Assembly (NCBI GenBank): GCA_951406725.2
Contig: OX597815.1
Location: forward strand, 90,582,001-90,646,000
Direction of reading: 5' to 3'
Length of the DNA: 64,000 nucleotides
Source: Octopus vulgaris
Lineage: Eukaryota
The translations under genes were made by a program, and so were the position numbers. Shown one piece after another: positions 1-64,000 of this stretch (positions within the stretch are counted from its first letter, which is position 1; each line of letters opens with the position of its first letter). The notes under the pieces were generated by a model that saw nothing but the letters and a program-made list of their open reading frames with translations, did no database searches and was not told the origin of the DNA.

Positions 1-240
1 GAAAATATATTCACAGAGTAATACCGATTTAGCTATGCATACGATTAAATTTCCTATTATATGATACTCTTGTTAATATGTAGTCTCGTTAATAATTCTT
101 GGGTGGAGGAGTATAGTTCGTTTGGGACAAATAAATATCGAAATTAAGTTTCTTTCTCGTCTGTTGTCAAAGATTAGTTTAAATATGCTAATAGATATTT
201 TCACTTATACCCAATTTAAAAGCAAATGCTTGCTTAAGTA

Positions 241-643
241 CATTGTTGTTAACGCAAGGTTTCGACTGATATACCCTCCAACCTTCATCAGGTGTTTCCT
301 AAGGTGTTTTTCGATGTCATTATTATTATTACTATTATTCAGGTCAATGCCCGGAATCGAACTCAGAATCTTGGGGTTAGTACCCCGCGCTCTTAACCAC
401 TACGCCATATGCCCGTGGGCAATTATGAAGTGCATTTTAGGGCTTATAAATCTAATATTTTCCTATCCTTCCTTAATACTGCTTCGCATATGCTATTCAT
501 ATCTGCACTCGGTCTGCTTAGGAGGTTGTTGTGCCCTAACATATGTGCTCCTTCTTTTAGTTTTCGTATTGACAAATATCCATCAAAAGTTATTAATGTA
601 AATAATGTCCATAATTTCTCATCTCTTAAATATAGAACTGTAA
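241..643 (-). mobile_element. Short non-coding element: tRNA-like head, (AAT)n, hammerhead motif, inverted terminal tail (copy 1)
   Basis: The minus strand has an A box TGGCGTAGTGGTT (395-407), a B box GAGTTCGATTCC (353-364), an (AAT)n tract, then CTGATGA...GAAA. Bases 571-640 match the reverse complement of the tail at 61438-61508. An 11-bp direct repeat TTGCTTAAGTA lies at 230-240 and 644-654. Confidence 0.8.
251..296 (-). ncRNA. Minimal type-I hammerhead ribozyme motif (slightly decayed)
   Basis: Minus strand: aacac CTGATGA a ggttg gagggtatat cagtc GAAA cctt gcgtt. Stem I is aacac/gcgtt and stem II is ggttg/cagtc. Confidence 0.65.
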
Positions 644-654
644 TTGCTTAAGTA

Positions 655-3200
<2,546 letters not shown>

Positions 3201-4339
3201 CAGATTGAGGGACATCTTCAAAAGAAATCTTTCCCGGACAAAACCTTAATTTCCATACATAAACCAATACCGCCTCCTTCTTCCATTGCTGAAGATCCCC
3301 TTTTGAATACATACGGCACGCAGTGTCAGATATGGGTCTAATCTAAACTCATTTTAAAAGGGCAAAATCCATATAAATCAAATCTCTATGATATAACGTA
3401 ATCTGCAAAGAAAGAAGAAAAAAAATTAATGCTTGATTTTGCATAAGTATTGAAAACTTACTCTCAAAGTGACCGTGTCAAAAATGAGACAGGATTTTCT
3501 TTTCAATCTAATATATTACAAAATCTCAAGATAAACACATTTTCTTTTGACATAAAAACAGCTTATACAAACAAAATGAATAGGAATTTTTAAAGAAATT
3601 ACTTAATATAAATTTAATATTCTGCAAGAATCCCCAATTTTAATGCAAATGCTATCATTATTAAATAATGTTAAACTAAATGATGGATGCGAAAATCTTT
3701 ACCTTCGTGCAATAAAATATTTAATGGAAATTGTCGTTCATAAAATAGTTCAGAACTTTCAATCTCAGGTAGTGTTCTAAATCATTTTTAAATGCAGTAA
3801 AAAGTAAGAGAAATACAAATTTAAAGAAAAGCATTTTAAAACGTATTCGATACATGTCCAATTATTATTGTCCACCAAAACATTTCGATAAAAACAACAG
3901 GTACAAATTAGCAAAACAGTTACCATGATATAATACAGCAAAGACATCAATATATTTACCACTATAGTCTTTATAATTCTTCTTTATAATTCTTCAAGCA
4001 ATTCAGTATAGATAAATTCTAGTCCTATATTATTTTCTTTGCAATATAAACAAATAAGATTATATAAATTAAAGTCTCAAGTAATATTCCCTTTATCAAA
4101 ATATGTCAGGGTTACGCCTTCAATATATTTAACTATATAAAAATTCAAAGATATTATCAAAACCCTTAACCCAGAATTAAACAAGTATGAATACTACGCT
4201 ATCAACAGGAGTAATAAATTAAGAAAAGTTAACAATGAAACAATGTCATTAAAAACAATGTAAATAAGCTTCTAAATAGAAATATATATATATAACCACT
4301 AAGCCACGTGCCTTCACTATATATATATATATTCAAAAT

Positions 4340-4543
4340 GTGACCGCGTGTGTATCGTTGGCGATTTTTTTCCTCCGTCTTTGCTTCCTTGGATCTTTCC
4401 TTTTCCTATGTTTCTGACGAAGCGCTCCGCTCGAAACGTTAAACCCTCCTTCTTTCCTTCTTTCTGAGCGTCCAATAACACTATACTTGTTCCACGTCCT
4501 CGCGTTGTTGTGTTTTCTCTTTGTGTTTTCATATTTGGATTAG

Positions 4544-4546
<3 letters not shown>
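4340..4546 (+). mobile_element. Short hammerhead-containing element (PLE tail-like), between TA tracts
   Basis: A ~200-bp pyrimidine-rich unit containing a hammerhead core, flanked by (TA)n on both sides. Confidence 0.55.
4410..4444 (+). ncRNA. Minimal type-I hammerhead ribozyme motif
   Basis: gttt CTGACGA a gcgc tcc gctc GAAA cgtt aaac. Stem I is gttt/aaac, stem II is gcgc/gctc (one mismatch), and stem III is the palindrome AACGTT. Confidence 0.75.
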
Positions 4547-4590
<44 letters not shown>

Positions 4591-4592
<2 letters not shown>

Positions 4593-4845
4593 GTCGTGAG
4601 TTCAAATCCCGGCGACGCGTTGTGTCCATGAGCAAGACACTTTATTTCCCGTTGCTCCAGTCCACTCAGCTGGCAAAAATGACTTGTACCTGTATTTCAA
4701 AGGGCCGGCCTTGTCACACTCTGTATCACGCTGAATCTCCCTGAGAACTACGTTAGGGGTACGCGTGTCTTCGGAGTGCTCAGCCACGAGCAAACTGTTC
4801 TGTTGATTGTACCAACTGGTACCCTCGTAACCGATGGAGTACTCC
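4591..4845 (+). mobile_element. tRNA-derived SINE with CORE-like domain, 5' truncated
   Basis: B box GAGTTCAAATCC followed by GTGTCCATGAGCAAGACACTTTATTTC, which is CORE-like. Confidence 0.75.
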
Positions 4846-4916
4846 TTTATATGTATATAGAGTATTTAATTTCTAAGCATGTTACTTCTATATATGAATA
4901 TATATATACATATAAA

Positions 4917-5250
4917 CTCGACTCCGTCGGTCACGAATGACCATATGTGCACCTAAGAGATTCCCCACCGGGGTACATGTCTCGGTGGAAAGTCGCCTCA
5001 CCGGCGAACGGACAGCCTAGGAATGTTTTTATGGAAACCCAGCAGTCACCCGTGCATACCAGCCTCTCCTCTCCAACGGCCGATACATCTTAGCACCAGT
5101 GACGTCGCAAATTCTGTCTACGTCTGAGTGAACTGGAACAACGTAAAATAAAGTGTCTTGTTGAAGAACACAACATGCATCTCGGCCCCTGAATCAAACT
5201 CACAACCTCACGATTGTAAACTCGATGCTCTAACCACTGAGCAATGCGCC
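4917..5250 (-). mobile_element. tRNA-derived SINE with CORE-like domain
   Basis: Minus strand GGCGCATTGCTCAGTGGTTAGAGC (A box) ... GAGTTTGATTC (B box) ... GTGTTCTTCAACAAGACACTTTATTT. Confidence 0.75.
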
Positions 5251-5263
5251 TATATATAGGTAT

Positions 5264-5363
5264 TAAGGGTAAAAATTATTATTAAAAATAACAATATATA
5301 CTAGTTGCCAGCATGCTAGCCACTGGTATAAATTGTTATTTTTAATAATAATTTTTACCCTTA
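5264..5363. repeat. 100-bp fold-back palindrome
   Basis: TAAGGGTAAAAATTATTATTAAAAATAACAAT and its exact reverse complement form 32-bp arms around a near-palindromic centre. Confidence 0.9.
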
Positions 5364-5558
5364 CTCTTTTACTCTTTTACTTGTTTCAGTCATTTGACTG
5401 CTGCCATGCTGGAGCACCGCCTCTAGTCGAGCAACTCGACTCCGGGACTTATTCTTTGTAAGCCCAGTACTTATCCTATCGGTCTCTTTTGCCGAACCGC
5501 TAAGTGACGGGGACATAAACACACCAGCATCGGTTGTCAAGCAATGCTAGGGGGACAA

Positions 5559-5627
<69 letters not shown>

Positions 5628-5752
5628 CGACGGGCTTCTTTCAGTTTCCGTCTACCAAATCCACTCACAAGGCTTTGGTCGGCCCGAATCTATAGTAGAA
5701 GACACTTGCCCAAGGTGCCACGCAGTGGGACTGAACCCGGAACCATGTGGTT
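5361..5752 (-). mobile_element. tRNA-derived SINE family A (internal TA/CA microsatellite)
   Basis: Near-identical to the copies at 31384, 42851 and 43680. B box GGTTCAGTCCC on the minus strand; tail (GTAAAAGA)n. Confidence 0.9.
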
Positions 5753-5899
5753 CCCTTGATACTTATATTTTTAAATATTCTAGTTCTCGAGTCCAGTAAT
5801 TCACTGCTGAATTTTTTTCTCTGCTGATTTATTCTGGCTTGACGTGCTGGTTGAAGACATTTGAATCGGTTGAAGACATTCGAATTTAACGGTGCATTG

Positions 5900-6215
5900 G
5901 ATGTATTCGTGCAAGACACTATGAAATGGTATAAACGACAGGTCATTTCCGTACTTCGAAGTTTCACCATTAATAATTAAACAATTATACGCGGATCTTC
6001 AGTGGAATCCGCTGGGGACACATACACAGTATACGTACGTTTGTCTTTTCATGGAGATGGTACGTATTCGAGTTTTATTATTAGTTGTCCCCAGCGGATT
6101 CCAGTGAAGATTCAGAAGATCCAGAGTGAATTGTTTAATTAGTAATGTTGAAACTTCGAAGTATGGAATTGACTGGTCCTTTTATACTTTTCATAATGTC
6201 TTGCACGAGTTCATC
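5900..6215. mobile_element. MITE-like palindromic element, ~120-bp imperfect inverted arms
   Basis: TCGTGCAAGACACTATGAAA...GGAATCCGCTGGGGACA versus TGTCCCCAGCGGATTCC...TTTCATAATGTCTTGCACGA. Confidence 0.8.
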
Positions 6216-6304
6216 ATTAAATGAGAATGCATTTTTCGTGGTTAGACGATTTGGCGTCTAATTTCAGCATGTAAGGAAACCACTTTGTGGCTTTCCTCTT
6301 ATCT

Positions 6305-6369
<65 letters not shown>

Positions 6370-6758
6370 ACACGCAAAATATGAGGGTTTAGTTTACAGG
6401 CGATCTAAGCGAATAGGTGTGCTGTGTAAGGGCTGTAACGGATTACCAGGGCTCCAGGCTCGTAACTGAGACGGGAGTTAAGAAACCATTTAAGATTTCC
6501 GATATAGCGGATATATATTTGTTAAAGAGGCCAGCAAATGCTAAGGCATGACAAACCTTTCAAGACATATACATTATTATTAATAAAAATGTTAAGCCTT
6601 GCAGGTGTCTCTGGGATATCTCAAAACATTGGGCATCCCGTCATCGGAGACAAATAGGGAAAATGTGAAAGTTATAGATTAAGGAAATAAGGAATAGAGA
6701 AATAAGGAAATGAAGATAAAATAAAAATTATAAGTTCACAGATGAACTTTCCAATACT

Positions 6759-6971
6759 GTAGATTCTAGTCCATAAGTCTTTAGGTACTATCCTCGGTAG
6801 ATCCAGGTATGATTAGAGTTTTCCCAGTAGAAATATCCAGAGAGTATCGCGACCATATTGATGGTTTGTATTGATGGTCGCGATACTCCCTGGATACTTA
6901 TACTGTGTAAACACTATTCATACCTGGATTTACTTAGGATAGTACCTAAAGGCTTATGGAATAGTACCTAC
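6759..6971. mobile_element. MITE-like palindromic element, ~95-bp arms with a short loop
   Basis: TCCATAAGTCTTTAGGTACTATCCT...GAGTATCGCGACCAT versus ATGGTCGCGATACTC...AGGATAGTACCTAAAGGCTTATGGA. Confidence 0.8.
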
Positions 6972-6973
6972 AC

Positions 6974-7247
6974 CACCGTTTCTCAATCGAGGTTCCCTGG
7001 AACCCTAGATTTCCGCAAAAGTTTCCTAGGGGTTCCGCGAAAAATAGTAAGATAAGCGAATGCTAATTTCATGATTGTAATATTACTATACATGCACCAC
7101 ATATTATTGATTATTGTAATATTGTAATATAGACATCATCCTATCTAACCTATTATGTTATTTTAAAAATATAACAACCATTGGGGATAATTTATTGATG
7201 TCTATAATTTATGAACACCCTATGTTTATATATATATATATATATGT

Positions 7248-7312
<65 letters not shown>

Positions 7313-7796
7313 TTTATACATATATATATATATATATAACTTAAGAAATGTAGTTAAACGCAGGTGTTATTCAAATCTTTATACTTCCTACATATGTTTC
7401 GAAGAAAACATTCGTATTATTCCTGAGGGAATTAACTGATGAAAAACAATGTAACCATCTAACCAGGCAAAAAAAAAAGAGAAACAAAACACGTCAATTT
7501 AACCGAATGGGATTATTGCGTATATGATGTAGGGAACGCTGGCAAGTTATTTTTTTTAAAAACCGCTAACAGATTTAATACCAAATGCAATTTAGAGAAA
7601 GAGAAAGAGGAGAAACAAAGAAATTAACAGAAAATTAAAAGTGGGGACATATAGTGCGATAGATCAGTAGAAATAAAGCTTAAAGTCGTTACGATTTTTA
7701 AAGAATTTGAAAAGAAGGTGGCATATTGTAGGGGTTCCTTGAGACATGTAATATATTTTAAGGGTTACGCAAGGTTAAAAAGTTTGAGAGACACTG
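6974..7796. mobile_element. Non-autonomous hAT (Charlie-like) DNA transposon
   Basis: TIR-like ends CACCGTTTCTCAA / TTGAGAGACACTG, subterminal GGGGTTCC motifs, and 8-bp flanks ACCTACAC / ATCTACAC (7 of 8 match). Confidence 0.7.
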
Positions 7797-7851
7797 ATCT
7801 ACACTATCGGAAAATTGTATATATACATATATATACATGTATGTACGTATG

Positions 7852-7887
<36 letters not shown>

Positions 7888-7928
7888 TATATGCGCATGT
7901 AGGTACACATCAGTAACCATTATTAACC

Positions 7929-8069
<141 letters not shown>

Positions 8070-8106
8070 AAAAAAGGTTTGAAAATGCAATTTAAACGAT
8101 GTTTAT

Positions 8107-8151
8107 TTACTTAACCGGTTTCACTCTTTGGTAAATGATTGTCAAAAGTAA
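8107..8151 (-). ncRNA. Hammerhead-like motif, U3-A8 variant (left inverted arm)
   Basis: Reverse complement of 12278-12322. Confidence 0.55.
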
Positions 8152-8179
8152 CATTTAAGGAAACATTGAATAATATGGG

Positions 8180-8305
8180 TTCAAAAAAAGTTTTTTACAT
8201 AACTGTCACATTGAATATTATGCATTCAAAAAAGTTTTTTACATAATTGTCACATTGGATATTATGAATTCAAAAATGTTTTTTATACATAATTGTCACA
8301 TTACA
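8180..8305. repeat. ~41-bp tandem repeat (3 copies) inside the PLE tail, mirrored at ~12135-12258
   Basis: TTCAAAAAAGTTTTTTACATAATTGTCACATTG repeated. Confidence 0.85.
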
Positions 8306-9167
8306 TGTATAAATATAGTGTTTGGTAACAGAGAAGTTCAATAGTGTGATGAGAATATTTGGGAAAATTTGGCAGAAAAGGATAAAACAAATATATTATT
8401 GGGAATTGGTTGCGTTAATTATTGGTTGTCGCAAATTGTCACATTACATGTATATATATACAGTCTTTGGTATATATATACAGCCTTTTGACAGCAAAAA
8501 TTAAAATGGATTTTTTATACATCTCAGGATATTTTAAGTTCAAGGCGAGAATATGTTTTTACTGACCTGTCGGTATTAGCAGAAAGGCTGAACTGAGAGA
8601 AAAGAAGAAGTAGCCAATGTGGTGTATACTTCCCCTTTATGCATGAATGATTTTGGGGTTATCAGGAGGTTAGTATGCGGGTGTGAATAGATGTGTCCGT
8701 GCCTGCTGGTCAGATAGCGTCTGTTTGTCACACACATATATATATACACACACACACACACACAACAACACACACACACATAGTATACAAACACACACCA
8801 CATACAAACAACACACACACACACACACAGAACACACACACCCACACACAACGCACCCACATATATCACATATACACACAGCACACAAATATAACATGTA
8901 TCTATATATAATATACACAGATATATAACACACATATACACACACAACACACACACATACACACACACACACACAACACACGCACACATACATACATAAT
9001 ATAAATATCACACAAATACACCTAGCATATATATACACATACAATACACACATACAGCATGTAAATAATACACATACACAATATATGCATGCAATATACA
9101 TACGCAATACATACATATAATATATATATATATATAGACAATGCATATACATATATACATATATACA

Positions 9168-10174
9168 CAAACTTCCAAAACCTTATCAACAGTGTAAATA
9201 ACAACATTCAATTCACAATGGAATATAGTCAGGACCAACTCCCTTTTCTTGACATCCTAATCATTAAAAAAGGCGTCAACATTGAAACTGACATCCATTA
9301 CAAACCCATTGACTCTAAACAATACCTTCTATTCACCTCCAATCACCCAAAACACACAAAGACAAATATCCCCTTCAACCTAGCGAGAAGAATCTGCACT
9401 ATTGTCTCAAATGACACAACACGAAATAGAAGACTCCGGGAACTAAGGGCAATTCTTCTCGAAAGACATTACCCGGCATCACTAGTAGACAACGGAATAG
9501 AACGGGCCAAATCAATCAACATTCAAGACCTTCGAAAACCCAAACACATCCACAGTACAGTAAATAGCCTCCCCTATCTCTCAACACACAACCCAAGGAA
9601 TGCAGAAGCTTACACTATTATATACAACAACATTCCACAACTAAATCAAGACCCACGCCTGAAAAAAATACTGGCAGCTCATAAAATAATAAAAAGTAAG
9701 AGACAACCTAAATCCCTAAAAAACCTCCTCACCAACGCAAAATTACACAACACAAACCCACCGCCCACCATCAAAAAATGTGGTCGCCCCAACTGCAAGA
9801 CCTGCATCTACCTCATTGAGGGATCGTCGTACAAGTTCCACTCGGGACACACATTCATCATAAAAAATAATTTCACGTGCGCATCAAAAAATTTACTCTA
9901 CGTCATAAGGTGTGAAGGATGCCACGAAGACTACATAGGGCAAACGAGCCTTACCCTCAGAGAAAGAATGACAGTTCACCGACAACAACTGAGGGACCCC
10001 TCCACAAGACAGATACCACTGAGTGGACACTTAGACCTTTGTGCACACAATAAGTCCCCCAAATTCTTAGTCTTCCCACTATACCAATGATCGGACAACA
10101 CCACAGACCAAACACGAATAAATAAGGAAATTAATCTTATTCAAAAATACAGACCACAACTAAACATACTCTAA
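9168..10174 (+). pseudogene. PLE polyprotein C-terminal part: RT thumb, Cys-rich linker, GIY-YIG endonuclease (one in-frame TGA at 10088-10090)
   Basis: IQFTME..LPFLD, TDIHYKP..QYL.F.S.HP, CGRPNCKTC, NLLYVIRCEGCHEDYIGQT...RERM..H. After the TGA the frame continues SDNTTDQTRINKEINLIQKYRPQLNIL*. Confidence 0.92.
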
Positions 10175-10329
10175 CATACCCCCTGGAAACACATCCAGAG
10201 CAAGCACGCAGGGACGCGCGCACGCTCACAGCATATCGTGCGGGTGGGCACATGCGCGCATCGGCACGCACAGGACACACTAGCGGGCATTGACCGCACA
10301 CATACGTGGCATGCACACGCATGCATTAT

Positions 10330-10629
10330 ATATATGTAGGTGATGTATGTGTGTGAGTGTTGTGTGTGTGTGTGTATGTGTGCGTGTGTGTGTGTGTGTG
10401 TGCACGTTGTGTGTGCGCGGGTGTATTTATATATGTGTGTGTGTGTGTGCACTGTGTGCGTGTGTGTGTATATGTGTGTGTGCGCGCGCGTTGTGTGTGT
10501 GTGTGTGTGCACGTGTGTATATATGTGTGTGTGTGTGTGCACTGTGTGCGGGTGTGTGTGTATGTGTGTGTGTGTGTGTGTGTGAGAGCATTGTGTACGT
10601 GTGTATGTATTTACATGTGTATTTGTTTT

Positions 10630-10666
<37 letters not shown>

Positions 10667-11462
10667 TGTGTGTGTATATGCATGGTATGTGTGTATATGT
10701 TAGTACTTTGTTTGTGTGTGTGTGCGGTATGTAGATATATATTTGAGTGTGTACGCTACAGGTTTGTAATTTGTGTGTGTGGGGGGGTGAATTTTATATA
10801 TATATATATGTGTGTGTATGTGTGTGAAAAAATATATGTATGTGCATGTATGTATGTGTGTATGTGTGTATATATGTATATATATGTATATATATATGTG
10901 TGTGTGTATGTGTGTGTGTGTATATTTATTTGCATGTTTATGTGTGTATAAACATGTACATTATTTGCATGCGCATTGTGTATATGTATATTGTATGTAT
11001 GTGTATTGGATATGTATGTGTACAATTAAGTGTATATATGTGTGTGTATGTGTGCATTGTATATATGTATATTGTAGGTGTGCTATATATGCATGAATAC
11101 ATGTATATGCATTGCGTGTATATATATGTATGCATTGTGTATGTATGTTATGTGCGTGTGTGTGTATATATATATTATATGTGTGCGTACGTGTATGTGT
11201 ATGCATTGTATGTATGTGTGTTGTGTGTATATGTGGTACATCTATGTATGTGTATGTAAACACTATTTATATGTATATATGTATATATGTATATGCATTG
11301 TCTATATATATATATATATTATATGTATGTATTGCGTATGTATATTGCATGCATATATTGTGTATGTGTATTATTTACATGCTGTATGTATGTATTGTAT
11401 GTGTATATATATGCTAGGTGTATTTGTGTGATATTTACATTATGTATGTATGTGTGCGTGTG

Positions 11463-11493
<31 letters not shown>

Positions 11494-11708
11494 GTGTGTG
11501 TATATGTGTGTTATATATCTGTGTATATTATATATAGATACATGTTATATTTGTGTGCTGTGTGTATATGTGATATATGTGGGTGCGTTGTGTGTGGGTG
11601 TGTGTGTTCTGTGTGTGTGTGTGTGTTGTTTGTATGTGGTGTGTGTTTGTATACTATGTGTGTGTGTGTTGTTGTGTGTGTGTGTGTGTATATATATATA
11701 TGTGTGTG
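10330..11708. repeat. Cryptic (TG)/(TA) microsatellite in the PLE 3' UTR
   Basis: ~1.4 kb of degenerate TG/TA repeat, part of it copied into the inverted arm (8728-9167). Confidence 0.95.
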
Positions 11709-12277
11709 ACAAACAGACGCTATCTGACCAGCAGGCACGGACACATCTATTCACACCCGCATACTAACCTCCTGATAACCCCAAAATCATTCATGCATAA
11801 AGGGGAAGTATACACCACATTGGCTACTTCTTCTTTTCTCTCAGTTCAGCCTTTCTGCTAATACCGACAGGTCAGTAAAAACATATTCTCGCCTTGAACT
11901 TAAAATATTCTGAGATGTATAAAAAATCCATTTTAATTTTTGCTGTCAAAAGGCTGTATATATATACCAAAGACTGTATATATATACATGTAATGTGACA
12001 ATTTGCGACAACCAATAATTAACGCAACCAATTCCCAATAATATATTTGTTTTATCCTTTTCTGCCAAATTTTCCCAAATATTCTCATCACACTATTGAA
12101 CTTCTCTGTTACCAAACACTATATTTATACATGTAATGTGACAATTATGTATAAAAAACATTTTGGAATTCATAATATCCAATGTGACAATTATGTAAAA
12201 AACTTTTTTGAATGCATAATATTCAATGTGACAATTATGTAAAAAACTTTTTTTGAACCCATATGTTTCCTTAAATG

Positions 12278-12322
12278 TTACTTTTGACAATCATTTACCA
12301 AAGAGTGAAACCGGTTAAGTAA
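12278..12322 (+). ncRNA. Hammerhead-like motif, U3-A8 variant, at the PLE 3' end
   Basis: ttactt TTGACAA tcatttaccaaagagt GAAA ccggtt aagtaa. Stem I is a perfect 6 bp, stem III is palindromic (AACCGGTT), and stem II is imperfect. Confidence 0.55.
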
Positions 12323-12397
12323 ATAAACATCGTTTAAATTGCATTTTCAAACCTTTTTTCTTATATAATCCCACTCGTGCGATACCCCACAACTCAA

Positions 12398-12451
<54 letters not shown>

Positions 12452-12527
12452 GAAATCTATGCGAATTTCTCTCTGTGCAAATATCTACATTCGTATGTAC
12501 AGACATACAGTGTAGTGATGTATGTAA

Positions 12528-12725
12528 GGTAGTGAGCTGGCAGAAACTTTAGCCGGTTTAGTGGCATTTTGTTCGTTTTCACGTTCTGAGTTAAAATTCC
12601 ACCTAAGTTGAATTTGCTTTTCATCCTTTCGGGGTCGACAAAATCAGTACCAGTTGAGTACTGGAGTCGATGTAATCGACTTACCCTCTCCCTTAAATTG
12701 CTGGCCTTGTGCCTAGATTTGAAGC
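12528..12725 (+). mobile_element. tRNA-derived SINE family B
   Basis: GAGCTGGCAGAA...CGTTCTGAGTTAAAATTCC...TTTCATCCTTTCGGGGTCGA, shared with the copies at 27530, 31850, 51240, 52198 and 60600. Confidence 0.85.
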
Positions 12726-14559
12726 CAATGCTTACAAACTTTATCATAAACAAGGGACTACTCAACTCTTTCATTATTAACTATAGATTGTCTCGAGAAA
12801 CCCGCCATATGATGAGTCAACTTGAAACTATACTTTTAGGACAACAGCTAGCATCAGGAAATATGGCATGCATGCACGCGAACTTTCATCAAAGTTCTTC
12901 ATTCTAATACAAAATTATGAAATGAATGCTAATTTTCTCAGAAAAACATTTATTATGTTCAAATAAAATTTTATAAATTTATGTTAAAATAAAACTTAAT
13001 AAATTTCTCATTTGTATAACTCCTCCCCAAACTACTTTACTCATTTCATCCAGTCTCAATCACATATACACAGCTGCAGGATCTGGGCACTGACTAGACC
13101 GATGGTAAAATAAAATCGTTCACTCTGAAAGGATTGTTTATTTTACAATTGTTTTAGTTATTAGAATGCAGCTATGCTGAGGTCCCGTCATGCAATCAAG
13201 ATCCTTCTTCTCCCCTTACTCCTCATCCATGCCCTGACAACTCTCTTTCTCTTTCTCTCTCTCACTCTTATTCTCTCTCCTCCTCATTCCCTCTCACAGT
13301 TATTGTGTATAGCGTTCCCTTGTTTAATGCCTGCCAACGAGCGTCGTATGTGCACTCATATTGTTTCTCTTAATTTAACATCCACTATATCACTTTTATT
13401 CTCTCTTCTCTTTTTATACGATTTGAAGTTGGAAACATCAGAGAACCAACCGGCCTTCAAGCATTCTGATTATTATTATATAGACATTCTCCTTGCTAAT
13501 GAACAATTATCCAGTTCTTTGTCTTAGACTTATCACAATTCTTTTGAGAACTCAAAGAATGCAAAAAGAATACACGGTATTTTCTAAATTTTCTAAATTT
13601 CTCTATACTAAACTTGATTTCTTTGTTCAAGTACTCTTATGAACTCTACAAATTTGCCTCAGCTGTTTAATGAAGCATTTTGCACAATCTTAAAATCTTT
13701 TCTGTTAATGTGAATACCAAGAATTTCATTTTCACATGAAGGGCAGCTTTTTTTTTTGTTTTTCTTTTGCATCCACTAGTTTCCCCTCTAACCTGTCAGG
13801 GAAACTTATCAGTAGAATCTCCTGCAGATTTAATTTTCTATATTTGGTTACTGTCCAAAATTAGAGAAGCTTTTAGAAATAAGTCTACACTTAAAATACT
13901 TTTCAATTTATGTCTGTAGATTTGCTGATTTTTCAAGGCAGCCAAGAGCTATTTATGGAAATACTAGATTGTTAATTAGATTGAAGTGTAGTTGTGCTTG
14001 AATTGTCTATGAAAAGATCAGCCATTTATTGATATTTTAGAAATAGAGCCCATATTAGATGTGTTATATCCGGTGTTCTGTGTCCGGATTCAGTGAACAC
14101 GATACAAGAATAATTCTAAAGAGACTATGTGAAATTAACCTAAACTTTGAAAAGAGAAAAGACGAAACATCTCGAAAGTTAAAATCATCACCAAACAGTT
14201 TGAAGATTTTCCTATAAATTGCAAAAGCATGTATAGCTAACAGTCACATTGACCCCACCCAGCCATTTTTCAATTGGAAAATATAACGATTTAGTTATTG
14301 TAAATCGCATTTCGTAGCGGCCTTTTATGTAATGGTAAGTGTTAGACCGTGTCTAATCTTTTGTCATTTACTATTGAGAATATATACAATATATATATAC
14401 ATATCTGTACATACAGGCACATATATATACATATATGCATACAATACGTATGTATATATATATGTATAATGTGTGGGGGGAGGGTGCAAATATAAATGCG
14501 TGCGCGCGCAGTGTGTGTGTGTGCCTGTGTGTGTATGTACTACTTTTCTATATGCCTTC

Positions 14560-15300
14560 AGGACTGTTGTCATAAATATTCATATATGTCCAATATGCTG
14601 CATGCACACATTTCCTCATAAGATCTTTACAAAATTATCTCTGGTTATTTGAGAATATCCGGTTTTGCTGGAACTGCGATATGCGGTCAGTGTAGCGTTG
14701 CACCTTTGACGTTCTTGCCGCACACATTGTTTTAGGGTTTCGGTAAACATTTTGAACCCTTTCTTTTCTATTTGGTATTTTGTGTCAAGACATGCCCTTG
14801 CACCTTCTTTAGCATTTTCCCCTGGCCTTTGGACAATACTTCTATGCGATTCAGATCTCTACTCAAAGTTTTAATATCGCCTTCAATTCTCTGCTTCCAT
14901 CATGGTTCCTTCCGTCCGTTTACTTTCCTCTTTTTCTTTCTAAATTATTGGCCTACTAAAATTGAAGCGGATCTGATCAAGTCCCTTGTTCCCGCTAGAT
15001 CTTTTGTCAGGAAGTATTTCATAATCTTATCAACCTTTTGGGTCACGCGTTTCACATTGTTACGAAGAAAGCTTCCCAAATTCACCGGCCTGTCCCCTGT
15101 CCTTGTAATTATGATATCCTCGCGTCTTATTCTGAAGTTTCTCTGTTCCTCAGTCATATCCTCTCATACTGGGTTTTTTTTTACATTACATTGATTGGCC
15201 GGTTTCTTCTCTACTGCAGCTTCACCTTGGCTACGCATTCGCTGATCTTCACCTACATTACTCTCCTCGAAGTTATCACCACTACGGAGGAATTTCCCGA
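14560..15300 (-). mobile_element. Decayed R4/Dong-type LINE, N-terminal (pre-RT) fragment
   Basis: Minus strand: DLIRSASILVGQ, PWWKQRIEGDIKTLSRDL and ETLKQ align with NLIYSTAKVV / PKWKVAIQKEIESLRAD / ELLKQRI of the 22570 ORF. Confidence 0.65.
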
Positions 15301-16155
15301 GCCTCATTAAGAAAGCTTCTATTCCGAGTTATTCTTATTCATACACAGCTGGTTCCAAACTTCTACTGATCTTTTTCGACAGTTTTACATTTGCCATTGT
15401 TCTTGTCTAGCAAGGTTTGTTCATGACACTGGATAGCCTTTATGTTCATATCAAGACTGATAATTTCCCACTCCATTGCCCTCTGAGATGCCTCTGCCAG
15501 GTGCAGAAGTTCTGGTGTCTTGGACATCCAGAGGAATCTTACCATTCAAGTCTTATTTGGGTTTGAAATTGTTTTCAATTTTAGTAGGTGAACTATTTAG
15601 AAAGAAAAAGAGGAAACAGAAACTGTTGTCATCATTGCAAAGAATGCGAATTACTCTTTACAGTAAAGGGTTACCCTTAATACAAACCAGCTTTAACTTG
15701 GTTGCCAGCCAAGGCTTTGGGACGCCAAGTTCGCCCACAGGACTCCCACAGACGCAGAGGTTACTCCAGCCTATGCAGGGCAGGGGTGGCACCAATTCCC
15801 TGCGCTCTTCACATGAACAGCTGCATACAGAATTACACTATCTGACCTGTCCTTCTTCTGCGGTGTTAGATGTTAATTGAAAGATATATAACTACTCTTT
15901 CTAGCATGCCGAATGGCTTCACAGACAGTCCAAAGCTCACTTGTAATCTTCTTCATTGGACATGTTCAGTGCCGTTGCTTTTGTCCTTACTTCTGTAGCA
16001 ATGATGTTTATTGTCACCAACTTGGCTATGTTCTCTAACCACAGAGGGAGAGGCTGGTTGGCAGGTTTTAGGTGTTTCCTGTGTTGTTGATGTTGTAGTC
16101 TTTGTCTTTGTTCTATTGACGTTGTCAATTGCTGCCTTTATTGTTGAATCTATGT

Positions 16156-16413
<258 letters not shown>

Positions 16414-17200
16414 TTTCGTATTCCTGTGCGATCAAAGCACAAAAGAAAAGAGTCACTCCCTTGCGGTCAGCAGGGGTCAAGTGTGTTTACTACTACTACT
16501 AGCGATCAATGAGAGAGTTGTCCTTGGCCTTGGAAAGGACCAGTTCACTTTGTTCTGTTTCAATAACTGATAGAAAAATTAATGATATATATATATACTG
16601 ATACGTACATCGTTGAATTTTTGAATTTTACATATTTTCTTTTTATAGGTTTTGCAGTGGTTTCCAGTTTTCTTAATTGTACAGTTTATATATATTGGCA
16701 GTTGCTTACCTCCTTAGTTTTTATCGTGCTTTTAATATTGGTGTGGCAATAAAAGGTATATCTACGTATTCCAATAGTCAGGGAGAAAATAAGAGTAAAA
16801 GTTTCACAGAAAATTGTAGTTATTAAAGTTTTTTAAATTTTATAAAGATGATCGTTGGTGTGTCCGTCCAGAGAAAACTGTAGAGTTCTTGCACTGGAAG
16901 AATGTTTACATTTTCAAATACTCAGAGAGAAGGAAAGTATAGATATTAATAGTAAGTTGTAGGTAATGAAGATTCAACATTTTTTTTCAAATGTTCATTG
17001 TTCCCATCGTTGAAATTTTTTTTTCTTTTTAAATGTTTTGTAGTGGTTTATAGGTTTTTTTAATTGTTCAGTTTGTGTATGTGGCAGTTGCTTATCTCCT
17101 TAATTGATATCGTGCGTTTAATAGCGTTGTTGTAATAAAAGGTATGTTTACATATTCGAGTAGTCACGGAGATTATTATTGTTATTATTATTATTATTAC

Positions 17201-17251
<51 letters not shown>

Positions 17252-17266
17252 CATTATTATTATTAT

Positions 17267-18166
17267 TTTGTTTTTTTCTTCTTTCTTCAAATTTTCTTCC
17301 GTTTCTTGCCGTGTGTTTTCCATACACCTAGGGCAGAGAGGCTCGTTGTATGCATTCCCAGATTACACATGCAAATTCACAGATAAAATATGTATTTAAA
17401 AATTAATAAATAAATAAATCCATGGATGGATGTTGTTTTCACAGCGATAATGCTCTTCTCACTACATGAGCCGTTTCAGTTAATACGATATTTTGCACTT
17501 CCTGTTGGGATGGTAAGCCTGGAATCATTTTCAAATAGGTTTCAGTACCTTTTTTTTTATCATTCCTAGAGATCCAACAATCACTGGTACTGTAGTCGCC
17601 TTGAGATGCCACATTTTTTCAATTTCTATTAGCAGGTCTTTATATTTACTAATCTTGTCAAATTCTTTCGCCGCTATATTGTGATCGCAAGGGATACTCA
17701 TGTCAATTAATAAACACATCTTTTTTGTCTGATCTTTTATAATAATATCCGGTTTATTAGCTTTTATAGTCTTGTCGGCCTGTACGGGGAAGTCCCATAG
17801 AATCGACACATCTTCTCCCTCAGTCACAGCTTCAGGATGGTGTTTATACCATTTGTCAGCGGTTTTGATTTTATAATACCGACATATTGTCCAATGTAAA
17901 TACTGGCCGACTCTGTCATGTCTTGCTTTATATTCTGCAGGTGCTAAGACTCTACACCCTGAGATTAGGCGGTCTATTGTTTCAATCTCATCGTTACAGA
18001 ATCGGCATTTTGGGTCAGCTCCATTTTTTATCACATTGGCTTGGTAGTTCCGGGTTAATAAGCTTTGATCTTGAGCAGCTAATATGAAACCTTCACTCTC
18101 TGCTTTTAGCCCTGATCTTCGTAACTATTGATGCGTGTGTTTCTGGTCGACATCAGCTTGCTTTCT
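17267..18166 (-). mobile_element. 5'-truncated R4/Dong-type RLE LINE inserted in (TAA)n
   Basis: CRFC..ETID.LISGC zinc knuckle, RHD, KPDII..D RLE motif, then a 3' UTR. (TAT)n lies on both sides (17174-17266, 18167-18272). Confidence 0.9.
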
Positions 18167-18176
18167 ACTATTATTA

Positions 18177-18237
<61 letters not shown>

Positions 18238-19231
18238 CATTATTATTATTATCATTATTATTATTATTATTATTTATGTATTAATATCTTTATTAGTGAT
18301 GATGCAAGATACCTGAGTGATTCTTGCTTGTTGTTTCCCTGTACGATTCGTCTTTTTCTTTTCAAGATAGCTACGTGATTTGTAGCAAAATAATAATAAT
18401 AATGATAAAGGCATTACCTTTCATCTGCAACACCAGCATTCGCACACCGCTGTATAAGTCGAAATATCCGACTCTTTTTATGGGAAAAATCGGCAGCCTT
18501 CTAGGAGTCTCCTATAGTGTGGATGAGATTGAAATACCTAGTCTTTTTTCTTCAGCCGAGTCGTTTCAGAGAATGACAGCCGAGAGGGACTACTTGCCCT
18601 TGATGGTACATTTAATACTGTATCACTGCAGTTCTTTGATTCCTTCAAAGTAACTATGAACCTTAATCGCGACTTTTTCTTTCCTTTTTATAGTTATCTG
18701 TTGTTTTACTTCCTTCCCCTGGTCTAGATTTTTTCTAACCCCATCTATGCTGTATTTGTCTTTTGCAGGATCTCGTCAACGATAAAGAAACAATTACACT
18801 GTATGACAAAACAAAAAAAAAATTTAGCAAGAGTGTGACTCAAGGTAATTTTAAGGAGCTCTTTCTGAATATGAAATTAGGATTGCACCATCACGTGTAA
18901 ATTTTGATCTAGAAGACACCCACATATTACCAAATTTGCAGAAATTTAATATGGTGTGCAGTACGTTACGTGTTACTATTTGTCTTTTAAATATGCTTTT
19001 GATAGTTTATTTTTGTTACAAACTTTTAATGAGACAACTGTAAATGTAACGCATATAACACATGTTGAATCGTGTCTACTTTTTACAACACTGATTTAAA
19101 TGCGTGTTTCGGATGTTATTGGGACTTGAATCAAATTGGTAATTGCTTTGTTTACTGTGGACTGCAGCGTTTCTTTTTATTTCTCCACTTCAATTTGCTT
19201 CAATATGTATGGCTTCATGACGTGTATGTCA

Positions 19232-19550
19232 CAATGACCCAGATCACTTCCATTACATCTGTGGGAAATATGTTTTCGGGGACTAAACATCACGCTACTC
19301 ATACAAGTAAAATAGAAGGATTACTCCAAAATGAAACTTGCAGACCAAGATAAATGTTTTGCTCCACATATTATGTGGAAATTTTGAAGTAATCGACTTT
19401 ACATGTGATCCAGTGGTAACCTGAAGCAAATGACACCTGTCACTCCAATAGCATGGCGAGTAAAAGACAACCATTCTACTGACAGCTACATTTGCATTAC
19501 TAATGTTGAAGGGTTCAATACAAAAACTGCTAAATATATCTAGTGTCCTC
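19232..19550 (+). mobile_element. Decayed DNA transposase N-terminus, CMC/Chapaev-3-like
   Basis: DPDHFHYICGKY, QDKCFAPHI and PIAWRVKDNHSTDSYICITNVEGF resemble the recalled FCYICG / DQDK.WAPH / PM.WREP..H..DCYFC motifs. Confidence 0.6.
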
Positions 19551-19566
19551 CGTGTGTATACACATA

Positions 19567-19788
19567 TACGAGGGCATACTGAAAAGTTCTTGGCTTTGGG
19601 TAAAAGAAAGTACAGGCGGATCAGTTAATTACGATTTTATTCAACACATTCCCGTCTCAGATTCACAGACTTATTGCAGTACTCCTCCAGATTTTCTAAG
19701 CCCTGTAAAAGAATTGTGAAGGTTGGGCTACCAAGCATGCGTTTTACAATACCTTTAGAACTAGGAACTTATTGATACTACCACGTAT
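19567..19788. mobile_element. Mariner-derived MITE
   Basis: TACGAGGGCATACTGAAAAGTTCTTGGCT ... AGGAACTTATTGATACTACCACGTA. Imperfect TIRs in a TA context. Confidence 0.7.
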
Positions 19789-21102
19789 ACACGCGTGTGT
19801 GTATATATGTGTCTGTGCCTAGATATCTATATATAAACAAAAGCACTGGTTTGAAATCCAAGGAAGGGAAGAAAGTGTTTAATACTACATAAAGTAGTGA
19901 GAACAGATATACATCTATTATACCTGTTATCACAATGATTTGCCACACTAGATATTTTAAATCTTCTGGAACTTATCTTGTAGACACTCCAATACAAGGC
20001 ACGATTTGATTTCTACTCACTTTACATTCTTTGAGCAGAATTTGACAGTACCCATTTATTTCTTCGAATGCTATGAAAAATAATAGGCTCGAAGAACCGA
20101 GTAATATCACATCCATGATAAAACAGAAACTTGCTTGCAGCGTGAGACATTTGTGTATAGACAAACGAAATATTAATTTTGAAGAATTTTATGCTTGAGA
20201 TAACTTCACTTTAGGTAGGTGTTTCCACTTTCGATTAATGAGATTTTTGAGCTTCACGTTTTCTATTAATACCTTTTTGAAATATTTCGACTTCAAGCTG
20301 TTGAATATCATTACAATATTGTAAAGGATATTTGAGAGAGAAGCCAAAATTTAACACATTATTCCTGGTGTTTTAAATCTAATCACAATTTTATGTTTCT
20401 TTATACAACTATTATTAGTATAGAATAATCATCACCTGTATAAATAACCAGCAATCATTTTCAAACTTTCCTTTGGTATCAATTCTCCATAAGGCAATCC
20501 GTGTGTTGATATTTAACTCGCCTGATTGTCGATTGAAACAGTTACAAACTATCTGTGATACATAAGAAGGCGCGAAAATAGTTTAATGAATGCTGTGAAA
20601 ATAGATTAGCGAAGACTAGGTGAAAATTTGCTTCGGTGAAAAATCAATAACACCTTCTAGATATGACACATAAGTTAAAAAATAAACGAGGAAAGTTTCA
20701 AAGTCAAGCAAATCGAAAAGAGGAAAATAAAGTCTTCGAAGCACTTCGAAATATCTTTTATTTTGTATTCTTGTTTATTTATTTATTTATTCTGTTAGAA
20801 GTTTTCTTAAAATTTCTTTTCATGTGTGTGTATGTTTGTGTTAGTTTAACATCAAAGAAAGTTAAGGTCAGAGAACGACTGAAATAATTTTCTTACTATC
20901 ACTCGACGAAAATCTGATAAAAAAAAGCTACGGAAAGGCCTTATTGTAACATGGAATCGTTGACACATTTTAATCTAGAAAACGAAGCATCGACAATGTT
21001 AAACCTCTAATAATGCATAGATAAATTTCCATAAACACACAGACGCACACACATTCACTTAAGAGTTAGCTAGGCATCAATCCACCACTATTTAGAATGA
21101 TG

Positions 21103-21320
21103 TATATTTAAGAGATGAGGAATTATGTACGTTATTTACATTATTTACCATTAACGGATATTTGTCCTTATCTTTGTTGTTAACAAAACGTTCGACTTAT
21201 ATACCATCCAGCCTTCATCAGGTGTCTGAGGGACATTTCAAACCTGGGTTCTCATTCCTAAGGTATTCATTGATGTTGTTGTTGTTGTTATTATTATTAT
21301 ACTACTACTACTACTACTAC

Positions 21321-21369
<49 letters not shown>

Positions 21370-21444
21370 TTCACTGCCTGGAATCGAACTCGGAATCTTG
21401 GGGTTAGTAGCCCGCGCTCTTAACCCCTACGCCATATACCCGTG
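21103..21444 (-). mobile_element. tRNA-head + (AAT)n + hammerhead element (copy 2)
   Basis: Homologous to 241-416 and 61438-61925. The hammerhead at 21182-21226 has CTGATGA intact, but GAAA is reduced to GAA. Confidence 0.85.
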
Positions 21445-21445
21445 A

Positions 21446-21508
<63 letters not shown>

Positions 21509-21519
21509 TAATAATAATA

Positions 21520-21947
21520 TAAACGTATCTGTCAAGACCTACCAAAAACTGAGCAAATATAGAGATCTTGAAATAGAAATCAGCAAAATATGGAACCTGA
21601 AAACTAAAACAATACCTGTTGAGGTGTCCTGGGAAAGATAGCAAAAGGGGCTGATTGCTACCTAACTCAGATACCAGGAAACCCAAAAATGGCAGAAATT
21701 CAAAAAATAGTGCTCATGGTAACTGCTCATATCCTACGCAAAATATTTTCTATGTAATTTCAAGTTTTAATACAAACATAATTTTCGTATGTTTTTTTTT
21801 AAACATTCACTAGTACAACACTAAATACAAAACCAAATGTATGGCACACTAGGCATAACAACATGAACTTCCAACCTGTTGTCTCTTGAGGTCTCTGGGT
21901 GAGACTTGGAGCCAACTTGTACAAATATAAAGCAAAAGTCAAACATA
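21520..21947 (+). mobile_element. R4/Dong-type LINE 3' fragment between AAT tracts
   Basis: NVSVKTYQKLSKYRDLEIEISKIWNLKTKTIPV ... QKIVLMVTAHILRK, then a 3' UTR ending in (AAT)n. Confidence 0.88.
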
Positions 21948-21963
21948 TAATAATAATAATAAT

Positions 21964-21999
<36 letters not shown>

Positions 22000-22324
22000 A
22001 ATAATAATAATAATAATAATAATATTCAGCTCCGGGCTGAATAACAACATGGATGTTCCCTGGGAGCCTCTCTCCAAAAAACGAATTTAATCCAACAACA
22101 TCGTTAAAATGGAAGAAAGGTTCCACAAAATATCTTTTCCAAATTTTCTTTTAAGGCAAAGTAACTAAAAAGTCCGAACTATTATTGCCATATATAGTAT
22201 GGTTTTCTTTCTTTTATGCATAATATTTCCATGTGACATGCATGAGAAATAGAAGCGAACATCAGAGCTCTTGAAAGACAGTAAGTACATAAATTGATTA
22301 ATTAATTAATTAATTAAATAAGTA

Positions 22325-22417
22325 TACATGCAACTGTTTATGCATACACGTACACATTTTAATTATAAGGTGTACATGCAACTGTTTGTGCATACATGTA
22401 CACATTTTAATTATAAA
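22325..22417. repeat. 48-bp tandem duplication
   Basis: TACATGCAACTGTTT(A/G)TGCATACA(C/T)GTACACATTTTAATTATAA occurs twice. Confidence 0.9.
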
Positions 22418-22569
22418 GCATAAATAATGCTTACACGCGCTCACACGTACACACAGAAAGAAAAACCACGTTACGCGGACGAAAACAAAACAAAAACAAA
22501 GCGATTTTTCACGAACAAACGCAAAAAAGAGAAAATTGGTCACTGAATTTAGAAAGTCACTACACAGTT

Positions 22570-25500
22570 ATGCCCGGAAACATGACTACCAAAAGAAATA
22601 GAGGCGAATTTCGATCTGTAAGTCTTATGCGAGTTCGATATGAACAATATATTAATTCGGAGAATTCAGAAGCGCTGTTTTGTCAAAAAATTGACCCTGT
22701 CACCGTCACAGAAGCGGCGTCTTGTCAAAAAGTTGACTCTGAAAAAATGGACCCCTCTGATGTCGCCGTCAATCATTTAATGAAAACAAGCCAAAAATCA
22801 TGCCGGATCGGTCATCGCCCGGGACAACAAGGACCGCGTTACCCAGTAGGGAACCAGACTGGGGTCGAAAAGTTTGCTGCTGGAACAAACTCTCAAAAAG
22901 ACGATCTACCAGGTGACCAGAACCAGAATACGTCTAACTCTGGACTTGTAGTGACACCACCAAAAACACCACCTAAAGCAAAACGTATAAAATGGACCAG
23001 AGAGGACTATAGAGATGTGTTGAAAGCTTTTTATACAGCCCAACTAAACCCAAACAATAACCTCTGTGTACAAACATACATCTCATGGAGAAATTCAGTA
23101 GGCAATGACGTACGTAGATATATAGACGCAAATAAATTAAGTAATGTACGCAGAGATATAATTAAAAACAAAAGACTAACTGACGCTGAAATTGACAAAA
23201 TTAGGACACTAATAGCTCATGGTAGACCAAAAGAAAACAGCAACAATGTAGACGAAATAGGTAACAGTAGCACAGAAGCCAGTGTACAAGCGGCAAATCA
23301 ACTTCCCAATGGGGAAGTTAAACAAAGAATAGCGAAGACGAGAGATTTGAAAAAAGAGGAGAACGTAGACCTTCCTCAAGAAAACCAAAATAGATATGAC
23401 ATAGAATTTGAGGTGAATAATAGAGAAAAGATTATGGAAGCAAAAGTGGACATTATGAGAGAACTCGGCAAGATTGAGCTCACTGACATGGTTAATAGAG
23501 AACCACTACCAAAGTTTTCAAATGGCACAAGAAATAACAACACAATCATGACATATAACGTTGCCCTAGGACAGATCTTAAGAAATAAGGGGAATGATTT
23601 GACAACCTTAAATAATCTCATTTATTCCACTGCTAAAGTAGTAACTACCCAACTAGGTATTAAGATGACAAAGAAAAAGGCCAGGCATGTCAATGAACCT
23701 CCTAAGTGGAAAGTAGCGATACAAAAAGAGATTGAATCTCTGCGGGCGGATGTTTCAGTTCTCGATGAGCCTGCTAGAGGAGTGAATATTAAGCCGAGAA
23801 AAGCTAGAAAAATCAAGCAAAAATATAAAATCAAAGATCTCATAAACCTCCCTACAACTAAGGAACTGTTGAAACAACGGATACAGTTGAAAGCTCAACG
23901 GCTTAGAAGATATGACAAAAGAAACAAATTTTATCGACAAAATAAATTTTTTAAGACAGATGCAAAGAAATTTTATAGGGAAATTGGCAAAAATAAAATA
24001 CACATAGAAGATCCACCTAAGATTGAGGAAGTGGAGGAGTTCTGGAAGAAGGTATGGAGCAACGAAAAAGAGTTTAATGCTGAGGCTGACTGGATAGAAC
24101 GTGAGAAAGAGAGACTGGATGAACTTGAAGAACAGAAATGGGAAGCAATAGGAATAGAGGAGCTAAGGTGTGTCCTTAGGAAGGCTCATAAATGGAAAAC
24201 CCCAGGACTGGATCGGATCCCTAACTTCTGGCTGAATTGTTTGACAGAGGTACACGAACATCTCGCTGCATCTCTGTCTGATGTCATTCAGAACCCAGAG
24301 CAAATACCTGCTTGGCTGACTGAAGGAACCACCTACCTATTACCTAAAACCGAAGACACAAAAAACCGAAAGAATTACCGGCCAATAACATGTCTCAACA
24401 CCACCTACAAAATCCTCACATCCATAATAACGGAGAGAATGTACGCTTTCCTTGAACAAAATTCTATCCTTCCACAAGCTCAAAAAGGTTGTAAAAGAAA
24501 CTCTTATGGGTGCAAAGACCAATTGTTCATAAACAGAATGATTGTAGAGAATTGCCGGAGCAAAAACAAAAACCTGAGTATGGCATGGATAGACTACAGG
24601 AAAGCGTATGACAGTGTCCCACATAAATGGATACTCAAGGCCCTTCAGATATACAAGATCTCCCCTGTCGTCTCAAAATTCTTAGAGAATAGCATGACCA
24701 TGTGGAACACACGTCTCTTTCTAAGCCATAGTAATGGGATGAGCCAGTCCAACAGCATCAACATCAAACGAGGCATCTTTCAAGGTGACTCCCTCTCTCC
24801 ATTACTTTTTTGCATGGCACTGATCCCACTCTCAAACGAATTGGATAGTGCCAGATATGGGTACATAGTTTTTAGCAAGTTAATAAACCACCTTTTTTAT
24901 ATGGACGATCTAAAGCTGTTTGCCAAGAATGACCAAGAGCTAGAAGTGCTGCTAACAACTGTTAAAGAGTTTAGCAATGATATCGGAATGGATTTTGGCC
25001 TTGATAAGTGTGCTAAAGCAACTTTTGTAAGAGGCAAGCTCAGGCAAACAGCTTCTGTTAAATTAGATATTGACACTACCATCAAGGAACTTGACCCACA
25101 AGAAAGTTACAAATACCTAGGAATCAACGAAGGAGATGGTATACATCATGCTACTATGAAGGAAAAAATAAGAAAGGAGTACTATAGGAGAATAAGGCTT
25201 GTACTGAAGACTGAATTCAACTCCAAAAATTGCATTGAGGCCATTAACACCCTGGCACTCCAGTAGTCCAGTACAGGTTTAACATCATTAACTGGAACCT
25301 TACGGAACTCCAACGCTTGGACAGGAAGACAAGAAAGTTACTGACATCCAGGAGCATGCACCACCCTAAGGCAGATGTAGACCGCTTGTACCTACCTAGA
25401 AGAAGCGGGGGGAGAGGAATGATGCAATTGGAGCTGTGCTATAAGACCTCTACTGTAGGAATGAACAGGTACCTATCTAGTACAAAAGACTGGATGCTGC

Positions 25501-26455
25501 GACTTGTGTGTGAACACGAAAGCAGCAAAAAGCTGCATTCTATTGTCAAGGAAGCTTATAAGTTCGAAAGGGAACTAGGCATTAACCTTGAATCAGGTGA
25601 AGAGCCAGAAACCACTGCTACCAAGCAAGCAAAGCGAATCATGCAGACTGCAAAAAAGAATGGGCAGAATCAAATTGAGAGGCGGTGGAGCCAGAAGCCC
25701 CTGCATGGACAATACATTCTCCGAAGCCAAAATGCTGATGTAGACCAAGCAACAACCCATCAGTGGCTGAAGAGTTCTGGATTGAAAGCAGAGACTGAAG
25801 GCTTCATAATGGCAGCACAAGATCAAAGCTTGTTTACCAGAAATTACCAGGCTAACGTTCTCCGAAACGGTACTGACCCTAAATGCAGATTCTGTGACAC
25901 ATTTGACGAAACAATAGACCATCTCGTTTCGGGATGTCCTGTGCTGACACCAAACGAATACAAAAATCGCCACGATAGGGTAGGACAGTATATACATTGG
26001 AAGATATGTATGTAAACACTACAAATCCGACACTCCTGCTAACTGGTATGAACACCATCCTCAGCCAGTTGTTGAAGGTAAAGATGTCACCATCCTCTGG
26101 GATTTTCCAGTCAACACTGACAGAACGATCAAGGCTAATCGACCAGACATAATTGTTAAAGACAGGGAAGAAAATACCTGCAGACTAATAGAAGTAAGCG
26201 TCCCCACTGATAAAAATGTATCTGTCAAGGAATTTGACAAACTTAGTAAATATAAGGACCTGGAAATCGAAATACAGAGGATGTGGAATCTTAAAACAAA
26301 AACTGTTCCTGTTATTGTAGGTGCCCTAGGTATGATAAAAAAAGGGATGTCAGAAACACCTAGACAATATCCCTGGAAAACCACGTCTCAAGGAAATCCA
26401 AAAGATTGTGCTAACAAGTACTGCCCACATCCTTAGAAAAACCCTATCAATGTAA
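22570..26455 (+). pseudogene. R4/Dong polyprotein (RT, CCHC zinc knuckle, RLE) with 3 frameshifts (~25260, ~26010, ~26345)
   Basis: KNYRPITCL, WIDYRKAYDSVPH, GIFQGDSLSP, HLFYMDDLKL, YKYLG; CRFCDTFDETIDHLVSGC; RHD; NRPDIIV..IEV; ends HILRKTLSM*. Confidence 0.93.
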
Positions 26456-26609
26456 ATGTTTGTGTTTGTATTACATGGAGATATTTCTCTACTTCCCCTC
26501 CCCAAGCTTTCAGCTATATTTCAACAACTCTTAATCTTCACTTGCCCTAGGGCGCTAGGTGTTCCCCGGCAGGTGATTGCATCAAACATGCAGGTTAAAA
26601 GTAAATGAC

Positions 26610-26642
<33 letters not shown>

Positions 26643-26643
26643 A

Positions 26644-26690
<47 letters not shown>

Positions 26691-26694
<4 letters not shown>

Positions 26695-27240
26695 CTGTGG
26701 GACTTTCCAGTACATACAGCCCGAACCATCGGGGCCAATAAACCAGATATTGTTGTGAAAGACCAAAACAATAAAGTTTGCTTATTGATCGACATGAGCA
26801 TCCCCTGTGATCATAATATCCCAGCGAAAGAGTTTGACAAGCTCAGAAAATATAAAGACCTACTCATTGAAATTGAGAAAATGTGGCATCTCAAGGCGGT
26901 TACAATACCAGTGATCGTAGGAGCACTAGGAATGATCAAGAAGGGAACCGAAAATTATATGAGAATGATCCCTGGCTAACCATCCCTGCAATAAGTGCAA
27001 AAGATCGTCTTAACTGGTACATCACATGTATTGAGAAGAGCATTGTCGATGTGAGAATTGTTGCTGCTCATGTATTTTAATTTAACTTAGGAAAAAAAAA
27101 AAAAAAAAAATGAACGAACTATTGAGTTTGGTTTAATGGCCTACCGATGTATACTATGAGTTTCTTTGCCCTAGGAGTCGGGAAGACACTCGGCAAGAAA
27201 TGGAAGCAAATTTGAAAGAAGAAAAAAAAAAAAAAAAAAA
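26691..27240 (+). mobile_element. R4/Dong-type LINE 3' fragment (family related to 17267-18166)
   Basis: ILWDFPVHTARTIGANKPDIVVKDQ..LIDMSIPCD..., then a 3' UTR, poly(A) and (AAT)n. Confidence 0.9.
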
Positions 27241-27283
<43 letters not shown>

Positions 27284-27478
27284 TAATAATAATAATAATA
27301 ATAACAATAACAACAATAATAATAATAACAACAACAACAACATCTAAAAATACCTTAGGAATGAGAACCCAGGTTCGAAATTTCCCCAAGACACCTGATG
27401 AAGGCTGCAGGGTATATCAGCCGAAACATTGTATTAACAACAAACAAGATGACAAATATTTGTCAATTGTAAGTAATG
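27241..27478 (+). mobile_element. (AAT)n + hammerhead tail of the tRNA-head element (copy 3)
   Basis: AACATCTAAAAATACCTTAGGAATGAGAACCCAGGTTCGAAATTTCCCCAAGACACCTGATGAAGGCTG... is the reverse complement of copies 2 and 4. Confidence 0.88.
27390..27435 (+). ncRNA. Minimal type-I hammerhead ribozyme motif
   Basis: gacac CTGATGA a GGCTG cagggtatat CAGCC GAAA catt gtatt, with a perfect 5-bp stem II. Confidence 0.75.
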
Positions 27479-27529
27479 AACTAATTAAATGTCTTGTAAT
27501 ATAGAAATAGATAGAATTATATGCCGCTA

Positions 27530-27740
27530 ATTTTGCTAGCGGTTAGTTTGTAGTTAGTATTTCGCCCGTCGCTACGTTCTGAGTTCAAATTCCGCCGATG
27601 TCGACTTTGCCATTCATCCTTTCGGGGTCGATAAATTAAGTACCCGTTACGCACTGGAGTCGATGTAATCGACTTAATCCGTTTGTCTGTCCTTGTTTGT
27701 CCTCTCGGTGTTTAGCCCCTTGTGGGTAGTAAAGAAACAG
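27530..27740 (+). mobile_element. tRNA-derived SINE family B
   Basis: CGTTCTGAGTTCAAATTCCGCC...CATCCTTTCGGGGTCGATAAATTAAGTAC...TTTAGCCCCTTGTGGG. Confidence 0.88.
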
Positions 27741-28240
27741 ATATAAGCCATGTAGATAGTATCGATGTGAGTACAGTGCCAGAAATAAGTGGATATTCAA
27801 TACAGTCAGAGATATACGTACAGAATTGAAAGCCAAAGATAAAAGTTTCTAATACGGTGGAGGATATCGTGTTTAAAATTGAAAGTACACCCCGAAGACA
27901 CTTGTTTTCGTCTTTGTATATTGATATCAATTCGTGTCATTTCTTCAAGTTCTAAATGCCTGCATGAGGGTGTTACGCGTTTCAACCGTGTCCATATGTA
28001 TAGTTTTCAGTCATTTGCTTACGTTGGAGAAGAGTAAATTGATATTAATGATTCTGTCCCCCTGCAAGTTAAAGATATTATAAACTTGTATAGAAAAGGC
28101 TGTTTCTAACTGTATTCTTGCAGCACAAGTGGAAACTATTATATTTAGCTTTCAATTCCGCACGTATGTCTCTAACTGTATTGAATATCCACTTATTTCT
28201 GGCACCCTTCTCACATTGATACTATCTACATAGTTTATAT
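27741..28240. mobile_element. MITE-like element with ~105-bp inverted arms
   Basis: ATGTAGATAGTATCGATGTGAG..GTGCCAGAAATAAGTGGATATTCAATACAGT versus ACTGTATTGAATATCCACTTATTTCTGGCAC..CTCACATTGATACTATCTACAT. Confidence 0.85.
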
Positions 28241-30675
28241 CATACTGAACTACTGAAGTTAGGCTTGTAACATATTTGTAACTATGATCGATACGCAGTA
28301 TTTCCAAAATTTTATTCATCAGTTTCCTACGTTAAAACACATTTATTCTGTCGTCAAGACATGAACCTTGTATTAAACTGTCCTTTTACCACTCCAAAGC
28401 AGTGGTATTTCAACTTAATTATCTGAAATTCTCTGAACTGTAACCTTACTACGCTTGGTAATAAACTGTGCTTTCTTCTTAATTCATCCGAGAGTAATAC
28501 ATTCAGGTAGTTTTTCCATACTCTTCTGCGATTATTGCCCACGACTCCGAATTTTCAAAGGAGTTAACTCGCAGATGTTGCAGTTACTAATATTGAATAC
28601 AAATGAAGAAGCTTAACTTACGTGAATTGTACAGTTTGGAAACTCTTTACCCTCTAAATACCCGATCATCTTTTTCTTCTTCTTTGGCTCCTTGCAAACA
28701 TAATCTTTCGGAATTTTACCGGATGTTCTTTGCTGCTATGGCTCTGTCAAGTTGGTTCAATAAGCAAAAGCAAAAACGTAGCTGTGTTTTCGGCATACAC
28801 TACGTTCCCGTTTTGCTTATGAATTCGCGTTGCTAGCACAATGGATGCGTCCAAACTTTAAAAATTTTGCATGATCAGATTTTTATTGTATAAAATCGAA
28901 TCCAATTATTTCAGTGAAGACGATCAGTGGAGAAAGCATTTTCTTTTTCTTGCATGTCTTGTATCTTAGGAAACTGAGTGATTGAATTCTACTTCAGTTT
29001 ATTTCTCAGTACATCTTTCACATTTACTCTTTTAAAGTCTCCCATCCTTTCTCTCTTTCTGCATATTTTTATTACAATGTTTACAATGTATCAAAACAAG
29101 AGCGTATGTCACACTGACAATAAGGGCCACTTCTAGCTTTGCGAGGAATGGTCTTATCTTTCGCATCACAAATCTTTTAAGATAATGTGCAACCACATAA
29201 ACAACCACTCCCCATTGAACTTTATTCTTTGACGCTGCTCAATGAATAATGTTATGGGCATTATACAGTCAAGTATACTATGGTTTTCTTTTCAGGTATT
29301 GCACAAAGTGGTTCCTTGTTTATATATTCATAAACATAGCATGCACTATTTATTTCTGTAAAAATGTTATGAAACCAGCAACCTAGACATTTCCCGCTAG
29401 CAGCCACATCCACAAATAAAGCCTATAAAATCATATACACTGTATCGTGATAACATTGCTACATTCAAAGCACTAATATGAGCGCAAATAAAGATATCGT
29501 TCAAAATAAAATAAAGCCACAATAAGGAGAACCTACCAATATCTACTAATAGATTCATTTAATTAATTCATGCTTTACCAAATTTCAGTAAGACTTTATG
29601 ACAAATATGAGTATAACATATACGCACACAACATTTATACATACTTTGAGACACAAGCAGATAGATAGATTGAAAATATATTTTTTAGGGGGGAGCATTT
29701 TTTTCCGATTTTAGATTCCGTGATGAGTGTTAGCGCGGAAAAATTTGTGAATGGACATCAAAATAACTGGTGTAAAATCTTAGAAATTTGCACCAATATC
29801 TTCTGTCTCCACAAAGCATCGAAAAATGGGAAACGTGTCAAAAACACGCTTCTATTTATTTACTTTAGCATATAAAACAGATTTTGTGTGAATCTCTGTT
29901 TGACTGTGAAAGTGTGTGGCGTGTGTGTGTGTTCCTTATGGATTCCAAACCTGAGTAGCTGAATTTAATGTGAGAGGTATCAAATGATTCAGTAATCTTT
30001 CCACTACCAAATAAAGTACATTATTTGCACAACTCTTTTTATACTACAAAAATAACCTCGGAGACGAAGTCGGGTCAACCGATTTGGAGGTATTTAGCTA
30101 AAGGAAGGCAAATCTGCCTGAACAGTATTTATGTAAATCTACTGTAAATACGTGTCTTTCTTCTGATGAAAGGGTGTCTTTTAAGAGAGATTTGACTGTT
30201 ATATGTATCAGCTCAAGTTACCACACATACATTTCTGGATGTGTTTTGTGGTGGTGAAAAAAATAATTTTTTCTCAGAATGTTTTGCACAATATTTTTTT
30301 AAGAAATCTGGAAATGTTTCTTAATTTTAACCATTCAACTTCAATTTGCAATTCTTAATTGTTGGAAGTCAGGTAGACTGAGATGTAAATATAGTGTTAT
30401 CGTATAGAGTGGAAGTTCAATACGAAGTTTTGAACTCATTATCTTGTGGTTAGTAATCCACTACCTTAAATTTGTCTTTAAACATTATCTTACTGGCTTT
30501 AGTCTATCGACTTTCGCCATGATGGGGTATTACCTTCAAAGATTTAATTGATCACACTGACCGCAGTACGTATTTTAAAATGGTATTTATTTTATAGACC
30601 TCTGCCTGATGAATTGCCTATGGGACACATTATTCGATTTAACAACAAATGTAAGCACGCACACACACACATATT

Positions 30676-30826
30676 AGGTGCAAGAATGATTGTGTGGTTG
30701 AGACGTTTGCTTCCCAACGACATGGTTCCACGTTCCGTCTCACTGTATGGTACCTTAGACAAGTGTTTTCTACTATATTCCTAGGCAAGCCACAGACTAT
30801 GACGGAATTTGGTAGACGGAAATTGC
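30676..30826 (+). mobile_element. SINE family A, partial and diverged
   Basis: TGTGTGGTTGAGACGTTTGCTTCCCAAC..CATGGTTCC...TTTGGTAGACGGAAATTG. Confidence 0.7.
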
Positions 30827-31383
30827 AGCGTTGTTCATCAGAAAATGACCGAAAAACATGTTTATAAAGATGAGTTATTAGCTTCGGACTCGTCGTGTGC
30901 CGATTTTTCCCATAAGAAAGGAACAAATAATACAATGTAATTGTATGTCATAACACCCGGGCAACGCCGGTGTGCATTGCTACTTAGCTATAAAATACAG
31001 TTTTCATTGCATCTTCTTCTGGTAGCTTTTAAATGACTGATGAAATTACTCTAAAATACAACTTAAACAAGTTTTTTTTTCTGTGACTTCATTCTCCGCA
31101 TCCACAAATGCCTTAAGTTATATAAAAATATCATAAATATTGTAATTTATCAAATTCAGAAAATTTTTCCTGTAGTTGTCAATTACAGTACAATCCTGTC
31201 CTTTCTTGTGGAGACAGAAGATAAAGTCAGAAAAAACATCTTGAAGTCGTATTTTAGAGTAATTTCATTACATTCATTTAAAAGCTACCCGAAGAAGATA
31301 CAATGAAAACTCTATTTTAAAGTTAATAAATAGGTGTGTGTGTGGGTGGGGATATATATTTGTGTGTATATATATATGTGTAC

Positions 31384-31795
31384 AGGAGTGGCTGTGTGGT
31401 ACGTAGCTTGCTAACCAACCACATGGTTCCGGGTTTAGTCCCACTTCGTGGCATCTTGGGCAAGTGTCTTCTGCTATAGCCTCGGGTCGACCAAAGCCTT
31501 GTGAGTGGATTTGGTAGACGGAAACTGAAAGAAGCCCGTCGTATATATGTATATATATGTATGTGTGTGTATATGTTTGTGTGTCTGTGTTTGTCCCTCT
31601 AGCATTGCTTGACAACCGATGCTGGTGTGTTTACGTCCCCGTCACATAGGGGTTCGGCAAAAGAGACCGATAGAATAAGTACTAGGCTTACAAAGAATAA
31701 GTCCCGGGGTCGATTTGCTCGACTAAAGGCGGTGCTCCAGCATGGCCACAGCCAAATGACTGAAACAAGTGAAAGAGCAAAAGAGTAAAAGAGTA
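31384..31795 (+). mobile_element. tRNA-derived SINE family A, full length
   Basis: A box GTGGCTGTGTGGT, B-box-like GGTTTAGTCCC, CORE-like CTTGGGCAAGTGTCTT, internal TA/TG tract and AAAAGAGT tail. Confidence 0.92.
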
Positions 31796-31849
31796 TGTGT
31801 TTATATATACGTATGTATGATTAGAGACAAACAATACTGGTTTCAAATA

Positions 31850-32033
31850 TTTACACAAGGCCAGCAAGCTCGGTGTAGGAGGAGAAGGAAGTGCCCAACT
31901 GGTACTTACAATTATCGATCCCGGAAAGTTGAAAGTCAAAATCGGCAGGATTTGAACTCAGAACGTAGAGAGGGTCGAAATGCGGCTAAGTATTTTTTCC
32001 TCAGTGCTAATGATCTTTCCAGCTTGTCGCCTT
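31850..32033 (-). mobile_element. SINE family B, diverged
   Basis: TTTGAACTCAGAACGTAG...CCAGCTTGTCGCC. Confidence 0.7.
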
Positions 32034-32269
32034 GTCAAGCAATACTAACAGCAGCCCTGTCTGGTTAAGTATATATTTCTGAATACCATCAGTTTACATT
32101 AAACAAGCTTGTACACTTTTTCCATTACATATACACTTATTTTGCTTATATCAACCTGTATTCAGAAACCATTACTCTGTAATTGTTACCTGCTATTGTT
32201 TCTCTTATTTTGTGGAATGTTGCATATTTATTTCGATATTTTATTCACATTGAATTAAATTAAATTGAA

Positions 32270-34230
32270 TTAAATTGCAAAATGATAAAGAATTGTCAAT
32301 TAAAGTAGCCGATAAAGGAAGTACTGTAGTGCTGATAAACGCAGAATACTGCAAAAAGCTAGTGATGTCCACGTTAGAAAATGATTACTTCTACGAAAAG
32401 ATTGAAAATTATGAACAACTGAAAATAATGCAAAATCTTTAATCCTTGTCTCTGCTACACGGAAAAGATCTGACAGACAAAGAAATCGACTGCATAACAA
32501 ATTTTACTTGTAAACTTAATTTTTCTATGGTTTACCAAAAATCCACAAAAGCCAGATAATTAATGAATCTGCAAAGTATCATTAAATATATATATTAATA
32601 TCCAATCACCGCGAGACTTAAAATTAAGTAATTTTCTTGACATCATGCTGAAATCGCTTTTGAAATATATCAAAAGCTTCATCTAGATATGCTAACCCAC
32701 ATCTCAAAATACAATCATGTATACTAATATCCTGCATCACTATGGAATAGAAATACTTAAATTCAGATTTGTGGAATTGCGATGGGAACAAAAGCAGCCC
32801 CGGCACTTGTAAACCTAGTAATGGGTTATTTAGAATCGACTGTATACCAAGTATCACTTGAAAAATATGGATAATCCTTTTATCAACATATAAGGGAGAA
32901 CTGGAAAAAGATATCTAGGTGGCTGTTTTGTCATTTGGAAAGAAAGTAGTGGTGAACTATTTGAATTTAAAAACTTGGTCAATAATGTAAAAACTAGCAA
33001 ACAGTTCACAAAGGAATACAACAAATAAAAACTTTTATTTCTTGATATTTTAATTAAAAACTCACCAATCAAATTGAAACCGAACGTCGATTATAAACCC
33101 ACAGATTCGAAGCAAAAATCTTCTATTCAATTCTTGCCACCCGAAACGCATTAAATAAGTATCCCATGCAATTTACCGAAAAGGATTTGCACAATAATAT
33201 ATGCTAAAAAATATTCGAGACCTACGACTTTATGAATTGAAAACCATACACGTCGAGAGACACTATCTACCTAAGCTATTTGATGGCGGGATAAATATTG
33301 CCAAGATGAGTAATATCTGGATACATAAAACGAATTAAGAAACCCGTTTTAGAAATACTGCCCAATATATCTACCCACAACCCAAGAATCAATGAGGCAT
33401 ATAACACTATTATTCAAATTTTACCTATGGTCACTAAGATGAATCAAATTCCCCGAACACTCAAATACATTAACGATAAAATCACAACGAAGATCACAAA
33501 GAATACTGACATGTGTAAAACTATACTCAACGCAACCGAACGTAATGCGGGCAACCTAACTATGGAAATTGTCCCAGCGTACTGGAGGGTTCAGAATTCT
33601 ATCTTAAACAAGGACAAATTGAAAATTAAGTTTACGTGTGTATACGAAAACTTTATCTACATCATAACTTATTCGGGATATGAACACAACTATACAGAGT
33701 AAACAAACAAGAATGTCTGTTAGATATTCCCCGTTTCTCTCAGACATTCTCCGTGTCCCGAGATATAGACAACTACCACTACGCGAAAACATAGTGAGAT
33801 GTGCAGGAAATCTCCAACAAACCTTCAAAATTGCACTCAATGTGCAATAAAACAACTTCTGTGCAACAACAACTAAACAAAGTGACTACATTTATTGAAA
33901 ATATCTCCCACGCTTTATTTCAAATATATAACCAATTTTGGATTATGTAAATATTTTAGTTCATTAATATATATCTTTTTTAATTTACGTATAATGAATT
34001 TACCTTAAAAAATATGGCTATTAACTTCCCTAAAATTTATTTAATTTCCGATTCAGCTACGAAATATCGGTTTGCCTCCTAGCAAGAAGTGAAAACTTAT
34101 GAGAGCACGAAATTATAAGACTATCACTAACTACTCAAAAACTATAAGTATAAGCGAAACAGGTCGACTATGAAAATATTTTATTTCATATACATATATT
34201 TTAAATAAAAATGGTTGAGCTATTTTATAG
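32270..34230 (+). mobile_element. Decayed Penelope-like retroelement (RT + GIY-YIG + tail)
   Basis: ADKGSTVVLI, FYGLPKIHK, YTNI, GIAMGTKAAP, WKRYLGGCFVIW, YKPTDSKQ, FTCVYENFIYII. A half-hammerhead GAAACAGGTC lies at ~34156. Confidence 0.85.
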
Positions 34231-34554
34231 TAAATGAAAATTGTTGGGCTATTTTCAGAAATGTTGTACACATTTCCCAGGGATTTTTACATTTCAGTTA
34301 TCATCATCATCATTACCATCTCCTTTATTGTTGTTGCTGTTGTTGCTGTTGGTGGTGGTCGTGGTGGTATGGGAGGTAGGAGTAGCTGCGGTAATAGAAC
34401 TTTAAACCCCAAAATAAGATAATTTTTACTGACTTTCTCTTGACTTAGCTAGTATTTACCTGCTATCATCATAATGAGTACCTTTAGTAGTGTTGTTGTA
34501 AGTGTAGTGGTCGTAGCAATAGAAATAGTACCTCTAAGAATTAGTATTATTGTT

Positions 34555-35522
34555 TATTTAGCTTGGGTTGGGCTTTATTGATAAAGTTCTTTTCCCTGAT
34601 TTTTCTTTCGATTTCACTTGCACTGTGTAGTTTATAGAATGGAAATATTATAAATATTTCCGACCGCATGTTGCTAGATGGTTACTCAAAGATATCTGAC
34701 GGACATCTGGGTCTCTAATTTGCTGTCGGTGCACGCACGAACATTCTGATAGTGCATTTTCAGTCTGACCTACATATAGTTCTTCACAATTTGGATATTT
34801 GATGCAGTAAATTAAATTTCGGCTTTTGCACTTCATATTTGCGTATGTGAATATTTTCCGGTTTTTGTGTTCATATATTGACCGGTATGTATAACTTGAC
34901 ATGTGCCAAACCGGCTATCATTGCATTTCGATACAGTGAATGATTGGAATTTTTTTTTCAAGTTTTTAGGCTGTATTTTACTAAGAACCATAGCTCGATC
35001 TGTGATTATATATTTTAATTCATTACTTTGAGCAATGATTGGTAGATTTGCTTTGGTAATGTTGAAGATATTCTGGTGACATGGGTTGTGTCACTATAGA
35101 TGGTATGACTTGTTCCTGTACTCCTCTTCTTTTGGTTGTATAGCTACTTTTATAGCCCGCTGTATGCCATTTTCTATAAGTAGAGACTGGTATCTTTTTT
35201 AGCAAATGTTCCCTTCGTTCTCTTAGGCGTTTGTTCCTGATATTTGCATCTTTTACAATGGTACAAATTCTTCTGGCTAGGCAGTATGGGATGTTGCGTT
35301 TTGTATGTGGATGGCATGACTTAAAATTCAGGTATTGATGTGTGTCCGTGTGTTTGTAGTATATATCAGTGGTAATGGTGGTATCCTTTTTAATTACCAT
35401 TATATCTAGAAATAGTAATTTAGTATTAATCATCTCCTTTCAAAATTGCAGAGATGGGTATAGATTGTTCATGAGGATATTGAACTCTTCCAGAGTATTT
35501 AGAGATACTGCCCAGATTATGA
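34555..35522 (-). mobile_element. Decayed, 5'-truncated Penelope-like retroelement
   Basis: LLFLDIMV..TDIYYKHTDTHQYLNFKSCHP..NIPYCLARRICTIV; CKSRNLIYCIK.PNCEELYVGQT..HRQQIR. Confidence 0.88.
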
Positions 35523-37531
35523 ATCTTGGAGAATAACTACTTCATCTTCAAAGACAACTTATAACGACAAAAATCGGGGGCTACGATGGGTACGAGATTG
35601 GGCCCCTCCTTTGCTAACCAATCATGGGATAGCTATAAATTAGTCTTCATCGTAAGGTTCTAGAGAAATACGGCAGCCCATTCTCACTCTACATAGAAAA
35701 TAACTACAAGAGGTACCTGGATGACTGTTTAATTTTTTGGCATGACAGTATAGAGAGACAAAGAATTCCAAGGACTTATAAATGGACTTGACGTAAACAT
35801 TCAATTCACGATGGAATATAGCCATCAACAACTTCCCTTCCTCGACATCCTCATTAAGAAATCTAACAACGTAATAGAAACAGATATATATACTATAAGC
35901 CCACGCACTCCAAGCAATATCTACCGATTAACACATGCCACCCCAGACACACCAGAATGAATATCCTCTTCAGCCTAGCAAAAAGGATATGTGCTATAGT
36001 TTCTAATGCAAGCACCAGAAACACATGACTACATGAACTAAAGGATACTCTCATTACCAGTAATTACCTACCTTCAGGAATTGATATATGCTTTCAACGT
36101 GCCCTACAACTCAACATCGACGAACTCAGACATCCCAAATTAAAGAAGGATTTACAACCAAAAGCCCTTCCATACATTTCCACACACAACTCTCTTAACA
36201 ATGAAGCCTTCGACACCATCCTTCAAAACATTCCCCTGCTAAAAATGGACCACAAAATGAACTTAATCCTCCAAACACACACCATCATAAATAGAGACAA
36301 CCCAAATCTATGGAAAGTCTCCTAACACAAGCCCGAATACGCTCAGCAACAACGCAGAAGCCATCAATAAAAAGAATGCGGAAAACCCAACTGTGGGGTG
36401 TGCGCCAATTCAGTTGAGGGATCAGAGTTATCCTTCAAAATGGGACGTTTCACAGTGAAAAGCAGCTTCACATGTGCTTCGGAGAACCCGATATAGGCAC
36501 TAACTTGCTCTGGGTCTCAAGATCAATACATAGGCCAAAAAAAACAGCTTGCGTCAAAGGATGGCTCTGCACAGATCCCAGATCAAAATTCCCAGGAAAA
36601 TAAAAGTAGCATTCAGTCAACACATCGACATTTGCGCCAATAACAAAAATACAAGCTTCAGAATTTTCCCCTCTATCAATTCAGGGACGATACAACCTGT
36701 AGTCAATGAATTAATAAAGAGAATCTCTTTATTACAAAATACAGACCCCTTTTGAACGCATCTACAACAAACGACATATCCACCACGGCCTTAGAATAAC
36801 ACAAGCACAGACGCAAATATCAAAAATGATACACTCAAGAAATTCCCAAGAATTCATTAAAAAACAGTCCCAATCACTGCTATACTCCACAACGAACCAC
36901 TTTTGACCATTTAACATGCTACTACTATCATACCATCTGCATTCCTTTATTATTCTCTCTTCTCTTTCTCTTTCTTCTTCCTCGTCTTCATCCTCTCCGC
37001 CACCTCCTTCCTAACTTTACTACTATTGCTGCTTAGAATAACACCTACGCAAATTTTATAAACAATACATTGAAAAGTGATGTCTGAAGAATTCAATCAC
37101 TACTACCATCCACAACAATTCTCTTTCAGGGCACTTGACCATTTAACATCCTACAACTATCATGACACTCCCGCATTCTCCTCGTCTTCCTCCTCTTCCT
37201 CCTTCTACTTTTTCTTCTTCTTCTTCTTCTTCTTCTTCTTCTTCTTCTTCTTCTTCTTCTTCTTCTTCTTCTTCTTCTTCTTCTTCTTCTTCTTCTTCTC
37301 CTCCTCCTCCTTCTTCTTCTCTGCCAACAATTCGCAAGAGACTGGCAGAAACAAAGGAAATGCCCCTTGTATTTGAATACTATGCAAATATTCTCTTTAA
37401 AATCTATTCTTTTAATTTTTCCAAAATATAATCGTTTTCTATGCTTACAGTTGAATAAGTCTCAGTGACTGAAACTGGTACTGAAATGTTTGTTATAAAA
37501 TTATTTTAGCATTTTCTACCTTGACTTTTTC

Positions 37532-37533
<2 letters not shown>
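35523..37533 (+). mobile_element. Decayed, 5'-truncated Penelope-like retroelement with tail
   Basis: GATMGT..GPSFAN, YKRYLDDC, IQFTMEYSHQQLPFLDILI, CGKPNCGVC, DQYIGQ, RQRMALH. A degenerate hammerhead lies at 37448-37483. Confidence 0.88.
37210..37320. repeat. (CTT)n microsatellite
   Basis: Directly visible. Confidence 0.97.
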
Positions 37534-37622
<89 letters not shown>

Positions 37623-38704
37623 TGTATGTATATATATATAAATTCAACCTAATACTTCCAACAATTGTAATACCTCTGCAGTGTACTTACAGTGTATCTC
37701 ACGAACGGTACTAGTAGGGAAAGTCTTATACAGTAAATATTCATATAGAAGAAAGCAACTTTTCCCATGTGAAAACAGCCAAAGAGTGCTTTCACCAATT
37801 CATTCAGTTCTTGTTACATGTCGCTCCAAATAGAAAACACCAAAAGTCGAAAGACAATCATTACAGTTCGTATTATACTGAGTAGCTTACTTATTCACAT
37901 GGCAAATATTCAGCATGATTTTCATGCCGTTGAATATTTACAGTATCATTCTCATTTATTAAGATTACTATAATACAAAGGATATTTTTTATCGTACGTT
38001 GCATTCTATTTTGAAAGAAATCTTCACGATAAACCAGAGCAGCTAATGTTTCCTCTTGACATTTTTCTAATGCGTCCAAATCACTTTGATATCAAGAACT
38101 CATGCAAACAAATTATATTATGCATCCATTTTACTTCCTGCATTTCACCACATCTCTTCTATCTACTACAGTTGGGGAATTCGAAGAAATATTGCGACAG
38201 GATGCATTTTCAATAATGAAATCCGTTTGGGTATGAGATTCGATGAAGGCAATGCATATTTGTGAGTTGAACTTGACTTTGAATGTAATATAGATATCTA
38301 TAAGATGTAGTGCCATGTATGAATCTATGTCTACCCACGGGATAAGAAGGAATGAAGGAGTGAAGTATTTCATGATTACAAACCAAAGGGGAGACATATA
38401 TTACATTTGATTAGAATAAACTTGATGTGTATACCGTGACTAAAATGCATAAAATAAAAAGAAAATCATAATTTGCTTTGAGTTAGATACTACAAATTTT
38501 CCAAACTTCTTATCGTTTCTGATATGAAAGACATCGTTTTTTTTAATTAAAATATCTCTGATTATAAAATATCTCCATTAGAATATTTTTCTTATTTTCA
38601 TATTAAAATTGGATATTGAAATGTGTTATTAAAATATATTTTTATCAAAGTATATTATGTATTAGACTTATAAATCACTTAGTCATATACACACACACAC
38701 GCAC

Positions 38705-38797
<93 letters not shown>

Positions 38798-40623
38798 CAC
38801 CAATCTTATATAAAAAAAATAACTAATTCCTTTCTGACGTTTTTGCAATTAATAAGACGTTTATTGTCTACAGGCAAATTAAAACTGCCTCGCTAATGAC
38901 ACGTAATTCACTAACTGTGAATGGCTATTTGTGCAAGGAATATTAGCGTGTAGTCTCATCAATGGCATCTGAACAATGTCAAATGATAGAAATTTTAAAT
39001 AAAATATTGGAATTCATTCTACGATGTGGTACTAAATTGGATTACATCTGGTAATGTTTATACTTTACGAATGTTCTTTTTTCATAATCATTTAGTTCCT
39101 ACTTTATGAATAAATATTTGTATATATGCTAGCTTCATTATAGGTATGTGCTTCTTTGGTGGGGAAAAGTGTATATGCATGTGTTAGAGTGTGTGCGTGA
39201 CTTTTATGAGAGCGTATCAGCATATGTGTGTATATTGTATACACGTAAGAGACGTGTATTTATATGTGAATATTATTCGCATATACATTCCTATACTGCT
39301 TGGTGTATAGGCTCGATGCTTAGCACTTAAACACGTATACACATGTGTGTGTATATATAGATGCAATATATATACGCACACACATATATTAATCTAAGTG
39401 TACTGTATTTTAAATCAGCTTACCATTCGGGTTTGCATTGGATTTCGGATAATACTTCGTGGTGCTATTAAACTGTGTTGTTATCTAATATACGGATATT
39501 TCCAACACAGTATGAAGCTGAGTGGTAGGATCGGCTGAAATGGATCTATAATACTCTACACTTCAATTATTATACCTACTCTAAATAAAAAATATATGGA
39601 TGCATATTTATATGACTTTGTGATCTCTCTGTCTCTCTGTCAGTCTCTCTCTCTCTCTCTCTTCCTATATATATATATGAGCATGTACAATGAGTGACAA
39701 GGATCTGCTATTGGATATAATCTACATCTCAGAAATGTTTAGATACAGTTTCCGTCTTCCGAATTTCGCTAAGCAATTTGTTATTCGAACAGAAGGTACA
39801 GAAAATAGCATTTGCCTATGATCTCAAGGCCCCCACTCGTTGGGATAAGACAGGAAACCTTGCATTTATGAAGTAAGACCTTTGAACGTTTCGCTATACA
39901 GCCTGATAGGCAAATATTTATTTAAGAATTCCATTTGACTCAGTGAAAACTTAGAGATTCGGTATCACTGTTTGAGTACGTTGCGTATTTGCCTTCTAAA
40001 CCCATCGATATAAGACTGTAACGGAAAATTTTAAATTCAACGAGGTCTCGTAGACATAAAAGACCTGAACACCTAATGTGTGCACGCGAAGAACAAGAAA
40101 ACTTACTGGCAGGTAAAAATTAATTAAATAGCATCATGACATGTTAGTTAACCGTAATAACAAAATTCTAAAGAATTTAAGTATTACAGAGCTAGGTACT
40201 TAGACAACAGTTCAGTACTATACTTTCATCCAATATGCTATACATTGCTCTTATATCAGTAGGTGGCAAATTGTAATGCACCGCACAGATTAACCATTTA
40301 ACTCCATATACTTTCCAGCGAATAAACTCACTGCCATATACGTTACAATTTAATTGATTTTGTTCAATGCATTCCGTGCCCATCCCGGGAAAACTAATTT
40401 ACAAAGACTTGGCTTATTGGCATGACATTATAAAAATTTGTTCATCTAGTGACGAAAATACTCTTATTTTAATTTCAATATGGAGGTCATTAATTAGTAA
40501 TTAGATATATATTACTTTTAAAGTTGTAATGTAGAGTACTAATATTCAAGTATCTTCGTGTGTGTTGTGTGTATGTGTCTCTTTCTCTCTCACACACATT
40601 CTCTCTCTCTCCCTCTCTCTCCC

Positions 40624-40695
<72 letters not shown>

Positions 40696-41093
40696 GTTTG
40701 TGTATGTTTGTCTATACCAAAATACACACATGTAACGCATGTACAGAAAATAACACTCACTCATTTATTACATTACAAGTCATCGCATATTGCGTGATGA
40801 ATGCAAACGTTATCGAATTGACTTCGTGCAAACATCACAGCATCATGAAACATAGGAACTGCTGTTAGTTTGTCGATAGTATGATTCTGGCCTCAAGTCT
40901 GTTATATAATGTAAACTATTTTACACTTGGTAGGCAATCATTGATGATTTGATAGTGTTTGTATATATTTCGTTGTACAGCAACTATTGTTGTAACCGAA
41001 ACTCTTGTAAGAGCATAAAGAATCAACAAAAATTTATCTCTCGTTTTCAGTACGCGCATACGCCTGTAAATGATTACTCATATATATATGTAT

Positions 41094-41183
<90 letters not shown>

Positions 41184-41260
41184 ATATATATATATATATA
41201 TATATATACATACATACATACACACACACATATATATATATATATGCATGAGTATACATA

Positions 41261-41292
<32 letters not shown>

Positions 41293-42060
41293 CAAAATTA
41301 ACGGAATGGAGTGGATAAAATCCAGGCTACATATGTTTCATACCTAGCGAAAATTATCCAAAAGACGGGTGGACCGTAAGCTACTCTTTAGGTCAAGGAG
41401 AACGTGATTATATGAAGTTCACATTGCCGTTGGGAGATCCCGTATTAAGTCGTTGGGAGATTCGATCGAAATGCGTAAAACGTACAATTTGAGGAAATCA
41501 TATTTGTGAAGAAGTAAAATTAAAAGGAAATATACATATGGGTTCGGAGTAGGAGGGTTTGATGATTCAGGCTTTTAGAGTTGGTTGTGAGATCGTCAAT
41601 AGATAAGAAGGCTTTCCATCGCATTTGCCGAATCAGTTCTTTATCTGCCTCTGTTTGCCAGTGGGCTTAGATGTTTAAATTCTTTCCTGTAGTATTAGTG
41701 TAAGTAAAATATGTATGTGAGTGTAGGTACATGTCTGCTTACACAGCGAACGTTTCCCAATGCTTATCGACCTGTCTTTTTTTACCCATGGTAAAGTATC
41801 TTTTGATGTATACATCGGATTATGCGTGTGGATATATATCCATTTTTCTCATTTGTACGTTGTTGGAAATCTGTCAATACAACTAAATTTGTATGTATCT
41901 CAGCACGTATATTTCTATTATCAGTATAATTTTGTCGGTTTAATCTATTACTCTGCTTGACATTTATTTCCAGTGCCGTTACACTGTCGCAAGCCTCTGT
42001 CTGCAGTTGGCATCATGTTTTTATTACTTATCAAGGAGTCTATTGTCTGTGGTTGATCAT
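41293..42060 (-). mobile_element. Very decayed PLE 3' end with a degenerate hammerhead (41325-41395)
   Basis: Minus strand CTAAAGA gtagctta...ctaggtat GAAACATATGTA. Weak Cys/GIY-YIG-like remnants lie upstream, and the unit ends in a TA tract. Confidence 0.45.
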
Positions 42061-42850
42061 TCTTGTTTTATTTTTATGTATGTTGTTCTTTCTTGATGAT
42101 GAAGACAACATTCAGTAGTCTTATTCTTTGTTCTACTTACTACTTTATACTAATTCTTTATGTTATAATTTTGTATGTAGATATACCTACAGAGACCAAT
42201 CCAAGCATGTAGTTGAGATCGTTTCTTTGGAGAAGTGGTTATATCAACATCACTGACACAATTGTAAAGATATGGAATGCATCATTTTGCTACTGCTATA
42301 TAATCATTATATATCCACCATGTATATGTATGTGTATGTATGTATGTATGTATGTATGCATACATTTTTGTATGTGCAAATGTATGTATATATGTGTACT
42401 GAGTGTATTACCATTCCATGTCTTGATATCATTAGACAATTTGGTGCGAAAAATTTACATATGATTCTCTTCAGTACAGCAAGTTTGGTCTTCCTTTCTC
42501 AAATGGTTTGCAGTCTTTCATAACTGAGAGCTTCTTCGAATTTCCATTTACTGGCACACGATTTTTCACTCGCTATCGGTTATATATTTTTGCTGTGCTT
42601 TATACAATTTTTATAACTTTCATCAAACTTAGTTTGTTGTGGACGCTACCCAATTCCCTGTCCGCTATCAGAAAGCCTTGTCGAGAGTCGTTCATTCCTT
42701 GTCCACACAACATATCCTACGCAAGATATTTACTTGGTGATGATCCTTGATTCAGAGGTGAGGTAGTCTATTATCTGAAGGACATCTTTGACTACAGTTC
42801 CAATCTCTGTAAAATTTCACAAATATTATATCTTTCTTTTTCTTTCTTTT

Positions 42851-43189
42851 CTTTCTTTTACTTGTTTCAGTCATTTGACTGCGGCCATGCTGGAGCACCG
42901 CCTTTAGTCGATCAAATCGACCCCAGGACTTATTCTTTGTAAGCCCAGTACTTATTCTATCGGTCTCTTTTGCCGAACCACTAAGTGACGGGGACGTAAA
43001 CACACCAGCATCGGTTGTCAGGCAATGCTAGGGGGACAAACACAGACACACCAACACACACACACACACATATATATATATACATATATACGACAGGCTT
43101 CTTTCAGTTTCCGTCTACCAAATCCACTCACAAGGCATTGGTCAGCCCGGGGCTATAGCAGAAGACACTTGCCCAAGATACCACGCAGT
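42851..43189 (-). mobile_element. SINE family A, 5' truncated
   Basis: Near-identical to 5361-5752. Confidence 0.9.
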
Positions 43190-43679
43190 CAATTTACGTT
43201 GACTACAACCTAGAAGAATGCAGGACTGCCAGAACCCAAGACATCTTGAGTGTGACTATCACAAATGATGGTAAGCTTTAGACTATATTTTCTGAATTGT
43301 TAAACCCCGTACAAAATTTGTTGTTTAGCACCCAGGGATCATCTCCTTTCATAATATTACGAAAATATTAAAAATATATACCATATGTTTGTTTGTGTGT
43401 GTTTGCTCGTGCGCACACACACAGTTCCATAAGGATCCGTCAATCAAAGGAAAAACAGGCACCCATGTATTTCTCTCTAACGTGGGTTTATAAGTTATTT
43501 ATGAAATACAATATTACAGTCCCGTTTCAGCCGATTTTACCAATCGGTTTCACACACTCTCGTGTGTGAAGACCAGTATTGGCGCTTACCAGGGCTTATA
43601 GCAGAGATAGGAAAACACCCGCAAGCCCATTTTATTGGGCCCTCAGACTGGTATACTCGTATGTACAAAATATAGTAAG

Positions 43680-44052
43680 TTTTTCAAGTGGCTATATGGT
43701 AAGTAACGTCTTACAAACCACATGGTTCTGGGTTCAATACCACTGCGTTGCAGCTTGGACAAGTTTCTACTACTATAGCTTCGAGCCAACCAAAGCCTTG
43801 TGAGCAGATTTGGTAGACGGAAACTGAAAGAAGCCCGTCGTATATATGTGTGTGTCTGAGTTTGTCCCCCCGCCATCGCTTGACAACCGATGTTGGTGTG
43901 TTCACGTACCGCAAACTAGCTGTTCGGCAAAAGATACCGATAGAATAAGTACAAGACTTGCAAAGAATAAGTCCTGGGGTTGATTTCTTCGTCTAAAGGC
44001 GGTGCTCCAGCATAGCCACAGTCAAATGACTGCAACCATTAAAAGAATAAAA
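43680..44052 (+). mobile_element. SINE family A
   Basis: Diverged homolog of 31384-31795. Confidence 0.88.
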
Positions 44053-45309
44053 CAATAAAGTTTATACAATATTCGTATGACTATTTGCGACATAGGTCGC
44101 GTTTCCACTACAACTTAAGACTGTTAGACTCGAAAAAAAAATCGTCCGGTAATTGCCATTTGAATGGAAGTCTTGTTTTCACTATAAAATACATATTGCT
44201 ATGTTTTTACCACCCCTTGAGACCCAATTACACGCTAGCTGAAAAATATGAAATACCTCATTTGTAATATAAATATCCTAAATTCAGTGGCAGCGTTAAT
44301 GAAGATGTTACGCGTTTAATTTAATGTGTTAAAAGCTTATCTTTATTAATGTATATCAAATTATACATAGATATATACAAGATTTACACAGATATAATAG
44401 TTAGAAGTTGGGATCTGCTAGTGGACCTTTTTCTTTGGAATTTTTTGCCCGGCGCACTAAAAAGTTTCCCAACCCCTGGCTTATAGTTTCAGTATTATTT
44501 CATCATTCTCGATTCTTAACCCTATTCAATACGTTGAATGTATTTGAATAAGCATTTCTCACTCAAACCTTTCCTTAAAATTTCAGGATATTTGCGATCT
44601 TCCTTAATATTCCAGAATGTTCCAGGAGGATTTCATGACCACTTCACAGTGCCCTAGACACAACTGAATCTTACTAACCAGAGGTGATTATTTTATATAC
44701 ATCTAATTATTTGTGCACGTGTTTTTACCAGAACAGGCTAGCCGCCCTTAAATCTCTATATCCTTTACACGGACTATGAATTTAGACTTACGAGGTATAC
44801 GTATGCCATTGTTTCAGTGAATAGCAATTGCGACTTAAATCCCCCATAGTTTGGTAGAATCGGTTTTCTGCAATATATTATGTAAATGCTAGGAGATAAA
44901 CAAAACAAGCAAATTTTCTGAAACGATGCAGTTAGTAGGCGGATTTTGGCTTGTGTTGACAACATGAAAATGTATGTCTGCCATGATATGCTTTAGCATT
45001 CACTTGTTTTGTAATTTCTTGACTCAATAGATTTTATCTAAATGCAGGAAATAATGCATTATACCTGTGTTTTGTTGGAGTGGGTTAAGCATTAGATCCG
45101 TCATTGTCGTTTTTTTTCTTTCTTTTTTTTTGTCGCAGAGATATCAAGCATTACAATATGAAAATGTTTCCTTATTTTAACTGCTTTCTTTTATAACTAA
45201 CTTAAAACAGGAAGTCATGTGTTGGTAGTTATAGTTATATCTGTAACATGCTGTATGAAACGACTTATAACATTTGTATGAAGCAGCATGCGACTCACCT
45301 ATTTCTACA

Positions 45310-46527
45310 TAAAGGTGACCCAAAATATTGGAAACTATTTATTCAAATGGCAAATTCAAATTTGATCTAATCAGTAAGCATGTAAGCGCGCGCTTGTGTG
45401 TTTATATGCACTACATACGCGTTTTGCTTCATGATATAGCATTCTGTTCTTTATCTATTCTTTTACAGATGTTTGTATTTAAGTTAAAATGTGTGACTTA
45501 TCTGCTCTCCAAAGGACAAATTGTTGAGCACAGATGACTAGAGGTTCGCTTACTAAAAATGCTCATATATTTCATGAAATACAGTCTTTAAAAATTATGT
45601 TACCATTCCAAAACCAAAGCAAAACAAACTAATAGCAAGCTTAATTCAGAGTGGAACCAAAGATCATTCAGAAGAGCTGCAGTACAGGGAAATGTATTGT
45701 GTTTAGATACAATAGAATTACGGTAGCAGAACTGACAGCAGAGTTCAACACCACATTTCCAACCTTGTTTAGGCAGAAGCCGTTCAACGTGCGGCATAAA
45801 GCCGGACACGCACGAAGCGCTACAATTTCTAAACCTTCACTGCCTCATGCCATCAGCATTGATAACGACAAAAATAGTGACTCACTAGCAGAAATTGTAA
45901 ATAACTCGGTGGAACAAAGTCATCTTTGACGTATCATCATTCACCCTTTTATCTCACCCAGGGGAGTTTATAACAGGAGACAGCCAGAAGAAGCCTTCAA
46001 TCCCGGCTGTGGACGTGGTTCTGAGAGGACTTGGTTAGCCATACCAAGACGTTCTCTTGGCCTTTAAATGTCCTGCAGGGCAGAGCTAGCGTCTAAGGTT
46101 TTCTGAGTATATTGGCTGATCGTGTCCATCCTATATTACAATGCCTTATGCTAATGCAATCTTAGAGAAAGATAATGCGTCGATTCACACGCCTACCTTC
46201 ATTCAAAATTGATACGATGAACACAACAGTGAATTAGTCCATTTGGATTCCCACCACAATTTCCAAAACTCAATATAATCAAACATTTATATGGCAAAGT
46301 GGAGCATCAAATGAGAAGCCTTCTTCCCTCTGCCAACGTCACCCAAAGCTTTAAAGCAGGTTTTATTTGAAGAATGGCTCAAAATTTCCCTAACAACCGT
46401 TCGGAAACTGTACGCGGCAATTCCGCGAGGTATTCAAACTGTAATTGATGCAAAAGGGGACTAACTCTGCATTAGGTAATAAAATTTCCATTTAACAATC
46501 TGTTTCCATTATTTTGGCCACCCACTG
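45310..46527 (+). mobile_element. Decayed Tc1-like DNA transposon
   Basis: Ends GGTGACCCAAAATATTGGAAAC / GTTTCCATTATTTTGGCCACCCACTG. Remnants KGQIV, ITVAELTAEFN, KDNASIHT (QDDNA..H), and a SPDLN.IE-like region. Confidence 0.8.
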
Positions 46528-47082
46528 ATGGCTAGCCCTGGTTGCAGTACAATAGGAAATAATTTGAAACAACGTTTAGAGCAAGTTCCCCGAATGTTTA
46601 GTTTAATTAAAAACACAACAAAAGACCTAATTTGTTTGGTAAATATTTTATTAACAAAAATTTAAAAATAGGGCTAACTGTTACACACAGATGAAGTGGT
46701 TATCAAAAAGAAAAGCACTTTTCTATGTTCAGTAATAACAGGATTAAGAATATGTGCGTCTCAGGCATTTTAAAATTCTATGAAAATCACGTTTTTAATA
46801 TCAGTACGGATTTTGGGTTTATAACCTGTAATATTTGACAATCATCTTCCATTACGTTAATAGACTGAAAAGAAGTAAGTAATGTAAAAGAAAAATTCTT
46901 GAACCTATTGGTGAAATAACAGCGTTTCAGTACAAAATGGTGTTTTAGAAATGAAGTGTTAGAGTCGGTAGATTGAAATGAAGTAAAACTAATATAAATG
47001 AAATAACTCCTCATTGAACATTTGACAACTTCACGAGAATACATTTTCGATAAAACTTCCTCTCAAATTATCAAAAGAGAAA

Positions 47083-47142
47083 GAATTGGCCTCTCCCACC
47101 AGAGATTGAGATGTAAAAATCACTGGTGAGAGAGGCCAATTC
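47083..47142. repeat. Isolated 60-nt hairpin (25-bp stem, 2 mismatches)
   Basis: GAATTGGCCTCTCCCACCAGAGATT gagatgtaaa AATCACTGGTGAGAGAGGCCAATTC. Confidence 0.85.
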
Positions 47143-49174
47143 CAAGCTCTGGCTTTCTATCAGCGAGGAATATCCACCAGTAGCTAAGAATTCCCTGTCA
47201 ATTTTGTTTCAATTTTTATCATTATTTTTATGAGGGTTATCGTGTTTTATTACTTAAGTCAAAAGTAAAAGAAAAAAATATTCATCTCCGTGGAAAAAAT
47301 AACAGGCTGCTTATTGCAGATATCTTGGATTTCACAGAAGCTTGGTTTATAGATTAACGCATGAAATAATATTTTGTATTTATTTCTAAATTTAAAACTT
47401 TAAAACGTTTTTCTTTTTTCTTTTTAATTTCCGCGCAACGGTGCCACAAAGCTAGAAAGATAGAGAACCAATTACTGAAAACATTAAACTGAGATTGTCA
47501 TCTTAAAGCAAATATAAGAACAGCAATGAAACATTTGCAGGTTAAGGAACTCCATATTGAATCTAAAGTAAAATACTTTCTAAAATTCATAGTGACTGAT
47601 CTGGTGGTTTTCGTAACAAGGAAACTACTATGTAATTGCTTGACAAGCGATGAATATCAGACAGATTTCCCCCAAACCCCACTATAGCGCCTTAAACAAA
47701 TGTATATCTAAGGCTTCAAATGGTAACCTAATTTTTGATAGACGTTTCCTCAATAAAAAGTGGAAGGACTTAGTTTGAACGTTTTTGATTATAGGTCTAT
47801 TTTATTAGGGCCAATCTGGGGCTACCAATAATTGTCCAATCTCCCTCAAACCACATACTAGCACCTTTTGTTCTACGATTGATACTAAAACTATTTTTTG
47901 AACGGCAGAGGTCGGAACGTACAGTGTTGAGTCCAGCTAATTCATATCATGATACATACGTAACGATACATACTGCCCTTCGTGTGACTAAACTGTACCT
48001 TGAAATCAATAATCTGCTACGTTATACTATTCTACTCCCCTGTGTATCCGTGTTTATTTAATATTTCATGAAATCTCATTTTGATTCATTGCAGTCGATA
48101 CAAATATTCGTCACTTTGTACATATTCCTGAAATCTTCGTTAAATATGTTGAATTTTCTATTTCATTGCAACCGACATTTTTTTCATTGCAACATGACGA
48201 GGTTACTTTCCCTTCACCCATTGTGTCACCGACTTTCTATATATTTATCCATCTCTTTTTCCCTCTTACTTTCTCATTCATTTTCCCTGTGCATTTTAAA
48301 TTACACAATAAAGAGCGCAATACTGCAAACATTGTATTGCAGCTACATATATTCTCAGTATAATTCTTTCAATTCCTAGCTTAGTGTCCTTATTTTGTTA
48401 ATCTATAACCTGTATTTTAGGTCTCTTTCAACAGTGCAGCATCATCAATATCGCAAAAGATCCCATATAGATTTATTGTATATTGCCGATAGCCAGAACG
48501 TTTTCGCAAGAATATTGAAGAATATTGAATACTAATATCATTAGCAAATGAAAAAGAAATACTAGACAGCAACAAATAAATAAAATAGGAAAATGGTATG
48601 AATTATATTAGTCTATTCTGTCACTATTGAGGAAAAAGTTGCCTGATATATTTAATAGTCTCCATATACTTAGTTGATGAAACATTTTCAATATCTATTT
48701 GAGCGAACAAAGAAGAAAATGAGAATACTAACGCAATTGTTACATCAATAAAAAAATATATATAACGATATATTGTAAATGTTTTCAGACAACGATGATC
48801 TTTTTTTATATTCAGAAGTCCTTTTGTTTACATTTAGTTTCTTTTTTTAGGAATTAAAAGAAAATTCAGAAATGAAATGACAAGGCTTATTGTGTCAACC
48901 ATTCAAATAGCTTTAAACTATGTAAAAGAATGAGAAAGAAGAAAGAGTTAACAAAGAGTTTTTATTTGTTTGCCGGTTTTTATATTTTGAATGATTGGAA
49001 AATATAATTTTACTTTTTATGTGTTTAGTTTCAGAATCCATTCATGAAGATATTAATAAAAACGAAAGCAAGATATTAATGCAAACAGCTTTAATATGTC
49101 CATAACTGACGAGTAAGTTGGCAGACATATTTTTAAAGATGTAACACACACACGCACACAAACGAATGAATATA

Positions 49175-49263
<89 letters not shown>

Positions 49264-49681
49264 CTATGTATGTATTTTTATGCATACATACATCATACAT
49301 ACATACGTACACACATACATACATATGTACACACGTTTTCTATAGAAGCAACATTTTTGATAATAGGTTTTAGATACAAGAAAAATAATTGTATGAAAAT
49401 ATGATATATAACAATAAAAATGAGATTTCGCTTCTTGACATCTTTTGTTTCACACAAAAACTACGCAACATATTTCAATACTTTCATCCATTATAATCAA
49501 GTTCTCTCGTGTTAGGTATTCCATTTCCTTTTTCTTTTCTTTCCTTTTAGCTGTCTATTTATAACAAGATTTGAAGAATGCGATGTTCATTTTACACCGC
49601 CCCTCCACACACTCACACTCAGACACCAATCCCCACGCTCAAATAGCAACACACACAGATACATACATATATATATGCATG

Positions 49682-49743
<62 letters not shown>

Positions 49744-49936
49744 TACATATGCATGTATTTGTATATATGAATATATACATATATATATATATATGTGTGT
49801 GTGTGTATGTGTCTGTGTGTGCGCGTGCGTGTGTGTGTGTGTGAGTGTTTACAATTATATATAGCTGTATACAGATGTATATAAGTATATATTTAAATCT
49901 GCTAATACACATACATGTATATACTTATACATACTC

Positions 49937-49968
<32 letters not shown>

Positions 49969-50574
49969 GTATGTATATATAAACATATATATATACATAT
50001 ATATAAGCGTGTATATGCATATATATTTGTATGTGCTTATGTATGTGCCTAAACAGTCATTTATATATATATATGTGTATATATATATATATATATATAC
50101 ATATATAGTATATAAATAACTATATAGGGATGATATTAAAATACCATATATATATACTTTCATACATGCATACACATATAAATGTATACTTTTTTGTGAG
50201 CGGGCATGTGTATGTGACTGCTTCCGTGCGCGTGTGTGTATTCTTATTTCCATCAAAATAAGGAAGTTAGAAGTCGATTTATCAATGAAATGTCTGAGAC
50301 CATACAAAGACTTTATCACTATTATCTCAATAATATCACATTTTTATGTTAATAGTTTGCATTTCTGATATTTAATATTTGCAGAACTATTGCAGTGTCA
50401 GGAAGGATTTTATTATAAACAAAATAATAATATATACGATGTAAGACGCATGAATGTCCCTGAATGGATTTAAAGAAATAACTCTGAAATATAAACTAGC
50501 TTCAACTGAATGATTTAAGTTATTGTTCCTATGATCTCTATTGCTTTACTTTACGTTGCCAAAATTGTCAGAAA

Positions 50575-51075
50575 TGTCAATGTCATCAACATCATCATCA
50601 TTGCTAACAGCAGCCGTAGCAGCAGCAGCGGTAGCAACAATAACAGCGGCACCTGTGGAGAAAGCGGTAGCAGCAGTAGAAGCTCCAGTAACTTCCAGCA
50701 ACAGTAGCAACAACGTCATCGTCATAAACGTCGTCTTCCTTTCGTTGTAGTCGTCATCGTTTTCGTCATTTTGCCGTCTTCTTCGTAGTGAAGATTAACA
50801 TCATCGTAATCGTTGTCGGTGTCATTAATTCTCAATTATCATTAGAGTCATCGCGATCCTCATCAAATTCATGATTAACTTTAATGTCACCGTCGTTATC
50901 GCTGTCCTCGAAATTCTCATTAGCTTCTTAATCGTCATCACTATCATCGACTTTATTATGGTCAACATCCTCATCACCATGATCATTACCGTCATCAGCA
51001 TCTTCACCATGATCATCATCATGATTATCGTATTCATTATGATCATCGTATCATCATCATTGATGTCGCCATTGC
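50575..51075. repeat. Decayed trinucleotide tract (AGC/ATC/GTC)
   Basis: Period-3 low-complexity sequence. Confidence 0.8.
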
Positions 51076-51239
51076 CAACAGACCGAAACTATAAGTCATA
51101 TAATCTGCATTAAAACTACATTGGATGTAATTTTCTTCTCAGAAACTGTAGCCAACCTAGCTAGAACCATTTTTGATATATTTTTACAATCACATATAGA
51201 ATATGGCTATATTAAATTTATATAATATAATTTTCTACT

Positions 51240-51415
51240 CTAGGTACAAGGGAGGGGGCCAATCGACCCCAGTACGCAACTGGTATATAATTTATCGACC
51301 CCGAAAGAATGAAAGACAAAATCGCCCTCGACGGAATTTGAACTCAGAACGTATAGACAGACGAAATACCGCTAAGCATTTCGCCCGGCTTGCTAACATT
51401 TTTGCCAGCCAGCTC
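51240..51415 (-). mobile_element. SINE family B
   Basis: TTTATCGACCCCGAAAGAATGAAAG...GGAATTTGAACTCAGAACG...GCTAAGCATTTCGCCCGG. Confidence 0.85.
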
Positions 51416-52197
51416 CTATTGACTAGGAACTGGGTATAGCTTAACGGTATTAAATCCTTACCCTATTATATTCTCCTAAACATTGAGATAAATGTTTGCT
51501 TTTAACATGCAAGCAAAGAAACAGGACATAATCATTTCAACCAACGTGAATTCATCATTAAAGAAAATTTCGATTCTTCTCTAACTTGGCATCGTTAGTT
51601 ACAGAGTTCAATGCCGTCAAAGGAATGGAATTAGTATTTAACCTTTATCTGACCCTATTACATCACATTTTAATTTCTAACAAAAGCACAGAGAGCAAAT
51701 TACAGTATATGTTTTCGCTATATTACTTATATTGAAAGAGAGAGAAACTGTTTTATGAAGTTGATTGGTAACCTTCATAGCCTGACGACAGCCCGATGTT
51801 CAGTTCAAGATTCTCCGTTGATATGTTACTCCCTTCGATCTCGAATACGTACTTCAACGCGTTGGTAACTTCAGCTTCATTGGAAAAAATGTTTGTCATA
51901 AATGTCAAAATGACCATTTTTCCAGAATGCCATATAGATCAGCGGGTAGATTCTTAAATAACGTTTGATGTTGTTGAAGTATCACATGAGCAAGAGTTAG
52001 ACCTATTTGAATCCATTTGCCCTGGAACCTCGAAAAGTTTCTTAAGCATGAATAAAAAGCAACTTTAAAAGTATAAGTACTTTTACCTTCTGAAGCTGCA
52101 GAAGCAATATTCGGATTAGCTTTTAATCTTTGTTGTACTGACTTTGAAATTGTTACATTTTCATCCTTTTCAGTAGGATAAACTGGTTTCAAATAAT

Positions 52198-52335
52198 ATA
52201 TTTCTTTATTGCCCACAAGGGGCTAAACACAGAGGGGACAAACAAGGACAGACAAAGGAATTAAGTCGATTATATACTGACCCCAGTACGTAACTGGTTC
52301 TTTATTTATCGACCCCGAAAGGATGAAAGGCAAAA
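52198..52335 (-). mobile_element. SINE family B, 3' part
   Basis: Reverse complement of 27610-27740. Confidence 0.85.
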
Positions 52336-53370
52336 TAAAATCCATTATTTCGGGTCGCTTGAAAACACTAAATAGAAGAGATTTTACATACATACACATG
52401 TAGAAGTATACACGCATTAGACAGCTACATGGGCAGACAGGCATAAACAATCAAAGACTGGTGCAGGAGCAATCAAAAACACACACATGCATACATTCTC
52501 ACTAAGATATATATTTTTAAATTAATGAGCTGACAAAATGGAAATACATACATTATACACATCTTTCAAATATGCATACACAAAGAGATGTGTATAATGG
52601 TGCATTTGCTCAAGCCCCAATTCTATTCTCATGCTTACCCATAGAAGTACATAATCATGTATAACAGCACAGTAACAACCCAATCGTGTCTAACATATGC
52701 CGTTACACTTAAATATTATACATTTCTAGCAACATGTGAGCCGTGTCAATACGTCATTCCTATTAAACTTGACCATTAGAAAGAAGGAACATAGCTTTGA
52801 ATGAAATTCAGAGTAGTTAAAGTCTATATACACAAACAGATCAGCGGTTTCCACACGTATGTATTTACACATTAAAACTGCACATTTATACACCTAGACG
52901 TGACAAATGTATTCATGCCCATAAACACATTGATTTCTGATGCAGTTACACAGTCATAGATTTGTTGATGATGGTATGTTTGAAGTTAAGCAAGCGGTAT
53001 TTTAATAATATTCGATAATATTTACTATTACTATCAATACCAACATAGTGGTGAGACTGCTATTGATACTCATCCTCAATTTATGATTTACACTGGCCCT
53101 AGGGAGAAGGCTGAAAAGCAGTTATTTTGGAACTAGAAGGATTAGGGTGTGGTGTTTAATGGGGCGTTTAAGGTAAAGAAACTTTTAGCGTTGATAAAAC
53201 CATAGCAAATGTTATTTTAAGATTACAACCATCATTGTAAAATAATATCCTTTGAGTTTTTGAATATGCACACCATTCAAGAAACATTTCAACAGTTATG
53301 TATATATCGGAAAATGATTATTTACTGCCGCTAATTCGAAATGTACATACTCTGAACGTACATGCGCATT

Positions 53371-53414
<44 letters not shown>

Positions 53415-54320
53415 CACACAAACACACGCACGCACACACACGCACACACGCACAGACACATACATGTGCGCGCACATCTTTCTAATCCAATCCATCAGTT
53501 TTATCCACATTTATGCATTGAATCATTCTCAATGAATACACACACGTAGGCAATTACTCATAAGGTCACAAACATGCGGTATCGTACTGAGATTTATATG
53601 CGAAACATTTTTCGGACGCACATCCGATATAACATGTGCTCAGACTCCTATACATAAATACATATCCTACATACACACACCTATACACCACGATATAAAG
53701 TCGACTCTGATAAAAACCCAAAATTAAAGACAGGAATAGGGGGCATTGTTGTATAAGCATTCCCATGTAGATGCAATCATTTCATAAACACAAATCACAC
53801 ACAAACACAGCATAGAGGTGAATACAAATACGCATACTACCATTAATACATATAATAGATATCAACTGACAGACATAGGTATATACATACACGTATTTAA
53901 GAAAGGCCAGCTCAACATAGGATACTCGTGTCCTTACAGCCCTGTGCACAGTGGCCCATACTTATATGCATATTTACACTCATGATACTCGAGAAGTTAT
54001 GACATCCATTGTTATTATTTTAAAAGTTACTTGTGACATTTCAATTAAAACTATATTGTAGTAAGTACACATTGAATGCTAGTCATAACTTTTTTTTGGC
54101 AGAAAATTATGCTTTTAACATTTCGACGCTTTCTTAATCCTTGGATGTGCTACAATCGAGATCTTCTGAAATGTTATCGTTTCTCAGGTGATTTACGTAA
54201 GGTATATAAAGTGAAATAACTATAATATGAATTTTAATAAGAAATTTCTACTCCGCCTGGTAAAGAATTATATTCATCAGACAGGGTATCTAAGATATGT
54301 TGATAATGAATAACGTAAAG

Positions 54321-54384
<64 letters not shown>

Positions 54385-57275
54385 CATACTTAAGGGTGTC
54401 CTGAAAAAGTGTTATGTCAAGATTAACCCTGATGAAATAGACACGAGGGAATGTCGTCTAAAGTTGTCTAATAGATTTAACTTATGTTAGATATATCAAT
54501 TTTGATTACATCTATGTATCCATATATATCGTCCGTCTTCTATCACATATAAATACGTGATCATGTGATTAACTTCTGCCATGTGACGTTCAACAGCCTT
54601 GACCAGTATTTATTAATGCGTTTGAAATCTAGAGTTCTCACAATGTGTTTAATTTGGCCTGTTATACATTCTAGACTAATGATTATGGATTTAGCTTTCA
54701 ACATTTGACACCATATAGTTGTAAACACTCTATAGAGTTCATGATAAAATCGTTATTTTGATATATTTTGCAATAAACGAAAGTTTCCATTTATTGGATG
54801 GAACAGAATTTGGCTGCTGAAATTATAGTTGGAAATAACGGAGATGTTTGCTTCCATTTCACAGCAACTACATTGCCGATTATGTTGATGATTTTTCTTG
54901 CAGCACTGCTTGATAGTGATTGTATTGATATTATTGATAGAAATATTTTGATGGTGATGGAGGGATGAGTGGGGATTAAAATTTACAGCGAAGAGGTCAA
55001 ATTTTATCACAAGAAGATAACATAGATAAATATGTTATTTTTAAAAATATCAGAAATTTAAAGTTTCTTTGATAAAATATGATTAATGACTATAGTGCTC
55101 GTCTGATAAGGAATGGCACCAGGGGAACGGTAAAAAAAGATAGATTATAAAACCATATGATACGTAAATAAAGAGAGACAGGAATAATACCCGGACAAGA
55201 ATAAATAGTTTGGATATAAGTAAAACTTTAGAAGTTAATCGTAAATTAACATCTTAGATGAAGTAAGATTAATCACTTGTCTGAAATCCCCAACATAGAT
55301 TACTATTTCTCTATCGTATTAATTTATATAAAGAAGATATACAGTTAATAAGGTAACTATTTTGCCACGAGCTCTATTACTCGATTAACTTTGCTGATCG
55401 ATGCTTATTTCATTTTTTTAAAGGTACTATTAAATATCTTAGCTAAGCTTCAGATATTTAAAGAAGCATACTATGTTTATTGTGTTACTTGTTTTGAGAC
55501 AAAAAGGTCGAGTTTGGACATGCAAATACAAATTCGTTTCCTGTCGACTTACGACGGGCTAGGTACAAGACACAACAACATTTGTGTAATACTGCTCCAT
55601 TATAACGTCTTACAAAGCTAATAATATATTCTGTTGCTGATTCTATGAGGAACAGTGTGTCCTTTGAGGCTTACAGCCTCATCTTCCCTTTAAATCTCAA
55701 GTAACACAAACAGATTCGTTTGGGATACTCAGCTGCTGCATCATTGCTTGAAAACGCACGCGAAACGCCAGTATCATTCGATTACTTCCTTCACAATACT
55801 TGGCTGCTACTTTATTTTGTCAACCCGGGCGAAGGAAAGGTAATTTTTATTCATTGATCACAAATTTAAAGACATTAAGTATAGTTTACTATCGTAAATA
55901 AGAATGTTTAAGGGTTAGTTCTTGTTCGTGGCTATAAAGGAAATGTAGGGTTTTCACTGAATTGTATTATGAAATTTATGTAGAAATCCTCTAGACAGTG
56001 AGCGACATATTGGTTTCTAGAAAGTAGGACTGAAATGGAGGGATAAGCCGATAAAATAGCGAATACAATAGTATATACACTCAAAACAAACAAGAATAGT
56101 AGTGACGTAACTAAGTGAGATAAACGGGGAAACAGTGATGGAATAGATAAAAATAATTCTATAGAAAGGCTGGGAAGCAGAACAAAATATTTCTGAAAGG
56201 ATAAGAGTATAAGATTAAATTATGGAAGTGGGAAACGAAATAGAGAAAATAAAATGCCAGAATATATTTAGATAATCATATAAAATTATATAACCAGAGA
56301 AAGAAAGGAAAATGATAATGCATCGTGAATGCTACCGTAAAGGGGCAGATATTAAGAAATGAACTACGCGATTGAAATATGACGGCATTTAAGGAAGCAT
56401 AACAGATGAGGAAAAATGACATGGAGAATAGGAAGATCGAGAGACGAGAGAAAAGGGAGATGATAAAAGTCGGATTTATTGATCTGTCTTCTATTTCATA
56501 CAAATTCAGCGCTGATATTTTGTCTGACTTATAAAAATTCAGTATTGAAGAAAATATTCAAAAGCAACTCATATAGGCTGATTACAGGGACATGGATCAA
56601 GAACGAAGCAAATCTATAGGGATTGATTACAAGCTTTTGAAGCAAACAGAATGATTACTATTAGAATTCCGGAAAAGAAATGGAAAAGATAAATAAAATA
56701 AAAACATTTTTTTGTTGAAAACTCTTTACAAGACATTTAACTAGAATCAATAAGTCTCTCAAAGTATACAAAGAGGGTCTTTCTGTAATGATAAAGCTGT
56801 TCTGACAGCTTGATAAAAACTGATAAAAGAAACTGTGATAGAGAGTATGCGAAATATTCTATGTTAAAGGAAGCTGGTTGAAGTATGTCAGTTGGGATTG
56901 GAATTCGTTCCCAGTGTCTAAGGCATATGCTGGGAGTGAGGGACAGAACGGAAGAATATTCATAAATAGTGACGTAGAGTGTATAGAAATTTCAACATGC
57001 ATTCAGCTGTTTAGGTCTGAATACATCCATAGAGAAAATCAATTATAATTGATTGAAATCAATTCATGAATAGTGATGCCATCACCGATGATTGTAATTG
57101 TAGATTATTATTGGTGGAGGACAAACTGGCAGAGATAAAGATAAACAAATTTTAGATCCTTATTATGTAACTTTGGGTATATATATATATATGTGTGTGT
57201 ATTTATACATGTATGAGTGTATGTATGTACGTAGTACATACATACGTAAATACATAAACACATACATACATACAT

Positions 57276-58196
57276 TGCTCATCAAAGCAATCTATCATGG
57301 ACTAACAACTGGATTGCTACCTCCCATTTTGAAGGGTGTGCGCCTGCGCTCCAGAAACAGGAAATACCATCTAAATACCTGAGGAACAAAGGATGCAGAA
57401 GAGCAACAAAATGTGACAACCGATGCAGACTTTGTGGAATTAACGCCAAAGATTTCGCCCACATCATACGCAGTTGTCCGAAAATGTCATCATGGTTTAA
57501 TCTACCGACGAGATATGAGGTTGTAGTTAGGACACTGTATAACGAGGTCCGTCGAAAGAATAACCCTGGGGACAAAGAAATAAGAACGCACAGTTTGGAT
57601 AAAGCCAATGTCACTCATAATGAAAAGGAGTGCCGGTGGAATGTCCCAGGGTAAACCTCGATAAAATGTAAGCACAATAGACCTGAAATAATGATTTGGA
57701 TAGAAAAGAGAAACTGTTGTGGAAATCGGCTGCCCAGAGAATATTGACATAATGCTAAAAATCAGTAAAAAAGAAAATATCTATGCTGAACTATTGAGCG
57801 ATGTGCAGTTACTCTATCCAGATTACAAGTTCAGGTTTATACCTGTAATTATTGGGGCACTGGAATATCTAATACACTGCCAAAAGTCCGATATTGAGAA
57901 ATTTAGCTTCTCAAAACCAGAAAGGAGAAAACTGATTCGAAGACCCAGTCCATCACTGGAATTGTAAAAATCTGTAAAAGTTTCCAGTCGTTTATCATTT
58001 AAGTATATATGAGCATATCTAGATATACAACAATATACATGGGAATACATAGATAAAACAAACATACAAATGTGCATATATACATCCGTACAAAAATATC
58101 ATTAATATTGAAACTCCAATGATGGACTCTTGGATCTAGGTTAGAACTGGAAGTTTCTCTATTGGCAAGAAATCTTGAAATAAAACTGAATAATGA
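57276..58196 (+). mobile_element. 5'-truncated RLE-type LINE (distinct family) inserted in (CATA)n
   Basis: CRLCGINAKDFAHIIRSC knuckle, KHNRPEIMIW, VEIGCP..K.NIY, FIPVIIGAL. (CATA)n lies at 57235-57275 and 58197-58252. Confidence 0.82.
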
Positions 58197-58566
58197 CATA
58201 CATACATGCATACATACATACATACATACATACACACATACATACATACATACGTATATATAGTTGAAATTTACAGAAAAACAAATGACGAAGTCAGGTG
58301 TATAACAACAAGCAACTATATATATATATATATGTATATATATATGTATATATATATATATATATATACATAAAATATTTTTCAGAATGAGGTTAAAATC
58401 CAAGGGTCTGAAAATATTAGAGCATTTATATATTGATTGTCTAGAGAATCAACAATTCATTTCATTTTACTATATATACTATATATACTATATATTTATA
58501 TTCTACATTAATATTATAAAGAATATAAATAAAACATAAAATGTAGAGTTGGAATTTCTTTGAATA

Positions 58567-58597
<31 letters not shown>

Positions 58598-58619
58598 TTA
58601 TATATTTGTATATATCTAT

Positions 58620-58712
<93 letters not shown>

Positions 58713-58899
58713 TACATATATAATTCATAAATAGTTAATAGAGAAATAGTTAGACAGAGGTATTAGTTATTACAGGGTTCTATATAGGTGTGCGCAGTTA
58801 TAGCTGTATGTCTAATAGTGAAGAGTAAATTTAACCACCTACCAGAAATAGGTCTTTAGGCTACATACATGTTCCTTCTTGATATCTCTCATTTCAGCT

Positions 58900-59350
58900 G
58901 TCTACTTCAGAAATAGGGAAACATCGTCATTTCGCCCTGTAGTCCAGACTATCACGTGTCCTTATATATCGATGTTATAATGCGTTTCCATTGTTCTGTT
59001 GACTGCACTATTCTATTTCGGCCTGAACTATTTATTCTATATAAATTTGCATCCTCTTGGAAGACTTCCGGTGAGTTTATTCAGATTTCTTAAACACCAC
59101 TCGAATAATACATGAGTCTACCTGTTGCCTGTGAGTCTTGCAATATACCCAGCCCTACATAACTTATGCTTTTGATATTCCGTGATTACATCGTTCACGT
59201 AATTCTGCTCTCGAATGGCCTAATTCTTGGTATGAGTAACTCCATGATATTCTGTGTTGAAGTCACTCAGTATTCACCCGTCATCGTAGTAAATCATGTT
59301 TTACTCTCACAAAAGAACGGATGCATGATGATGCAGCTGAAGACAATAAC
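58900..59350 (-). mobile_element. Decayed RTE-clade LINE 3' end
   Basis: IREQNYVNDVI...KLCRAGYIARLTGNR*THVLFEW..R..K..G.LP resembles the RTE C-terminus W.WAGH.AR....RW...VLEW.P...R..GRP. Confidence 0.6.
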
Positions 59351-60599
59351 AATAAAGGACTATAAAATGCCATTTAGGGTATTAAAAAAAAATTCATAAT
59401 CACAAACATTATCGATAACTAACTTATTTGAATAAGAAAACATCAGGGTATGATCAAATCCTAAACCTAACCTAAAAATACGCAGGCCTCTATTCACTAG
59501 CATCCAAAATTACTCGCACGAAAACTGCTAAATCTTTCAAATTTGATAACAGGAATTACTTATCAAAATTTTGAAAGTCAACAATAGCTCATGTGTCGTT
59601 ACATCATACAGACCCATAAGTTTCCTAAGAAATACACTCAAATTTTTTCGAAATAACCACATGCCCACATCGCAACACTGATTCACACAGCTAACCTCAA
59701 ATACCACAATACTCATAAAAATACATTGACATATTCATCGATAAAGAAAAATACCTACGCATATTCTATCCCTCACGTCGTGCACACACGTCTTTTCCTT
59801 ATTATTTATTTTAGTGACTATTTTGAAAATTGACAACTTTCATTGTTTCGTGCGTATTTTTAAGTTTGTGAATGAATTTATGTTTAAAATATGTTCACTG
59901 TGTGGATGTGTGTATGTATATGTACCACAGATTGATTTAATTATTATTACGGTCTATGTTTCCTGTAAAATAGATATTGTTTCGTTGTTTCTGATCTTTT
60001 TTATTATCTGTTTTTTTTACCAAATATCTTCTCGCGCAGGGGTTCAACATTCATGACCCTCCTCTTTTTTCACATCTGACATCACAGAGAGTAATGTTGA
60101 AGATATCAGATGGAGCCGTTTAAAAAACATCGTTTACTGCCAAAATCTTGGCACTGACCTTAACCACATTTCTGGAGAGATAACATTCCGTTGTTATCAG
60201 AATAAACTTATGTCTGCCGATATCTATAGCTGTCGTCGCTTTTAAAATAAGCCGATGAAGCCATCTAGTACAATCTACACCTTTCGTTTAGACTGTTCTA
60301 AGATTGATATATATTTGACGTGTTAAAAGTAACTGCATTAATTATGGTTTTCCTCTTTCATCATTTTTTTTTCTTTTTCTTCACTTTTATCCCAAGGTTA
60401 AAAAAATTTGTTCCGTGATGTTAACTACCACATAATTCAGAATGGAAATATTTTCGTTTAGAGTTTTTGATATGATTAAAAGGTGTGCATTTAAACGCAA
60501 ACTCACACAAGAGCACATATACACAAAGGCAACTATATCACTTATGTGCATACGTGTGTGAATGTGTGCGTATAACATATATATACAGAAGTACTTAGA

Positions 60600-60930
60600 A
60601 TGACATGTACTGATTTTAGTGACCCCGAAAGGATGAAAAGCAAAGACGACCTAGGCGGAATTTGAACTCAGAAAGACAAACGAAATGCTGCTAAGCATTT
60701 TGTCCAGAGTGCTACCGATTCTGCCAGCTCGCCGCCTTAATAATAATGATAATCATTTCTATTATAGCCACAAGGCCTGAAAGTTTGGGGGAGGGTACTA
60801 GTCGATTACATCGACCATAGTGTTTCACTGGTACTTAAGTTATCGGCTCCGAAAGGATGAAAGGCCAAGTCGACCTTAGGGGAATTTGAACTCAGAACGT
60901 AGCGAGCGACGGGCGAAACAATGCTAAGCA
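60600..60930 (-). mobile_element. Two tandem SINE family B copies (60600-60738 and ~60760-60930)
   Basis: CCGAAAGGATGAAA...GGAATTTGAACTCAGAA...GCTAAGCA occurs twice. Confidence 0.85.
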
Positions 60931-61437
60931 AAAATTCTGCTCAATACCACATATTTGCTTGTCAGTTGTTTGACCCTAACCAGTTAAGCACTCCCTTGGT
61001 GGCTGACGCTATGTGCATCTCTGATCATGAGCAGAAGTAGTGGGGATGCATCATAACAGTGTGTTGAAAGGAATTATTAGAGGTTTTGATAATTGACATT
61101 TGGAAACATGGGTGGTTCGTTCAAAATCCTTAAGCAATCCTTATTCAGTGACATTTTGAGTGGAATGGGCTACTCGACCAGAAGAAAATTCTAACTGGGC
61201 CCCACCTGCAAGGTCATGCGCTGTTTATCTTGATATGAGATAATCATCTCGCACTCATATGGTTGTGATGCATATGCCTAGTGTACCCTTATCAGACGGG
61301 TAATCATGATGGGTATACTGGGCTTCGTATATTTTACCCCAGTGTCACTTTGATGGCAAGCACTGCTCTCTCACTCAATAATAATGTTGTTTTCATTTAG
61401 GAACGTGATCGGGTTTTTTCTGACAATGCGTTCCATT

Positions 61438-61925
<488 letters not shown>

Positions 61926-62600
61926 TCCTGTCAAAGTGATGCAGCAACTGTGTGAAGTAGCTTCTCCCTGGACGGAAGCAATGTTGTTTTCATTTAGGAA
62001 CGTTCCATTGTCTTGTCAACATGTGAGGTCAGAGAGATGGGCCTGTAGTTTTTAGCATCTGCTGTGCTCCCGCCTTTATGGACAGGACATATTATTCCCT
62101 CTTATAGCATGTTTGGAAGTTTACTACATGCAAGAAAACTCTGAAATAGTATCTGCAGTGGCTTTGCAAGAGCCTTTTTACATGTATTTAAGGGAACAGC
62201 CAGACGTTCATCTGGGCCTGTTGCTGAGTTTGAGTTCATCTCATCAATGGCCGATATTACATCCTCTTCTGCTGTGTTGATGTAATTGATGGTTGTATAT
62301 TTTCGGAATAGATTCGTTACATTGAAAAACACCTTCGGCTTGTTTATTTGCATATTTCCGGTGGAGAAGTGAAAACACTTCCGAATTGTTTATTTAGTGC
62401 TTCACTTATCTTCCCCGGGTCAGCAGTTAGTGAGCTGTTTTTACCAAATAGTGACCATATATTATAGCGTACTGAGGGAGACCCATCTGCCAACGTGTAG
62501 AAGGCTTTAGGATTTCCTTTTATATTTCTATCTTCTCTTTCTTTTTCATGCGAGATTTTTGAGTTTATTTTCTGTCTCGAAGATTTCCTCTGTCAGGTGA
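61926..62600 (-). mobile_element. Decayed CR1/L2-group LINE, RT N-terminal fragment
   Basis: NSATGPD..LNTCKKALAKPLQILF, ICPVHKGGSTADAKNYRPISLTSHVDKTMER. Confidence 0.78.
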
Positions 62601-62650
62601 GATTTCACACTGTCATTAAGGTGTTTGTTTAAACCGTTTGAGATCTTTTT

Positions 62651-62685
<35 letters not shown>

Positions 62686-63439
62686 CGTTGTCATAAATAT
62701 TTGATGGTAGTTCGTTGGTTTGCAAAATTTTGTTTTAGTTTTCCCAGTAGGAAAATCTATCTCCAAATTTCTCTTTATTTAATTCTGTATAGATCAGTTA
62801 AACCTATAGATAGAGAGACTCATATGATCGACTGGTTCTCTACTTTTCAATTCTACTACGTGTGTATATGAATTTTTTTTTAATGTTACATAAAGAGCAA
62901 TGGGTTAAACAGAGATTGCAAAGTAAGATATACAATGTTTTACAGCATTTAGTTTCGTATTTTTCAGTTATAAACATCAAATCCTTCTGTAGATGAATTT
63001 CTCTTTCATCCACATTTCGTATAAAAAATCCATCAGCACTGATATACTAATGTTGATTTAATCGACTATACCCTTCCGATAGAGATATTACCTTTTAACT
63101 AGACAAACACAGATCAATATTTACACAGTAAAAAATCCAGTACTTATAGAGAATGAAATAGAAAGGAAACTGAAAAAAATATATATAAACCTTGACAGTG
63201 TCTGAATAAAATAGCAAAAAAAAAATTAAGCGAAGATAGAAAAAAACAATTGATCTTTGGATAGGGAAAGCGTGAAGTCAAATATTACGTACACTTAAAC
63301 TTAAAAATTTAAATAGCACACACTCAAACACACACATACGTGTAGACATACACTAGCCCACTCACACACACACATATATAAATATATACATACATGCAGA
63401 CATACATATATACATACATGCACACATACATAGAGACAT

Positions 63440-63715
<276 letters not shown>

Positions 63716-64000
63716 GCGTATGTGTGACTATATGTTGTCATACCTAGGTCAACTTTTGTGTCGGATGTCGATACGATAAAAAGGGTCAAACTGAATATTT
63801 CTTTTCTGTCACATTCCGCAGTTTAATTGTTCTTCACATGAAGCGGTAATGAGTTCCTTCAATCGCATAACCAATCTTTATATCAATACAAATGAAAAAT
63901 AAATTGCACTAATTTATACAATCGACCTGAAGGCAGTTATTTTCCTTCACATTGACATTTATAGCTACTAAAACTATCAAAGAACAAAATCAATATTGTT

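What the first reader, a model, noticed from the sequence alone, without database searches (positions are those of the whole stretch)
241..643. Non-coding mobile element joining a tRNA-like Pol III head to a hammerhead ribozyme, with an inverted terminal tail
Seen: four copies (241-643, 21103-21444, 27241-27478, 61438-61925) share one layout, though some are truncated. It runs tRNA-like head (A box TGGCGTAGTGG, B box GAGTTCGATTCC), then (AAT)n, then gacac-CTGATGA-a-GGCTG..CAGCC-GAAA-cgtt-gtgtt, then a ~100-nt tail. Copy 1 has the last ~70 nt of the tail inverted upstream of the head (571-640) and an 11-bp target-site-like duplication. Known: minimal type-I hammerheads with a tiny palindromic stem III mark Penelope-like element pseudo-LTRs and are thought to act as dimers. 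Schistosome Sm-alpha and newt satellite 2 are precedents for short ribozyme-bearing repeats. Inference: this is a SINE-like family transcribed by Pol III, processed by self-cleavage and mobilised by PLE RT/GIY-YIG rather than by a LINE. I do not know it as described in cephalopods, though it may sit unclassified in repeat libraries.
Basis: partly seen in the sequence, partly recalled or inferred. Interest (0 to 1): 0.85.

Follow-up and report, generated by a model that had tools for sequence, protein, structure and literature searches.

The report
Penelope retrotransposon with captured tRNA promoter
These repeats are not a separate SINE but the terminal repeats of a protein-coding Penelope-type retrotransposon, which unusually carry a tRNA-like segment where most copies begin, so the element is likely transcribed by RNA polymerase III.

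Summary
The repeats are real, but they are the pseudo-LTR (pLTR) of an autonomous Penelope/Poseidon-type element, not a stand-alone SINE. Copy 1 still carries the end of the endonuclease ORF. In 19 of 20 RT-selected loci that keep the ORF end, the head follows it directly. The "tail" is the ORF's own 5' coding end. The minimal hammerhead, inverted 5' partner, two-site tail and target-site duplications are all published PLE traits. About 63,000 loci genome-wide (29,000-120,000).

What I did not find in print is the tRNA-Arg/SINE-like head with intact A and B boxes inside the pLTR of an autonomous PLE. Copies start there: 31 of 36 unselected segments stop within -25..+20 of tRNA +1 (20% expected), with a hard edge at -6/-7. 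The ~2.6-kb sense strand has no shared TTTT (shuffle P about 0.01), whereas 52 of 53 other PLE ORFs have one. Likely mechanism: Pol III starts at the head, and the PLE RT primes internally at the tail, giving SINE-sized copies in cis. Pol III use and ribozyme cleavage are untested, and a Pol II start is not excluded.

The parts
230..240 (.). Target-site duplication of copy 1 (TTGCTTAAGTA), left copy
243..317 (-). Copy 1: ORF-start region with minimal hammerhead (core 285-291); about 36 nt deleted; ends before the tail
319..339 (-). Copy 1: (AAT)n tract
340..414 (-). Copy 1: tRNA-Arg/SINE-like head; tRNA +1 at 414, A box 397-407, B box 353-362
415..420 (-). Six-base leader; G at 420 (position -6) is the predicted transcription start, the upper edge of 5' ends in other copies
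   Evidence: inference
444..570 (-). Copy 1: last 41 codons and stop (444-446) of the Penelope RT/GIY-YIG ORF, 5'-truncated
   Evidence: 43% identity to the C-terminus of PLE protein P0003, E 2e-8
573..643 (+). Copy 1: inverted 5' partner, long tail end
644..654 (.). Target-site duplication of copy 1, right copy
21103..21444 (-). Copy 2: solo pLTR starting at about -3 of the head (head 21367-21441, simple repeats, hammerhead core 21215-21221 with one A of GAAA lost, long tail)
21439..21518 (+). Head 3' end plus (AAT)n on the opposite strand, likely the stub of copy 2's inverted partner, followed by an RLE-type LINE 3' fragment
   Evidence: inference
27243..27481 (+). Copy 3: (AAT)n, hammerhead (core 27395-27401), short tail end; no head; an RLE-type LINE 3' end lies directly 5'
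61438..61925 (-). Copy 4: B-box remnant of head (61903-61925), long (AAT)n, hammerhead (core 61560-61566), long tail

Best explanation
[quoted passage not shown] Shown: the element runs [head-(AAT)n-ATG-hammerhead-tail]-ORF (RT, C-terminal GIY-YIG)-stop-[head-(AAT)n-hammerhead-tail]; copies end at two tail sites; 5' ends pile up at -7..+4 of the head; the sense strand has no shared T4. Inferred: Pol III starts at about G(-6) and reads through hammerhead and tail into the ORF. The PLE protein binds the ORF-start region and primes reverse transcription internally at the tail, as shown in vitro for the anole element PAc. Priming at the first tail gives the abundant ~330-nt SINE-sized copies in cis; priming at the downstream tail gives ORF-bearing copies; extension of both nicked strands gives the head-to-head inversions. 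The hammerhead would cut only as a dimer or with protein help, and uncleaved RNA is likely the main template. The head was likely captured once from a tRNA-Arg-type SINE. Dong/R4-like LINEs likely inserted later into the (AAT)n.
For: PLE identity: ORF end directly upstream of the head in 19 of 20 RT-selected loci that keep the ORF end (10 of 30 lack it). RVT_1 E 2.7e-6, below the curated cut-off. Top PDB hit is TERT, E 7.5e-6. C-terminus 34% identical to the Pfam GIY-YIG region of P0069, E 1e-15. Direct 5' pLTRs read in frame into the ORF. Shared flank words of 8 bp or more in 18 of 46 two-ended loci vs 4.4% of mismatched pairings. Summed contig depth falls about 160- to 260-fold at the tail end in all four runs laid (not a copy number).

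Start at the head: 31 of 36 segments not selected on head or ORF stop within -25..+20, vs 20% expected from the upstream rate (binomial P 4e-17; segments not fully independent; 25 of 30 per locus). 26 of 30 head-selected loci lack upstream ORF. Upper edge at -6/-7. 3 of 4 ORF-entering copies that reach the 5' part of the head also start there (L069, L277, L289; L087 passes).

Pol III: consensus A and B boxes at tRNA spacing, cloverleaf lost. No T4 in the column majority of about 2,580 nt; mononucleotide shuffle mean 4.1, P0 0.01. T4 0.55/kb vs 1.82/kb expected in decayed ORF pieces, while A4 and C4 are as expected and G4 is 12 vs 18. 53 other PLE ORFs: 537 observed vs 473 expected, 1 of 53 with none.
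Against: No RNA evidence: no listed run is on record as RNA and all are contigs. The T4 test rests on one ancestral sequence. A second-order Markov expectation, or the mild T4 deficit of other retroelement ORFs in this genome (about 0.6 of expected in the dozen I picked by eye), raises P to about 0.06-0.08. The closest metagenome PLE, L184, also has 0 T4 in a 473-aa stretch without any tRNA head. One TCTTT lies about 77 nt past the tail. A TATA-like TTTATAAG lies about 28 nt above the 5' edge, and the Drosophila Penelope promoter has Inr/DPE elements (PMC2377424). A short hairpin TGCCC-AC-GGGCA at the edge blurs fold-back junctions. How an uncapped Pol III RNA would be translated is unexplained.
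Confidence: 0.65

Rival explanations
1. Ordinary PLE pLTR with a Pol II promoter: the tRNA-like head is a captured passenger that happens to lie just below the start site.
For: The known Penelope promoter lies in the pLTR and has Inr/DPE elements (PMC2377424, passages). TATA-like TTTATAAG about 28 nt upstream of the 5' edge. A capped RNA solves translation. The T4 absence could be chance (P up to about 0.08).
Against: The start sits where a tRNA-type promoter would put it, 6 nt above +1. A and B boxes are intact while the cloverleaf is not. The TATAA is formed by the ORF's Leu-stop codons and is absent from 5' pLTRs that begin at the head (L069, L277, L289). T4 is not depleted in 53 other PLE ORFs.
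Confidence: 0.2
2. The 5' pile-up comes from RNA processing or structure: RNase P cuts a long transcript at the tRNA-like fold, or RT stalls or folds back at the TGCCC-AC-GGGCA hairpin.
For: Many inversions fold back exactly at this hairpin. tRNA-like folds are RNase P substrates (recalled).
Against: Acceptor and T stems are broken (by eye; z +0.7). Many ends lie upstream of +1 (-7..-2) rather than at +1. Copies without fold-back show the same edge. Stalling on a tRNA fold would stop RT at its 3' side, but the stop rate inside the head is low (6 in 2,158 nt).
Confidence: 0.08
3. One reading: an independent non-autonomous SINE (tRNA head plus hammerhead plus PLE tail), matured by self-cleavage and mobilised in trans.
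For: Short head-start copies greatly outnumber ORF copies (2 of 9 random loci carry the ORF end; depth profile). Sm-alpha is a precedent. Some short copies or short tandems such as L108 could act as secondary sources.
Against: The identical unit is the pLTR of the autonomous element. The same subfamily variants occur in short and ORF-linked copies, with none private to short copies among the 15 sites and one indel tabulated. In PAc the protein needs ORF sequence beyond the tail (PMC11167929), which solo copies lack. No sharp 5' peak at the cut site.
Confidence: 0.07

Closest known systems
Penelope/Poseidon PLEs, e.g. PAc (Poseidon_Ac) of Anolis (PMC11167929) and D. virilis Penelope (PMC2377424)
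   Same: Single RT plus C-terminal GIY-YIG ORF; pLTRs; hammerhead overlapping the ORF start; two 3' end sites forming a tail; inverted 5'-truncated partner.
   Different: The pLTR holds a tRNA-like head with A/B boxes at which copies start; no shared T4 on the sense strand. The Penelope promoter described has Inr/DPE elements.
Minimal type-I PLE hammerheads (Cervera and de la Pena, PMC4209133)
   Same: 5-bp stem I, bulged base before stem II, G10.1-C11.1, palindromic ACGU in place of stem III; mostly dispersed single motifs from truncated PLEs.
   Different: Nothing in the ribozyme itself. The predicted cut follows U (GUU), 71 nt after the ATG.
TRIMp3 elements Cassandra, Helenus, Ajax (Kojima, PMC10886601)
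   Same: Small-RNA-derived Pol III-type promoter embedded in a terminal repeat, proposed to arise by SINE insertion.
   Different: Those are non-autonomous LTR elements of at most about 1.3 kb, and the paper argues their autonomous partners must use Pol II. Here the repeat belongs to an autonomous PLE with a ~2.5-kb ORF.
Schistosome Sm-alpha/Sj-alpha hammerhead SINEs (review passages, PMC6765202; PMC2770079)
   Same: Apparent Pol III promoter followed by a hammerhead.
   Different: Non-coding and often tandem; no autonomous partner sharing the whole unit was described in the passages read.
Animal non-LTR retrozymes (bioRxiv 10.64898/2026.07.22.740005; PMC7761336)
   Same: Short hammerhead repeats derived from PLE pLTRs.
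   Different: Defined by direct tandem arrays and circular RNA. Here copies are dispersed, solo or inverted; the preprint's text has no occurrence of 'tRNA'.

Membership tests
Penelope-like elements (Penelope/Poseidon clade) | Single ORF with TERT-related RT | tested here: met
   569-aa natural open frame in L053, RVT_1 E 2.7e-6; profile's top PDB hit TERT; full ORF about 825 aa inferred from overlapping loci; no intact full-length copy among those fetched
Penelope-like elements (Penelope/Poseidon clade) | C-terminal GIY-YIG endonuclease with CCHH motif and no Neptune-type CX2-5CxxC linker | tested here: met
   No direct Pfam hit, but 34% identity, E 1e-15, to the GIY-YIG region of P0069; CxC and two His seen and linker absent by eye; clade not tested with a tree
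Penelope-like elements (Penelope/Poseidon clade) | Direct or inverted pseudo-LTRs from partial tandems | tested here: met
Penelope-like elements (Penelope/Poseidon clade) | 30-40-bp optional tail, two 3' end sites inside the ORF start | tested here: met
   Of 137 segments, 69 end at reference 137-149 and 62 at 163-173 (the reference ends at 173 and a 9-nt duplication inflates the short class); depth drop at the long end
Penelope-like elements (Penelope/Poseidon clade) | Minimal type-I hammerhead in the pLTR | tested here: met
   Sequence pattern met in the family majority; cleavage not testable
tRNA-derived SINE | tRNA-related head with A and B boxes | tested here: met
   Best of 20 host tRNAs (six isotypes only) is Arg, z about 8; 67% identity over 74 nt to a host SINE head
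tRNA-derived SINE | 5' end fixed at the head | tested here: met
tRNA-derived SINE | Non-autonomous lineage distinct from its partner, sharing only the 3' end | tested here: not met
   The whole unit, head included, is part of the autonomous element; variants shared
tRNA-derived SINE | Transcribed by RNA polymerase III | not testable with these tools
   Indirect only: boxes, start edge, T4 absence
Non-LTR retrozyme | Direct tandem arrays of hammerhead monomers | tested here: not met
   No direct tandem among 9 random loci; two-unit partial tandems occur (L108, L269, L279, L287)
Non-LTR retrozyme | Circular RNA | not testable with these tools
   No raw RNA reads available

The most novel reading that the evidence does not exclude
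An autonomous, protein-coding retrotransposon whose full-length RNA is made by RNA polymerase III from a captured tRNA/SINE promoter. Its 2.5-kb ORF has been purged of T4 terminators, and internal priming makes it spawn SINE-sized copies of its own pseudo-LTR: LINE and SINE in one element, and a possible route by which hammerhead SINEs such as Sm-alpha arise.
Probability: 0.3. Interest if true: 0.85.

Novelty: new variant of a known kind. Interest (0 to 1): 0.58.

Why it matters
Autonomous retrotransposons are held to need Pol II (or Pol I co-transcription) because Pol III is poorly processive and uncapped; PMC10886601 states this for partners of TRIMp3 elements. A PLE with a tRNA-type promoter in its pLTR and a terminator-free ORF is a concrete test case. 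The sharp 5' edge also gives a genomic footprint of the template RNA's start, which bears on the open question of how PLE solo pLTRs and inversions form. Practically, tens of thousands of loci that pipelines could file as tRNA SINEs are PLE ends.

Tried and rejected
Rfam scan of the window: only simple-repeat miRNA noise; Rfam gathering scan of 20 of 79 related metagenome loci: nothing. The repeat finder was swamped by microsatellites. Relaxed ARAGORN gave noise. One search used a reference in the wrong orientation and was redone. Single-strand folding of hammerhead and head: no significant z-scores.

Core conservation (2.5% vs 4.1% flank divergence) is confounded by base composition and not used; no stem covariation; the one subfamily change in the core is at the free position N7. 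No RNA holder listed; guessed-RNA contig runs mirror the DNA pattern and say nothing on expression.

Idea that the RNA ends at TCTTT (L108 junction): single case, and landing sites are scattered and often microhomology-driven. Idea of an amplified short tandem sublineage (junction shared by L279 and L287): only those 2 places in the genome. 5' ends at the hammerhead cut: about threefold higher rate in the 20 nt below the cut but no sharp peak, inconclusive. Search for a sister family with a relative's endonuclease: 150 of 4,866 candidates scored, several are known copies of this family, none fetched. No A+B box pair downstream of the longest open frame in any of 79 metagenome PLE loci, though many have little or no 3' flank. 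The random sample stopped at 400 kb of a planned 800 kb. Earlier scan findings: none.

Full report
OBSERVATION. All four copies are present. Copy 1 (minus strand) reads: 11-bp duplication, inverted long tail (573-643), 41 codons plus stop, head (414-340), (AAT)n, hammerhead region with a deletion, 11-bp duplication. Copy 2 is head-(AAT)n-hammerhead-long tail. Copy 4 keeps only the B-box end of the head. Copy 3 has no head; an RLE-type LINE 3' end lies 5' of its (AAT)n. The same LINE adjacency occurs in L013 and L021, and inside the tract in L025.

WHAT IT IS. A genome search with hammerhead plus tail gave 1,602 first-look candidates, 40 scored. Locus L007 carries RT and endonuclease coding sequence directly upstream of the unit, and window 415-570 is the same sequence. 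Of 30 RT-selected loci, 20 keep the ORF end; 19 have a BLAST hit to the head right after it and the 20th a deleted remnant. Loci selected on the ORF N-terminus show direct 5' repeats (e.g. L069, L087) in which the frame runs through hammerhead and tail into the ORF. [quoted passage not shown] This is the architecture described for Poseidon PAc, where the hammerhead overlaps the ORF start and the tail lies between two internal RT start sites (PMC11167929). 3' ends fall in two clusters. Target duplications of 8-15 bp occur in 18 of 46 two-ended loci vs 4.4% of mismatched pairings. Forty systematically spaced 10-kb stretches held 9 loci, about 63,000 genome-wide (95% interval 29,000-120,000). Mean divergence from the majority is 5.5% in 115 segments biased to best hits, roughly 15 million years at the octopus rate quoted in PMC13282606 (inference). 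The longest open frame seen is 569 aa. The family is present in four runs labelled as organisms A to D.

HAMMERHEAD. Majority: stem I GACAC/GUGUU, CUGAUGA, bulged A, stem II GGCUG/CAGCC, GAAA, palindromic ACGU, predicted cut 71 nt after the ATG. This matches the minimal PLE motif of PMC4209133. No covariation is visible within the family. Of 187 segments about two thirds span the motif from upstream; 5' ends are about three times more frequent just below the cut but without a peak. In PAc cleavage needed protein and was dispensable for insertion in vitro.

THE HEAD. It aligns end to end with host tRNA-Arg (best of 20 tRNAs, six isotypes) and about equally well with a host SINE head (67% over 74 nt). 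A and B boxes fit the consensus; acceptor and T stems do not pair. It is not independent: 29 of 30 head-selected loci have the hammerhead downstream, and 23 of 30 hammerhead-selected loci have a head. Copies start at it: 31 of 36 unselected segments that reach +20 stop between -25 and +20, against 20% expected from the upstream rate of 0.5% per base (25 of 30 per locus). Apart from ORF-linked copies, the boundary almost never extends past -7 or -8. Three of four ORF-entering copies that reach the 5' part of the head start there too. Subfamily variants are shared between short and ORF-linked copies, so there is no sign of a separate SINE lineage.

TERMINATORS. No T4 is shared by more than 4 of about 49 copies at any ORF position, and the column majority of head, hammerhead, tail and ORF (about 2,580 nt) has none; shuffles give a mean of 4.1 and none in 1%. 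T4 is threefold low in decayed ORF pieces; A4 and C4 are as expected. In 53 PLE ORFs of 350 aa or more from 79 metagenome loci (26 shorter ones dropped), T4 is not depleted, and one has none. Against: this is one ancestral sequence; more conservative baselines give P about 0.06-0.08; L184 has none in 473 aa without a head; one TCTTT is present.

MECHANISM. Shown: architecture, end positions, shared variants, T4 absence. Inferred: Pol III initiation at about G(-6); internal priming at the first tail giving SINE-sized copies in cis; priming at the downstream tail giving ORF copies; two-strand extension giving inversions (the two arms of one insertion are slightly more alike than random pairs, 8.9% vs 9.9%, P 0.03, n 23). 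Untested: polymerase identity, cleavage, translation. Confidence is about 0.97 for the PLE pLTR identity and 0.65 for the whole account. The main rival is a Pol II start with a passenger head.

LITERATURE. Read: PMC4209133 (parts 1-2 of 4), PMC11167929 (parts 1-2 of 4), PMC13282606 (parts 1-2 of 3; supplement and repeat library not seen), bioRxiv 10.64898/2026.07.22.740005 (part 1 of 5 and passages). Passages only: PMC7761336, PMC8557442, PMC10886601, PMC4758252, PMC8967140, PMC2377424, PMC2770079, PMC6765202. PMC5785218 was not held. Nine searches showed no listing describing a tRNA-derived promoter in a PLE pLTR; most listed papers were seen as title and abstract start only. Subscription journals, Repbase and Dfam were not searchable, so an existing library entry is possible. 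That Dong/R4 LINEs target (TAA)n, and that T4 ends metazoan Pol III transcription, are recalled.

VERDICT. New variant of a known kind.

Noticed in passing
window 8067-12362: A second PLE family: 341-aa frame at 9065-10087 (+) with PLE similarity and a Neptune-like Cys linker before the endonuclease, a long AC/GT-rich 3' UTR, and inverted repeats of about 1 kb at both ends.
   Followed up: partly
window 22417-26400: 949-aa open frame with RVT_1 (E 4.5e-31), continued by zf-RVT and an RLE-type C-terminus; likely a Dong/R4- or Hero-like LINE. Further RLE 3' ends at 17263-17605 (-), 21520-21760 and 26850-27240, next to (AAT)n tracts.
   Followed up: partly
window 61383-61406 and 61980-62003: A 24-bp direct repeat brackets copy 4 together with about 30 and 55 nt of extra sequence; origin not resolved.
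   Followed up: no
L108:1501-2166: Direct two-unit tandem: head-hammerhead-tail-84 nt of ORF-head-hammerhead-tail, a natural substrate for dimer cleavage. Similar partial tandems in L269, L279, L287.
   Followed up: partly
L184:4190-4600: Closest metagenome PLE (48% best segment) has a minimal hammerhead with the same ACGU palindrome but a T-rich 3' UTR and no tRNA-like head.
   Followed up: partly
L126:5347-5419; L137:3317-3410; L159:1725-1814; L125:6010-6103: A host tRNA-type SINE whose head resembles the PLE head, a candidate donor.
   Followed up: partly
window 27387-27392: TTTCCCCAAG just before stem I resembles a 3' splice site; in D. virilis Penelope the intron ends at the 5' end of helix I (PMC4209133). 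No splice evidence was obtainable.
   Followed up: no

Follow-up and report, generated by a model that had tools for sequence, protein, structure and literature searches.

The targeting of TAA repeats by Dong is said to go back to the original work of Xiong and Eickbush in 1993 and of Kojima and Fujiwara in 2004. It has been described that Dong elements target (TAA)n (PMC3812793, PMC3636483, PMC7998251) and, in PMC7998251, that R4/Dong elements carry an N-terminal SANT/Myb-like domain and no zinc fingers. In Octopus vulgaris, Dong-R4 leads the recently active LINE groups in number, with 5 families and 1129 insertions, and the Penelope-like expansion is dated much earlier (PMC13282606); both Dong-R4 and Penelope are described as abundant in coleoids (PMC8967140). 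Insertions of Penelope-like elements (PLEs) contain an inverted, 5'-truncated pLTR and a tail of 30-40 bp at one end, according to PMC8557442 and PMC3846280. This tail has been attributed to reverse transcription starting internally, and hammerhead cleavage was dispensable in vitro (PMC11167929). The minimal PLE hammerhead is characterized by a bulged base before helix II (PMC4209133).

Here, we analyzed a stretch of 64,000 nt from O. vulgaris (hereafter the window), which had 34% G+C and was rich in microsatellites. It is quite probable that three different Dong-like families lie co-oriented in one AAT tract within the inverted arm of what was most likely an old Penelope insertion, having likely arrived singly via TAA targeting and likely left new AAT in their wake; nothing indicated a need for this particular host. 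The fold-back has two arms. Arm A (21103-21444, minus strand) shows the order tRNA-like head, AAT tract, hammerhead body and 3' tail. Its head (21367-21444) was 89% identical to that of a second fold-back in the window (copy D); the tRNA likeness was assessed by eye, and ARAGORN called no tRNAs, the tRNA-like head included. The (AAT)n/(AGT)n/(AAC)n tract of this arm (21270-21366) carries no LINE, and the 3' body (21139-21273) includes a decayed minimal hammerhead at 21182-21226, with helix II broken and one core A absent. A tail extension of ~35 nt (21103-21138) is found on arm A only, arm B ending at the match to position 21139. Arm B (plus strand) is inverted and 5'-truncated: it begins within the head, of which it keeps the final 8 nt (21442-21449), and resumes at 27341-27343, ~5.9 kb past its start, with a tail-less 3' body (27343-27478) that contains a minimal type I hammerhead at 27390-27435 and ends at ~27478. 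The initial annotation had the minus-strand copy, which ends at 21444, abutting a plus-strand start at 21442 whose tail is taken up again at ~27341, and we confirmed this arrangement, with a 3-nt microhomology (GTG) at the joint. The two arms shared 83% identity (112 of 135 nt).

Four AAT-type tracts, all read on the plus strand, divide arm B between its two halves: a 69-nt AAT tract (21450-21518), a 77-nt AAT/AAC tract (21947-22023), an 84-nt tract in which AAT shifts to GAT (26610-26693) and a 102-nt AAT/AAC tract (27241-27342). Three plus-strand LINEs are located between them. L1 (~21517-21946, ~430 nt) is a Dong-like 3' stub comprising the end of the RLE domain and the 3' UTR, with a 4-nt deletion in the coding part; L2 (22024-26609, 4586 nt) is near full length and has three frameshifts; and L3 (~26691-27242, ~550 nt) is another Dong-like 3' stub with two in-frame stops and an A-run at its end, 72.6% identical to L4, a fourth Dong-like stub elsewhere in the window. 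Ten RLE-LINE proteins were tried by tblastn, and all ten matched each of L1, L2 and L3. Pairwise identity among them was 49.0, 57.0 and 58.1% for 3' DNA and 54-68% for protein, and they were therefore assigned to three families. Thus, the earlier proposal of three distinct RLE LINEs, all on the plus strand and bounded by (AAT)n, was borne out with four tracts and three families. When L1-L3 were excised by a script, the remaining sequence consisted of head end, tract and tail/body, in the order seen in copies A, C and D; this in-silico removal, suggested in the initial annotation as a check for a contiguous tail, restored an arm that lines up with those three other window copies. Also, the halves of arm B matched up exactly around the LINE stack, and the 5' and 3' junctions of each LINE were regular.

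In the window, all Dong-like LINEs (4 of 4, L1-L4) were flanked at either end by AAT-type tracts in sense orientation, which is expected by chance 1 in 16 times. In a sequencing run, X1, summed contig depth, which is not a copy number, was ~0.7-1.2 million for L1, 0.4-0.76 million for L3 and 54 for the flank contig, and for L2 it rose from ~4,000 at the 5' end to 233,000 at the 3' end. This profile indicates abundant, mostly 5'-truncated LINE families. L1-L4 look like Dong/R4 elements, a likeness drawn from domain order, target and published descriptions rather than from named Dong/R4 sequences. Specifically, a single ORF with RT, a CCHC knuckle and a C-terminal RLE is shared with Dong of Bombyx mori, DongAg, DongBg, Darwinula Dong1/2 and octopus Dong-R4, as far as these are described in the available portions of PMC3812793, PMC3636483, PMC7998251, PMC13282606 and PMC8967140. 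The (TAA)n flanks, the heavy 5' truncation and the abundance in octopus also resemble published descriptions of Dong/R4. Unlike the Dong elements in those portions, three families are here stacked in one Penelope pLTR tract.

The best view of the coding part was provided by L2, whose single ORF (~22570-26455) is interrupted by frameshifts near 25258, 26005 and 26337 and showed no stops in its first 893 codons or in the four frame segments checked. Pfam domains RVT_1 (E 4.5e-31) and zf-RVT (E 2.9e-4) were detected, and the protein carries a CCHC knuckle (C-x2-C...H...C) followed by a C-terminal RPD..D..K..KY endonuclease, i.e. a PD-(D/E)xK-type RLE. We found 2662 homologues at E<=0.001 (7991 candidates scored), the best of which were 69-71% identical over the region; among the best 120 of these 2662, none was named Dong or R4. 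The PDB sequence matches of the top homologue were all R2 or R2-type RT proteins (5 of 5). Besides, a conserved N-terminal module of 91 aa (22966-23238, model pLDDT 89) was compared with known structures. Many Myb/SANT-type domains were among its top VIA matches, all of them weak (Z<6), for example Zeste (Z 5.5, rmsd 3.2, 66 aligned) and TRF1 (Z 5.1, rmsd 2.3, 52 aligned), and these matches (Z 5.0-5.5) were intermixed with TetR and winged-helix folds; Foldseek gave no match for the module at E<=0.001. The modeled structure would agree weakly with the Myb/SANT-like domain described for R4/Dong in PMC7998251. Such a weakly Myb/SANT-like N-terminus, with no N-terminal zinc finger seen in L2, may be a further likeness to Dong/R4.

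With regard to the host repeat, the most informative copy was copy D (243-640), a second fold-back of the same element. Its minus arm (243-571) contains a Penelope ORF end (447-571), the head, a short tract and the hammerhead, and its plus arm (571-640) contains the tail. Upstream of the head (447-575), 43 residues were 79% identical to a protein (P0122) that had 2301 relatives at E<=0.001. Five of 10 longer relatives scanned had RVT_1 (four at E<=2.4e-6 and the fifth at 8.2e-6), two of these five had a weak GIY-YIG match that missed the Pfam cut-off (E 0.0008 and 0.004), and the part matching P0122 was the C-terminus in the relatives inspected. In the window, continuity of the repeat with this RT and GIY-YIG-type ORF was seen in copy D, arms A and B being cut at the head; elsewhere, head and ORF end were bridged by contigs in all four contig runs, which came from four studies. 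The fold-back form was also widespread. At least about nine joints linking the head (positions 408-421) to the tail (positions 573-619) at approximately single-copy depth were present among 15 of 156 entries, and each run had 99-156 loose ends at position 421, where a weak consensus (agreement 0.45-0.47) runs into an inverted head. An inverted 5'-truncated arm with a one-sided tail was a feature of arms A/B, of copy D and of joints in four runs, and inverted pairs accounted for 2 of 3 insertions of the element in the window. On this comparison, the fold-back, one arm of which bears a tail of ~35 nt, corresponds to the inverted-pLTR structure already published. The host resembles Penelope/Poseidon PLEs (Adineta Pen2a, PMC3846280; PMC8557442; PMC4209133; Poseidon_Ac, PMC11167929), as covered in the available text of these papers, in having an RT plus C-terminal GIY-YIG-type ORF just before the repeat, a head-to-head inverted and 5'-truncated arm, a 30-40-bp tail at one end, a TSD of ~10 bp and a minimal type I hammerhead. 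It differs from the Penelope and Poseidon elements described there in that its pLTR opens with a tRNA-like head and has an internal (AAT)n tract.

Two questions had to be weighed, namely what kind of element the host is and whether the LINEs depend on it. One view, close to that of the initial annotation, is that the host is a ribozyme SINE mobilized by Penelope and that Dong families depend on, or prefer, its AAT pads. The AAT loci of the window (n=6) comprise four pLTR-borne tracts (A, B, C and D), the site of L4 and a 20-nt tract at 18389, and the proportion of 4 in 6 lends weight both to this view and to the earlier suggestion that the element disperses AAT landing pads. Also, 3 of the 4 Dong-like LINEs in the window reside inside one pLTR-borne locus, and in run X1 the head had a depth of 3.0-3.2 million and the ORF end 0.4-1.3 million, a 2-8 times difference implying that many short, head-first copies exist, some of which may move as SINE-like units. 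Copies ending at the head are numerous, as are contigs that, like copy D, extend into the ORF end, so short head-first and ORF-continuous forms may both exist. However, the head runs on from the end of a Penelope-type ORF, and the element has unique sequence at its 3' end rather than the poly(A) or simple repeat of a SINE-type end. Dependence fared no better. L4 (17262-18165, minus strand) is situated between two AAT tracts and has no pLTR sequence within ~400 nt on either side, showing that insertion does not require the host. The tracts of A, C (61438-61928, minus strand, with a ~260-nt AAT/GAT/AAC tract) and D are empty, so that LINEs occupied 1 of 4 pLTR-borne tracts (B only) versus 1 of 2 others (Fisher p=1), numbers too small to judge enrichment. 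Dong relatives were found at three loci in metagenome contigs, and none were found in viral contigs. Only one of the three (L001) reaches a 3' junction; there, an (AAT)4 end directly abuts another fragment of this kind of LINE (E 2.5e-10), in an unrelated contig whose wider context is out of view. These LINEs therefore seem inherently prone to head-to-tail stacking, as would follow from TAA targeting combined with AAT at each LINE 3' end. Taken together, we regard a separate ribozyme SINE with dependent Dong families as unlikely, and the host is most likely the 3' end, or pLTR, of a Penelope element. The three-tier chain of PLE, ribozyme SINE and Dong thus finds no support, and the nested dependency claimed with it is contradicted locally by L4 and by L001. 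Serial colonization of the pads by site-specific LINEs survived in part: different families do share one split tract, and dependence on this host was the portion that failed. The head motif itself had 0 loci in viral contigs and 0 in metagenome contigs.

The integrity of the locus raised two further alternatives. Arms A and B could be independent insertions that happen to abut, or could have been joined by a later deletion, with the LINE stack unchanged in either case. Their identity is only 83%, and their TSD is degenerate: the best position-constrained match, a candidate decayed TSD (left 21087-21099, right 27480-27491), was equaled by 6 of 400 control pairs with the position constraint and by 558 of 5000 without it, the latter not significant. 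In copy D, the 11-bp TSD (230-240 and 644-654) was equaled by 0 of 400 control pairs. Arm B was 89% identical to copy C and 83% identical to arm A, which neither favors nor rules out a single event. Against separate origins, no head of arm B was found to the left of arm A, the tail is on one arm only with arm B stopping at the common tail-less end, and the same head-to-head form recurs in copy D and in many contigs. We therefore consider separate origins improbable. It is very unlikely that the stack is partly an assembly artefact, produced by fusing pieces of separate loci within AAT tracts. In favor of an artefact, the sequence of the pieces and their adjacency were taken from the assembly, and every junction falls in microsatellites of 69-102 nt; on the other side are the exact fit of the arm B halves around the stack and the regular junctions at both ends of each LINE. 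Moreover, at two L2 sites (25216 and 25277) X1 contigs carried the rare allele of the window at approximately single-copy depth (53 and 39, versus 54 for the flank), and no X1 contig had it at five other listed L2 sites. Around the locus, one X1 contig was identical to 20800-21130, and X1 differed from the window at 27807 and 27813.

If the host was one Penelope insertion, the history of the locus might be as follows. A Penelope/Poseidon element with a pLTR composed of tRNA-like head, (AAT)n and minimal hammerhead would have inserted as a head-to-head pair in one event, leaving arm A with its tail and the inverted, 5'-truncated arm B joined to it at the microhomology. RLE proteins of Dong-like elements would then have nicked the tract of arm B and reverse-transcribed their RNA there, by a target-primed insertion that is known from the literature for Dong at (TAA)n and is consistent with the structure observed, producing two 5'-truncated copies (L1 and L3) and one near-full-length copy (L2). 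Each insertion would split the tract and end in AAT, and slippage may lengthen the pieces; in this way, the site would remain a target and grow. The LINEs would have come serially, each renewing the target. L2 was probably the youngest or last arrival, because it has no stops.

Stacking here is largely ordinary behavior of known ingredients. Each part is of a known kind, and both Dong TAA targeting and inverted hammerhead-bearing pLTRs have already been published; what is unusual is only the tRNA-headed pLTR with its AAT tract. Octopus tRNA-derived SINEs named OK, OR1 and OR2 were reportedly described by Ohshima and Okada in 1994 (work cited in PMC10886601), and by that description they resemble this repeat in placing a tRNA-derived head on an abundant octopus-like repeat. 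Unlike in OK, OR1 and OR2, the head is here joined to a Penelope-type ORF end and then followed by a hammerhead. A search of titles and abstract openings, most subscription papers lying outside it, retrieved no publication on Dong stacks in a Penelope pLTR or on a tRNA-headed pLTR. These families may already be present in the repeat libraries compiled in PMC13282606 and PMC8967140. The locus provides an example of how the microsatellite of one retroelement becomes a self-renewing target for another, and illustrates the growth of repeat stacks in a repeat-rich animal genome. Since 4 of the 6 AAT loci are pLTR-borne, the pLTR could be a main, large and passive source of targets. A bolder extension, to which we give rather little credence, is that long (AAT)n tracts in the genome come mainly from the Penelope pLTR, that the spread of one Penelope family made most of the target space for several Dong families, and that sense Dong copies between a tRNA-like promoter and a hammerhead could be transcribed, trimmed or carried by Penelope. 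If true, two retrotransposon orders that are unrelated would be linked as commensals. The locus would gain greater weight if Penelope-borne tracts held most Dong insertions or if Penelope copied Dong passengers.

The initial annotation had also noted a hammerhead in the resumed arm. A pattern scan for minimal hammerheads on both strands gave 3 matches, in arm B (27395), in copy D (291) and at an unrelated position (28322), in agreement with that reading; arms A and C, where the motif is degenerate, were unmatched. Rfam reported 0 hammerheads in the window at the gathering score, and at E<=10 the 7 matches within 20900-27900 were weak and unrelated, none being a hammerhead. The motif is a minimal hammerhead of the PLE type, helix II being preceded by a bulged base. 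In arm B, core and helix II are intact, the palindrome of helix III and one helix I pair are lost, and at 27408 the majority allele differs from the window. Monomer folding gave z values of -0.10 to 0.28 for two heads and three hammerhead regions, and folding energy thus lends the hammerheads and heads no support. Judged from sequence, the hammerhead has decayed in either arm of the fold-back, and we predict no role for it. Inspection of the L2 5' end by eye, with the HDV topology as a guide, gave no support for an HDV-like ribozyme, only a 9-bp terminal hairpin being predicted there. At the opposite end of the LINEs, a 3'-UTR stem-loop motif was common to L2, L3, L4 and L001, and L1 had a different hairpin in this position.

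A 3′-UTR motif with a predicted stem-loop was found to be common to four Dong-like families, at positions 26543–26570, 27167–27195 and 17305–17335 of the window and 2840–2870 of L001, a metagenome contig with a related Dong-like LINE. The inner stem of this predicted structure varies in sequence among the families, and the motif is a likely recognition signal for the RT. At the other end of L2, the nearly full-length LINE within the AAT tract of fold-back arm B, a 9-bp hairpin comprising the L2 5′ end and flanking AAT bases is predicted (22016–22042), and the 5′ UTR contains a tandem repeat (22310–22422; 48-nt unit, 2.3 copies). The AAT tract on the downstream side of the Dong-like stub L4 is the precise starting point of a tandem duplication of ~165 nt (16621–17171, 80% identical). 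Further away, Dong-like proteins gave weak tblastn matches on the minus strand at 14554–15058 (E 3e-5 to 7e-4), possibly an old, decayed RLE-LINE fragment.

With regard to other pLTR copies, copy D (243–640) looks like an inversion of the twin-priming type. Its inverted arm and tail arm are together enclosed by an 11-bp TSD, ~11 nt on the element separate the outer end of the former from the inner start of the latter, and 29 nt are deleted internally, ahead of the hammerhead. Copy C lies in an old RT-coding LINE remnant (61383–62003) and is flanked on both sides, some distance off the element ends, by a 23-nt direct repeat, which suggests a complex insertion or local duplication. By eye, the N-terminus of P0123, a protein record, resembles the pLTR tail read from its reverse strand and leading into the Penelope ORF end, which would make it a gene caller's translation of a further fold-back junction. 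A distinct short repeat, far more abundant, lies 80 nt behind arm B (27557–27744); its summed depth was ~29 million in one contig run (X1), and at least five further copies occur in the window.
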